Made by a program: the position numbers and the translations under genes
DNA from: a virus
Taxonomy: Duplodnaviria > Heunggongvirae > Uroviricota > Caudoviricetes
Direction: 5' to 3' (one strand)
IMG/VR virus record: IMGVR_UViG_2671181094_000007
Span: 1 to 22,205 of that record
DNA length: 22,205 bases
In this document: piece after piece, positions 1 to 22,205 of the stretch
Position numbering within the stretch: position 1 is the first letter of the stretch
Layout: each line of letters begins with the position of its first letter
Notes under the pieces: generated by a model
Databases searched by the model: none
Told to the model about the DNA's origin: nothing
Seen by the model: the letters and a program-made list of their open reading frames with translations, nothing else

Positions 1-1236
1 CTACGATAACCGCGCATTCAACATGGCTATCTGTTCGTCGTTCATGTCATCAATCCACATACCGTAAATTTCATACACCATCTGCGCAGTTTCATGCCCC
101 ATTTGGCTGGCTATAAATGCCGGGTTCGCTCCTGCCGTCAACAGCCAGCAGGCAAAAGTATGCCGCGTATGGTACGGATTACGGCGGCGAATACCAGCAC
201 GTTTTACTGCTGCATTCCACCTTGCCCCCAAACTGCTTACCGAGTAATAAGGTTTTTGTTTTCCGTTACACACCCTGGGCATGAAAACAAAATGCAGTTT
301 TTGCTTTTCGGTTCTGCCGTACTCCCGATGATAAAAGGTGATTTCGCTTTTGCGATGATGCCCGGTCAGTTTGTATTGCTCCTTCAGTGCTTCAAGAGCA
401 GGCTGCAGTAGTGTTACTGTTCGGATCCCGGCATTTGTTTTTGGGGGACCGAACATATCAAGTATCGTCAGGTTTCTTCTGACATTCACTATTCCCTTTT
501 CGAGATCCACATCCTCCCACGCCAGAGCTGCCAGTTCCCCGTGACGAAGTCCTGAGTAAACGGCAAATTTCCACAAGTTCTGGCTCTGTCCTTTTTCACT
601 TTCCATTAATGCATTGAATTCTGTTTTAGATAACGGATCAGGCTTTATTCTGTTTCGCTGTAATTTTTTTACTCCTTCAAATGGTTTGGTTGATATAAAT
701 CCCGACTGATACGCAAAACGCAACAGCGAACAGAGCAGGGCGATATAGTTATCAACTGTGCGCACGGTTCTTCCTTTTTTGTTGGATCTTGGATTATCCA
801 GGTAAAGCGTTTCTCCATGCAGCAGTTCATTCCGGTAGTTTAAGATATCGCTATAACGAATATGTGATATCGGGGTACTTTCACAAATTATTATTCTGAG
901 TGTTTTTAATTGTGATTTCGTTTTCTTCATTGTGTTTGTTGTTAACTCTGTCTCTTTAATTTTTGTCCAGATATCACAAAGCTCTCCGAACGTTTTTATG
1001 ACTCTCGTTGTCACCATTTTTGCCCCAGTGCTGGACTGGGGAAAACGTCTTAAATACTCAAATTCACCGGAGTTTATTTCATGAACTATCAGCGCTCTTA
1101 AATTTCCGGCCTTTTTAATATTACTGTTTGTAATCTCCCAGCCTTTTAATGTTTCCCGACATCGTTTTCCTCGAAACATGAACCAGATGCGAATGTTTCT
1201 ACCTCTAATCTCGACACCTGTTGGTAATTTAGACAT
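1..1236 (-). CDS. intR: Tyrosine recombinase / prophage integrase (Rac IntR-like), 411 aa
   Basis: Full-length minus-strand ORF, 411 aa, N-terminus MSKLPTGVEIRGRNIRIWF recalled as Rac IntR; sits at the prophage end with xis immediately upstream. The window starts at its stop codon, so the att site lies outside. Confidence 0.9.
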   Translation of the reverse strand: MSKLPTGVEIRGRNIRIWFMFRGKRCRETLKGWEITNSNIKKAGNLRALIVHEINSGEFEYLRRFPQSSTGAKMVTTRVIKTFGELCDIWTKIKETELTTNTMKKTKSQLKTLRIIICESTPISHIRYSDILNYRNELLHGETLYLDNPRSNKKGRTVRTVDNYIALLCSLLRFAYQSGFISTKPFEGVKKLQRNRIKPDPLSKTEFNALMESEKGQSQNLWKFAVYSGLRHGELAALAWEDVDLEKGIVNVRRNLTILDMFGPPKTNAGIRTVTLLQPALEALKEQYKLTGHHRKSEITFYHREYGRTEKQKLHFVFMPRVCNGKQKPYYSVSSLGARWNAAVKRAGIRRRNPYHTRHTFACWLLTAGANPAFIASQMGHETAQMVYEIYGMWIDDMNDEQIAMLNARLS

Positions 1237-1237
1237 A

Positions 1238-1453
1238 TCATGAGTCTTTGATAAACTGATTTATCTTTGGATAGTTGTACCAGATAATCCCTCGTTTGCT
1301 GTCTGGCTTACCTAAAGGAGATACTCGTTTGAAGTGGAAGCCCTCCACCCAACAGTTCTGGCGGTATGCTTCAATTTGTCTGGCCCCCAGACCAGTGCGA
1401 AGCATCAGGCCGTATTCAACCATCCACTCTTCATTAAAGATTACTTGTGCCAT
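1238..1453 (-). CDS. xisR: Excisionase (XisR/YdaQ-like), 71 aa
   Basis: Internal ATG giving [21 protein letters not shown]..., 71 aa; its stop lies 1 nt upstream of the int start codon, the typical xis-int arrangement. The ORF track's longer 79-aa version is taken as an N-terminal over-extension. Confidence 0.8.
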
Positions 1454-1552
1454 CGCATCACCTCTGGCAGGCGCCAATGTTAGACTGAAATTGACGCCTG
1501 ATGTTGATTATTAATAATCAGCTATGAAGTTTTAATTTGAATACAATGCAAT

Positions 1553-1741
1553 TCACGAGGACTGAAGTTTCTCGCAATTAAAATTTATCAGTTTTACTTT
1601 CTGCTCTCTGGAAACGCCTGCTTCTTTTTTACCTGAGAGCATTTTTTCGCATTCTGATTTCGTTAGTTTAGATTTTGAATATCTTGTCCAGTTAGTAGGA
1701 GTGCCACCTTCCTTTTCAATTGTAGCGGTAATTTTATACAT
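1553..1741 (-). CDS. Small hypothetical protein (YdaC-like position), 62 aa
   Basis: ORF beginning MYKITATIEKEGG with GGAGG 5 nt upstream of the ATG; the start overlaps the last codons of ralR. Lies between xis and ralR, where ydaC sits in Rac; identity by position only. Confidence 0.45.
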   Translation of the reverse strand: MYKITATIEKEGGTPTNWTRYSKSKLTKSECEKMLSGKKEAGVSREQKVKLINFNCEKLQSS

Positions 1742-1940
1742 GAACGCCTCCATTAATATTTTCAGTGGTTCGTTTATTCCATCTTTCGAGCGCTTCTTTT
1801 TCACTTCCACCATAGCCAGTTCGGGATTCGCATCCGTTGCATTTTGCCCGGTAATATCCTGAAATGTCTTTCACCGTTACTGATGGACAACCACAAAACG
1901 GACATGGTTTAACATCGTCATATCTCAAAGTTTTTGTCAT
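1734..1940 (-). CDS. ralR: Restriction alleviation protein RalR/Lar family, 68 aa
   Basis: MTKTLRYDDVKPCPFCGCPSVTVKDISGYYRAKCNGCESRTGYGGSEKEALERWNKR with a four-Cys zinc-ribbon-like pattern; position between recT and xis as in Rac. Confidence 0.8.
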   Translation of the reverse strand: MTKTLRYDDVKPCPFCGCPSVTVKDISGYYRAKCNGCESRTGYGGSEKEALERWNKRTTENINGGVHV

Positions 1941-1984
1941 AAAAACTATCTCACGTTGGCGGTGCATTACACCGCCAGGCTGGA

Positions 1985-2818
1985 TTATTCTTCTGGATTA
2001 TCGATTACACTGTATTCCCCGGCTATAACCGATATGTCGTCTGGATTAATTGTTTCCACCTCTTTTCCATCCATCGATACTGCACGCTGGATTTCAATAG
2101 ATACCGGCAGATACTTGAACAGTTTTCGTATCACTGTCTTTTTGGCCATGTCTTCAAAGTGTTCATCCCAGATGGACGACGCCCCTTTTGACGCTGCGTT
2201 TTTTGCCGCCTTGCTGTGTGTGTCGCGAACTTTTTCTACTTGTTTGCGGGTCATGACTTCAAACTGCACTCCTCCGTCTTTCAGTTTTGCAACAGCATAG
2301 ACATGGGTTATAGGGGCATCTTCGTTTTCACCGGGACGATGAACCAGTTTTTCATCAAGGCCAAGTTCATAGCTGAATTCATCACATTCACGGACAACAC
2401 GAGCTGACAGACTGATGATTTGACCTGATCGACGGGCAAGGTCGATCATGCCGCGATAACCGATGATCAGCTGTACGTTCTTCTTACCGTTTTTTGCTTT
2501 TCCGTTGCCGAACGGTAGCAGATATGCATGACCGAGGGCGCTACCTGGCTCAAGTCCGAGCTGTGAACACTGTACGATGGCACCGATAAAACTCGTCGAG
2601 TCACAGTTTCTTAGTTCCGGTACTTTACGGATTTCTGTTGTAGCAATGCGGATCATGCGTTCCGCTGTCATGTGACGTGGCAGAGCTGCTGCCAGTTGCG
2701 CTTTCATTGCCGGGCTGTTAATCACGCACAGCACATCCTTATCGTTAACTGCTGCTGGTGCACGGTTTCCCTGAGTTTTTTGCAGATCGGCTTTTGCGAT
2801 AGGTGGTTGCTTAGTCAT
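1985..2818 (-). CDS. recT: RecT single-strand annealing recombinase
   Basis: Sequence [13 protein letters not shown]...[11 protein letters not shown] recalled as RecT; its start ATG (2816-2818) overlaps the recE 3' end, consistent with translational coupling. The track ORF extends to 2875 but MTKQ is the conserved start. Confidence 0.9.
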
Positions 2819-5411
2819 TTGCATACTCCTTAGCCCAGCGGGGCAGTGATAACGTCTTAATAGCTGGCCATTCATCGGTATTTAGGCAGTCAGCCAGGGT
2901 CCGCAGATTGCGGTGATATTCCTGCTGGCCTGCCAGTTTTGCTTCTTCGCCCATCATGAAAATCTCAACCGGATAACGTCCGCATTCAACAGTTGTGCTG
3001 GCAACCAGAAAAACGAAAGTTGGCTGCACACCAAACTGTGCTTCATAACCGTCACTGTAGAATGCATCCTGAACGTGATAGCGGTAGTCGTAATAAGACG
3101 TTTTGAATCGTTGAATATCCGCTGTGGTTTTCACGTCCATGATCCAGTGAAATTCAGGAATAATTTTGTCCGGACGGCACCGACACAAAATTCCTGTTTC
3201 CGGATCTTCCCAGTAAATTGATGATTCAGCGTGTCCGGCGCTTTCAACAAGCCATTGCCCCAGCGGCAAAGCCATAACGCTTTGATACATGAGTTCAATT
3301 TTCCGGCCTTCTTCCGCAGTGATAACCGTTTTTCCTGTGCTTGCGCATTCCATCAGAAACGCTTTCTCTTCTTCTTTTCCGGCGTTTGTACGGCGGTTAA
3401 ATTCAGGTGCTACGATAAAGCGGTTACTAAATTCTTCCGGTTCAAGTACCCGGCAGTGGAAAGCGGTTCCTAAATCGAGCGTTTTTGTCTTTGTAGTGTC
3501 CACGGGGGCATTTTTACGCCACAAATACAGTGCCGGAGTATCAGCAATGTCATCGAGCTGAGACTTACTGACACCGGGACCCGCGTGGTAATTCTCATTC
3601 GAAATTCCGTAATAAATACCGGGCTCTATGTCTTCTACGATTACGGGATCTGCGACTTCGCCAGTTTCATCACTGCAATCGCGATGCGGATCGCTGCCAG
3701 CATTCTCATTGTGCGGATGTTCAGCGCCTTCCATTTCCTCCGGATCTTTTTCCTTAGCTTCAACCTGATTCTCTTCACCGAATGTTTCCTGGTATGTTGC
3801 GTCGCCCATCACCGCACCACAGTCAGGGCAGTTATCCCCGCCAGTCTGACCGCAGGCATTGCAGACTATTTCCTGTTCCTGTTGCACTACTGGCTCAGGT
3901 TGTTTCGCATCCGGGCTGATTATTTCCGTTTCTGGCTGGTTCTGGTACACAGAATCGCGAGTCTGGATCCCCTTTACCCATTTCGGATCGTTCGGGTCGC
4001 TAATTCCGTCAACAAATTCACCACGTGATGCAGCAAGCAATTTATCGGCATCGACAGGATCTTTTGATGGAATGTTTTTTCGGGCTTCATGGAGTTCTGC
4101 CCGCAGTTCCTGATATTTCGCATCAACAGAATTTACCTGTGACTGAGCATCCAGCGGCTGCGTGTCCTGATGATGTTCAGTTGCGTCCGGTTCCATTGTT
4201 TCAGCCTCTCCCTGTTCAACTGCCGTTGTTCCAGATGGTTGCGGTTTTTCTTCATCATCCTGTTTTCCTTCTTCTGTTACTCGCTGCGGCATCGGGGCAG
4301 AGGAGCGACCGCAGGCAATATCCACGATTTCCGGATCAGGGTTGGCATGATCGGTTTCAGTCAGTACTTTGTTCAGATATTCAGTGACGTGCGCGGGGAT
4401 GACCTCGATCCCAATTGGTGCTTCTTTTACGGACGCAACCACGATGGCGCGGGAATAATCCAGCCCGCCAGGCATGGTGATGAATTTGTCGCGGAAAACA
4501 GAAAAGGGCGGTTTATTTTCAGCGATAATTTCCTCAATGCGTTTAGCGTGTGCCGGATGAAGGTTATAGATGTCCAGATCCATTGAACGGGCCAGTACGC
4601 CAGTGGCTACGTCGCGCGCCAGTGACGTCAGATCGTGTACGAAACCTTCGCCGCGATCGGTGAGGTTTCCGCCGCCAGCATTAGCACCGGAAGCCGTGCG
4701 AGTGATGTGTGAAACACGATTACCCTTCATCCACTCTTTTGTCAGCAGTCCTCGATCGGTGTAGTCAGCGTTCAGGTATGCTTCGAAAAAAGCAGTTATC
4801 AGTCCCAGGTTTGAATTACCAGGATTAGGGAAAACTTTGTCAGTGTCACGAACCAGTTTGTGGAGTTCGCGAATTTCCAGCGGGTCGAGCAGGCTGGTTT
4901 TGTGGGAAACAGCCAGGGCAGTAACAGCCGGTAGTTCTTCAGCCCGAGCAATGTGTAATGCCTGGAGTCCGTCGCGTGAAACGTGCGTTACCGGTTTTTC
5001 GCTGCCGTGTTGAGCAAGCCAACGAATGGGCAGTTCCTGGCCAGAAATTGGGAGTAGCATATTCTCCTCAATCTCAGTCATGTCTTCGCCGTTGACGTTG
5101 GTATTGCCTTGATAGTGAGCGTTGTCTGGTGCTGCTCCCGGTTTTAGTTCCCATGTCATGGAGTCTTTGCTGAGTTGATAGCGTTCACTCCAGGTAAAAT
5201 CGATCTCACCTTCAGCGGGCAGGTCATTAACGACAGGAAAATTCGTGGCAACAGCTTTAAAATAGCTGCTCAGTTTTTTACCTGACTTAACGATCAGGTA
5301 GTCCAGAGTGGCACAGGTCGATTCAAAATCGTTGCTTGCCCACAGGACGACGTCAGGTTCACCGGATGATTTTTTCGCTTTCCGTAACAGGAAGAGTGGT
5401 TTTGTGCTCAT
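2811..5411 (-). CDS. recE: Exodeoxyribonuclease VIII (RecE), 866 aa
   Basis: 866-aa minus-strand [27 protein letters not shown]... with an acidic low-complexity linker and C-terminal nuclease region; directly upstream of recT as in the Rac recET operon. Confidence 0.9.
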
Positions 5412-5512
5412 TGTTTTTTAACCTCAACTCAGATTAAAATTCGTTTTGTTCAGTGAATGATCTTGCCGGATACACACTGTTCATAGCCTGCGCCATACGC
5501 AGGCTATTTCTT

Positions 5513-5788
5513 TCAGATTTCACCTTTTAATTTCATTGCAATTAGAGTTGCCAGAAATTCGGCTTTTTTTTCTGCGGGCAGATTCTTTCCGATATGCACC
5601 AGGCACATTTTTTTGACACCTTCATCAAGTGTTTTTACGTTGCCTGATGGACCATCGATATCAACCACAGTGAATGGGGTTTCTTTATTTTCTGTTTTAA
5701 TTACGTAGCCAATGCGCTTTCCTTCCAGATTCACCTCGTGAACAATGTCATCGGTAGTTACAACAGTGGCTTCATAATTGGTAATCAT
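5513..5788 (-). CDS. racC: RacC protein, 91 aa
   Basis: Internal start MITNYEATVVTTDDIVHEVNLEGKRIGYVIK... (91 aa) recalled as Rac RacC; located between ydaE and recE. Confidence 0.8.
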   Translation of the reverse strand: MITNYEATVVTTDDIVHEVNLEGKRIGYVIKTENKETPFTVVDIDGPSGNVKTLDEGVKKMCLVHIGKNLPAEKKAEFLATLIAMKLKGEI

Positions 5789-5862
5789 GTTTTTCTCCTT
5801 AATTAAGGTTGAGCGAATACCTGCCATTTCTGGCATAAATTCAGTTTCGAATAGTCAATTAA

Positions 5863-6033
5863 TTAAAGTTCATGTGCCATCTGGTCTTTTTCGGCACAAG
5901 CTTCACTGCAATATTTTCTCGGTTCGTCTTTTGATAAAATCCCGTGCATGAAGTGAAGCATTCTTTCAATAGCTTTGCTTTCTTCAACGTCTTTTTTGCA
6001 AAGGTGGTAAGCACATTTTATTTTCTTAGTCAT
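5863..6033 (-). CDS. ydaE: Small Cys-rich protein YdaE-like, 56 aa (absent from the ORF track because shorter than 60 aa)
   Basis: Hand translation of the minus strand from the ATG at 6031-6033 gives [56 protein letters not shown] then stop; its ATG overlaps the kilR stop codon (ATGA). Confidence 0.7.
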   Translation of the reverse strand: MTKKIKCAYHLCKKDVEESKAIERMLHFMHGILSKDEPRKYCSEACAEKDQMAHEL

Positions 6034-6254
6034 CACCATGACTCCGCCTTTACAGGTAAACCATCACGACCGAGGAAGACTTTAATCATGCGGTCAGTAA
6101 TGCATGTTTTTGTGGTCAGGTTACGAATATATAGTTTTCGCTTTTTAATATTGTTTGCCGAGGCAATATATGTCCGGCCTTCATGAAGAACATAATCGCC
6201 AGGAGTCACACACTGACGTGGTATTTCATCAGTTCCGAAGTGATGTGCAATCAT
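6033..6254 (-). CDS. kilR: Killing protein KilR (FtsZ inhibitor family), 73 aa
   Basis: [73 protein letters not shown], recalled as Rac KilR; start chosen at the internal Met. Confidence 0.85.
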
Positions 6255-6695
6255 AATTATCTCCATTTTTACAAATGAACTTTGTTGATGCGGTGCCTGG
6301 TGCCTCCAGGTGACTGCAACCAGTTAACAATTACAGTCGGCTTTCCCACCCAAACCAATAAGGACTAACATGACTTTTAACTGTGCCACGTGCGCTTAGC
6401 CGCATTCACCGCATCACAAAATTCACTTTAAAAAGGGCGGACATCAGCCGAACTTCAAGAAAAAAACTGATGCCGCCAGGACTACACACAGCAATGTCGT
6501 TATTTACAACCGGAGGCGCACTCCCACCATTTAAATTTAACAGACAAGACCGACTCTTTATGGATATCGGAAATGCGCCTTCGTGTTGTGCCCGGTTTTA
6601 TTTCACCACCTCCGGGCTTCGGTGGTCTCGGCTATACCCCTACAGCGAGAGCTTGTGTTAACATTTCAATACCCTTACAGTTGAGAGTTATTGAT

Positions 6696-7184
6696 ATGTT
6701 GGATGTATTTACTCCATTGTTGAAACTTTTTGCTAACGAGCCACTCGAAAGACTTATGTATACGATTATCATTTTTGGTCTCACTCTCTGGCTGATACCG
6801 AAAGAGTTTACTGTCGCATTCAATGCTTATACTGAAATACCTTGGCTCTTTCAGATTATCGTTTTTGCCTTTTCTTTCGTGGTCGCCATTTCCTTCTCAA
6901 GATTGCGAGCACATATTCAAAAGCATTATTCATTACTACCAGAGCAACGAGTATTGCTTCGTTTATCTGAGAAAGAAATCGCTGTATTTAAAGATTTCCT
7001 TAAAACAGGAAATCTTATTATCACTTCTCCTTGCCGTAACCCGGTTATGAAAAAATTAGAACGGAAGGGCATCATTCAACATCAGAGTGATAGCGCAAAC
7101 TGTTCTTATTATCTCGTCACCGAAAAATACTCCCATTTTATGAAGTTATTCTGGAACAGCAGGAGTAGACGTTTTAATCGTTAG
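6696..7184 (+). CDS. sieB: Superinfection exclusion protein B (SieB), 162 aa membrane protein
   Basis: MLDVFTPLLKLFANEPLERLMYTIIIFGLTLWLIPKEF... with hydrophobic N-terminal helices; the only plus-strand gene inside the leftward operon, as in Rac. The track ORF begins 41 codons upstream in what looks like leader sequence. Confidence 0.8.
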   Translation: MLDVFTPLLKLFANEPLERLMYTIIIFGLTLWLIPKEFTVAFNAYTEIPWLFQIIVFAFSFVVAISFSRLRAHIQKHYSLLPEQRVLLRLSEKEIAVFKDFLKTGNLIITSPCRNPVMKKLERKGIIQHQSDSANCSYYLVTEKYSHFMKLFWNSRSRRFNR

Positions 7185-7336
7185 CTTACTGTGTGCTTCT
7201 CCAACCATCGGCGCGCACCATTTTCGGTTTTAAACGTTTTGCTTTTTGTATACGTCATTGCGGTGAAGGTGCCGTCCTGGTTTGGAAACACGCCGTACAC
7301 CAGAGATTCGTTGTTGCCAAGATCGATAGTATCCAT
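7181..7336 (-). CDS. ydaF: Small protein YdaF-like, 51 aa
   Basis: MDTIDLGNNESLVYGVFPNQDGTFTAMTYTKSKTFKTENGARRWLEKHTVS; convergent with sieB, and the two stop codons overlap. Confidence 0.6.
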   Translation of the reverse strand: MDTIDLGNNESLVYGVFPNQDGTFTAMTYTKSKTFKTENGARRWLEKHTVS

Positions 7337-7394
7337 GCTGACCTCATTTCCCCTTAACGCCGGGGTAGCGGAACAAAAACCTGCTGCATAGTTA

Positions 7395-7535
7395 TTAAAG
7401 TTGAACCCCGCCGTCATGTTCATACGCCTCGGGCTGGCTACTTAACCCCTGACCACTGCCTGGTAACTCGAAGTATTGCCCGGCGTTCTGTGGGGCGGGG
7501 TGGGTTGGTAGGTATATAATGTACTTTGCGTTCAT
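7395..7535 (-). CDS. ydaG: Small protein YdaG-like, about 46 aa
   Basis: MNAKYIIYLPTHPAPQNAGQYFELPGSGQGLSSQPEAYEHDGGVQL; first gene of the leftward operon. Start ambiguous between two adjacent ATGs and an upstream ATG lying inside the ATGTACT palindrome. Confidence 0.45.
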   Translation of the reverse strand: MNAKYIIYLPTHPAPQNAGQYFELPGSGQGLSSQPEAYEHDGGVQL

Positions 7536-7634
7536 CATTGTAAAGTACTTTAAGTACATTTTATGTATAAAAAAATGAGACGGGATAAAGTGAAGCACAA
7601 ACCCGGAGGGGGACGCTACCGGATTTATGCTGGT

Positions 7635-8054
7635 TTAAGAGGCTTTTTGTTTTTTCTTTCGTGCTAACTCTTCGTAAATTGCATTGTACTTCTGTTTTTT
7701 CTCCTCAAGAGTTTTTAAAAGTTCATCTGTCTCACTGTCAGGGAGCTCGTCCAGAAGGTCAATGATGATTTTTTGTCTTGGATTTAACTCCTGATAGAAA
7801 CGTATCTGTCCACTTTCTTCTGTATCCTCTCCCAAAAGATAGGTTGGTGTTGTTCCAATGAGTGTTGCTAATTCCCTTAATTTCTCTCGGCGAGGAATTG
7901 TTTCACCATTAAACCATTTGCTAACCGCTTTTGGTGTTAATTTCATTCGACGGGCAATTTCTGCCTGTCTTCCATGTTGTTCATAACCAGCGTTTTCACA
8001 GGCTAGCGCAAGCCTACTGGCGAACTCTTTACGCGCTTTATCTTCATGAACCAT
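7635..8054 (-). CDS. racR: Prophage repressor, XRE-family helix-turn-helix (RacR-like), 139 aa
   Basis: HTH segment QAEIARRMKLTPKAVSKWFNGETIP; divergent from the cro-like ydaS. No recognisable SD before the ATG, so the mRNA may be leaderless or short-leadered, as lambda cI is from pRM. Confidence 0.75.
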   Translation of the reverse strand: MVHEDKARKEFASRLALACENAGYEQHGRQAEIARRMKLTPKAVSKWFNGETIPRREKLRELATLIGTTPTYLLGEDTEESGQIRFYQELNPRQKIIIDLLDELPDSETDELLKTLEEKKQKYNAIYEELARKKKQKAS

Positions 8055-8078
8055 AAGTTCAATGATATTCGCTCTTGA

Positions 8079-8109
8079 ATGTACTGTCAGTTCTGTTATA
8101 GCATGTACT
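8079..8109. promoter_or_regulatory. Candidate operator pair in the racR-ydaS divergent intergenic region (two ATGTACT motifs 24 bp apart)
   Basis: ATGTACT at 8079-8085 and 8103-8109 inside the 79-bp divergent promoter region; the same motif recurs on the other side of racR at 7519-7525 and 7553-7559. Confidence 0.4.
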
Positions 8110-8133
8110 CAAAGTTCACATTGTGAGGATGAT

Positions 8134-8388
8134 ATGAACCAGAAAACACTTGAAGATGTAATCAAAACTGTTCGCGTTTCTGTTGTGGCCGACGTTTGTG
8201 GTGTCAGCCAAAGAGCAATCTACAAATGGATGGATAACGGAAAATTGCCTCGCACAGAATATACCGGCGAAACAAATTACGCTGAAAAAATCGCTCATGC
8301 ATCAAACGGATTATTTTCTGCCGATGCAATTTTAACTATTGGCAGAAATAAAACTACTACGAAAAAGCTGATGGGAGTTGATTCATGA
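8134..8388 (+). CDS. ydaS: Cro/CI-type HTH regulator (YdaS-like), 84 aa
   Basis: MNQKTLEDVIKTVRVSVVADVCGVSQRAIYKWMDNGKLPRTEY...; GAGGA SD before the ATG at 8134; divergent from racR; stop overlaps the ydaT start (ATGA). Confidence 0.75.
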   Translation: MNQKTLEDVIKTVRVSVVADVCGVSQRAIYKWMDNGKLPRTEYTGETNYAEKIAHASNGLFSADAILTIGRNKTTTKKLMGVDS

Positions 8389-8807
8389 AAATCAAGCATG
8401 AGCACATCGAATCAGTGTTGTTAGCCCTGGCAGCCGAAAAAGGGCAGGCGTGGGTCGCTAACGCAATTACTGAAGAATATCTGCGCCAGGGGGGCGGCGA
8501 ATTGCCCCTGGTACCAGGCAAGGACTGGAACAATCAGCAGAATATCTATCATCGTTGGTTGAAAGGTGAAACGAATGCGCAAAGGGAAAAAATTCAGAAA
8601 CTGATCCCTGCGGTTCTGGCAATTCTTCCTCGCGAGCTGCGTCACCGACTCTGCATCTTCGATACCCTGGAACGCCGTGCATTACTGGCGGCACAGGATG
8701 CACTGAGTACGGCAATTGATGCGCATGATGATGCAGTCCAGGCCGTTTACCGTAAAGCACATTTCAGCGGCGGCGGTTCTCCTAGCGATTCTGTCGTAGT
8801 GCATTGA
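8385..8807 (+). CDS. ydaT: YdaT-like protein, 140 aa (toxic/CII-position protein of Rac)
   Basis: 140-aa ORF MKIKHEHIESVLLALAAEKGQAWVANAITEEYLRQGGGELP..., translationally coupled to ydaS. Confidence 0.8.
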   Translation: MKIKHEHIESVLLALAAEKGQAWVANAITEEYLRQGGGELPLVPGKDWNNQQNIYHRWLKGETNAQREKIQKLIPAVLAILPRELRHRLCIFDTLERRALLAAQDALSTAIDAHDDAVQAVYRKAHFSGGGSPSDSVVVH

Positions 8808-8884
8808 TTGAAATTAATCGTACCGAACTGTTTTGTTCGGTATCAGTTAAATGTAACGCTGCGAGCGTTACAAGGTGAAAACAA

Positions 8885-9673
8885 ATGGCTTCAAACTGGA
8901 TAAAGCTCGAAGTTATTACGCCGGATAAGCCGGAAATATTCAGGCTTGCTGAGATTCTGAATATTGATCCAGATGCCGCATTAGGGAAAGTCATTCGCTT
9001 CTGGGCATGGGCGGATCAACAAATGATAGACGGTAACGCAGAGTGTAACGCTCGAGGCGTTACAAAAAGTGCAATAGACCGTATCACTTTTATGGCTGGT
9101 TTTGCTGATGCGTTAATTCAGGTTGGATGGCTGGTCGAAAGTGATGGAGTGCTTTCACTACCAAACTTTGAGCGTCATAACGGAAAAAGCTCGAAAAAAC
9201 GGGCGGTTACAAACGAGAGAGTTACAAAAATACGCGAACTGAAGCGAAAAGGTAACGCTGCCAGCGTTACACAAACGGATCAAAAAGCGTTACCAGAGGA
9301 AGAGGAAGAGGAAGATATAAATACTGATCTCCCCCTAAATCCCCCTCGGCAAAAACGAGCGTCTAAACAATTCGAGCCGGAGGCCATTGCTCTGCCCGAC
9401 TGGTTGCCAGAAACACTCTGGAATGAGTGGGTCCAGTTCAGGCAGGCATTGCGAAAACCGATTCGAACGGAGCAGGGCGCTAACGGGGCGATACGGGAAC
9501 TGGAAAAATTCCGCCAGCAGGGTTTTACCCCTGAGCAGGTGATTCGACACAGCATCGCCAATGAATACCAGGGCTTGTTCGCGCCGAAAAGTGTTCGGCC
9601 TGAGACGTTGCTCCGACAGGTTAACACTGTCTCGTTTCCGGACAGTGCGATCCCGCCAGGCTTCAGGGGGTAA
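8885..9673 (+). CDS. ydaU: Replication protein, lambda O-position (YdaU-like), 262 aa
   Basis: MASNWIKLEVITPDKPEIFRLAEILNIDPDAALGKVIRFWAWADQQM... with an acidic EEEEEED linker between two domains; immediately upstream of the DnaC-like gene. Confidence 0.8.
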   Translation: MASNWIKLEVITPDKPEIFRLAEILNIDPDAALGKVIRFWAWADQQMIDGNAECNARGVTKSAIDRITFMAGFADALIQVGWLVESDGVLSLPNFERHNGKSSKKRAVTNERVTKIRELKRKGNAASVTQTDQKALPEEEEEEDINTDLPLNPPRQKRASKQFEPEAIALPDWLPETLWNEWVQFRQALRKPIRTEQGANGAIRELEKFRQQGFTPEQVIRHSIANEYQGLFAPKSVRPETLLRQVNTVSFPDSAIPPGFRG

Positions 9674-9679
9674 CTGACC

Positions 9680-10426
9680 ATGAAAAATATTGCGACAGGC
9701 GGCGTTCTGGAACGTATCCGCAGACTGGCCCCGCCACATGTAACCGCGCCATTCAGGACGGTGGCGGAGTGGCGCGAGTGGCAACTTGCAGAAGGCCAGA
9801 AACGTTGCGAGGAGATCAATCGCCAGAATCGTCAGTTGCGGGTGGAAAAAATTCTGAATCGCTCCGGCATCCAGCCGTTGCACCGCAAATGCTCGTTTTC
9901 GAATTACCAGGTGCAGAACGACGGCCAGCGATACGCGTTGAGCCAGGCGAAATCCATCGCCGATGAACTGATGGTCGGGTGTACAAATTTTGCGTTTAGC
10001 GGAAAACCTGGTACCGGAAAAAACCATCTGGCGGCGGCTATCGGGAATCGCCTGCTGAAAAACGGTCAGACAGTGATTGTGGTTACCGTGGCTGATGTTA
10101 TGAGTGCTCTACACGCCAGCTATGACGACGGGCAATCAGGCGAAAAATTTTTGCGGGAACTGTGCGAAGTGGATCTGCTGGTTCTTGATGAAATTGGCAT
10201 TCAGCGCGAGACAAAAAACGAGCAGGTGGTACTGCACCAGATTGTTGATCGCCGGACAGCGTCGATCCGCAGCGTGGGGATGCTGACAAACCTGAACTAT
10301 GAGGCCATGAAAACATTGCTCGGCGAGAGGATTATGGATCGGATGACCATGAACGGCGGGCGATGGGTGAATTTTAACTGGGAGAGCTGGCGCCCGAATG
10401 TTGGTCAGCCAGGAATTGAGAAGTAA
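9680..10426 (+). CDS. ydaV: DnaC-like replicative helicase loader ATPase (YdaV-like), 248 aa
   Basis: Walker A GKPGTGKNHLAAAIG and Walker B DLLVLDEIG motifs; follows the O-like gene by 6 nt. Confidence 0.85.
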   Translation: MKNIATGGVLERIRRLAPPHVTAPFRTVAEWREWQLAEGQKRCEEINRQNRQLRVEKILNRSGIQPLHRKCSFSNYQVQNDGQRYALSQAKSIADELMVGCTNFAFSGKPGTGKNHLAAAIGNRLLKNGQTVIVVTVADVMSALHASYDDGQSGEKFLRELCEVDLLVLDEIGIQRETKNEQVVLHQIVDRRTASIRSVGMLTNLNYEAMKTLLGERIMDRMTMNGGRWVNFNWESWRPNVGQPGIEK

Positions 10427-10448
10427 TTTTTACCGGGAGGAAATTTTA

Positions 10449-11174
10449 ATGGAGACCGTTTTTGACGCACTGAAAGCAATGGGAAAAGCCTCTTCCCAGG
10501 AAGTGGCAGCACGTCTGGGAATGACCCGGGATGAGGCGATTAACGAGCTGTGGAAACTGAAGCGTCGTGGGGAAGCTGATAACAAGGGCCCGATGTGGTG
10601 GTTGACTCAAACCGACGAAAACGCATCTGTAGCACAGGCTTCTAAAGTGACAGCGCAAATGCTGATCGAGGCGATTGAACAGCATGGCCCTAAAGCGGCT
10701 GATGAACTTGCACTGATATTCAGAATTACTTCCCGCAGGGTGAACTCATCGCTGGCTATGGCCATCAGCAAAGGTCGTCTGATTCGCGTAAATCAGAACG
10801 GTAAATTTCGTTACTGCCTGCCGGACGGTAATTTACCAGCAGAGCCGAAAGTTGTATCGGTAGTGAAAACACCTGGTAAAGGCTTTCCTCAGCCAGCCGG
10901 TGTTGCGTTACCAGTACAGGAAGCGGCAACACAGGAAGAAATTAAAACAGATACTGTGGGGGACATTGTGCAGTCACTACCATCGTTCACTGAAACGCGA
11001 GCCAATGACCTGATTATACCATCGCTGCAAATGGCAAACCGCGAACTGCGCCGGGCGAAAAGTTATGTCCAGAAGTGGGAGCGAGTCTGCGCCGCGCTGC
11101 GTGAGCTGAACAAGCACCAGGATATTGTCCGTCAGATTGTCGATTCCTCCAGTCGTATTGTGTCGGAAAAGTGA
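10449..11174 (+). CDS. Hypothetical protein (YdaW-position), 241 aa
   Basis: ORF from METVFDALKAMGKASSQEVAARLGMTRDEAINELWKLKRRGEA... with GGGAGG SD 9 nt upstream; N-terminus resembles a winged-helix/MarR-like fold (inference). The track ORF starts 17 codons earlier inside ydaV. Confidence 0.6.
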   Translation: METVFDALKAMGKASSQEVAARLGMTRDEAINELWKLKRRGEADNKGPMWWLTQTDENASVAQASKVTAQMLIEAIEQHGPKAADELALIFRITSRRVNSSLAMAISKGRLIRVNQNGKFRYCLPDGNLPAEPKVVSVVKTPGKGFPQPAGVALPVQEAATQEEIKTDTVGDIVQSLPSFTETRANDLIIPSLQMANRELRRAKSYVQKWERVCAALRELNKHQDIVRQIVDSSSRIVSEK

Positions 11175-11190
11175 TTCCTGGGGAGGGCTT

Positions 11191-11613
11191 ATGGCAAAAG
11201 TATTTACACAGGAAGAGCGAGAAAAAATTAAAGGGCAGATTGTTGATCTTGTACGCCAGAGCGGGCGAGAGACGTTACGACAACTGGAAGCTAAAACGGG
11301 GGCGACAAGATATCTGATGAGCGTTCTGGCCAGAGAGCTGGTTGCCAGTGGCGATGTATACAATTCTGGCTACGGGTTATTCCCGTCTGAACAGGCTCGT
11401 AAAGACTGGCAAAATGCCCGCAAAAAATTATCGAGGGCAAAGCTGAAGAAACCGGTTGTGGTTGATCCGGACCTTATCTGGTCGTTACCTGACGGAGAAA
11501 TACGTCGCTACGACAGTCGCCTAAACATAATCTGTCGCGAGTGCCGGAAGAGTGAAGCTATGCAGCGTGTACTGGCTTTCTATCAGGGTAATTTTCAGGA
11601 GGCGGTACTGTGA
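11191..11613 (+). CDS. Hypothetical protein, 140 aa
   Basis: ATG at 11191 preceded by GGGGAGGG; MAKVFTQEEREKIKGQIVDLVRQSGRETLRQLEAKTGATRYLMSVLAREL...; no family recognised. Confidence 0.55.
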   Translation: MAKVFTQEEREKIKGQIVDLVRQSGRETLRQLEAKTGATRYLMSVLARELVASGDVYNSGYGLFPSEQARKDWQNARKKLSRAKLKKPVVVDPDLIWSLPDGEIRRYDSRLNIICRECRKSEAMQRVLAFYQGNFQEAVL

Positions 11614-11670
11614 GTGAAATTAGCTATCAGGCTTCAATTACCGCTGGCATTCGCATCAAAGGAGAGGAGC

Positions 11671-12027
11671 ATGGAAATAAAACCAGAGGATGAGTTAAGC
11701 AATATCGTTTTATTTCCGGTAAAAGAGGATGACCCTCGTAATCAGGTTAATTTTCTTTATGAGCCATCGGAAAGACCATATTGTTATCACGCCTCTGTCC
11801 GGGTTGACGAAAAAGAGCGTCAGGTCCGCTGTAAAATCTGCGGTGCAGTTGTGGAGCCATTTGACTGGATGCTCTCTGTGGCGAAAAGAGAAACCAGACT
11901 GGCAGATGATGTAAGGCTCTTGCGTCAGGAGGAGCGGGAAAGGCGAAAAAATATAGAAAAGCTAATTCAGATTGAGCGTAACGCGAAAGCGCGGATACGC
12001 AGGGCGACAAAATCCAGAACTGAATAA
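11671..12027 (+). CDS. Hypothetical protein, 118 aa, Cys/His cluster plus basic coiled-coil tail
   Basis: ATG at 11671 preceded by AAGGAGAGG; MEIKPEDELSNIVLFPV...YCYHASVRVDEKERQVRCKICGAVVEPFDW... then an Arg/Glu-rich C-terminus. A start at the GTG at 11614 cannot be excluded. Confidence 0.5.
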   Translation: MEIKPEDELSNIVLFPVKEDDPRNQVNFLYEPSERPYCYHASVRVDEKERQVRCKICGAVVEPFDWMLSVAKRETRLADDVRLLRQEERERRKNIEKLIQIERNAKARIRRATKSRTE

Positions 12028-12120
12028 TTAAATTTAGCTCTGTTAAAAATTTAATCCTTAACCGGAGGGATTTCTGCACCCTCAGAACATCAGGAGGCCG
12101 CCCGAAAGGGCGGTAGTTAA

Positions 12121-12303
12121 ATGCGAAAGTTTAAAATAATTATTGAAACGGGAATAGCCGGTGGAGATTTCGAGGATGAATTCGAAGTGGATGATGATGC
12201 GACGCCTGATGAAATACATGACGAAGCAAAAGATATTTTCTTTAACTACTGCAATTACTCATATCACGAAATAAAAGACGAAGAGGAAGAACAAAATGGC
12301 TGA
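12121..12303 (+). CDS. Hyper-acidic small protein, 60 aa
   Basis: MRKFKIIIETGIAGGDFEDEFEVDDDATPDEIHDEAKDIFFNYCNYSYHEIKDEEEEQNG: about 20 Asp/Glu against 5 Lys/Arg. A GC hairpin (12097-12114) sits between an AGGAGG and the ATG. Confidence 0.45.
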   Translation: MRKFKIIIETGIAGGDFEDEFEVDDDATPDEIHDEAKDIFFNYCNYSYHEIKDEEEEQNG

Positions 12304-12472
12304 TTTTGGTTCAACTAAATACAACGTCAGTTTTGAAGAATGGCATGAACTGTTAATGGACTATGCAGAGTTACGTGGTGGCAGTGCTGCTGATGCTGAA
12401 GCATGGCGTGATGATTATGAAGCAGGAAAAACTCCGGTCGAAGCATATTGTGATGAGTGGGGCGATGAATGA
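12296..12472 (+). CDS. Hyper-acidic small protein, 58 aa (absent from the ORF track)
   Basis: Hand translation from the ATG at 12296: MADFGSTKYNVSFEEWHELLMDYAELRGGSAADAEAWRDDYEAGKTPVEAYCDEWGDE then stop. Start overlaps the upstream stop (ATGGCTGA) and its stop overlaps the next ATG (ATGA), suggesting a coupled chain. Confidence 0.45.
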   Translation: MADFGSTKYNVSFEEWHELLMDYAELRGGSAADAEAWRDDYEAGKTPVEAYCDEWGDE

Positions 12473-12785
12473 GCGAGGTTAATTATCAGGAAGGGCATGA
12501 AACGGCGGGGCAAGCAAAAACAGTGGCATGGCGATATCGCTACGTGAAAAAAAAGGCGTTACGGACTTTCAGGGGAAGTAGTGGTCTGGTGACTGGAAAT
12601 ATGTACCGAAAAAAGAGGATTGTAACGACAGGCCGAACTATGAAATTCAGGCCTTATTCACTGCCCCGCCAGTCCCGGTTACATCAGAAGAACTGGTTAA
12701 AGCTGTGCACTTTTATGAACAACTAAAACGCGAAAATCCACCAGCATCCGGAAACCTGATTACAGATTCCCAGATAAGGCAATGA
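12469..12785 (+). pseudogene. Interrupted ORF: frame-1 start (12469) and protein-like frame-0 continuation (to 12785) meet at an A_AAA_AAG heptamer; either a programmed -1 frameshift gene or a 1-nt indel pseudogene
   Basis: Frame-1 ORF MSEVNYQEGHETAGQAKTVAWRYRYVKKK... turns basic and low-complexity after about codon 48. The -1 frame from 12609 reads EDCNDRPNYEIQALFTAPPVPVTSEELVKAVHFYEQLKRENPPASGNLITDSQIRQ and contains no ATG. The frames meet at A AAA AAG (12609-12615). Confidence 0.3.
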
Positions 12786-12955
12786 GCTACCTGGCGCAGA
12801 ACGGGCTGATAAGTATGGGGAATGTTTTACGATGAATATTTAGACTAAAGAGTTTGTAACGCTATGTAAGTGATTTTTTCTGGTTTAGATATTTATATGT
12901 CCGGCCAAATTGAGGTGTGTTTAAATGTAATTGCACATTGATTGTAGGAGGAATA

Positions 12956-13135
12956 ATGAAAAACGCATTGCAGTTTTTGTTTGTTGCGTTCTGGTTGTTC
13001 GTATCATGTATGCCCATCATCTTCACAGCAAGGTATATGGAAAAAGTTGATGTTTTGATATTAATATTTGGATATATAAATGCCCTTTTTTTAGGGGTGT
13101 TCATGGCGGTCATGTGCATTGAATACTGGCGGTAA
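12956..13135 (+). CDS. Small hydrophobic membrane protein, 59 aa, two predicted TM helices
   Basis: GGAGG 6 nt before the ATG at 12956; MKNALQFLFVAFWLFVSCMPIIFTARYMEKVDVLILIFGYINALFLGVFMAVMCIEYWR; AT-rich codon usage. Confidence 0.45.
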   Translation: MKNALQFLFVAFWLFVSCMPIIFTARYMEKVDVLILIFGYINALFLGVFMAVMCIEYWR

Positions 13136-13393
13136 ATACAGCGAACGCCATTGGTTTAGTTGGATATTTACTGTGCCGGACAAAAACGGTTTGCGGGGAA
13201 ATCTTAGTTAAGTAGAATGACTGCGGGTGCTTGAGGCTATCTGTCTCAGGCATGAACACCAAAAGGCAGATAGAGAAAAGCCCCAGTTAACATTACGCGT
13301 CCTGCAAGACGCTTAACATTAATCTGAGGCCATATCTATGCGACACATAGAGATTAGCCTCTTACGGACCGAAAGGTCAAGGAGAAGCAGGCT

Positions 13394-13549
13394 ATGAAGC
13401 AGCAAAAGGCGATGTTAATCGCCCTGATCGTCATCTGTTTAACCGTCATAGTGACGGCACTGGTAACGAGGAAAGACCTCTGCGAGGTACGAATCCGAAC
13501 CGGCCAGACGGAGGTCGCTGTCTTCACAGCTTACGAACCTGAGGAGTAA
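13394..13549 (+). CDS. hokD: Hok-family type I toxin (HokD/RelF-like), 51 aa
   Basis: MKQQKAMLIALIVICLTVIVTALVTRKDLCEVRIRTGQTEVAVFTAYEPEE: single TM helix and conserved Hok C-terminus. A 19-codon upstream ORF (MRHIEISLLRTERSRRSRL) ends overlapping the hok ATG, mok-like. Confidence 0.85.
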   Translation: MKQQKAMLIALIVICLTVIVTALVTRKDLCEVRIRTGQTEVAVFTAYEPEE

Positions 13550-13619
13550 GAGACCTGGCGGGGGAGAAATCCCTCGCCACCTCTGATGTGTCAGGCATCC
13601 TCAACGCACCCGCACTTAA

Positions 13620-13644
13620 CCCGCTTCGGCGGGTTTTGTTTTTT
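13620..13644 (+). terminator. Rho-independent terminator downstream of hok
   Basis: CCCGC-TTCG-GCGGG stem-loop followed by TTTTGTTTTTT. Confidence 0.6.
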
Positions 13645-13716
13645 CCTGGCATTCTGGTTTACAATTCGCACGTCAGCCTGAACACCTGACACCTGCTGCG
13701 CCAGCAGAGAAAACAG

Positions 13717-13989
13717 ATGGCGCACAAAACCAAATTTCACAATTCTGATACCGACCTTGCCATCCGGCATGAGCGGCGTTCACACGCATTTAAAACCGAC
13801 TGGTACCAACACCCACCATGTACTGAAGAACAGGCCGAATGGCTGATTCATTCTTACCGCAGGCGCGGGTTCGAGGTTAAGAAAGCTCTCAGTCTCGACT
13901 ATCGGCACTGGATAATCTCTGTCAGGCTGCCTTATTCCGAACGCCCACCACGTCCGTCCCGCACTTTCCAGCAACGGATCTGGAGGTAA
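13717..13989 (+). CDS. rem: Rem-like small protein, 90 aa
   Basis: MAHKTKFHNSDTDLAIRHERRSHAFKTDWYQHPPCTEEQAEWLIHSYRRRGFEVKKALSLDYRHWIISVRLPY...; immediately upstream of the ydfU-like gene, matching the rem-ydfU order of E. coli Qin prophage (recalled). Confidence 0.6.
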   Translation: MAHKTKFHNSDTDLAIRHERRSHAFKTDWYQHPPCTEEQAEWLIHSYRRRGFEVKKALSLDYRHWIISVRLPYSERPPRPSRTFQQRIWR

Positions 13990-13990
13990 C

Positions 13991-15040
13991 GTGCGGGTAT
14001 TACTTAGACCTGTTCTGGTGCCTGAGCTTGGGCTGGTGGTCCTTAAGCCGGGCCGTGAATCCATACAGATATTTCATAATCCTCGAGTGCTGGTGGAGCC
14101 GGAACCGAAAAGCATGCGTAATCTGCCGTCCGGGGTTGTTCCTGCCGTTCGCCAGCCGCTAGTGGAAGACAAAACATTGCTGCCGTTTTTCAGTAACGCA
14201 CGGGTGATTCGTGCTGCTGGTGGTGCTGGTGCATTGTCTGACTGGCTGTTGCGCCATATTAAATCCTGCCAGTGGCCACACGGCGATTATCATCACAGCG
14301 AAACCGTCATTCACCGTTATGGTACCGGCGCAATGGTGTTGTGCTGGCACTGCGACAACCAGCTGCGTGACCAGACATCCGAATCACTCGGGCAACTTGC
14401 TCATCAAAACCTGTCAGCATGGATGATTGACGTCATCGGTCACGCAATAAGCGGTACGCAGGAGCGTGAATTATCTTTGGCTGAATTATCCTGGTGGGCG
14501 GTCCGCAATCAGGTGGCGGACGCGCTACCGGAAGCGGTATTACGTCGTTCGCTGGGGTTGCGTGCAGAAAAAATCCGCTCAATGTACCGTGAAAGCGACA
14601 TCGTACCGGGAGAGCAGACCGCCACCAGCATACTGAAACAGCGCACAAAAAATCTTGCGCCGCTGCCTCACGCCCACCAGCAACAGAACCCACCACAGGA
14701 AAAGACGGTGGTCAGCATTGCCGTTGATCCTGAGTCTCCGGAATCTTTCATGAAACGACCTAAACGTCGCCGCTGGGTTAACGAGAAATACACACGCTGG
14801 GTGAAGACACAGCCGTGTGCGTGTTGTAGTAAGCCAGCCGACGATCCCCATCACCTGATTGGTCATGGTCAGGGCGGAATGGGAACAAAATCCCACGATA
14901 TTTTCACGCTACCGCTGTGTCGGGAGCATCACAACGAGCTTCATGCGGATCCGCTGGCGTTCGAAGAAAAGCATGGTTCTCAGGTTGATTTAATTTTTCG
15001 TTTTCTTGATCACGCCTTTGCAACCGGCGTGCTTGGGTAA
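13991..15040 (+). CDS. ydfU: DUF968-family protein (YdfU-like), 349 aa, GTG start
   Basis: GTG start 4 nt after GGAGG; 349 aa, matching recalled YdfU length; C-terminal Cys/His cluster CACCSKPADDPHHLIGHGQGGMGTKSHDIFTLPLCREHHNELH resembling an HNH/zinc-binding motif. Confidence 0.75.
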   Translation: MRVLLRPVLVPELGLVVLKPGRESIQIFHNPRVLVEPEPKSMRNLPSGVVPAVRQPLVEDKTLLPFFSNARVIRAAGGAGALSDWLLRHIKSCQWPHGDYHHSETVIHRYGTGAMVLCWHCDNQLRDQTSESLGQLAHQNLSAWMIDVIGHAISGTQERELSLAELSWWAVRNQVADALPEAVLRRSLGLRAEKIRSMYRESDIVPGEQTATSILKQRTKNLAPLPHAHQQQNPPQEKTVVSIAVDPESPESFMKRPKRRRWVNEKYTRWVKTQPCACCSKPADDPHHLIGHGQGGMGTKSHDIFTLPLCREHHNELHADPLAFEEKHGSQVDLIFRFLDHAFATGVLG

Positions 15041-15052
15041 AAGGGGTTACTG

Positions 15053-15427
15053 ATGCGTATAGAGTTTGTTTTGCCTTACCCGCCGACGGTGAACACCTAC
15101 TGGCGACGTCGTGGCAGCACATATTTTGTATCAAAAGCCGGTGAGCGTTATCGCCGTGATGTGGCGCTTATTGTTCGCCAGCAGCGACTGAAATTAAATC
15201 TGTTCGGAAGGCTGGCGATCAGGATTATTGTGGAGCCACCGGATAAGCGTCGTCGCGACCTGGACAATATCCTGAAAGCACCGCTGGATGCGCTGACGCA
15301 TGCGGGAGTGTTAATGGACGATGAGCAGTTTGATGAAATCAATATCGTTCGTGGTCAGCCAGTATCTGGAGGACGTCTGGGGGTGAAGATTTACCCCATA
15401 ATGCATGAAGAGCAGGTCAAAAAATGA
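15053..15427 (+). CDS. rusA: RusA-family Holliday junction resolvase, 124 aa
   Basis: MRIEFVLPYPPTVNTYWRRRG...RRRDLDNILKAPLDALTHAGVLMDDEQ: conserved RusA catalytic Asp-rich motif and N-terminal PxxNxYW signature. Confidence 0.8.
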   Translation: MRIEFVLPYPPTVNTYWRRRGSTYFVSKAGERYRRDVALIVRQQRLKLNLFGRLAIRIIVEPPDKRRRDLDNILKAPLDALTHAGVLMDDEQFDEINIVRGQPVSGGRLGVKIYPIMHEEQVKK

Positions 15428-16245
15428 AACTGGAAGATTTACCGAAATACTACTCCCCAAAATCCCCTTGCCTGACCGATGCATCGGCCTCAACGTCAAA
15501 AGATGCGCTGAGTATCACTGATGTGATGGCCGCGCAGGGCATGACACAGAATCGGGCTGAGATGGGGTTTTCTGCGTTCCTGGGGAAAATGGGCATCAGT
15601 ATGAATGACAGGGCGCGGGCAACAGAATTACTGGCAGATTATGCACTCAGTCGGTGCGATCGTGTGGCGGCGTTGAGAAAACTTCCGGCAGAAATAAAAC
15701 CGGTAGTGATGCGCATTATGGCTACGTATGCGTTTGAAGATTATGCCCGCAGTGCAGCGAGTAAAAAGCAGTGTCCTTGTTGCCGTGGGGAAAAATTTAT
15801 TGAAAGCGAAGTTTTTACAAACAAGGTTCAGTATCCGGATGGTAAGCCGCCAGTATGGGCAAAGTGCACAAAAGGCGTGTATCCGTCTTATTGGGAAGAA
15901 TGGAAAAAAATCCGGGAGGTGGTGAAAGTTTCCTGTCCTGAATGTAAAGGGAAGGGAGAGATTTCCACTGCCTGTAAAGACTGCCGTGGGCGTGGTGTTG
16001 CCATTCATCGTGAAGAGTCAGAAAAACGGGGTATGCCTGTTATCAGGGACTGCCGGCGTTGTGGCGGTCGTGGCTATGAAAGACTGCCATCAACGGAGGC
16101 ATTTAATGCCATACGCAAAGTGACGAGTGCTATCACGCTTGATACGTGGAAAAAATCAGTGAAACGCTTTTACGATACGTTGGTGGTTCGGTTTGACATT
16201 GAAGAGGCATGGGCGGAGCGGCAGTTAAAGAGGGTAACGCGATAG
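15424..16245 (+). CDS. Late-gene antiterminator Q (phage 82 / QuuQ-type), 273 aa
   Basis: Cys-rich zinc-binding region (CPCCRGEKF...CPECKGKG...CKDCRGRG...CRRCGGRG); position directly after rusA and before a promoter plus terminator and the lysis genes; start overlaps the rusA stop (ATGA). Confidence 0.75.
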   Translation: MKLEDLPKYYSPKSPCLTDASASTSKDALSITDVMAAQGMTQNRAEMGFSAFLGKMGISMNDRARATELLADYALSRCDRVAALRKLPAEIKPVVMRIMATYAFEDYARSAASKKQCPCCRGEKFIESEVFTNKVQYPDGKPPVWAKCTKGVYPSYWEEWKKIREVVKVSCPECKGKGEISTACKDCRGRGVAIHREESEKRGMPVIRDCRRCGGRGYERLPSTEAFNAIRKVTSAITLDTWKKSVKRFYDTLVVRFDIEEAWAERQLKRVTR

Positions 16246-16250
16246 TATCG

Positions 16251-16278
16251 TTGATTTTTCCCGAATCTGTGTTAAATT
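16251..16278 (+). promoter_or_regulatory. Candidate late promoter (PR'-like) just downstream of Q
   Basis: TTGATT (16251-16256), 15-16 bp spacer, TTAAAT/TAAATT (16272-16278); called from position and sequence only. Confidence 0.3.
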
Positions 16279-16325
16279 CGCCCTAATGATGGGCGTTTTA
16301 TGCCTGACGTTAGAGGAATTTTTAC

Positions 16326-16351
16326 AGCCCGCCTCCGAGTGGGCTTTTGTT
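16326..16351 (+). terminator. Candidate tR'-like intrinsic terminator (Q antitermination target)
   Basis: AGCCC...GGGCT stem with 10-nt loop followed by TTTTGTT, about 50-70 nt downstream of the candidate late promoter. Confidence 0.4.
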
Positions 16352-16525
16352 GATCGTAAAAACAGTATGTATGGTATCTAACAATAGGTGATTCCTGCTT
16401 TGATGCAGGATGTGGATATGATACTGTATGTTTGTACACTATCAATATGATCAAATAACCAGTAACCACTTTAAATGAATTGGTATTAAATTAGACTCTT
16501 CCCTACTTCATTTGGATAAGAGTTT

Positions 16526-17566
16526 ATGGTTTCTGAAACTGTAACGATTACGTTCTATAAAATTCAAAAATGTGGTTACTACCGTTACGGTGTTGTAAGC
16601 CCTGCATTTGGTGGTTGTGACGAGTTGCTCACAGATCTTGCTTTATGGGCAGAAGGGAAAAAACTCAAACAGACAAAGACATATGAAGCAAATGATGAGG
16701 TTTTACCTGCTTATCTTCTGGATATGAAACGTGCTGGTGACAATGTGGTTTTGTTGCTCTGGAATGAGGTTCCTTCTACAGATCAAAGTGTTCCATCGGT
16801 TCAGGAAGATACAGAATTTGGTACGGACCCAACAGTAATACTTAATTCAATCCAGAAGGGAAGTATTCCTGGTTTTGCTACTTACTTTTGGTTTATTCCA
16901 TCCATGGATTTAGTGGCTAGCATCAAGTTTAACCATGCTTTGACGGGACAGAAGGCGATGCAATGCTATCTCTATCATTTTTTAAAACAGTCATCAAGCC
17001 ACGTTGTGGCGGAAAGTGTGGAGAAGGAAGATGGCACGCATGAGGTGGTTATCAAGGGCTATAAAATTAACCCAACAGATGATGTGCTGCCAAAGAAAAA
17101 ACACTATCCACAGTTCGTAGCTGGTTTAGTAAGAAATCCTGGTAAACATGAAGTTATTAGGCAGAATGCTAATATTGTTTCTAAAATTGAAAAGGTTGTT
17201 GAACTTGATGTGTCAAAACCTGACGAGTTTAGCCTGTGGCAAAAACTATTGATTAATATGAATATTAGCCATCCACAAACTGCAAATACCTCAACAAAAA
17301 TTAGATATGAACTTTCTCCGAATGTTGATATTGATGACATCGAGGGGATGATTGATGATTGGAATAAACATAGCGATACAAACTCTTGTGATTATGGTTT
17401 TGTATTTAAAGGAGATCCAACGACATATTGGCTCAGTCGTTCATTAGCACGAACCAAATTCCACTTGAATTTGGAGCGACAGGACGCCGAGTTTGTGTCC
17501 TCGGAATCTCTTCTTTCTGAACTTGTAGGCAAAAGGGAGCTCATATTACGCGAGGCGGGAATGTAG
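16526..17566 (+). CDS. Hypothetical soluble protein, 346 aa; first gene of AT-rich two-gene cargo module (candidate defence or abortive-infection sensor)
   Basis: Long ORF MVSETVTITFYKIQKCGYYRYGVVSPAFGGCDELLTDLALWAEGKK... with AT-rich codon usage unlike flanking phage genes; no Walker or nuclease motif recognised; stop is immediately followed by the next ATG (ATGTAGATGA). Confidence 0.6.
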   Translation: MVSETVTITFYKIQKCGYYRYGVVSPAFGGCDELLTDLALWAEGKKLKQTKTYEANDEVLPAYLLDMKRAGDNVVLLLWNEVPSTDQSVPSVQEDTEFGTDPTVILNSIQKGSIPGFATYFWFIPSMDLVASIKFNHALTGQKAMQCYLYHFLKQSSSHVVAESVEKEDGTHEVVIKGYKINPTDDVLPKKKHYPQFVAGLVRNPGKHEVIRQNANIVSKIEKVVELDVSKPDEFSLWQKLLINMNISHPQTANTSTKIRYELSPNVDIDDIEGMIDDWNKHSDTNSCDYGFVFKGDPTTYWLSRSLARTKFHLNLERQDAEFVSSESLLSELVGKRELILREAGM

Positions 17567-18076
17567 ATGAAAATCTTAGGTGGAATTTTTCTTATGGTCG
17601 TTCTGATTTTTTCTGCCTATTTTGGGAAGAATGTTCCCTTCTCATCCCAGTGGCCTCTTTATGAGGCCCTGCGAACTACAGCATCCATTATCTTTGCAGT
17701 TGTGGGAGCTTGGTTTGCGATAATCTATCCTGAACGATTAAAAAAATCATTTAGAGGTGGCAGTTCAGCGAGTGAATCTAATGGCAGTGGGATTACAAGG
17801 TTATTTACACCAATTGTACATTCTACTGCTATTTTAGCATCAGTTTTAATTATTGGCGTTGTTGCGCCATTAGTAAAACAGATACCGTTTTTTATAGATC
17901 ACAAGGACATTTTTAGGGGCGCGTCATATGCCATTTTGGTTTTTTTAACTTTATGGCAACTGTTGACAGTAATTTATAGTCTCATTGGTCCTGATATGGT
18001 TAAAAGACATAACTCGTTCCAAGAGAGAGAGAAAGATGCTGCTAATTCTATATTACCTGTCAATAAACGCAAATAA
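17567..18076 (+). CDS. Small integral membrane protein, 169 aa, four predicted TM helices; second gene of cargo module (candidate effector)
   Basis: Hydrophobic segments at roughly residues 3-19, 38-54, 83-103 and 119-140 (ILGGIFLMVVLIFSAYF, TASIIFAVVGAWFAIIY, IVHSTAILASVLIIGVVAPLV, ASYAILVFLTLWQLLTVIYSLI); starts directly after the upstream stop. Confidence 0.6.
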   Translation: MKILGGIFLMVVLIFSAYFGKNVPFSSQWPLYEALRTTASIIFAVVGAWFAIIYPERLKKSFRGGSSASESNGSGITRLFTPIVHSTAILASVLIIGVVAPLVKQIPFFIDHKDIFRGASYAILVFLTLWQLLTVIYSLIGPDMVKRHNSFQEREKDAANSILPVNKRK

Positions 18077-18171
18077 CATTTAAGTTAGTAAATTCGTTTC
18101 TTGAGTCGAGTCGCCATGTTGATGGTTTTGTATTTATTATAACGAATAACGGGTTCTTTTGATCATTTTAT

Positions 18172-18194
18172 CCGCCGTACTAGGCGGTTTTTTT
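18172..18194 (+). terminator. Rho-independent terminator closing the two-gene cargo module
   Basis: CCGCC-GTACTA-GGCGG stem-loop followed by TTTTTTT. Confidence 0.65.
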
Positions 18195-18388
18195 ATTCAG
18201 AATTTTGTTTCTTTATGGCTCGCTACGGCGGGCCTTTTTCATATCCGCGCCACGTCCGGCGTACATCGCATCAGATAACACCACACAAAAGGCATCTGCG
18301 GGTGTCTTTGACGGGGTGTTTTTTACGGGCCGCTGGTGGCCATTTTTTGTTTCCATTACACAGCGCCCGCATCTGCGAGGTGGGGGTT

Positions 18389-18604
18389 ATGAAATCCATG
18401 GATAAGTTAACAACAGGTGTCGCCTATGGCACCTCCGCAGGCAGTGCTGGCTACTGGTTTTTACAGTTGCTCGATAGAGTCACGCCCTCACAGTGGGCAG
18501 CAATAGGTGTGCTGGGTAGTCTGGTGTTTGGCCTGTTGACGTATCTGACAAATCTTTATTTCAAGATTAAAGAAGATAAGCGTAAGGCTGCACGGGGAGA
18601 GTAA
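18389..18604 (+). CDS. Holin (EssD/EssQ-like), 71 aa
   Basis: [71 protein letters not shown]; GAGGTGGGGG SD; first gene of the lysis cassette. Confidence 0.85.
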
Positions 18605-18608
18605 TTCA

Positions 18609-18953
18609 ATGACTCAAAACTATGAACTGATTGTGAAAGGGATCCGCAATTTTGAGAATAAAGTTACGGTAACTTTAGCGTTACGGGACAAAAAACGCTT
18701 TGACGGTGAAATTTTAGACCTGGACATCTCGCTGGACCGTGTTGAAGGTGCCGCGCTGGAGTTTTATGAGGCAGCAGCCAGAAGAAGCATCAGACAGGTC
18801 TTCCTGGATGTTGCTGCCGGGTTATGTGAAGGGGATGAGCAGTCACCGGAAAAGCGCCCCATAATTTTAGAGGCGCAGGGTGTGTGGATAACCTACAAAG
18901 GAAAACTGCCGGGAAGAATTACTGGTTCACTGAAGACTCCGCCGAAATGGTAA
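18609..18953 (+). CDS. ydfR: DUF1327/YdfR-like protein between holin and endolysin, 114 aa
   Basis: N-terminus MTQNYELIVKGIRNFENKVTVTLALRDKKRFDGEILDLD...EGAALEFYEAAARRS resembles recalled YdfR; starts 5 nt after the holin stop; C-terminal third looks divergent. Confidence 0.55.
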   Translation: MTQNYELIVKGIRNFENKVTVTLALRDKKRFDGEILDLDISLDRVEGAALEFYEAAARRSIRQVFLDVAAGLCEGDEQSPEKRPIILEAQGVWITYKGKLPGRITGSLKTPPKW

Positions 18954-19191
18954 TTTCACCAGCATATTTTTCTTCCAGTAATACCGCCAGCCACTTGAAA
19001 GAATTTTGTTGTTGCTGGGACCATTTGGGGTTGAGTGATTCAAGCTGGAGCGATGCCAGTGTTGGTTGCATTTGTTCCTTGGGAATTGAGAATGCCAGAT
19101 ATGAAAATGCGACAGTAAGGGCATTTACATCATCCCGAAGCCTGGAAATGCAGTCGAGCAACTCCTGTAGAGAAATGGTGCTATTGTCCAT
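18919..19191 (-). CDS. Hypothetical protein, 90 aa, antisense-oriented inside the lysis cassette
   Basis: Minus-strand ORF MDNSTISLQELLDCISRLRDDVNALTVAFSYLAFSIPKEQMQPTLASLQLESLNPKW... with GAGAGG 7 nt upstream; it fills an otherwise 340-bp non-coding gap and reads more protein-like than the overlapping plus-strand ORF. Confidence 0.35.
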   Translation of the reverse strand: MDNSTISLQELLDCISRLRDDVNALTVAFSYLAFSIPKEQMQPTLASLQLESLNPKWSQQQQNSFKWLAVLLEEKYAGEITISAESSVNQ

Positions 19192-19296
19192 AAATAATCC
19201 TCTCTATTGTATTTAACTATTCCTTGCCTGATTCAACAGGCCGGGACAGATAAACATATCCAGGGTTCAGAAACCGATAAATCCTGATAAATATCC

Positions 19297-19830
19297 ATGA
19301 ACGCAAAAATCAGATACGGCCTGTCGGCTGCCGTTCTGGCACTGATTGCCGTCGGTGCGCCTGCGCCTGATATTCTCGACCAGTTTCTGGATGAAAAAGA
19401 AGGTAACCACACAACGGCATACCGCGATGGTTCCGGTATATGGACCATCTGTCGTGGTGCCACAATGGTGGATGGTAAGCCCGTCATACCGGGAATGAGG
19501 CTGTCGAAGGAAAAATGCGACCAGGTTAACGCTATTGAACGTGATAAGGCGCTGGCATGGGTGGAGCGCAATATTAAAGTACCACTGACCGAACCACAGA
19601 AAGCGGGTATAGCGTCATTTTGTCCCTATAACATTGGCCCCGGTAAGTGTTTCCCGTCGACGTTTTATAAGCGGCTGAATGCCGGTGATCGTAAGGGTGC
19701 ATGCGAGGCGATTCGCTGGTGGATAAAAGATGGTGGGCGCGATTGCCGCATACGTTCAAATAACTGCTATGGACAGGTTATTCGTCGTGACCAGGAAAGC
19801 GCATTAGCCTGTTGGGGGATAGATCAGTGA
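19297..19830 (+). CDS. Phage lysozyme / SAR-type endolysin (glycoside hydrolase family 24), 177 aa
   Basis: N-terminal hydrophobic signal-anchor ([16 protein letters not shown]) followed by catalytic region [22 protein letters not shown]; resembles recalled phage 21-type endolysins (RrrD/RrrQ). Confidence 0.85.
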
Positions 19831-20291
19831 GCAGAGTCGCCGCGATTATTTATGCTCTGGTTATCTGCATCATCGTCTGCCTGTCATGGGCTGTTAATCA
19901 TTACCGTGATAACGCCACCGCCTACAAAGAGCAGCGCGACAAAAATGCCAGAGAACTGAAGCTGGCGAACGCGGCAATTACTGACATGCAGATGCGTCAG
20001 CGTGATGTTGCTGCGCTCGATGCAAAATACACGAAGGAGTTAGCTGATGCGAAAGCTGAAAATGATGCTCTGCGTGATGATGTTGCCGCTGGTCGTCGTC
20101 GGTTGCACATCAAAGCAGTCTGTCAGTCAGTGCGTGAAGCCACCACCGCCTCCGGCGTGGATAATGCAGCCTCCCCCCGACTGGCAGACACCGCTGAACG
20201 GGATTATTTCACCCTCCGGGAACGACTGGTAATGATGCAGGCCCAACTTGAAGGTGCTCAGCAATACATAACCGAACAGTGTTTAAAGTAA
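19827..20291 (+). CDS. rzpR: Spanin inner-membrane subunit Rz, 154 aa, GTG start
   Basis: GTG start overlapping the endolysin stop; N-terminal TM helix ([17 protein letters not shown]) then coiled-coil region; contains the embedded Rz1 gene in the +1 frame. Confidence 0.75.
20047..20232 (+). CDS. rzoR: Spanin outer-membrane lipoprotein Rz1, 61 aa, embedded in Rz
   Basis: [24 protein letters not shown]... with lipobox VVVGC and Pro-rich mature region; lies entirely inside rz in another frame, the classic Rz/Rz1 architecture. Confidence 0.8.
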
Positions 20292-20428
20292 AATCTTAAC
20301 TACAATATGATTCATTTTGATGATTGTTTCATAAGGAACAGTGAAGTAAGATCTAAGAGGAGTTAAATTTTATACAGTATAATCATAATATTGCAGCAAG
20401 GTGGTTATAATTGAAAGAATATTTAGAT

Positions 20429-21886
20429 ATGAATACATCTCATGTAAGAGTTGTTACTCATATGTGTGGGTTCCTGGTTTGGCTCTATAGTCTTTCAATG
20501 TTGCCACCAATGGTTGTAGCATTGTTTTATAAAGAAAAAAGCCTGTTCGTTTTCTTTATAACTTTCGTTATATTTTTTTGCATTGGTGGCGGAGCGTGGT
20601 ATACAACTAAGAAATCTGGCATTCAATTACGTACCCGTGATGGGTTTATTATAATTGTAATGTTTTGGATTTTGTTTTCTGTTATTAGTGCATTCCCTTT
20701 ATGGATTGACTCAGAACTTAATTTAACGTTCATTGATGCTCTGTTTGAAGGGGTTTCTGGAATAACAACAACAGGAGCAACTGTAATTGATGATGTTAGT
20801 TCATTACCTCGGGCATATTTGTACTATCGGTCACAGTTAAATTTTATAGGTGGTTTAGGAGTTATTGTTCTGGCGGTTGCTGTATTGCCATTATTGGGTA
20901 TTGGTGGTGCAAAGCTTTATCAGTCAGAAATGCCGGGGCCATTTAAGGATGACAAACTCACTCCCCGCCTGGCCGATACGTCACGGACACTGTGGATAAC
21001 TTATTCTTTATTAGGTATTGCTTGTATTGTCTGTTATAGACTTGCAGGAATGCCTTTGTTTGATGCTATTTGTCACGGGATTTCCACAGTTTCGCTTGGT
21101 GGTTTCTCAACTCATAGCGAGAGTATCGGATATTTTAATAACTATTTGGTTGAGCTGGTGGCTGGTTCTTTTTCCCTGCTATCGGCTTTCAACTTCACTC
21201 TTTGGTATATTGTTATTAGCAGGAAAACGATAAAACCTTTAATCAGAGATATTGAACTTCGTTTCTTTCTGTTAATAGCCTTAGGGGTGATCATTGTTAC
21301 CTCTTTCCAGGTCTGGCATATAGGTATGTATGACTTGCATGGAAGTTTTATTCATTCGTTTTTTCTTGCCAGCTCCATGCTCACTGATAATGGTTTAGCT
21401 ACGCAGGATTATGCAAGTTGGCCCACGCACACGATAGTGTTTTTGCTGTTGTCAAGTTTCTTTGGGGGATGTATAGGTTCAACTTGTGGTGGAATTAAGT
21501 CACTTCGATTTCTTATACTTTTCAAACAAAGCAAACACGAGATAAATCAGCTTTCTCATCCCAGAGCGTTGTTGAGTGTAAATGTAGGAGGGAAGATAGT
21601 TACAGATCGTGTAATGAGGTCTGTATGGAGTTTCTTTTTTCTTTATACTCTCTTCACGGTGTTTTTTATACTGGTGTTAAATGGTATGGGATATGATTTT
21701 CTTACATCATTTGCAACAGTGGCTGCATGTATTAATAATATGGGATTAGGTTTTGGGGCTACTGCATCGTCATTCGGAGTGCTTAATGACATTGCAAAAT
21801 GTTTAATGTGCATAGCTATGATTCTTGGTCGCCTTGAAATTTATCCTGTTATTATATTGTTTTCAGGTTTTTTTTGGCGCTCCTAA
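20429..21886 (+). CDS. trkG: Trk-system potassium uptake protein TrkG, 485 aa
   Basis: MNTSHVRVVTHMCGFLVWLYSLSMLPPMVVALFYKEK...; multi-pass membrane protein; AT-rich codon usage; follows the spanin genes as in Rac. Confidence 0.9.
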   Translation: MNTSHVRVVTHMCGFLVWLYSLSMLPPMVVALFYKEKSLFVFFITFVIFFCIGGGAWYTTKKSGIQLRTRDGFIIIVMFWILFSVISAFPLWIDSELNLTFIDALFEGVSGITTTGATVIDDVSSLPRAYLYYRSQLNFIGGLGVIVLAVAVLPLLGIGGAKLYQSEMPGPFKDDKLTPRLADTSRTLWITYSLLGIACIVCYRLAGMPLFDAICHGISTVSLGGFSTHSESIGYFNNYLVELVAGSFSLLSAFNFTLWYIVISRKTIKPLIRDIELRFFLLIALGVIIVTSFQVWHIGMYDLHGSFIHSFFLASSMLTDNGLATQDYASWPTHTIVFLLLSSFFGGCIGSTCGGIKSLRFLILFKQSKHEINQLSHPRALLSVNVGGKIVTDRVMRSVWSFFFLYTLFTVFFILVLNGMGYDFLTSFATVAACINNMGLGFGATASSFGVLNDIAKCLMCIAMILGRLEIYPVIILFSGFFWRS

Positions 21887-21911
21887 TATATGGCTGATTT
21901 ATAATTGTGAG

Positions 21912-22205
21912 GGTAATGACTCCAACTTATTGATAGTGTTTTATGTTCAGATAATGCCCGATGACTTTGTCATGCAGCTCCACCGATTTTGAGAACGACA
22001 GCGACTTCCGTCCCAGCCGTGCCAGGTGCTGCCTCAGATTCAGGTTATGCCGCTCAATTCGCTGCGTATATCGCTTGCTGATTACGTGCAGCTTTCCCTT
22101 CAGGCGGGATTCATACAGCGGCCAGCCATCCGTCATCCATATCACCACGTCAAAGGGTGACAGCAGGCTCATAAGACGCCCCAGCGTCGCCATAGTGCGC
22201 TCACC
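21912..22205. mobile_element. IS1 insertion sequence, partial (one end plus about 290 bp; continues beyond the window)
   Basis: Sequence from GGTAATGACTCCAACTTATTGATAGTGTTTTATGTTCAG matches the recalled IS1 terminal inverted repeat and adjacent insB region. Confidence 0.85.
21927..22205 (-). CDS. insB: IS1 transposase InsB, C-terminal part (5' end outside the window)
   Basis: Translation ...[88 protein letters not shown] matches the recalled InsB C-terminus; the reading frame is open to the window edge. Confidence 0.8.

Follow-up and report, generated by a model that had tools for sequence, protein, structure and literature searches.

The principle that a replication origin can lie within the gene of its own initiator is already known. 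For example, the initiator G38P of phage SPP1, whose N-terminal domain is a winged helix, binds repeats located within its own gene 38 (oriL). In phage lambda, the iterons are 19-bp units with dyad symmetry that are bound by dimers of the initiator. Another example of recognition of repeated sites is that of the iteron plasmids (RepA, pi, TrfA), in which winged-helix initiators bind specific repeats beside an unwinding element, and inverted-repeat copies serve for autorepression. The lambda iterons, together with an AT-rich tract, are found in the middle of gene O, and this origin depends on transcriptional activation (PMC7466680). An active origin, oriJ, has also been reported for the Rac prophage (PMC3945230); the key paper on oriJ, as cited in PMC11014345, is that of Potrykus et al. 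(2000, Plasmid 44:111).

In the stretch of 22,205 nucleotides analysed here (the window), an initial annotation had pointed out three dyad-symmetric sites around the start of an O-like replication initiator gene, and had proposed that they could be origin iterons or autoregulatory sites. The conservation of the sites beyond the demands of coding, and their co-variation with the N-terminal domain (N-domain) of the initiator, support this proposal. Since they are kept as DNA and vary together with the N-domain, the palindromes are most likely the binding sites of the initiator that is encoded there, and they probably form an origin of the prophage embedded in the initiator gene. A limited search of the literature (YdaU, oriJ, the motif, and the epsilon15 origins) yielded no account of the sites, of binding or replication experiments, or of an origin for this initiator family. 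The arrangement is new in its dispersed dyads, nested half-sites, and conserved polypurine tract.

The prophage and its initiator gene

The window corresponds to a Rac-type prophage at the ttcA site (integration context ttcA–intR ... trkG), with the gene order intR, xisR, ralR, recT, recE, racC, kilR, sieB, a racR-like repressor gene, a cro-like gene, ydaT (cII-like), the initiator gene, and ydaV, followed by lysis genes and trkG. Many E. coli chromosomes are 100% identical to it, and full-length matches were found in 678 of 5426 complete E. coli genomes. The initiator gene (8885–9673, plus strand, with its ATG at 8885) codes for a protein of 262 amino acids that matches phrog_2509, "replication initiation protein" (E = 3e-89), and that is named "phage replication initiator YdaU family protein" in RefSeq. 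The gene had been taken for ydaU; it is not the ydaU of K-12 proper, with which it has the C-terminal domain alone in common. Directly 3′ of it, the gene ydaV (9680–10426, plus strand) codes for a DnaC-like helicase loader (PF01695 IstB-like, E = 1.4e-19; NF009043, E = 4.6e-152; DnaC, E = 6e-91; phrog_50), which is the presumed partner of the C-terminal domain of the initiator.

The initiator is predicted to consist of a winged-helix-like N-domain (about residues 1–122), a disordered linker (residues 123–160), and an O-like or DnaT-like C-terminal domain. In its AlphaFold model (mean pLDDT of 72.6), the N-domain has helices at residues 16–25, 29–49, 61–68, and 73–80, a beta-hairpin at 84–91, and a long basic helix at 101–122, and the C-terminal domain that follows the disordered stretch is helical. 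The N-domain is thus modelled as a helix-turn-helix with a beta-hairpin, and its matches in structure searches, although generic and weak, are all winged-helix DNA binders. No Pfam domain was found in the window initiator; the N-domain by itself had no match in Pfam (E up to 10, noise aside) or in NCBIfam, and a profile search of PDB sequences with it gave nothing. The family phrog_678 ("replication initiation O-like") is matched by the C-terminal part only. Among 12 diverse N-domains, one matches PF09681 (Phage replisome organiser N-terminal) weakly (E = 0.016) and the other 11 do not match it, so that membership of this family is not established. Only two homologues were present in a plasmid collection, neither of them with informative replicon typing. 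No origin is annotated in the phage records of Rac (MN652886) and vB_EcoS-613R10, and a scan of positions 7500–10500 for promoters and terminators performed no better than on shuffled sequences.

Dyad sites conserved as DNA

Perfect copies of the palindrome GTAACGC-N5-GCGTTAC are found at three positions of the window, as the initial annotation had stated. Site U (GTAACGC-TGCGA-GCGTTAC, 8853–8871) is non-coding and lies between ydaT and the initiator gene; it ends 13 nt before the ATG, just 5′ of the Shine-Dalgarno sequence AAGGTG. Site A (GTAACGC-TCGAG-GCGTTAC, 9045–9063) starts at +160 of the open reading frame and occupies codons 54–60 (C-N-A-R-G-V-T), and site B (GTAACGC-TGCCA-GCGTTAC, 9252–9270) starts at +367 and occupies codons 123–129 (G-N-A-A-S-V-T), at the end of the N-domain. 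The number of copies is well above chance: with up to two mismatches allowed, the window contains four matches, compared with an expectation of 0.03 from shuffled sequences, and four were not reached in any of 100 shuffles. The fourth match, at 14439 and with two mismatches, was set aside as probably due to chance. The spacing is 192 bp from U to A and 207 bp from A to B, and the observation that this is unlike the tandem array of lambda holds. A helical phasing of the sites was also considered and is unsupported (spacings of 192, 207, 209, 219, 279, and 300 bp).

Single arms of the palindrome are concentrated in the same place, since the 22-kb window has 16 exact half-sites in all and 8 of them are located in 8850–9295 (binomial P = 3e-10). 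An extra left half-site, GTAACGC, is located on the plus strand 12 bp upstream of site A and in direct-repeat register with it; its position is 9033–9039, one base before that first given (9034–9040). In alignments, it corresponds to an insertion of 4 codons (12 bp), "GNAE," relative to the other subfamilies. An exact right half-site, GCGTTAC, at 9287–9293 had been overlooked. The GTTACAAA copies at 9206 and 9221, which had been listed as further half-site-like elements, are indeed present, but they are not conserved, the corresponding residues of relatives being A-L-T or R-V-A, and were dropped as parts of the arrangement. No DnaA box was found near the sites, which is neutral, and not negative, with regard to an origin.

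The sites are widely conserved, with hundreds of phages keeping them. Relatives identified by protein similarity in one-genome-per-species contigs come from Mixta, Erwinia, Samsonia, Pantoea, Pectobacterium, a Pseudomonadota MAG, the planctomycete Stieleria, and a Planctomycetota MAG; at 49–72% protein identity, both intragenic palindromes are perfect or one base off in them, and at the same gene offsets. Site A is perfect at +148 or +160 across the N-domain relatives of the window subfamily. Relatives of the Rac, Mixta, Erwinia, and Pantoea types (64–72% protein identity) have a perfect site U, located at −32 to −44 relative to the ATG, and it is absent from Klebsiella-type and non-enterobacterial relatives.

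These palindromes are under selection as nucleic acid and not as protein code. In the window, sites A and B are in the same reading frame and encode similar peptides, as would be the case if they simply reflected a repeated peptide motif, N-A-x-x-V-T. This explanation is refuted by the relatives, in which one and the same palindrome is read in two ways: in frame 1 (xGT AAC GCn nnn nGC GTT ACn) it gives x-N-A-x-x-V-T, and in frame 0 (GTA ACG Cnn nnn GCG TTA Cnn) the unrelated peptide V-T-x-x-A-L-x. Site B, located at +343 to +391 in relatives, follows frame 1 in 52 distinct genes and frame 0 in 21, and one gene has site A in frame 0. Synonymous positions are fixed as well. Within the sites of the protein-similarity relatives, Asn is always encoded by AAC (69/69) and Val by GTT (69/69), compared with 59% and 44% in the rest of the same genes, and the Leu of the lone half-site 9287–9293 is always the rare TTA (37/37, vs. 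14% of Leu codons elsewhere); simple P-values for such counts are inflated by the kinship of the sequences, and the frame switch and the non-coding copy are independent of them. On the other hand, the 5-nt spacer of the palindrome varies freely among relatives. The initial annotation had named lack of conservation and coding constraint as grounds on which its proposal would fail; the arms are kept at the protein divergence given above, and the two frames, the fixed synonymous positions, and the non-coding copy leave a coding artefact with a negligible probability.

The place of the sites in the protein is also in accordance with selection on DNA. Site A codes for a loop (residues 54–56 with pLDDT below 50) and site B for a segment modelled as disordered (residues 123–129, pLDDT below 50), so that the DNA sites are written into structurally permissive segments. 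Moreover, extra half-sites come in 12-bp units that are seen in the protein as 4-residue insertions, for example GNAE-CNARGVT in the window and SNAK-GNAI-SNAASVT in another locus (L078). A variation of half-site number by 4-codon units in loop and linker codons is what is expected if the DNA dictates the protein there.

Selection on nucleic acid might also act on hairpins, formed in RNA or in single-stranded DNA, that control translation, stability, or termination. In fact, the region 8810–8900 folds into two stable hairpins (−28.2 kcal/mol, z = −4.3), the minus strand of site B fits a terminator-like pattern, and the arms differ between subfamilies and yet remain self-complementary. Within a subfamily, however, the arms are invariant and do not covary, and variants (L011, L012, CP2, and YL1) break the pairing without compensation. 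In addition, single half-sites and direct repeats at a pitch of 11–12 bp cannot pair, the lone terminal half-site is constrained as strongly as the dyads, and a search of Rfam matched no family. Hairpins are therefore a very unlikely explanation.

The sites are inseparable from the N-domain, and their sequence switches with the N-domain subfamily. Viral contigs were scanned by DNA pattern (two palindromes 175–205 bp apart) without using protein information, which gave at least 120 loci; in 120 of the 120 loci listed, the sites are inside a homologue of residues 1–137 (39–100% identity), and the C-terminal domains differ. Conversely, loci that have the C-terminal domain alone in common with the window have no GTAACGC palindromes. 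Two further samples of viral contigs were collected by protein similarity and dereplicated to distinct N-domains, and GTAACGC-type sites were scored at one mismatch or fewer. Among the N-domains closest to that of the window, 47/47 have at least two GTAACGC-type sites and 0/47 have any of the GTCCGC type, whereas among those closest to epsilon15 the reverse is true, with two GTCCGC-N7-GCGGAC sites in 61/61 and GTAACGC-type sites in 0/61. The flanking DNA (about 130–160 kb per sample) contains 0–2 sites.

The palindrome (T)GTCCGC-N7-GCGGAC(A) replaces GTAACGC in more distant members of the N-domain family, including epsilon15, SPN1S, Klebsiella phage BUCT711, Ralstonia phage RPZH6, Pseudomonas phage phiPSA1, and Cobetia phage Carin1, where it is found at +65 and at about +341 to +365 (in Carin1, as a single copy at +343). 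Other versions are GTAGACG-N6-CGTCTAC, at +153 and +368 in Ralstonia phage Raharianne, and TGTCACA-N7-TGTGACA, at +357 in one Vibrio phage. The position of the first site depends on the subfamily (+65 vs. +148 or +160), and that of the last site is constant, at the end of the N-domain. The units measure 19 bp in both main subfamilies, with 7-bp arms and a 5-bp spacer in that of the window and 6-bp arms and a 7-bp spacer in that of epsilon15.

A palindrome of this size would suit many dimeric regulators, so that the protein bound could in principle be a host factor or a phage regulator, such as a YdaT/CII-like or a Cro-like protein, rather than the initiator. Nevertheless, the site sequence switches with the N-domain subfamily, and the neighbouring genes and hosts vary among site-bearing loci (a methylase gene is found in epsilon15 and in the Vibrio phage, ydaT in Rac, and dnaB or dnaC downstream). 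The N-domain is the sole coding sequence common to all site-bearing loci, whose hosts range from Enterobacteriaceae to Planctomycetota, and another binding protein is for this reason quite improbable.

A candidate origin at the end of the N-domain

The most telling part of the arrangement is the core downstream of site B, which had gone unnoticed in the initial annotation. The terminal right half-site GCGTTAC (9287–9293, minus strand) is followed by a C and abuts a polypurine tract; it is read in another frame, as K-A-L-P. It is among the best conserved elements of the locus (of 37 relatives, 34 have GCGTTACCA and 3 have CCGTTACCA), and its counterpart is GCGGAC-C in the epsilon15 subfamily and CGACTAC-C in Raharianne, which means that it changes along with the palindromes. 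Together, site B and this lone half-site fall in codons 123–137, at the start of the disordered segment between the folded domains, and their position is the same in all subfamilies. The polypurine tract (9295–9315, plus strand) is the simple repeat AGAGGAAGAGGAAGAGGAAGA, translated as the acidic linker EEEEEE. In enterobacteria, this hexamer tract varies in copy number among close relatives (15–35 nt). In other subfamilies, its counterpart is the near-invariant (AGAGA)4AGA, a 23-mer (AGAGAAGAGAAGAGAAGAGAAGA) that is identical in phages of Xanthomonas, Ralstonia, Pseudomonas, and Salmonella and in Stieleria; the GC content of the loci where it occurs is 50–65%, and three Arg codons are forced to AGA in it.

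The tract is followed by an AT-rich stretch, TATAAATACTGATC (9316–9329), with GATC at its end; both elements together are a candidate unwinding region. When genes were aligned on the last site, both subfamilies showed a purine peak (0.84–0.95) and then an AT maximum (0.68–0.72) 30–70 bp downstream; this AT peak lies at +40 to +60 relative to the start of site B, and over 400 bp in both directions there is no higher one. The polypurine/AT-rich stretch also codes for the charged linker, and constraint at the protein level could explain part of its conservation. The version of the tract in the window, (GAGGAA)n, is only moderately AT-rich.

A common plan emerges from these comparisons, consisting of left half-site(s), a spacer, a right half-site, about 5 nt (16 in the window), a second right half-site plus C, the polypurine repeat, a TATAAAAGATAAA-like stretch, and a C-rich run. 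The epsilon15-type core is GTCCGC-N5-GTCCGC-N7-GCGGAC-N5-GCGGAC-C-(AGAGA)4AGA, and that of the window (9252–9329) is GTAACGC-N5-GCGTTAC-N16-GCGTTAC-C-(AGAGGA)3AGA-TATAAATACTGATC. The putative origin thus appears to be made of two parts, a recognition part specific for each subfamily and a shared polypurine/AT-rich part that abuts the last half-site.

An origin is suggested by this layout, in which the last site is at the boundary between N-domain and linker and is followed by the polypurine tract and by the local AT maximum. The role of the protein as an initiator is in turn indicated by its PHROG assignment, by the winged-helix-like model, and by the gene for a DnaC-like loader or DnaB directly downstream. 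Dimers of the N-domain would bind each 19-bp dyad, and the half-sites at a pitch of 12 bp would extend the complex. In the core, in the order site B (9252–9270), lone half-site (9287–9293), polypurine repeat (9295–9315), and AT-rich stretch (9316–9329), the complex at site B would open the DNA along the polypurine repeat and the AT-rich stretch. The more remote sites A (207 bp 5′ of B) and U (192 bp further) would stabilise this complex, probably by means of looping or wrapping, and site U may also damp the expression of the initiator gene. The C-terminal domain of the initiator would then recruit YdaV with the host DnaB. Finally, transcription through the gene may help the opening, because the candidate origin lies in a transcribed gene whose RNA corresponds to the purine strand. 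As counterpoints to an origin, the full sites are about 190–300 bp apart and do not form a tandem array as in lambda, and the role of site U, which adjoins the ribosome-binding site, could be one of regulation only.

Operators inside genes are known, as in the case of lacO2 and galOI, and the sites might serve in autoregulation only, the initiator or another phage regulator repressing ydaU–ydaV through a roadblock or through loops that connect U, A, and B, with the origin located elsewhere. The position of site U, 13 nt 5′ of the ATG and beside the Shine-Dalgarno sequence, would fit such a role, and the spacings of 190–220 bp resemble those of looping operators. However, the universal sites are the intragenic ones and U is optional, no sigma-70-like promoter was found near U, and a repressor site would not need the half-site, the near-invariant polypurine tract, and the AT peak that are joined to the last site. 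Known initiators with such a gene layout carry the origin in the gene, and both functions are compatible. From this anatomy of the locus we infer that an origin is to be preferred, and autoregulation alone seems unlikely.

The core coincides with a point of exchange between modules, since site B, the lone half-site, and the polypurine tract are found exactly where differing C-terminal domains join the same N-domain, and the subfamilies share an identical tract. DNA conserved at this boundary could therefore persist as a junction for the recombination of N- and C-terminal modules between phages. This would leave unexplained the dyad symmetry, the second site 200–300 bp upstream, the non-coding site U, and the switching of the half-sites, and module exchange is more likely to be a by-product of a conserved origin core, so that recombination junctions are a highly improbable explanation by themselves.

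A broader interpretation, which we consider possible but doubtful, is that the putative origin represents a widespread class in which a switching specificity module is combined with a universal polypurine module for opening through an R-loop or a triplex. The first module would consist of interchangeable arrays of dyad half-sites in loop and linker codons of the initiator's own N-domain, and the second of the near-invariant polypurine repeat (AGAGA)n with the lone half-site joined to it. The DNA would be opened without a classical AT-rich element, either by a transcription-coupled R-loop (purine RNA on pyrimidine DNA) or by a triplex, and the helicase would be loaded there. Users of such origins might include Rac-like prophages, epsilon15-like podoviruses, and phages of Xanthomonas, Ralstonia, Pseudomonas, and even Planctomycetota.

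The feature is not conceptually surprising, but it is precise, widespread, and testable. It provides a precise candidate origin for a large family of initiators that have no Pfam domain and for which none was described in the literature searched; this family includes members in common Rac-type prophages of E. coli and Shigella, in Klebsiella prophages, and in the epsilon15/SPN1S group. It is also an unusually clean natural case of a DNA element overriding protein coding, with two frames and with 12-bp duplications as 4-residue insertions, in which the initiator and the specificity of the sites can be seen switching together. Given subfamily-specific sites, replication incompatibility or cross-activation is predicted for prophages that share a host cell, and the conserved core predicts the place where N- and C-terminal modules recombine. 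The polypurine tract poses the concrete question of how such origins are opened.

Comparison with known origins

Within the Rac group itself, the window resembles the Rac prophage of K-12 in prophage type, integration site, and gene order, including the ydaV loader gene directly downstream, and its initiator is 78–83% identical to the K-12 YdaU in the C-terminal domain (residues 139–262). By contrast, the K-12-type YdaU (L005) has a DUF1376 N-domain (PF07120, 2.7e-26), and its gene lacks the GTAACGC palindromes and has its own TGTTCAAAC-type repeats at the equivalent place. The origin oriJ was reportedly studied in K-12, and, because the N-domain and the repeats differ, its mapping there is not transferable to the sites of the window.

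The analogy with lambda, on which the initial annotation had relied, is borne out by the 19-bp dyad geometry, the position at a domain boundary, the AT-rich tract, and the downstream loader gene. Like the origins of lambda and the Stx phages (O-some), the origin proposed here is embedded in the initiator gene, at the point where an N-domain for DNA binding meets a C-terminal domain for recruiting the loader. The AT-rich tract is downstream of the binding sites and the region is transcribed, as in ori-lambda; the gene order (cro-like, cII-like, initiator, and loader, downstream of an early promoter) is also that of lambda, and the repeat units of about 19 bp have internal dyad symmetry in both cases. 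Unlike in lambda, which has four close tandem iterons (six in Stx phages), there are two or three dyads 190–300 bp apart together with nested and lone half-sites; the N-domain falls outside Phage_rep_O (no Pfam match); the loader is DnaC-like and not lambda P; and the last half-site borders directly on a polypurine simple repeat that is nearly invariant.

The N-terminus of the window initiator, M-A-x-x-W-I-K-L/M-..., resembles that of the SPP1 G38P family (Phage_rep_org_N / DnaD-like), although the type of repeat differs, and so does the host range, which here covers Gram-negative bacteria and Planctomycetota. Finally, iteron plasmids share with this locus the winged-helix type of initiator predicted here and specific repeated sites next to a candidate unwinding element, but their repeats are tandem and direct, are bound by monomers, and are located outside the rep gene, whereas those described here are dyads inside the gene, with no DnaA boxes.

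Sequence around the polypurine tract

The (GAGGAA)n tract of the initiator gene (window 9295-9315) is between 15 and 35 nt long in the window and its relatives; its length always changes in steps of 6 nt, and does so in genes that are otherwise near-identical. This variation looks, from the sequences compared, like the product of replication slippage altering the length of the poly-Glu linker. Two GATC (Dam) sites, at 9278-9281 and 9326-9329, enclose both the lone half-site (9287-9293) and the tract, and the first of them is kept in the Rac, Mixta and Erwinia types, inside ...CGGATCAAAAAGCGTTACC. On the 3' side of the AT-rich stretch lies a C-rich motif, CCCCCTAAATCCCCCTC (9330-9346), which encodes P-L-N-P-P and takes the form CCCC(C)TAACCCCCC or AAACCCCAC in relatives. 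It is also found in the K-12-type ydaU (locus L005, 2531-2550), and may be either a part of the origin or a conserved peptide opening the C-domain.

Upstream hairpin, distant site and gene neighbours

A hairpin with an 8-bp stem, TACCGAAC-TGTTTT-GTTCGGTA, occupies window positions 8821-8842, after the stop codon of ydaT and ahead of site U. It is kept, at -64, in a subset of the Rac-type loci, and a stable RNA fold is predicted for the hairpin and site U together. Weak termination or attenuation between the cII-like gene and the initiator gene is a possible role for this element. One further perfect GTAACGC-N5-GCGTTAC palindrome, some 4.5 kb away from the initiator gene, has been observed in two related viral contigs (L046, 1368; L090, 1561), where it could be a remote auxiliary site or a chance occurrence. 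Epsilon15 and the Vibrio phage each have a C-5 cytosine methyltransferase gene that adjoins the initiator gene and overlaps its start; in Klebsiella BUCT711 such a gene lies about 1.3 kb downstream of the initiator gene (coordinates for these neighbours: L137, 1342-2511; L142, 1504-2508 and 3889-4761; L140, 4544-5059). Any connection of these methyltransferase genes with the GC-containing palindromes (GTCCGC/GCGGAC) would be conjectural.

Disrupted and plasmid-borne initiator genes

In many Rac-type copies the initiator gene is frameshifted or truncated, with a stop after about aa 105-123, and all three palindromes are intact (viral contigs L033, L047, L086, L092 and L193-L199; Shigella and E. 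coli gene copies P0009-P0016). Such copies reflect either decay of the prophage gene with persistence of the DNA sites, or errors of sequencing or assembly at an A-rich run around codon 104. Within the plasmid collection, the N-domain is encoded by only two records, E. coli pE16EC1016-8 (L310, CP088505.1) and a Pusillimonas plasmid (NC_015459.1). Because both are non-mobilizable circles of 40-52 kb, and phage-type genes are present on the E. coli plasmid, the one of the two records that was inspected, both may be episomal phages replicating through the initiator module.

Repeats in the K-12-type ydaU

TGTTCAAAC-like repeats, both direct and inverted, are clustered in the K-12-type ydaU, which encodes a DUF1376 N-domain (L005, 2370-2480; E. 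coli ECGI0523), part of the cluster having a pitch of 33 bp. Judged by sequence, this cluster may be the iteron set of the classical oriJ, and it is placed as in the window gene, at the end of the N-domain and right before the linker.

Follow-up and report, generated by a model that had tools for sequence, protein, structure and literature searches.

The window, i.e., the whole 22,205-nt stretch of phage DNA that was analysed, belongs to a Rac-like prophage at ttcA. A block with six ORFs, all on the + strand, lies between its replication genes and hok (positions 11191–13135). A preliminary description had placed six ORFs of particular sizes between the ydaW-like gene and hok, and we found each of them there at the size first reported. 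The block and its flanks hold the following features:

10449–11174, + strand: ydaW-like DUF1627 gene, the left flank and last gene of the replication module (Pfam DUF1627, E = 7.6e-86; DUF1627 is also annotated in an identical chromosome)
11191–11613, + strand: ORF1, 140 aa, DUF977/LygF, Ren-like winged-helix protein (Pfam and PHROG profiles)
11671–12027, + strand: ORF2, 118 aa, predicted zinc ribbon plus long basic helix, nin/ea-region phage family phrog_1621 (PHROG, alignment, AF2)
12028–12120, + strand: ORF2–ORF3 junction, 93 nt (AGGAGG at 12092–12097, hairpin at 12097–12114)
12121–12303, + strand: ORF3, 60 aa, DUF7167, acidic beta-beta-alpha miniprotein (Pfam and PHROG)
12296–12472, + strand: ORF4, 58 aa, acidic helical miniprotein, C-terminal part of phrog_519 (PHROG)
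12469–12835, + strand: ORF5, pseudogene of a phrog_660 family gene (frame lesions relative to an intact copy)
12836–13177, no strand: AT-rich indel segment, 342 bp, 34–40% GC, from the ORF5 tail to hok/sok (composition, indel comparison)
12956–13135, + strand: ORF6, 59 codons, two predicted TM segments, coding status doubtful (AGGAGG at 12946–12951)
13178–13650, + strand: hok/sok type I toxin-antitoxin module, the right flank, with hok at 13394–13549 (Rfam sok, 51-aa Hok ORF)

Annotated E. coli chromosomes contain the block with 100% identity. In an identical chromosome, the replication genes are followed by the block and then by hok, DUF968, RusA and the Q antiterminator, and the prophage has kept its Q, lysis and terminase genes. 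Individual parts of it are present in 29–71% of complete E. coli genomes: ORF1 is in 3841 of 5426, the AT-rich segment is in 1570 of 5426 (all at least 95% identical save one short partial match), and ORF2, ORF3 and ORF4 are each in approximately one-third. Since every part of it recurs in anywhere from hundreds to thousands of E. coli genomes, the block is ordinary and not new: it is a common mosaic of small early genes in a Rac-like E. coli prophage, and it has already been catalogued. One near-identical strain carries a nonsense codon in hok.

The ORFs had been described as belonging to no nameable family. Profile searches with each protein overturn this for five of them: ORF1 belongs to Pfam DUF977 and PHROG 142, ORF3 to Pfam DUF7167, and ORF2, ORF4 and ORF5 to PHROGs 1621, 519 and 660, leaving only ORF6 with no family. 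DUF977 and DUF7167 are family names with no function attached, and ORF1 and ORF3 score well above their curated cut-offs. An NCBIfam scan of the six ORFs gave no meaningful match, and a PDB sequence search (using ORF1, ORF2, an ORF2 profile, an ORF3 profile and ORF4) gave only chance or compositional matches. Judging by titles and abstracts, the literature search brought up no function-related papers on LygF, DUF977, DUF7167 or the PHROG numbers, and it found no mention of DUF7167.

Variant sites separate the ORFs into those that are under selection and those that are not. Under neutrality, the expected nonsynonymous fraction is 0.77–0.83 (0.83 for ORF3). The observed fractions are 0.34 for ORF1 (47 synonymous and 24 nonsynonymous sites), 0.28 for ORF2 (36 and 14), 0.50 for ORF3 (18 and 18) and 0.58 for ORF4, with P values for the departure from neutrality ranging from 1e-14 to 0.009. 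Purifying selection on ORF1–ORF4 is thus strong to moderate, and none is evident on ORF6.

ORF1 is probably a homologue of lambda Ren, as judged by profile similarity. It matches DUF977 (PF06163) over profile positions 1–134 of 134 with 104.7 bits (gathering cut-off 22.1), and it matches phrog_142, “Ren-like exclusion protein”, with an E-value of 4.7e-48. Lambda Ren is a member of the same PHROG (E = 1.6e-41), and the two proteins share a MarR-like winged helix, which PHROG matches place at the N-terminus of ORF1, and a C-terminal motif. This motif is conserved as ECRxSxAMxRVLAxY in ORF1, where 12 of the 20 residues of the Ren motif are identical. Position agrees as well, i.e., lambda ren comes directly after P, and ORF1 starts 16 nt past the DUF1627 gene, likewise just past the replication genes in the early-right operon. 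However, ORF1 is longer than lambda Ren (140 vs 96 aa), pairwise similarity is confined to the 20-residue motif with none detectable outside it, and DUF977 is reached by ORF1 but not by lambda Ren. Lambda Ren is linked to Rex exclusion, its phenotype being escape from Rex. ORF1 may act in the same way, at the point where phage replication meets Rex-type exclusion. The PHROG category for the Ren family is “moron, auxiliary metabolic gene and host takeover”.

ORF2 had been described as a 118-aa protein with Cys/His residues and a long helix, and this description holds. The protein matches phrog_1621 (E = 5.9e-56) and has homologues across Enterobacterales at 45–73% identity. The four putative zinc ligands (C38, H40, C54 and C57) do not vary among 29 sequences of the family, and the AF2 model (pLDDT 76.8) has hairpins at residues 43–61, with strands at 43–46, 51–54 and 60–61, followed by a 55-residue helix at 63–117. 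This model and the Cys-x-His ... Cys-x2-Cys pattern make a zinc ribbon the likely fold. Its score against the TFIIB-type zinc ribbon PF08271 was 18.6 bits, under the cut-off of 29, and a fold search of PDB and BFVD gave no match at E ≤ 0.001, the top match being to the N-terminal domain of TFIIB with an E-value of 0.19. Composition and fold suggest that ORF2 could form a coiled-coil dimer that binds nucleic acid or another protein.

The ORF2 family is regularly found in nin/ea regions. Prophages of Serratia, Yersinia and Klebsiella carry its members at the distal end of true nin regions, beside the resolvase genes and immediately ahead of Q, and in other genera they are flanked by RusA, NinG, NinH or YbcO on one side and Q on the other. 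Overall, the relatives found in true nin regions lie beside NinB, NinE, NinG, NinH, RusA and YbcO. Downstream of ORF2 in the window, the junction carries a predicted hairpin (GCCGCCC-GAAA-GGGCGGT, 12097–12114), which is followed by 6 nt and then the ORF3 ATG. Phage ArgO145 has an additional 70-aa gene at this junction, and there the unit of SD, hairpin and ATG remains joined to ORF3.

ORF3 and ORF4 correspond to the two acidic proteins of the preliminary description. Their sequences predict very acidic miniproteins, each with a pI of 4.05 and with net charges of about −15 (ORF3) and −12 (ORF4), that are conserved in both temperate and virulent phages. ORF3 matches DUF7167 (PF23768) with 55.1 bits (gathering cut-off 24.4) and phrog_1997 with an E-value of 9e-31. 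Its relatives form 99 representative clusters and extend to Enterococcus phages, and its AF2 model (pLDDT 84.7) had no PDB match at E ≤ 0.001 in a fold search. ORF4 matches phrog_519 (E = 4.5e-23), its relatives occur in 198 phage records, including virulent Ackermannviridae at 55–60% identity, and the family alignment has 14 invariant positions. Composition and fold are consistent with ORF3 and ORF4 binding or inhibiting host proteins during lytic growth. We also considered a link between ORF3 and exonucleases, because the genes that its relatives overlap in Klebsiella Guernseyvirinae and Enterococcus Herelleviridae carry the annotation “exonuclease”. These neighbours come from the unrelated families DUF2800/PD-(D/E)XK and DUF3850/ASCH, so we dropped the association.

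The frame-interrupted ORF that begins at 12469 is ORF5, and it is a dead phrog_660 gene. Its lesions are an A8 run at 12547–12554, a TAG at 12579–12581 and a second frame change near 12745–12785, and PGAP labels it “frameshifted; internal stop”. Phage 689R5 carries an intact 119-aa counterpart with A6 and CAG in place of A8 and TAG, and this copy matches phrog_660 with an E-value of 2.9e-45; the window copy, which lacks an intact reading frame, reaches only E = 0.006. Alleles of 104, 119 and 171 aa occur elsewhere.

The AT-rich segment that holds ORF6 is an indel, i.e., in three loci (L047, L076 and L079) 74 nt take the place of its 342 bp. The preliminary description's sequence features for ORF6 stand, but its status as a gene is not supported: it is a 59-codon hydrophobic ORF with a strong SD, and it is probably not a constrained gene. 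All six of its variant sites are nonsynonymous, an outcome with a probability of 0.0005–0.04 if ORF6 were constrained like its neighbours. Its length is unremarkable, since ORFs that start with ATG and span 59 or more codons arose in 13% of shuffles of the segment (P = 0.13). Searches of Pfam, PHROG, NCBIfam and PADLOC, toxin families included, gave no match, its relatives are confined to E. coli/Shigella, and PGAP leaves it uncalled in the identical chromosome.

The alternative is that ORF6 encodes a genuine two-pass membrane protein (a toxin, a holin-like protein or a superinfection-exclusion protein) and that the site upstream of hok/sok is a hot spot for genes of tiny membrane proteins. 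We consider this rather unlikely on account of the evidence above. Several features do point towards it: ORF6 has AGGAGG 4 nt ahead of its ATG, two hydrophobic stretches and T at 53% of its second codon positions, all 55 of the loci compared keep its frame open at 59 codons, and some pipelines annotate a protein of 59 or 72 aa there. In addition, other prophages have hydrophobic ORFs of 27 aa and of 29–51 aa in the same slot, the 27-aa one being ATGA-coupled to its upstream gene, and these positional analogues match no family either. Hok/Gef and other type I toxins are likewise small hydrophobic ORFs, and ORF6 adjoins hok/sok. However, ORF6 has two predicted TM segments where Hok/Gef has one, its sequence resembles no family, and Rfam detected no antisense RNA for ORF6. 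Frameshifted ORF6 variants exist at a T7 run and would argue against coding, but we give them little weight because their only source is read-assembly (Logan) data, where homopolymer errors could produce them. On the opposite strand, an 85-aa ORF (12862–13119) that is called “hornerin” in one phage record was set aside, having no family support.

Taken by content, the block likely comprises four real, translationally coupled genes on the same strand, one dead gene and one doubtful ORF. The earlier statement that the ORFs are tightly packed fits the overlaps between them (e.g., 8 nt between ORF3 and ORF4) but not the 93-nt junction or the 342-bp indel around ORF6. A signal scan of the + strand found no promoter-like and no terminator-type sites within the block. 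Because internal promoter and terminator signals are lacking and stop and start codons overlap, we infer that the genes would be transcribed on induction by read-through from a pR-like promoter.

The block had also been called the equivalent of a nin region, and three observations bear this out: it lies before hok, DUF968, RusA and Q, its first gene is of the Ren family, and ORF2 has relatives in true nin regions. There is thus a good chance that the interval is the promoter-proximal part of a ren-nin-type accessory segment in the early rightward operon of a Rac/Qin-mosaic lambdoid prophage. Lambda nin (ninB–ninI, from ren to Q) also lies between the replication genes and Q, and its genes are also small, overlapping, mosaic and dispensable. 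The likeness does not extend to the genes themselves. Lambda has NinB–NinI where the block is followed by hok/sok, DUF968 and RusA, none of the block ORFs has a Nin Pfam match, and a tblastn search with ORF2–ORF6 found no match below E = 0.01 anywhere in the lambda genome, which rules out these ORFs as homologues of lambda nin or ea genes. A close parallel to part of the block is in the ea/exo-xis region of Stx phages (e.g., ArgO145, with ead/Ea22-like flanks), where ORF2, ORF3 and ORF4 occur in the same order at 95–100% amino-acid identity. Unlike the block, this cassette is in a leftward (pL-side) accessory region, its ORF2 and ORF3 are separated by the additional 70-aa gene, and its next gene is Ead/Ea22-like instead of the phrog_660 gene.

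The preliminary description regarded the block as variable cargo. Mosaicism across loci supports this (e.g., different replication modules, including O-like genes, precede ORF1 across prophages), but the argument that had been made from K-12 does not. K-12 Rac does lack the region, but through a single large deletion from inside ydaW to rzpR. Since this deletion also takes Q and the lysis genes, the gap gives no support to variable cargo. Of the six ORFs, ORF5 (a pseudogene) and ORF6 (doubtful) should be left out of any count of working cargo.

That the cargo includes anti-defence, exclusion or host-takeover genes, as was suggested, is a possibility. In its specific form, at least one of ORF2–ORF4 would be a dedicated inhibitor of a defence system or host enzyme, e.g., an acidic DNA-mimic-like protein, that aids escape from immunity. 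The mosaic nature of the region, the PHROG class of the Ren family and the small size, strong acidity and selection of ORF3 and ORF4 all speak for this reading, as does their being common to virulent phages, for which lysogeny functions are useless. On the other hand, acidity by itself is weak evidence, there is no similarity to solved anti-defence structures or other PDB chains, and the fold searches with the ORF2 and ORF3 models gave no significant match. We therefore judge a dedicated inhibitor unlikely. All six ORFs also lacked matches in PADLOC-DB at E ≤ 0.1, but PADLOC covers defence systems and not anti-defence proteins, so this says little about anti-defence. Two further readings seem to us unlikely: that ORF3 and ORF4 inhibit host defence or DNA-handling proteins, and that the slot before hok/sok is a hot spot where lambdoid prophages swap tiny membrane proteins with toxin or exclusion activity.

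The idea that the whole block is a decaying, non-functional remnant of a cryptic prophage draws on the ORF5 frameshift and stop, the neutral-like evolution of ORF6, the ORF2–ORF3 spacer (a junction that holds an extra gene in another phage) and the hok nonsense codon of the near-identical strain, but it is highly improbable, being largely refuted for ORF1–ORF4 by their synonymous and nonsynonymous counts, with these four genes intact and conserved across genera and sequenced phage records, and with Q, lysis and terminase genes kept.

As it stands, the block has little significance: it is among the most frequent pieces of prophage DNA in E. coli, and each of its intact genes has been catalogued, with no function assigned. 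Its value is as a shortlist: ORF2, ORF3 and ORF4 are short, conserved and selected, and functions found for them would apply to families in thousands of strains. Two false leads have also been removed, ORF5 being dead and ORF6 probably unconstrained.

At the right flank, the Rfam sok match (106.7 bits) is at 13225–13396, hok is intact in the window, and similarity to hokW loci begins at 13179. A terminator-like hairpin is present in this hok/sok flank at 13618–13635.

The block at 11191-13135, between the DUF1627 (ydaW-like) gene and hok, is best read as an ordinary ren-nin-type accessory segment, and we consider this reading likely. Such a segment would be expressed together with the early-right operon. 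Of its parts, ORF1 would be a Ren homologue, ORF2 a zinc-ribbon protein of a nin family, and ORF3 and ORF4 acidic miniproteins, with ORF5 dead and ORF6 a doubtful gene. The preliminary description placed six ORFs here, and all six are present with the positions and sizes it gave:

11191-11613, + strand: ORF1, 140 aa, DUF977 / phrog_142
11671-12027, + strand: ORF2, 118 aa, phrog_1621 (E 5.9e-56)
12121-12303, + strand: ORF3, 60 aa, Pfam DUF7167 (55.1 vs 24.4 bits) and phrog_1997
12296-12472, + strand: ORF4, 58 aa, C-terminal part of phrog_519
12469-12835, + strand: ORF5, pseudogene, phrog_660, with a frameshift and an internal stop
12956-13135, + strand: ORF6, 59 codons, two hydrophobic spans, doubtful gene

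The 2.1-kb interval has 100% identical copies in annotated E. coli chromosomes; of 5426 complete E. coli genomes, 698 carry at least 80% of it and 4096 carry parts. In strain CH4796, the surrounding 26 kb form a Rac-like prophage inserted beside ttcA, with the gene order intR, xisR, ralR, recT, recE, racC, kilR, sieB, a repressor/cro-like pair, ydaT, a ydaU-like gene, ydaV, the DUF1627 gene, the block, hok, DUF968, RusA, the Q antiterminator, lysis genes, trkG and terminase. The block lies between the replication module and Q and therefore occupies the position of ren and the nin genes in lambda, so the term "nin-region equivalent" is apt. The tight packing originally reported holds for ORF1 to ORF5 (a 16-nt gap after the DUF1627 gene, an 8-nt ORF3/ORF4 overlap and an ATGA overlap of ORF4 and ORF5) but not for the 93-nt ORF2-ORF3 gap or the AT-rich stretch around ORF6. 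Within the block, scanning the + strand for consensus signals gave neither promoter-like nor terminator-like sites, and the first + strand terminator-like hairpin (13618-13635) is 3' of hok. On sequence grounds, we infer that the block is co-transcribed with the replication genes.

ORF1 had been called unrecognised, but it matches Pfam DUF977 end to end (104.7 bits, cut-off 22.1) and the "Ren-like exclusion protein" family phrog_142 (E 4.7e-48), and phage records name it LygF. Lambda Ren matches the same PHROG (E 1.6e-41), and its N-terminus is also matched by MarR-type regulator PHROGs. The two proteins share a C-terminal motif (ICRECRKSEAMQRVLAFY / VFKECRQSAAMKRVLAVY, 12/20 identical, pairwise E 4e-7). 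ORF1 follows a replication module of either ydaUVW or O type, just as ren follows P in lambda. It occurs in 3841/5426 genomes, with 47 synonymous and 24 nonsynonymous variant sites against a neutral expectation of 77% nonsynonymous (P = 1e-14). With ren, lambda escapes the exclusion imposed by its own RexAB. In a recent preprint, ren is considered "likely involved in DNA replication", and Rex proteins are reported to contact O and Ren in two-hybrid assays. The neighbouring DUF1627 protein (10449-11174) weakly matches phrog_142 at residues 2-52 (E 6.7e-5) and also matches other winged-helix families, so it may have a DNA-binding domain in common with ORF1.

ORF2 has relatives (45-73% identity) in Escherichia, Klebsiella, Kluyvera, Salmonella, Yokenella, Erwinia, Serratia, Pluralibacter and Yersinia. 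Among 29 aligned members, C38, H40, C54 and C57 are invariant, and the C-terminal LRxEExQRRxNIEKLIQIERNAKARIRR is almost so. In its AF2 model (pLDDT 76.8), short hairpins span residues 43-61 and one helix runs from 63 to 117. Against the Pfam TFIIB ribbon, ORF2 scores 18.6 bits, short of the threshold of 29, and fold and PDB searches returned only generic ribbons. Variant sites are mostly synonymous (36 vs 14 nonsynonymous, P = 7e-14). These features suggest a basic coiled-coil protein, stabilised by zinc, whose ligand would be nucleic acid or a partner protein.

ORF3 and ORF4 are real proteins, each with a pI of 4.05 (20 and 16 acidic residues, respectively) and with fewer nonsynonymous variants than expected under neutrality (P = 5e-6 and P = 0.009). 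They occur together in 1909/5426 genomes. An exhaustive search with ORF3 gave 99 representative clusters, nearly all stand-alone proteins of 50-60 aa, which align over a conserved beta-beta-alpha pattern with an acidic tail; the AF2 model (pLDDT 84.7) had no significant fold match. Klebsiella phages carry ORF3 relatives, as do Enterococcus Herelleviridae (42% identity); those of ORF4 are in 198 phage records, mostly virulent Ackermannviridae (55-60% identity, 14 positions invariant across the aligned set). Since virulent phages carry both, their distribution points to a role in lytic growth. An anti-defence role for ORF2-4 is possible but unlikely, and is based only on size, charge and context.

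The only good Shine-Dalgarno of ORF3 (AGGAGG, 12092-12097) is 23 nt from its ATG (whole unit 12092-12123). A stable GNRA hairpin (GCCGCCC-GAAA-GGGCGGT, 12097-12114) is predicted between them and would shorten the distance to ~6 nt, a layout resembling the split-SD arrangement of some T4 genes. This unit is intact in phage ArgO145 despite a different upstream gene. The 93-nt spacer (12028-12120) is a module junction: in ArgO145 (L007 3886-4181), the same flanks enclose an additional 70-aa gene.

The segment that contains ORF6 (12836-13177, 342 bp, 34-40% GC) behaves as an indel: in three loci, 74 nt replace it, with an identical upstream tail and hok/sok start on either side. The segment is in 1570/5426 genomes and is at least 95% identical in all except one short partial match. 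That ORF6 encodes a functional membrane protein is somewhat unlikely. Its AGGAGG (4 nt 5' of the ATG), two hydrophobic spans, T at 53% of second codon positions, frame open in 55/55 loci and the small hydrophobic ORFs in its slot in other prophages favour a gene. However, it has no family match, no relative beyond E. coli/Shigella among 5.8 billion proteins and no PGAP call, and an ORF of its length arises in 13% of shuffles of the segment. Its variant sites are all nonsynonymous (6/6), which fits neutrality (P = 0.28) and is unlikely under its neighbours' constraint (P = 0.0005-0.04).

Where this segment is absent or different, other tiny hydrophobic ORFs lie just 5' of hok/sok (L088 5195-5278 and 5374-5529; L047 ~5433-5516, both comparison loci). 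One is a 27-aa single-TM ORF (MTRPEALTTVGIAMAVALVVYSICRWG), ATGA-coupled to the upstream gene, and another is 29-51 aa; neither has a family match. An 85-codon antisense ORF (12862-13119, - strand) overlaps ORF6. It has no family support, and its label in phage vB_EcoS-640R1, "hornerin", looks like a mis-annotation.

ORF2 is a regular nin/ea-region gene, because its homologue is at the far end of a true nin region in Serratia, Yersinia and Klebsiella prophages, and in Stx phages it is in the leftward accessory region beside ead/Ea22-like genes. In the former, it is directly 3' of RusA, NinG, NinH or YbcO, abutting or overlapping that gene's end in 5/6 loci; a Pfam-recognised Q antiterminator follows after a single small gene in the Yersinia and Klebsiella loci (in Klebsiella, this gene is YlcG). 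The proposed ren-nin-type segment is closest to three known items: lambda Ren, the nin region of lambda (matching in place and style, with no genes in common beyond ren) and the ea region of Stx phages, which has the same ORF2-4 cassette. All intact genes are already catalogued as a Pfam DUF or in PHROGs, and the exact sequence is in hundreds of annotated genomes.

Comparison with phage 689R5, whose copy is intact (119 aa; phrog_660, E 2.9e-45), confirmed the suspected frame interruption in ORF5. The window copy has A8 at 12547-12554 (A6 in 689R5) and TAG at 12579 (CAG in 689R5), and near 12745-12755 it switches to the family's C-terminal tail in yet another frame. PGAP labels it "frameshifted; internal stop". 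Other prophages have alleles with open frames of 104, 119 and 171 aa. The A-run, a slippage-prone homopolymer, is 6, 7 or 8 bases across prophages; given the downstream TAG, the window copy is dead whatever the length of the run. Wholesale decay of the block is very improbable.

The block was also described as variable, and this stood. In 80 viral contigs that contain ORF2, the arrangement seen most often is ORF1, ORF2, ORF3, ORF4, ORF5, AT-rich segment, hok/sok, but ORF3/4, ORF5 and the AT-rich segment are each missing from some, and the upstream replication module varies. In E. coli W, the ORF2 slot (L003 1158-1514) holds a 118-aa DNA methyltransferase fragment (phrog_954 positions 52-165 of 229, annotated as class I SAM-dependent methyltransferase), and EBJ003 carries an HNH gene together with a different gene of 328 aa. 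The region is therefore mosaic. K-12 Rac does lack it, but as the result of a deletion and not as a sign of variable cargo: a truncated ydaW is joined to rzpR, and Q and the holin and endolysin genes are also lost.

Downstream, hok is intact in the window (51 aa, 13394-13549). The otherwise identical CH4796 has a CGA-to-TGA nonsense change in its copy (hok at L001 14295-14450), hence its 32-aa PGAP call. TTGCGG and TAGAAT, 16 nt apart (13191-13218, found by eye and below the promoter scan threshold), lie at the start of the region common to other hok loci and are a plausible hok mRNA promoter. Just 3' of hok, 13558-13639 is a full-length, sub-threshold match to the Rfam isrK sRNA (27.2 bits vs gathering 50) that ends in a terminator-like hairpin and is probably part of the hok mRNA, at its 3' end.

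Follow-up and report, generated by a model that had tools for sequence, protein, structure and literature searches.

Type I toxin-antitoxin loci of the hok/sok kind are already known: they are annotated in related phages and have been studied experimentally. Closure of the message by pairing of its 5' tac (translational activator) with its 3' fbi (fold-back inhibition) element is the defining feature of hok mRNAs. The hokD (relF) gene of the Qin cryptic prophage in E. coli K-12, which has relB-relE immediately upstream, is thought to be a harmless prophage passenger. The hok/sok (parB) locus of R1, in contrast to prophage loci, is plasmid-borne and has a proven role in post-segregational killing. 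Processing at the 3' end, RNase III cleavage, RNA stability and killing on loss of Sok have been shown for R1 and in part for the hokW-sokW pair (PMC9841398, PMC8621323). The latter belongs to the hokW-mokW-sokW locus of phage 933W and the Sakai prophage Sp5 (AF125520). In 933W, mokW, hokW and an opposite-strand sokW misc_RNA have been annotated since deposition, and the sokW of Sp5 has been shown to act as an antitoxin (Takada et al. 2021, PMC8621323).

We analysed a 22,205-nucleotide stretch of viral DNA, referred to here as the window. Positions 13190-13645 very probably hold a complete type I toxin-antitoxin module of the hok/sok type (hokD/hokW subfamily), carried by an E. coli Rac-family lambdoid prophage. 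The copy looks ordinary and is apparently intact. The window aligns across 99% of its length, with 99.5% identity, to a Rac-family prophage adjoining ttcA in E. coli CH4796. The order of genes in that prophage is intR, xisR, ralR, recT, recE, racC, kilR, sieB and the immunity and replication genes, followed by hok, a DUF968 gene, rusA, Q, the lysis genes and trkG. The position of the hok locus is the nin region: it follows the replication genes, precedes Q and has the orientation of both. Another type I system, ralR/RalA, is also present. A tRNA scan of the window found none.

The elements of the locus are given below. Statements about conservation refer to an alignment of 67 non-redundant full-length mRNA regions, mutually at least four edits apart, taken from viral contigs, phages and plasmids.

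13191-13218, plus strand: putative hok promoter, with -35 TTGCGG (13191-13196), a 16-nt spacer and -10 TAGAAT (13213-13218)
13225-13236, plus strand: tac, GGGTGCTTGAGG, at the predicted 5' end of the hok mRNA
13237-13273, plus strand: 5' hairpin with arms CTATCTG (13237-13243) and CAGATAG (13267-13273), overlapping the metastable/tac-switch region
13276-13344, minus strand: predicted Sok antisense RNA of about 69 nt, with coordinates transferred from the sokW of 933W and predicted ends good to about 5 nt either way
13278-13286, plus strand: ucb or anti-SD (anti-Shine-Dalgarno) box, AAGCCCCAG, predicted to pair with the mok Shine-Dalgarno (SD) region in the closed form
13287-13295 and 13313-13321, either strand: two copies of TTAACATTA that flank a GCGTC...GACGC core and form the arms of the predicted sokT/Sok-terminator hairpin
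13326-13329, plus strand: mok SD sequence GAGG, 8 nt before the mok ATG and invariant in the 67 relatives
13338-13397, plus strand: mok leader ORF of 19 codons and TGA, MRHIEISLLRTERSRRSRL
13351-13380, minus strand: putative Sok promoter, with -35 TTGACC (13380-13375), an 18-nt spacer and -10 TAATCT (13356-13351)
13379-13383, plus strand: hok SD sequence AGGAG, inside mok and nearly invariant in the 67 relatives
13394-13549, plus strand: hok toxin gene, 51 aa, identical to K-12 HokD
13557-13578, plus strand: 3' GC-rich hairpin, GGCGGGGGAGAAATCCCTCGCC, which presumably protects the hok mRNA at its 3' end once it has been processed to the translatable form
13599-13611, plus strand: fbi, CCTCAACGCACCC, complementary to tac with one bulged C
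13618-13645, plus strand: putative intrinsic terminator of the hok mRNA, with a stem at 13618-13635 and then the T-run TTGTTTTTTC

A first-pass annotation, made by eye from the DNA, had proposed a 51-aa Hok-family toxin, a 19-codon ORF with its stop overlapping the hok ATG, a structured leader with inverted CTATCTG/CAGATAG arms and an intrinsic terminator at 13620-13644. All of these hold. The small hydrophobic product is a member of the Hok/Gef toxin family, matching Pfam HOK_GEF (PF01848) with an E value of 1.2e-23 (82.9 bits against a cutoff of 22) and PHROG 251, "MokW-like host killing", with an E value of 2.8e-33. The mok ORF runs from the ATG at 13338 to the TGA at 13395-13397, which overlaps the hok ATG as ATGA. 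As an open reading frame it has its own SD sequence and spans the hok SD up to the hok start. The arms and the terminator stem were found at the positions listed above. A comparison of the leader fold with the tac, fbi and ucb elements reproduced the closed form, as described below.

The 51-aa protein encoded by K-12 hokD is the same as that of the window, and both loci are followed by a gene for a DUF968 protein, which in K-12 is YdfU. In the window, a short ORF stands where K-12 has rem. The DNA is about 99% identical over a stretch that begins 16 nt before the hok ATG and takes in fbi and the terminator. The two loci differ upstream of that point. There the window has tac, the anti-SD box, the mok start, sokT and the Sok promoter, of which K-12 hokD retains no more than a small part of the Sok promoter, and K-12 has relBE, which the window does not. 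The absence of relBE had been noted in the first-pass annotation and is borne out here, since the small ORFs upstream (12469-12726 and 12917/12956-13135) have no Pfam or PHROG match and are neither RelB nor RelE. One small hydrophobic ORF upstream of the hok locus is unannotated. The Rfam sok model has no match at K-12 hokD. Given this, and the start of K-12 homology only 16 nt before the ATG, the window appears to hold the intact form of what K-12 truncates. Judged by its sequence, then, the window does not have the relBE-hokD arrangement of K-12; its product is HokD, but the locus appears to be an intact form of ancestral type. This prophage copy is the natural form with which to compare the truncated K-12 gene.

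The leader of the hok mRNA is a conserved structured RNA. Rfam family RF01794 matches 13225-13396 on the plus strand with 106.7 bits (gathering score 59, E value 1.1e-23). The model aligns over its full length (model positions 1-157), with position 1 at 13225, the start of tac, and the last position on the hok AUG. The tac is invariant and 100% paired in the 67 relatives, and the anti-SD box is invariant as well. For the predicted full-length transcript (13225-13644), the folding energy is -175.1 kcal/mol, compared with -125.4 +/- 6.0 for shuffled sequences (z = -8.4). In the minimum-energy fold, the first 12 nt, GGGUGCUUGAGG, pair with CCUCAACGCACCC at 13599-13611, a predicted long-range tac/fbi helix that would close the full-length mRNA. 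In the same closed fold, GCCCCAG (13280-13286) of the anti-SD box pairs with CUGAGGC of the mok SD region. The counterparts in R1 are an anti-SD box at A70-C75 and a mok SD sequence GAGG at 105-108 (PMC9841398). When the RNA was truncated at its 3' end (13225-13596), the minimum-energy fold paired tac with an adjoining local hairpin of the metastable type and not with the anti-SD box, so minimum-energy prediction does not yield the "open" form. Inspection shows that tac nucleotides 2-8 could, as in R1, form a helix with 13278-13284 that has a single mismatch.

The putative hok promoter ends 7 nt upstream of the predicted +1 at 13225, and 933W and "Escherichia phage Rac" (MN652886) share its -10 hexamer TAGAAT. 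A generic sigma-70 scan of 12900-13900 reported no promoter on either strand; for the hok promoter this can be attributed to the weak -35. We rejected the empty scan as proof of absence. The hok and Sok hexamers both fall below the scan thresholds, and the Sok -10 has been validated in the 933W/Sp5 homologue.

A Sok antisense RNA had been expected on the first reading, which considered it unannotated and impossible to place with confidence. It is indeed unannotated in the identical E. coli copies in RefSeq, but sokW is annotated for the subfamily in 933W, and homology to sokW puts the Sok gene on the minus strand, running from about 13344 to about 13276. These coordinates come from an alignment with the sokW misc_RNA of 933W (our locus L001, 1594-1664, minus strand). 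In the predicted Sok, a 5' tail that is complementary to the first codons of mok is followed by a long terminator hairpin (13282-13329) and by GGGGCUUUU at the 3' end. As far as sequence can tell, an antisense Sok gene with its own promoter and terminator lies over the mok start region. The -10 motif TAAYCT and the TTG of the -35 are conserved across the 67 relatives. Mutation of the corresponding -10 of the Sp5 sokW (TAACCT) abolished antitoxin activity (PMC8621323, primer YO-421, Fig. 1E legend), and the sokW RNA was detected on northern blots with a plus-sense probe (PMC8621323, Table 2).

Folding of the candidate supports the same strand. In the minus-strand fold (-31.7 kcal/mol, z = -5.2), the 5' segment is only weakly paired, with a marginal hairpin of 5 bp, and leads into a long hairpin and then CUUUUCUCU. 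The plus strand of the same interval, 13276-13344, folds at only -18.8 kcal/mol, and the minus-strand hairpin is thus 13 kcal/mol more stable. The difference can be traced to the two TTAACATTA copies. These had been read at first as direct repeats in the leader; both copies exist, but the first lies about 10 nt to the left of where it had been put, and they are better described as arms of the Sok hairpin. The TTAA within each copy is self-complementary, and the central CA/TG forms G.U pairs on the minus strand but C.A mismatches on the plus strand, which makes the minus-strand hairpin the more stable one. This strand asymmetry gives independent support for a functional minus-strand RNA.

Conservation across the relatives favours the predicted mRNA structure. 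Standard pairs occur in 97.4% of cells, compared with 36-42% when partners are slid, where the structure scored is the minimum-energy fold of the window, itself derived from one member of the alignment, and where the clade is shallow (95% mean column identity). Changes on both sides of a pair number 11, compared with 3.8 +/- 1.4 in shuffles (none of 500 reached 11) and at most 5 in the slid controls. The 5' hairpin shows a compensatory change from A-U to G-C (CTGTCTG/CAGACAG) in 8 of the 67 sequences, and the 3' hairpin at 13557-13578 also has compensatory changes among the relatives. The tac/fbi helix is paired in 67/67, with all six variant cells G.U and zero double compensations within the clade. 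In the R1-type locus, tac/fbi pairing is retained with the sequences of both sides altered.

The locus of 933W and Sp5, which like that of the window is on a lambdoid prophage, is about 91% identical in DNA over the leader, hok and the 3' UTR. It has the same tac, anti-SD box, sokT hairpin, Sok promoter layout and fbi, and HokW of 933W differs from the Hok of the window in only a few C-terminal residues. The Sok promoters differ in detail: the -10 is TAATCT in the window and TAACCT in 933W, and the -35 and spacer are TTGACC-18 and TTGCCT-17, respectively. The mok of 933W is in frame with hok at an offset of 57 nt between the two start codons, giving a 70-aa N-terminally extended Hok, whereas the offset in the window is 56 nt and mok has 19 codons. 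This difference arises from a loop that is 2 nt shorter in the window together with 1 extra nt. The terminator sequence of the window is not found at the 3' end in 933W, where the locus is near the tail-fibre end and not in the nin region of a Rac-type prophage.

R1 and R1-type IncFII plasmids share with the window the tac/fbi closure, the mok SD and anti-SD box, 19 mok codons before hok and a convergent Sok promoter inside mok. An R1-type locus (L205) matches the same Rfam family with 87 bits and, like the window, has a UUACGAA motif at the C-terminal Tyr codon. The R1 Hok protein is only distantly similar; HokW and R1 Hok are 44% identical (PMC8621323). The R1 mok has 70 codons, is out of frame and overlaps nearly all of hok, in contrast to the 19 codons of the window, and its tac/fbi sequences are GGCGCUU/AAGCGCC where those of the window are GGGUGCUU...AACGCACCC. 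The mok/hok locus of "Escherichia phage Rac" (MN652886), from the same prophage family and likewise upstream of a rem-like gene, is about 95% identical in DNA. Its mok resembles that of R1, with an offset of 58 nt and 68 codons out of frame with hok.

By homology to the hok/sok of plasmid R1 and the hokW/sokW of phage Sp5, we infer the following mechanism, in which the transcript ends, the processing, Sok expression and toxicity in the context of the window are taken over from those systems, while the sequence elements, the predicted pairings and their conservation are those observed here. The weak promoter would produce a hok mRNA of about 420 nt (13225 to about 13645). In the full-length mRNA, the 5' tac would be paired with the 3' fbi, and the anti-SD box (13278-13286) would hold the mok ribosome-binding site (13326-13329), so that this RNA would be neither translated nor bound by Sok. 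Slow 3' trimming to the stable hairpin at 13557-13578, which is presumed to protect the 3' end of the processed mRNA as in R1 (PMC9841398), would remove fbi, and the 5' end would refold and expose the mok start region. The unstable Sok, about 69 nt on the minus strand from 13344 to 13276, would pair with this region, blocking mok translation and leading to RNase III cleavage. Once Sok runs out, ribosomes translating the 19 codons of mok would pass the hok SD and terminate at the mok UGA, which overlaps the AUG of hok. Such a stop would permit translation of hok, and the 51-aa Hok would enter the inner membrane and kill or lyse the cell.

The biological role would also be drawn from homology. 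As reported for hokW-sokW, the module may stabilise the prophage, help lysis on induction, or both. That it is mainly a phage accessory, acting in lysis timing or anti-phage exclusion and not as a stability (addiction) element, is quite possible, if tentative. On induction, read-through from the early-right operon might swamp the convergent Sok promoter, releasing Hok to help lysis. The location between the replication genes and Q, in the orientation of both, is consistent with such a role. In Sp5, hokW-sokW raises phage release about two-fold, and after mitomycin C sokW falls and HokW rises in a RecA-dependent manner (PMC8621323). The 933W/Sp5 locus is elsewhere in its genome, however, so the read-through idea is not directly transferable. 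Moreover, a lysis accessory would be an alternative role for a hok/sok module and not an alternative identity.

The 19-codon mok is one of several alleles. We surveyed 84 loci with the same hok start sequence, nearly all with an identical Hok protein. Most of these (67/84) have a mok-to-hok ATG offset of 57 nt, with mok in frame and encoding a 70-aa extended Hok. The 56-nt offset of the window, with 19 codons, occurs in 12 of the 84, the R1-like offset of 58 nt (68 codons, out of frame) in one, and the remaining four have a truncated leader and no offset. An exact-match scan of viral contigs for the 30-mer of the window-type allele found it in at least 119. Because one set was chosen by an identical Hok and the other by the 30-mer of the window, both are biased and the allele frequencies are only rough.

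The predominance of the in-frame offset, with the window type in a minority, raises the possibility that a 2-nt deletion after the mok ATG has uncoupled hok, leaving a silent or decaying copy whose toxin is never made, a harmless passenger of the prophage. In the genome nearest to the window, hok has a nonsense mutation, which indicates that the toxin is dispensable, and hok is disrupted in about 6 of 107 evaluable copies of the 19-codon allele. Chromosomal hok/sok loci have also been reported inactive in post-segregational killing (Pedersen and Gerdes 1999, as cited in bioRxiv 10.1101/2025.08.07.668861). We nevertheless consider a decayed copy unlikely. Saturation mutagenesis of R1 showed that mok translation is needed up to the hok SD and start and that stop codons past the hok start do no harm (PMC9841398), and the mok of the window ends at the hok AUG, past the hok SD. 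The 19-codon ORF is kept in 117 of the 119 viral contigs that carry the window-type allele, hok is full-length in about 101 of the 107 evaluable copies (about 94%), and the allele occurs in many contexts (at least 33 upstream and 39 downstream flank types). The tac, fbi, anti-SD box and Sok promoter are all intact, which is not so in K-12 hokD.

A complete module with a shortened mok is thus the reading we favour. As R1 likewise has exactly 19 mok codons before the hok start, and as stops farther downstream are harmless there, the mok of the window can be regarded as a natural minimal version, probably sufficient for coupling to hok. The allele series, which covers all three frames and includes the 19-codon mok, offers natural support for the view that translation of mok to the hok start suffices.

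The indels that change the frame are found in mok codons 2-5, which form the loop of a small hairpin containing the mok AUG and are complementary to the 5' tail of Sok. The length of this loop varies from 5 to 9 nt among the relatives, giving the offsets of 56, 57 and 58 nt, and codons 2-5 have the highest column entropy in the alignment although the stem is kept in most haplotypes. The loop might be under diversifying selection for specificity of Sok/hok pairing, limiting cross-regulation among co-resident prophage copies, but we find this doubtful. If it were true, the 19-codon mok would be a by-product, and a natural demonstration that the sequence and frame of Mok are irrelevant. Two prophage contigs (L116 and L136) of a single genome, IMG 2617270997, carry the same window-type allele, and strict orthogonality is therefore unsupported. 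We rejected a description of the mok-start loop as uniquely hypervariable, since the loop of the 5' hairpin and the hairpin of the 3' UTR have at least as many distinct haplotypes.

It is highly improbable that the Rfam match at 13225-13396 represents a functional small RNA gene on the plus strand, as its strand and its family label ("sok antitoxin (CssrC)", typed "Gene; antitoxin") would suggest, because the RF01794 model spans the hok mRNA from its 5' end to the hok AUG and matches the hok-sense strand in 933W (where sokW is opposite and inside the match), in Rac MN652886 and in the R1-type plasmid locus, because the probe that detects sokW has the sense of the plus strand (PMC8621323, Table 2), and because the hairpin is stronger on the minus strand. 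The model describes the hok leader and not the Sok strand in these loci, and the Rfam "sok" family thus marks the hok-sense leader, not the antisense gene.

The hok region is common in E. coli. Many complete genomes, among them those of EC958, JJ1886 and H10407, have a 100% identical copy of a 551-nt query containing it. Matches to at least some part of this query occur in 4956 of 5426 genomes, and matches over at least 80% of the query length in 2785, with a median of 2 and a maximum of 10 copies per genome. RefSeq labels the identical copies only as "hokD", with mok and Sok unannotated, and so misses them even though the full regulatory apparatus is found in many E. coli genomes. The significance of the locus is small and lies mainly in annotation. 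As a minor observation, the Tyr47 codon of hok, TAC (13532-13534), lies within a TACG motif that is a site of A-to-I editing by TadA; editing of hokD by TadA at TACG has been reported (PMC5630033).

In Escherichia coli CH4796, the nearest genome to the window, the hok/sok locus is identical to that of the window except for a C to T change at window position 13490. This substitution converts the Arg33 codon CGA to the stop codon TGA and cuts the CH4796 Hok to 32 aa, a nonsense allele that knocks out the toxin naturally in a single step. Downstream of that position in the intact gene, the C-terminal Tyr codon of hok lies within a TACG motif of the kind edited by TadA:

13531-13537, plus strand: UUACGAA motif, spanning the hok Tyr47 codon TAC (13532-13534)

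The TACG motif has been described as a target of TadA A-to-I editing, with recoding of Tyr to Cys, in hokC, hokD and hokE (alignment position 46; PMC5630033). TACGAA is unchanged in our alignment of non-redundant relatives of the hok mRNA region, A3 (67 of 67), and is also carried by the R1-type hok.

Three related prophage loci (L022, L035 and L063) have a shorter, unrelated sequence in place of sokT, the Sok-terminator hairpin (A3 columns 61-100), and retain tac, the anti-SD box, the mok SD, hok and fbi. The arms of the replacement still pair, with three pairs of helix 4 changed on both sides, and the exchanged hairpin probably represents a different Sok specificity type. The highest variability among the relatives falls in mok codons 2-5 (A3 columns 107-133, window 13331-13355), which make up the mok-AUG hairpin loop, the target of the predicted Sok 5' tail. 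This stretch occurs in 19 haplotypes with loops of 5-9 nt and, as a result of these length differences, mok is found in each of the three possible frames with respect to hok.

The Rfam model RF01794, named "sok antitoxin", represents the hok-sense strand, running from the 5' end of the hok mRNA to the hok AUG, in the window (13225-13396), in phage 933W (L001), in the phage Rac locus MN652886 (L003) and in an R1-type plasmid (L205). Annotation pipelines using RF01794 would assign Sok to the wrong strand.

The Rac-type prophage that carries hok/sok has a second type I toxin-antitoxin system, ralR/RalA, in which the sRNA overlaps the end of the toxin gene:

1557-1735, plus strand: RalA antitoxin sRNA (Rfam RF02694, 218 bits, E 2.5e-52)
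about 1734-1928, minus strand: ralR toxin gene

The window as a whole (1-22205) is a Rac-family prophage far more complete than the Rac of K-12, which is a remnant. From intR the order is recET, kilR, sieB, replication, nin region, Q and lysis cassette, and trkG occupies the right end; a tRNA scan of the full window found zero tRNA genes.

Two small open reading frames lie close to hok/sok:

12956-13135, plus strand: 59-aa hydrophobic ORF (beginning MKNALQFLFVAFWLF), with an AGGAGG SD
13591-13770, minus strand: 59-aa "hypothetical protein", annotated in RefSeq copies of the region

The first, which is without annotation in the RefSeq copies and had no match in Pfam and PHROG searches, is located in an island of 35% GC (12800-13140) within a window of 46% GC overall. 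The second, which crosses both fbi and the terminator of hok and also overlaps the following ORF on the plus strand, is probably a spurious call.

Follow-up and report, generated by a model that had tools for sequence, protein, structure and literature searches.

The gene pair at positions 16526–18076 of the window (the whole 22,205-nt stretch of viral DNA analysed here) is probably a RexAB-type two-component phage-exclusion, or abortive-infection, module of the PDC-M18 family, carried as a moron. Pointing this way are the PADLOC families of its two proteins A and B, the RexB-like topology of B, the conserved adjacency, orientation and overlap of the two genes, the defence-rich or variable contexts of relatives, a conserved promoter accompanied by a LexA box, and published RexAB-like systems answering to the same description. 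Against it stand the negative result for one assayed relative (pFR81), sequence support that is marginal for RexA and absent for RexB, imperfect LexA boxes, and a null Foldseek search of the PDB. For this particular allele we infer a phage-exclusion function. The family is already catalogued as a defence candidate, and the window adds a member to it, not a new kind; the analysis also gives structural and comparative grounds for assigning a widespread pair of 'hypothetical' genes to the RexAB type.

The locus and the limits of the insert

The pair lies in the Q-to-holin position assigned to it by the original prediction, flanked by the following elements.

15424–16245: Q-type antiterminator gene, upstream flank of the pair
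16251–16278, plus strand: candidate late promoter pR' (TTGATT, 16 nt, TG-n-TAAATT), just past the Q stop codon
16279–16295: weaker terminator-like hairpin, from the terminator scan
16326–16351, plus strand: tR'-like intrinsic terminator of the backbone, a hairpin followed by a T-run (dG -11.7 kcal/mol, z -2.9)
16353–18216, plus strand: AT-rich cargo insert (moron) comprising promoter region, A, B and terminator
16526–17566, plus strand: gene A, 346-aa soluble protein, PDC-M18A family
17567–18076, plus strand: gene B, 169-aa predicted four-helix (4TM) inner-membrane protein, PDC-M18B family
18172–18194, plus strand: module-closing intrinsic terminator, CCGCC-loop-GGCGG and T7 (dG -10.0, z -3.4)
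18217–18240, plus strand: second terminator-like hairpin, at the backbone junction upstream of the pinholin gene (dG -14.5, z -4.9)
18389–18604: S21-type pinholin gene essD, downstream flank of the pair

The pair had been described as two coupled, AT-rich reading frames bracketed by terminators, and this description stands. The TAG of A (17564–17566) directly abuts the ATG of B (17567), with GAGG/GGGA 6–12 nt upstream of that ATG; GC content is 37.7% in the insert (16353–18216) against 51.3% and 49.5% in its left and right flanks; and hairpins at 16326–16345 and 18172–18187 enclose the genes, joined by further ones at 16279–16295 and 18217–18234. The insert was delimited by megablast: matches to other E. 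coli prophages break off at 16333–16352 and resume at 18217–18388. Since homology to other prophages ends at approximately 16333–16352, the tR'-like terminator marks the left cargo edge, and on the right the matches resume at the hairpin of the second downstream terminator. The pR' stretch is common, at 91–95%, to approximately 1,000 further E. coli prophages in which the same Q is followed by different cargo, and this candidate promoter appears to belong to the prophage backbone, outside the cargo.

That the slot is variable, as had been anticipated, is borne out by the presence of the full insert in 33 of 5,426 complete E. coli genomes, with other cargo behind the same Q elsewhere. Terminators, deviant composition and presence or absence among similar phages, together with a promoter deduced from its conservation, mark the insert as a moron and support the view that a full-length Rac-type prophage here carries the pair as self-contained cargo in its variable slot between Q and the holin. 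A 2,051-nt region is 99.9–100% identical in all 25 carriers listed out of the 33 in E. coli, which come from unrelated sources. One strain has an IS3 within gene A. The region yielded no Rfam family and no meaningful flanking repeats marking an insertion mechanism, and two minus-strand reading frames within A (17104–17340 and 17392–17544) were set aside as being without support.

Family membership and kinship with Rex systems

Protein A matches all six PDC-M18A profiles of PADLOC (best E 4.6e-197, full-length E 1.3e-138) and protein B five PDC-M18B profiles (best E 3.4e-75); encoded adjacently on the same strand, the pair is by sequence a member of PDC-M18, an unpublished candidate defence system in PADLOC. 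The suggestion that it was undescribed does not survive this assignment, nor the annotation of a family member on a P4 satellite as 'RexA + 4TM' (Rousset et al. 2022). The A family comprises 765 clusters at 50% identity, and in approximately 76 of 80 genomes from many phyla an ORF of approximately 170–185 aa encoding a 4TM protein lies directly 3' of the A homologue, usually with a 4-nt overlap. Given this family size and the retention of the 4TM neighbour, A and B are real genes and not chance reading frames. The protein cluster is found on more than 900 contigs, and the pair family is frequent in mobile elements of E. coli, Klebsiella, Pseudomonas aeruginosa and Vibrio.

The predicted model of A adopts the three-dimensional fold shared by RexA, RdgC, IML3 and CHL4: its best match among solved structures is RexA, and RexA's further relatives RdgC, IML3 and CHL4 are matched as well, the superposition with RexA extending over only 163 residues of proteins that are 346 (A) and 279 (RexA) aa long. 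A Foldseek search of A against the PDB gave no significant match (RdgC at E 0.03), and in BFVD the matches were all unnamed viral proteins similar in size to RexA. Four hydrophobic segments are present in B (residues 1–19, 35–53, 88–106 and 122–140), as expected of the four-helix membrane protein claimed earlier. B is close to lambda RexB in size and shares with it the number and spacing of TM segments as well as a basic, cytoplasmic TM2–TM3 loop; its cytoplasmic C-terminal tail is also basic, and TM2, with an invariant G47, is its most conserved part.

At the sequence level, the statement that A bears no similarity to RexA holds. Neither Pfam RexA (PF15969) nor PADLOC RexA matched A at E <= 1, whereas lambda RexA itself, as a control, matches these models at 1e-108; Pfam RexB (PF15968) and PADLOC RexB likewise failed to match B. 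No informative family emerged from Pfam, NCBIfam or PHROGs, where the matches were confined to PHROGs without an assigned function and to noise below threshold; a PDB profile search with the A family did not find RexA (8TWQ), colicin N at E 0.5 being noise. With hhalign, nothing was found between the A or B family and single RexA or RexB sequences, while family-to-family comparison was marginal for A and RexA (P = 0.022, reversed-sequence control 0.24) and null for B and RexB (P = 0.11, reversed control 0.17). Because these profile–profile values are marginal or null beside their controls, sequence homology to RexA or RexB is not claimed. On the strength of modelled structure, the pair is a distant, structure-level relative of lambda RexA/RexB, with which it also shares the combination of a soluble and a small 4TM protein, adjacent co-oriented genes in a temperate phage, and a 4TM partner encoded directly downstream, an order conserved across PDC-M18. 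Some PDC-M18 relatives even resemble lambda rexAB in lying right behind a CI-like repressor. The differences concern setting and control: lambda rexAB sits with the repressor in the immunity region and uses pRM and pLIT, whereas the window pair occupies the late Q–S slot and has a putative promoter of its own with a LexA-like box.

Among characterized systems, the 'RexA + 4TM' pair of P4 satellites (Rousset et al. 2022, pFR81; Domainator cluster 4) belongs to the same two protein families as the window pair, has its two-gene layout and likewise resides on a mobile element. It represents a divergent subfamily (361–386 aa, approximately 17% identity to A in the alignment) located in the psu-int hotspot. 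This is the only family member tied to an experiment by sequence, and in K-12 it gave no protection against eight coliphages (Rousset et al. 2022). Another P4 system, the validated 'Hydrolase + 3TM' (Rst_Hydrolase-3Tm), was considered and rejected, its HAD hydrolase and 210-aa 3TM protein being unrelated to A and B.

Other systems can be compared by description. RexABpp (PP_5643/PP_5644) of Pseudomonas putida, borne on prophage P1, has a RexA fold recognized by structure or HHpred, no Pfam match and a 4TM partner, and defends only when both genes are present; its sensor binds DNA non-specifically and, when overexpressed, arrests growth and permeabilises the membrane, provided that the effector is present (Rosendahl et al. 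2026, PMC12894663). It resembles the window pair in its prophage carriage and 4TM partner, and its layout (repressor, two genes, pair) is that of the PDC-M18 copy in Pseudomonas phage Ps59. The termini deduced from its primers (MHRTATFV...; ...SRLMV) have no clear match among PDC-M18A termini, and the primer-derived patterns were not found among family proteins or loci, nor as exact DNA in viral and metagenome collections; nor did a 150-sequence profile search bring up any protein of the name PP_5643. Sucellos (SclA/SclB) of the V. cholerae superintegron is structurally RexAB-like and unmatched by a Pfam domain, has its own promoter, requires both genes, kills the infected cell, includes a predicted pore-former (SclB), and is frequent in enterobacterial prophages (Darracq et al., bioRxiv 10.1101/2024.07.02.601686). 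PDC-M18 pairs likewise occur in the Vibrio superintegron, as single cassettes with no phage there, and share with Sucellos the form of a RexAB-like two-gene unit with its own promoter. NCBI lists V. cholerae, too, for the Vibrio cassette protein sequence; this protein (P0250) occurs on so few contigs that it cannot be the copy carried by N16961, the pandemic-lineage strain with Sucellos, and look-ups of its cluster and those of other family members returned only 'hypothetical protein' names. The RexA-like proteins of actinobacteriophage pairs (Sbash gp30/31, CarolAnn gp44/43, Butters gp30/31) are 337–372 aa long, nearer to A than lambda RexA is, and these prophage-encoded exclusion systems similarly combine a membrane partner with dimers that bind DNA non-specifically, although they belong to another phylum and are likened to the window pair by description.

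Putative promoter and LexA-like boxes

The region preceding gene A contains three putative regulatory elements.

16400–16427, plus strand: putative sigma-70-like promoter of the module itself (TTGATG 16400–16405, 16-nt spacer, extended -10 TG-a-TACTGT 16419–16427)
16422–16441, plus strand: putative LexA (SOS) box-like palindrome TACTGTATGTTTGTACACTA, overlapping the -10 element
16447–16462, plus strand: second, degenerate LexA-like box (ATG-N10-CAG, one core mismatch)

Approximately 145 nt 5' of A are conserved among E. coli, Hafnia and Edwardsiella copies lying in different phages, and the -35, TG and -10 elements are retained in all three; the promoter score (8/12) is under the threshold of a generic promoter scan. 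The palindrome TACTGTATGTTTGTACACTA agrees with the LexA consensus at 16 of 20 positions, its core, CTG-N10-CAC, having one mismatch, and is the top consensus match in the whole window, where 0.015 such matches are expected per shuffled window. At the same position, 12 of 12 enterobacterial relatives have the canonical CTGT-N8-ACAG (background 0.0027 per 260 nt), and copies from Yersinia, Pantoea, Citrobacter and Symbiopectobacterium have a second CTG-N10-CAG at the position of the second box. With a canonical LexA box over the promoter, expression of the pair in enterobacterial relatives is probably SOS-inducible, while the single core mismatch in each box of the E. coli allele suggests that its repression is weakened.

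These observations allow a broader, tentative reading, whose parts are to be taken together: the enterobacterial branch of the RexAB-like family might practise SOS-gated exclusion, LexA silencing the pair until RecA is activated by DNA damage, prophage induction or an incoming phage, so that the system is armed only in a cell already committed or attacked, and the E. coli Rac allele may have escaped LexA through point changes in both operators. Were this true, the position just before lysis genes that the pair has in many phages would couple the exclusion of competitors to the late phase of the carrier. LexA repression may also explain the inactivity of the one tested relative when uninduced, if that copy is similarly repressed. 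More generally, the conserved box is a concrete lead on how such abortive-infection modules stay silent.

Proposed mechanism and alternative roles

As an exclusion module, the pair would act as follows. An insert bringing its own promoter and terminator could be expressed in the lysogen without switching on the holin; lytic growth would add read-through by Q-modified polymerase, and translational coupling would fix the ratio of A to B. Protein A, a proposed cytoplasmic DNA-binding sensor of RexA/RdgC fold with no catalytic signature, would by analogy be a dimeric, non-specific DNA clamp that senses either a phage protein or an intermediate of phage replication or recombination. Activated A would switch on B, the proposed membrane-damaging effector, which would oligomerise into an inner-membrane channel or pore; with membrane potential and integrity lost, the infected cell would arrest or die, and the phage would fail. 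Rex biology has been unsolved for 70 years, and a large, diverse family with alignable sensors offers more handles on the trigger.

Location has nourished a different view, and a lysis-modulating role had been proposed. The pair lies directly 5' of holin/endolysin genes in unrelated phages of E. coli, Hafnia and Providencia, whose Q and holin families differ, and just 5' of such genes also in Mu-like prophages of Pseudomonas and Chromobacterium and in phage Ps59. Membrane depolarisation triggers holins. The pair might then serve the life cycle of its carrier phage and not host defence, an SOS- and Q-driven RexA-like protein favouring lytic growth and a RexB-like channel, made just before the pinholin, depolarising the membrane and timing lysis. 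The LexA box in the relatives' promoter is in keeping with this, as is lambda RexA, reported to bias the bistable switch towards the lytic state independently of RexB (PMC11077077). We nevertheless consider such a role unlikely. The module, with the same promoter and box, lies among tail genes in Yersinia, Citrobacter, Pantoea and Rosenbergiella; some family members occupy the defence hotspot of P4 satellites and others phage-free integron cassettes; in Halomonas a copy directly follows a CI-like repressor and precedes GmrSD, HEPN and Vsr-Dcm genes in a defence island; in Ps59 two genes separate it from the repressor, and in a Burkholderia phage it lies beside attP. A module with its own promoter in such diverse places needs no role in lysis to explain its position, and since the pair is present in only 33 of the approximately 1,000 E. 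coli prophages that share this Q, it is dispensable for lysis. The family moves among widely differing slots as a unit running from promoter to terminator.

Less probable still is an SOS-regulated module of DNA metabolism or addiction, in which A, like RdgC, would modulate RecA or replication restart while its membrane partner tethers or buffers it, or the pair would be a toxin–antitoxin-like set stabilising the mobile element. LexA boxes in relatives fit either variant, and the IS insertions in an E. coli copy and in the N16961 Sucellos cassette hint at a cost. A precedent is offered by mycobacteriophage Butters, in which, according to PMC12894663, the roles are reversed and a RexA-like effector is sequestered by the membrane protein. 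However, RdgC offers no counterpart to the strict association with a 4TM protein, the family is found on prophages, satellites and integron cassettes and not in core genomes, and in published RexAB-like systems deletion of either gene is not toxic and abolishes defence. The exclusion module remains the preferred reading over a further improbable one, that in E. coli Rac the pair has become a passenger, decaying or silent, with mutated operators and no selective function in this host: the core mismatches in both LexA-like boxes (absent from relatives), the IS3 insertion and the inactivity of the divergent P4 relative in K-12 are offset by two intact reading frames, near-identity of the region among the listed E. 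coli carriers, the wide occurrence of the protein cluster, and retention of the promoter hexamers.

A two-gene cargo unit between Q and the holin

The E. coli prophage in the window is full-length and of the Rac type; E. coli O1:H42 CLSC36 is 100% identical across the region. Its RefSeq gene set comprises recE, racC, kilR, sieB, racR, ydaS/T and hokD, then a DUF968 protein, RusA, an antitermination protein (Q) and two 'hypothetical proteins' (A and B), and, 3' of this pair, the pinholin gene essD, a YdfR-family gene, a lysozyme, a lysis protein in the Rz position and trkG. The pair thus lies between antiterminator and holin, as originally predicted.

16279-16295 and 16326-16345, + strand: upstream terminator-like hairpins (terminator scan and fold)
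16526-17566, + strand: ORF A, 346 aa
17567-18076, + strand: ORF B, 169 aa
18172-18187 and 18217-18234, + strand: downstream terminator-like hairpins (terminator scan and fold)

All other elements of the predicted layout were likewise confirmed. The ORFs are coupled, the TAG stop of A (17564-17566) abutting the ATG of B (17567) with a purine-rich stretch immediately 5'; the insert (16353-18216) is AT-rich, with a GC content of 37.7% against 51.3% and 49.5% in the flanking phage genes; hairpins at 16326-16345 and 18172-18187 bracket the unit; and B contains four hydrophobic helices, A none. In RefSeq a minus-strand gene for a 47-aa hypothetical protein (18213-18356) spans the terminator-rich insert/essD junction; no support for it was seen beyond the ORF itself.

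By megablast the whole 2-kb region is present in 33 of 5,426 complete E. coli genomes (99.9-100% identical among the 25 of 33 matches listed), and in about 1,000 E. coli genomes the match is limited to its ends. In a comparison of wider flanks, matches to other prophages end at 16333-16352, just 3' of the tR'-like hairpin, and start again between 18217 and 18388. The slot holds different cargo in E. coli prophages that share this Q at 91-95% nucleotide identity (L089-L091), such as a 65-aa ORF, a DNA methyltransferase, an OB-fold protein, a TerB-like protein, DUF3927, IraM, and tRNA genes (Ile/Arg or Thr/Gly). Together, match boundaries and alternative cargo identify the candidate late promoter pR', the tR'-like terminator and the pinholin as backbone and 16353-18216 as insert, bearing out the suspicion that the slot is variable across related prophages. 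The cargo layout in L089-L091 recalls the Q-S regions of Stx phages. Directly 3' of the Rz/Rz1 region, trkG (20411-21886; 37.8% GC) is as AT-rich as the Rex-like insert and likewise looks foreign, the second such cargo gene of this late region.

A catalogued family and its relation to RexA and RexB

The pair is not the undescribed kind of system originally proposed: it belongs, as a new member carried by a prophage, to a RexAB-like candidate family that is already catalogued. In the PADLOC library A matches PDC-M18A (best E 4.6e-197, or 1.3e-138 with the full-length profile) and B matches PDC-M18B (E 3.4e-75), PDC systems being unpublished, untested candidates; lambda RexA and RexB match the RexA and RexB profiles only. 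According to the Domainator paper, PDC-M18 is system 4 of the P4 satellite hotspot (Rousset et al. 2022), where a member from E. coli IAI75 was already annotated 'RexA + 4TM' (pFR81, Table S2B); its protein pair matches the PDC-M18A/B profiles at 2.3e-34 and 3.3e-16. This one relative tied to experiment by sequence gave a negative outcome, being among the systems without protection against eight coliphages (Rousset et al. 2022). Searches of Pfam, NCBIfam and PHROGs with A and B added nothing informative, and all named members in a large protein collection are called 'hypothetical protein'. PADLOC profile PDLC04496 has 271 positions and matches A residues 76-346 at E 5e-197. In E. coli CP61_Sichuan an IS3 element, at the equivalent of window ~16750, interrupts gene A, leaving pieces of 75 and 271 aa, and the profile looks as if it had been built from a truncated gene call of this kind.

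An exhaustive profile search returned 765 clusters at 50% identity, whose lengths are with few exceptions 335-365 aa, and a one-genome-per-species scan yielded 80 loci in Gamma- and Betaproteobacteria, Desulfobacterota, Campylobacterota, Bdellovibrionota, Bacteroidota, Cyanobacteria and Spirochaetes. An ORF of 165-195 aa, mostly 4TM, follows A at about 76 of the 80, with a 4-nt overlap or few-base gap, and tblastn similarity to B occurs at 78, so the pair is an obligate two-gene unit of long standing. It is found in mobile and defence-like settings.

Genomic contexts of the pair
Hafnia, Providencia: between Q and holin of unrelated families
Edwardsiella: lambdoid prophage, 3' of YbcO/DUF1367 genes, upstream of the holin
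Yersinia, Citrobacter, Pantoea, Rosenbergiella: among tail or baseplate genes
Pseudomonas, Chromobacterium: just 5' of lysis genes in Mu-like prophages
Pseudomonas phage Ps59: repressor, two genes, pair, holin
A Burkholderia phage: beside attP
Halomonas (L105 7159-13097): directly 3' of a CI-like HTH/S24 repressor, then GmrSD, a HEPN protein, Vsr/Dcm
Vibrio: single cassettes in superintegrons

In Halomonas the position after a CI-like HTH and peptidase S24 repressor parallels that of lambda rexAB after cI; HicAB pairs stand on both sides, and the whole makes up a compact defence island carried by an AlpA-type element.

Sequence methods give no connection between A and RexA, in line with the original prediction: the RexA profiles of Pfam and PADLOC do not match A, a profile of 37 A-family members did not recover 8TWQ from PDB sequences, and a profile-profile comparison with 29 RexA homologues, while collinear (7-346 against 2-272), gave P = 0.022 (reversed control, 0.24). 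Structure does connect them, judging by a confident AlphaFold model of A built from the family alignment (mean pLDDT 89.5, pTM 0.78), whose best solved match is RexA, together with RdgC, IML3 and CHL4. Since the latter three are RexA's own structural relatives (Adams et al. 2024), the agreement is not one lucky match; Foldseek was less sensitive. The near-invariant positions in A hold Gly, Trp, Tyr, Phe, Pro, Asn and Cys and include no conserved acidic/His/Lys set, a pattern that suits a binding role better than an enzymatic one.

Neither alignment with a single RexB sequence nor profile-profile comparison relates B to RexB. Both nevertheless belong to the same size class and have four helices at matching spacing; in both, the TM2-TM3 loop and the tail are basic, which puts the N- and C-terminus on the cytoplasmic side. 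Conservation in B peaks in TM2, and polar residues cluster in or beside TM2 and TM4. Support for the proposed RexA/RexB resemblance thus comes from fold, topology and genomic context, not from detectable sequence similarity.

A conserved candidate promoter and LexA-box-like sites

About 145 nt 5' of A are conserved across copies from E. coli, Hafnia and Edwardsiella, each in a different phage.

16400-16427, + strand: plausible extended -10 promoter (TTGATG, 16-nt spacer, TG-n-TACTGT), from sequence conservation
16422-16441, + strand: first LexA-like site, 16/20 consensus positions, right core CAC, not CAG
16447-16462, + strand: second LexA-like site, reading ATG, not CTG

The -10 doubles as the left arm of a palindrome matching the consensus for LexA boxes of E. 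coli, TACTGTATATATATACAGTA. The first site is the best consensus match in all 22 kb (0.015 expected per shuffle), and each box in the window has one core mismatch. Canonical CTGT-N8-ACAG occurs in 12/12 enterobacterial loci (L003-L008, L092-L097), 80-106 nt 5' of the start codon and overlapping the module's conserved promoter, retained even where the surrounding sequence is too diverged to align, against a strict-motif background of 0.0027 per 260 nt in the same loci; several have a second CTG-N10-CAG ~22 nt downstream. From these motifs we infer LexA repression in the enterobacterial relatives and weakened repression in the window allele. The LexA-box feature was not previously noted, and the conserved SOS operator is the sole fresh lead.

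Proposed mechanism and neighbouring elements

Computational tools showed the unit structure, start-stop coupling, A fold, B topology, pairing conservation, mobile-element contexts, and conserved promoter with LexA box. The pair is probably a RexAB-type phage-exclusion module, in which A would be a dimeric DNA-binding sensor activating B, and B would form a channel or pore that aborts infection when it opens. This reading draws on analogy with lambda Rex, P. putida RexABpp and V. cholerae Sucellos, the latter two likened to the pair by published descriptions rather than sequence. Both RexABpp genes are needed, its sensor binds DNA, and sensor overexpression leads to effector-dependent growth arrest and permeabilisation (PMC12894663); Sucellos likewise needs both genes, and infected cells die early (bioRxiv 10.1101/2024.07.02.601686). 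In the lysogen, the terminator at 18172-18194 would exclude module transcripts from the holin gene, and during lytic growth pR'-started, Q-modified polymerase would transcribe through the entire insert. A function in the carrier phage's own switch or lysis timing is conceivable, if unlikely. Slimmer still are the chances of an SOS DNA-metabolism or addiction role, to be set beside the LexA boxes, and, equally, of a silent passenger, to be set beside the pFR81 result.

Pentapeptide-repeat proteins are often DNA mimics, and such mimicry would fit a DNA-binding sensor. At two Vibrio superintegron loci the cassette after the pair (L083 7903-8559; L087 2684-3283) encodes a pentapeptide-repeat protein; a phage protein of this type is reported to be an anti-Sucellos factor (Darracq et al., bioRxiv 10.1101/2024.07.02.601686).

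Elsewhere in the prophage, Rfam identifies the sRNA RalA at 1557-1735 (218 bits), which in Rac's type I toxin-antitoxin pair RalR/RalA is the antitoxin. Rfam also matches sok antitoxin RNA (13225-13396 and 13394-13549; 107 bits) beside the gene that the identical RefSeq record calls hokD, a locus of hok/sok type that precedes the DUF968-RusA-Q block. In the lysis cassette (18389-19830), the first gene, essD (18389-18604), begins MKSM, with two Met codons three residues apart, and may use the dual translational start known for S21-type holins. The YdfR/DUF1327 gene (18609-18953), which overlaps an antisense ORF of 90 aa (18919-19191) likewise present in the RefSeq annotation, is inserted between essD and the lysozyme (19297-19830), whose N-terminus resembles an uncleaved signal-anchor (SAR type).
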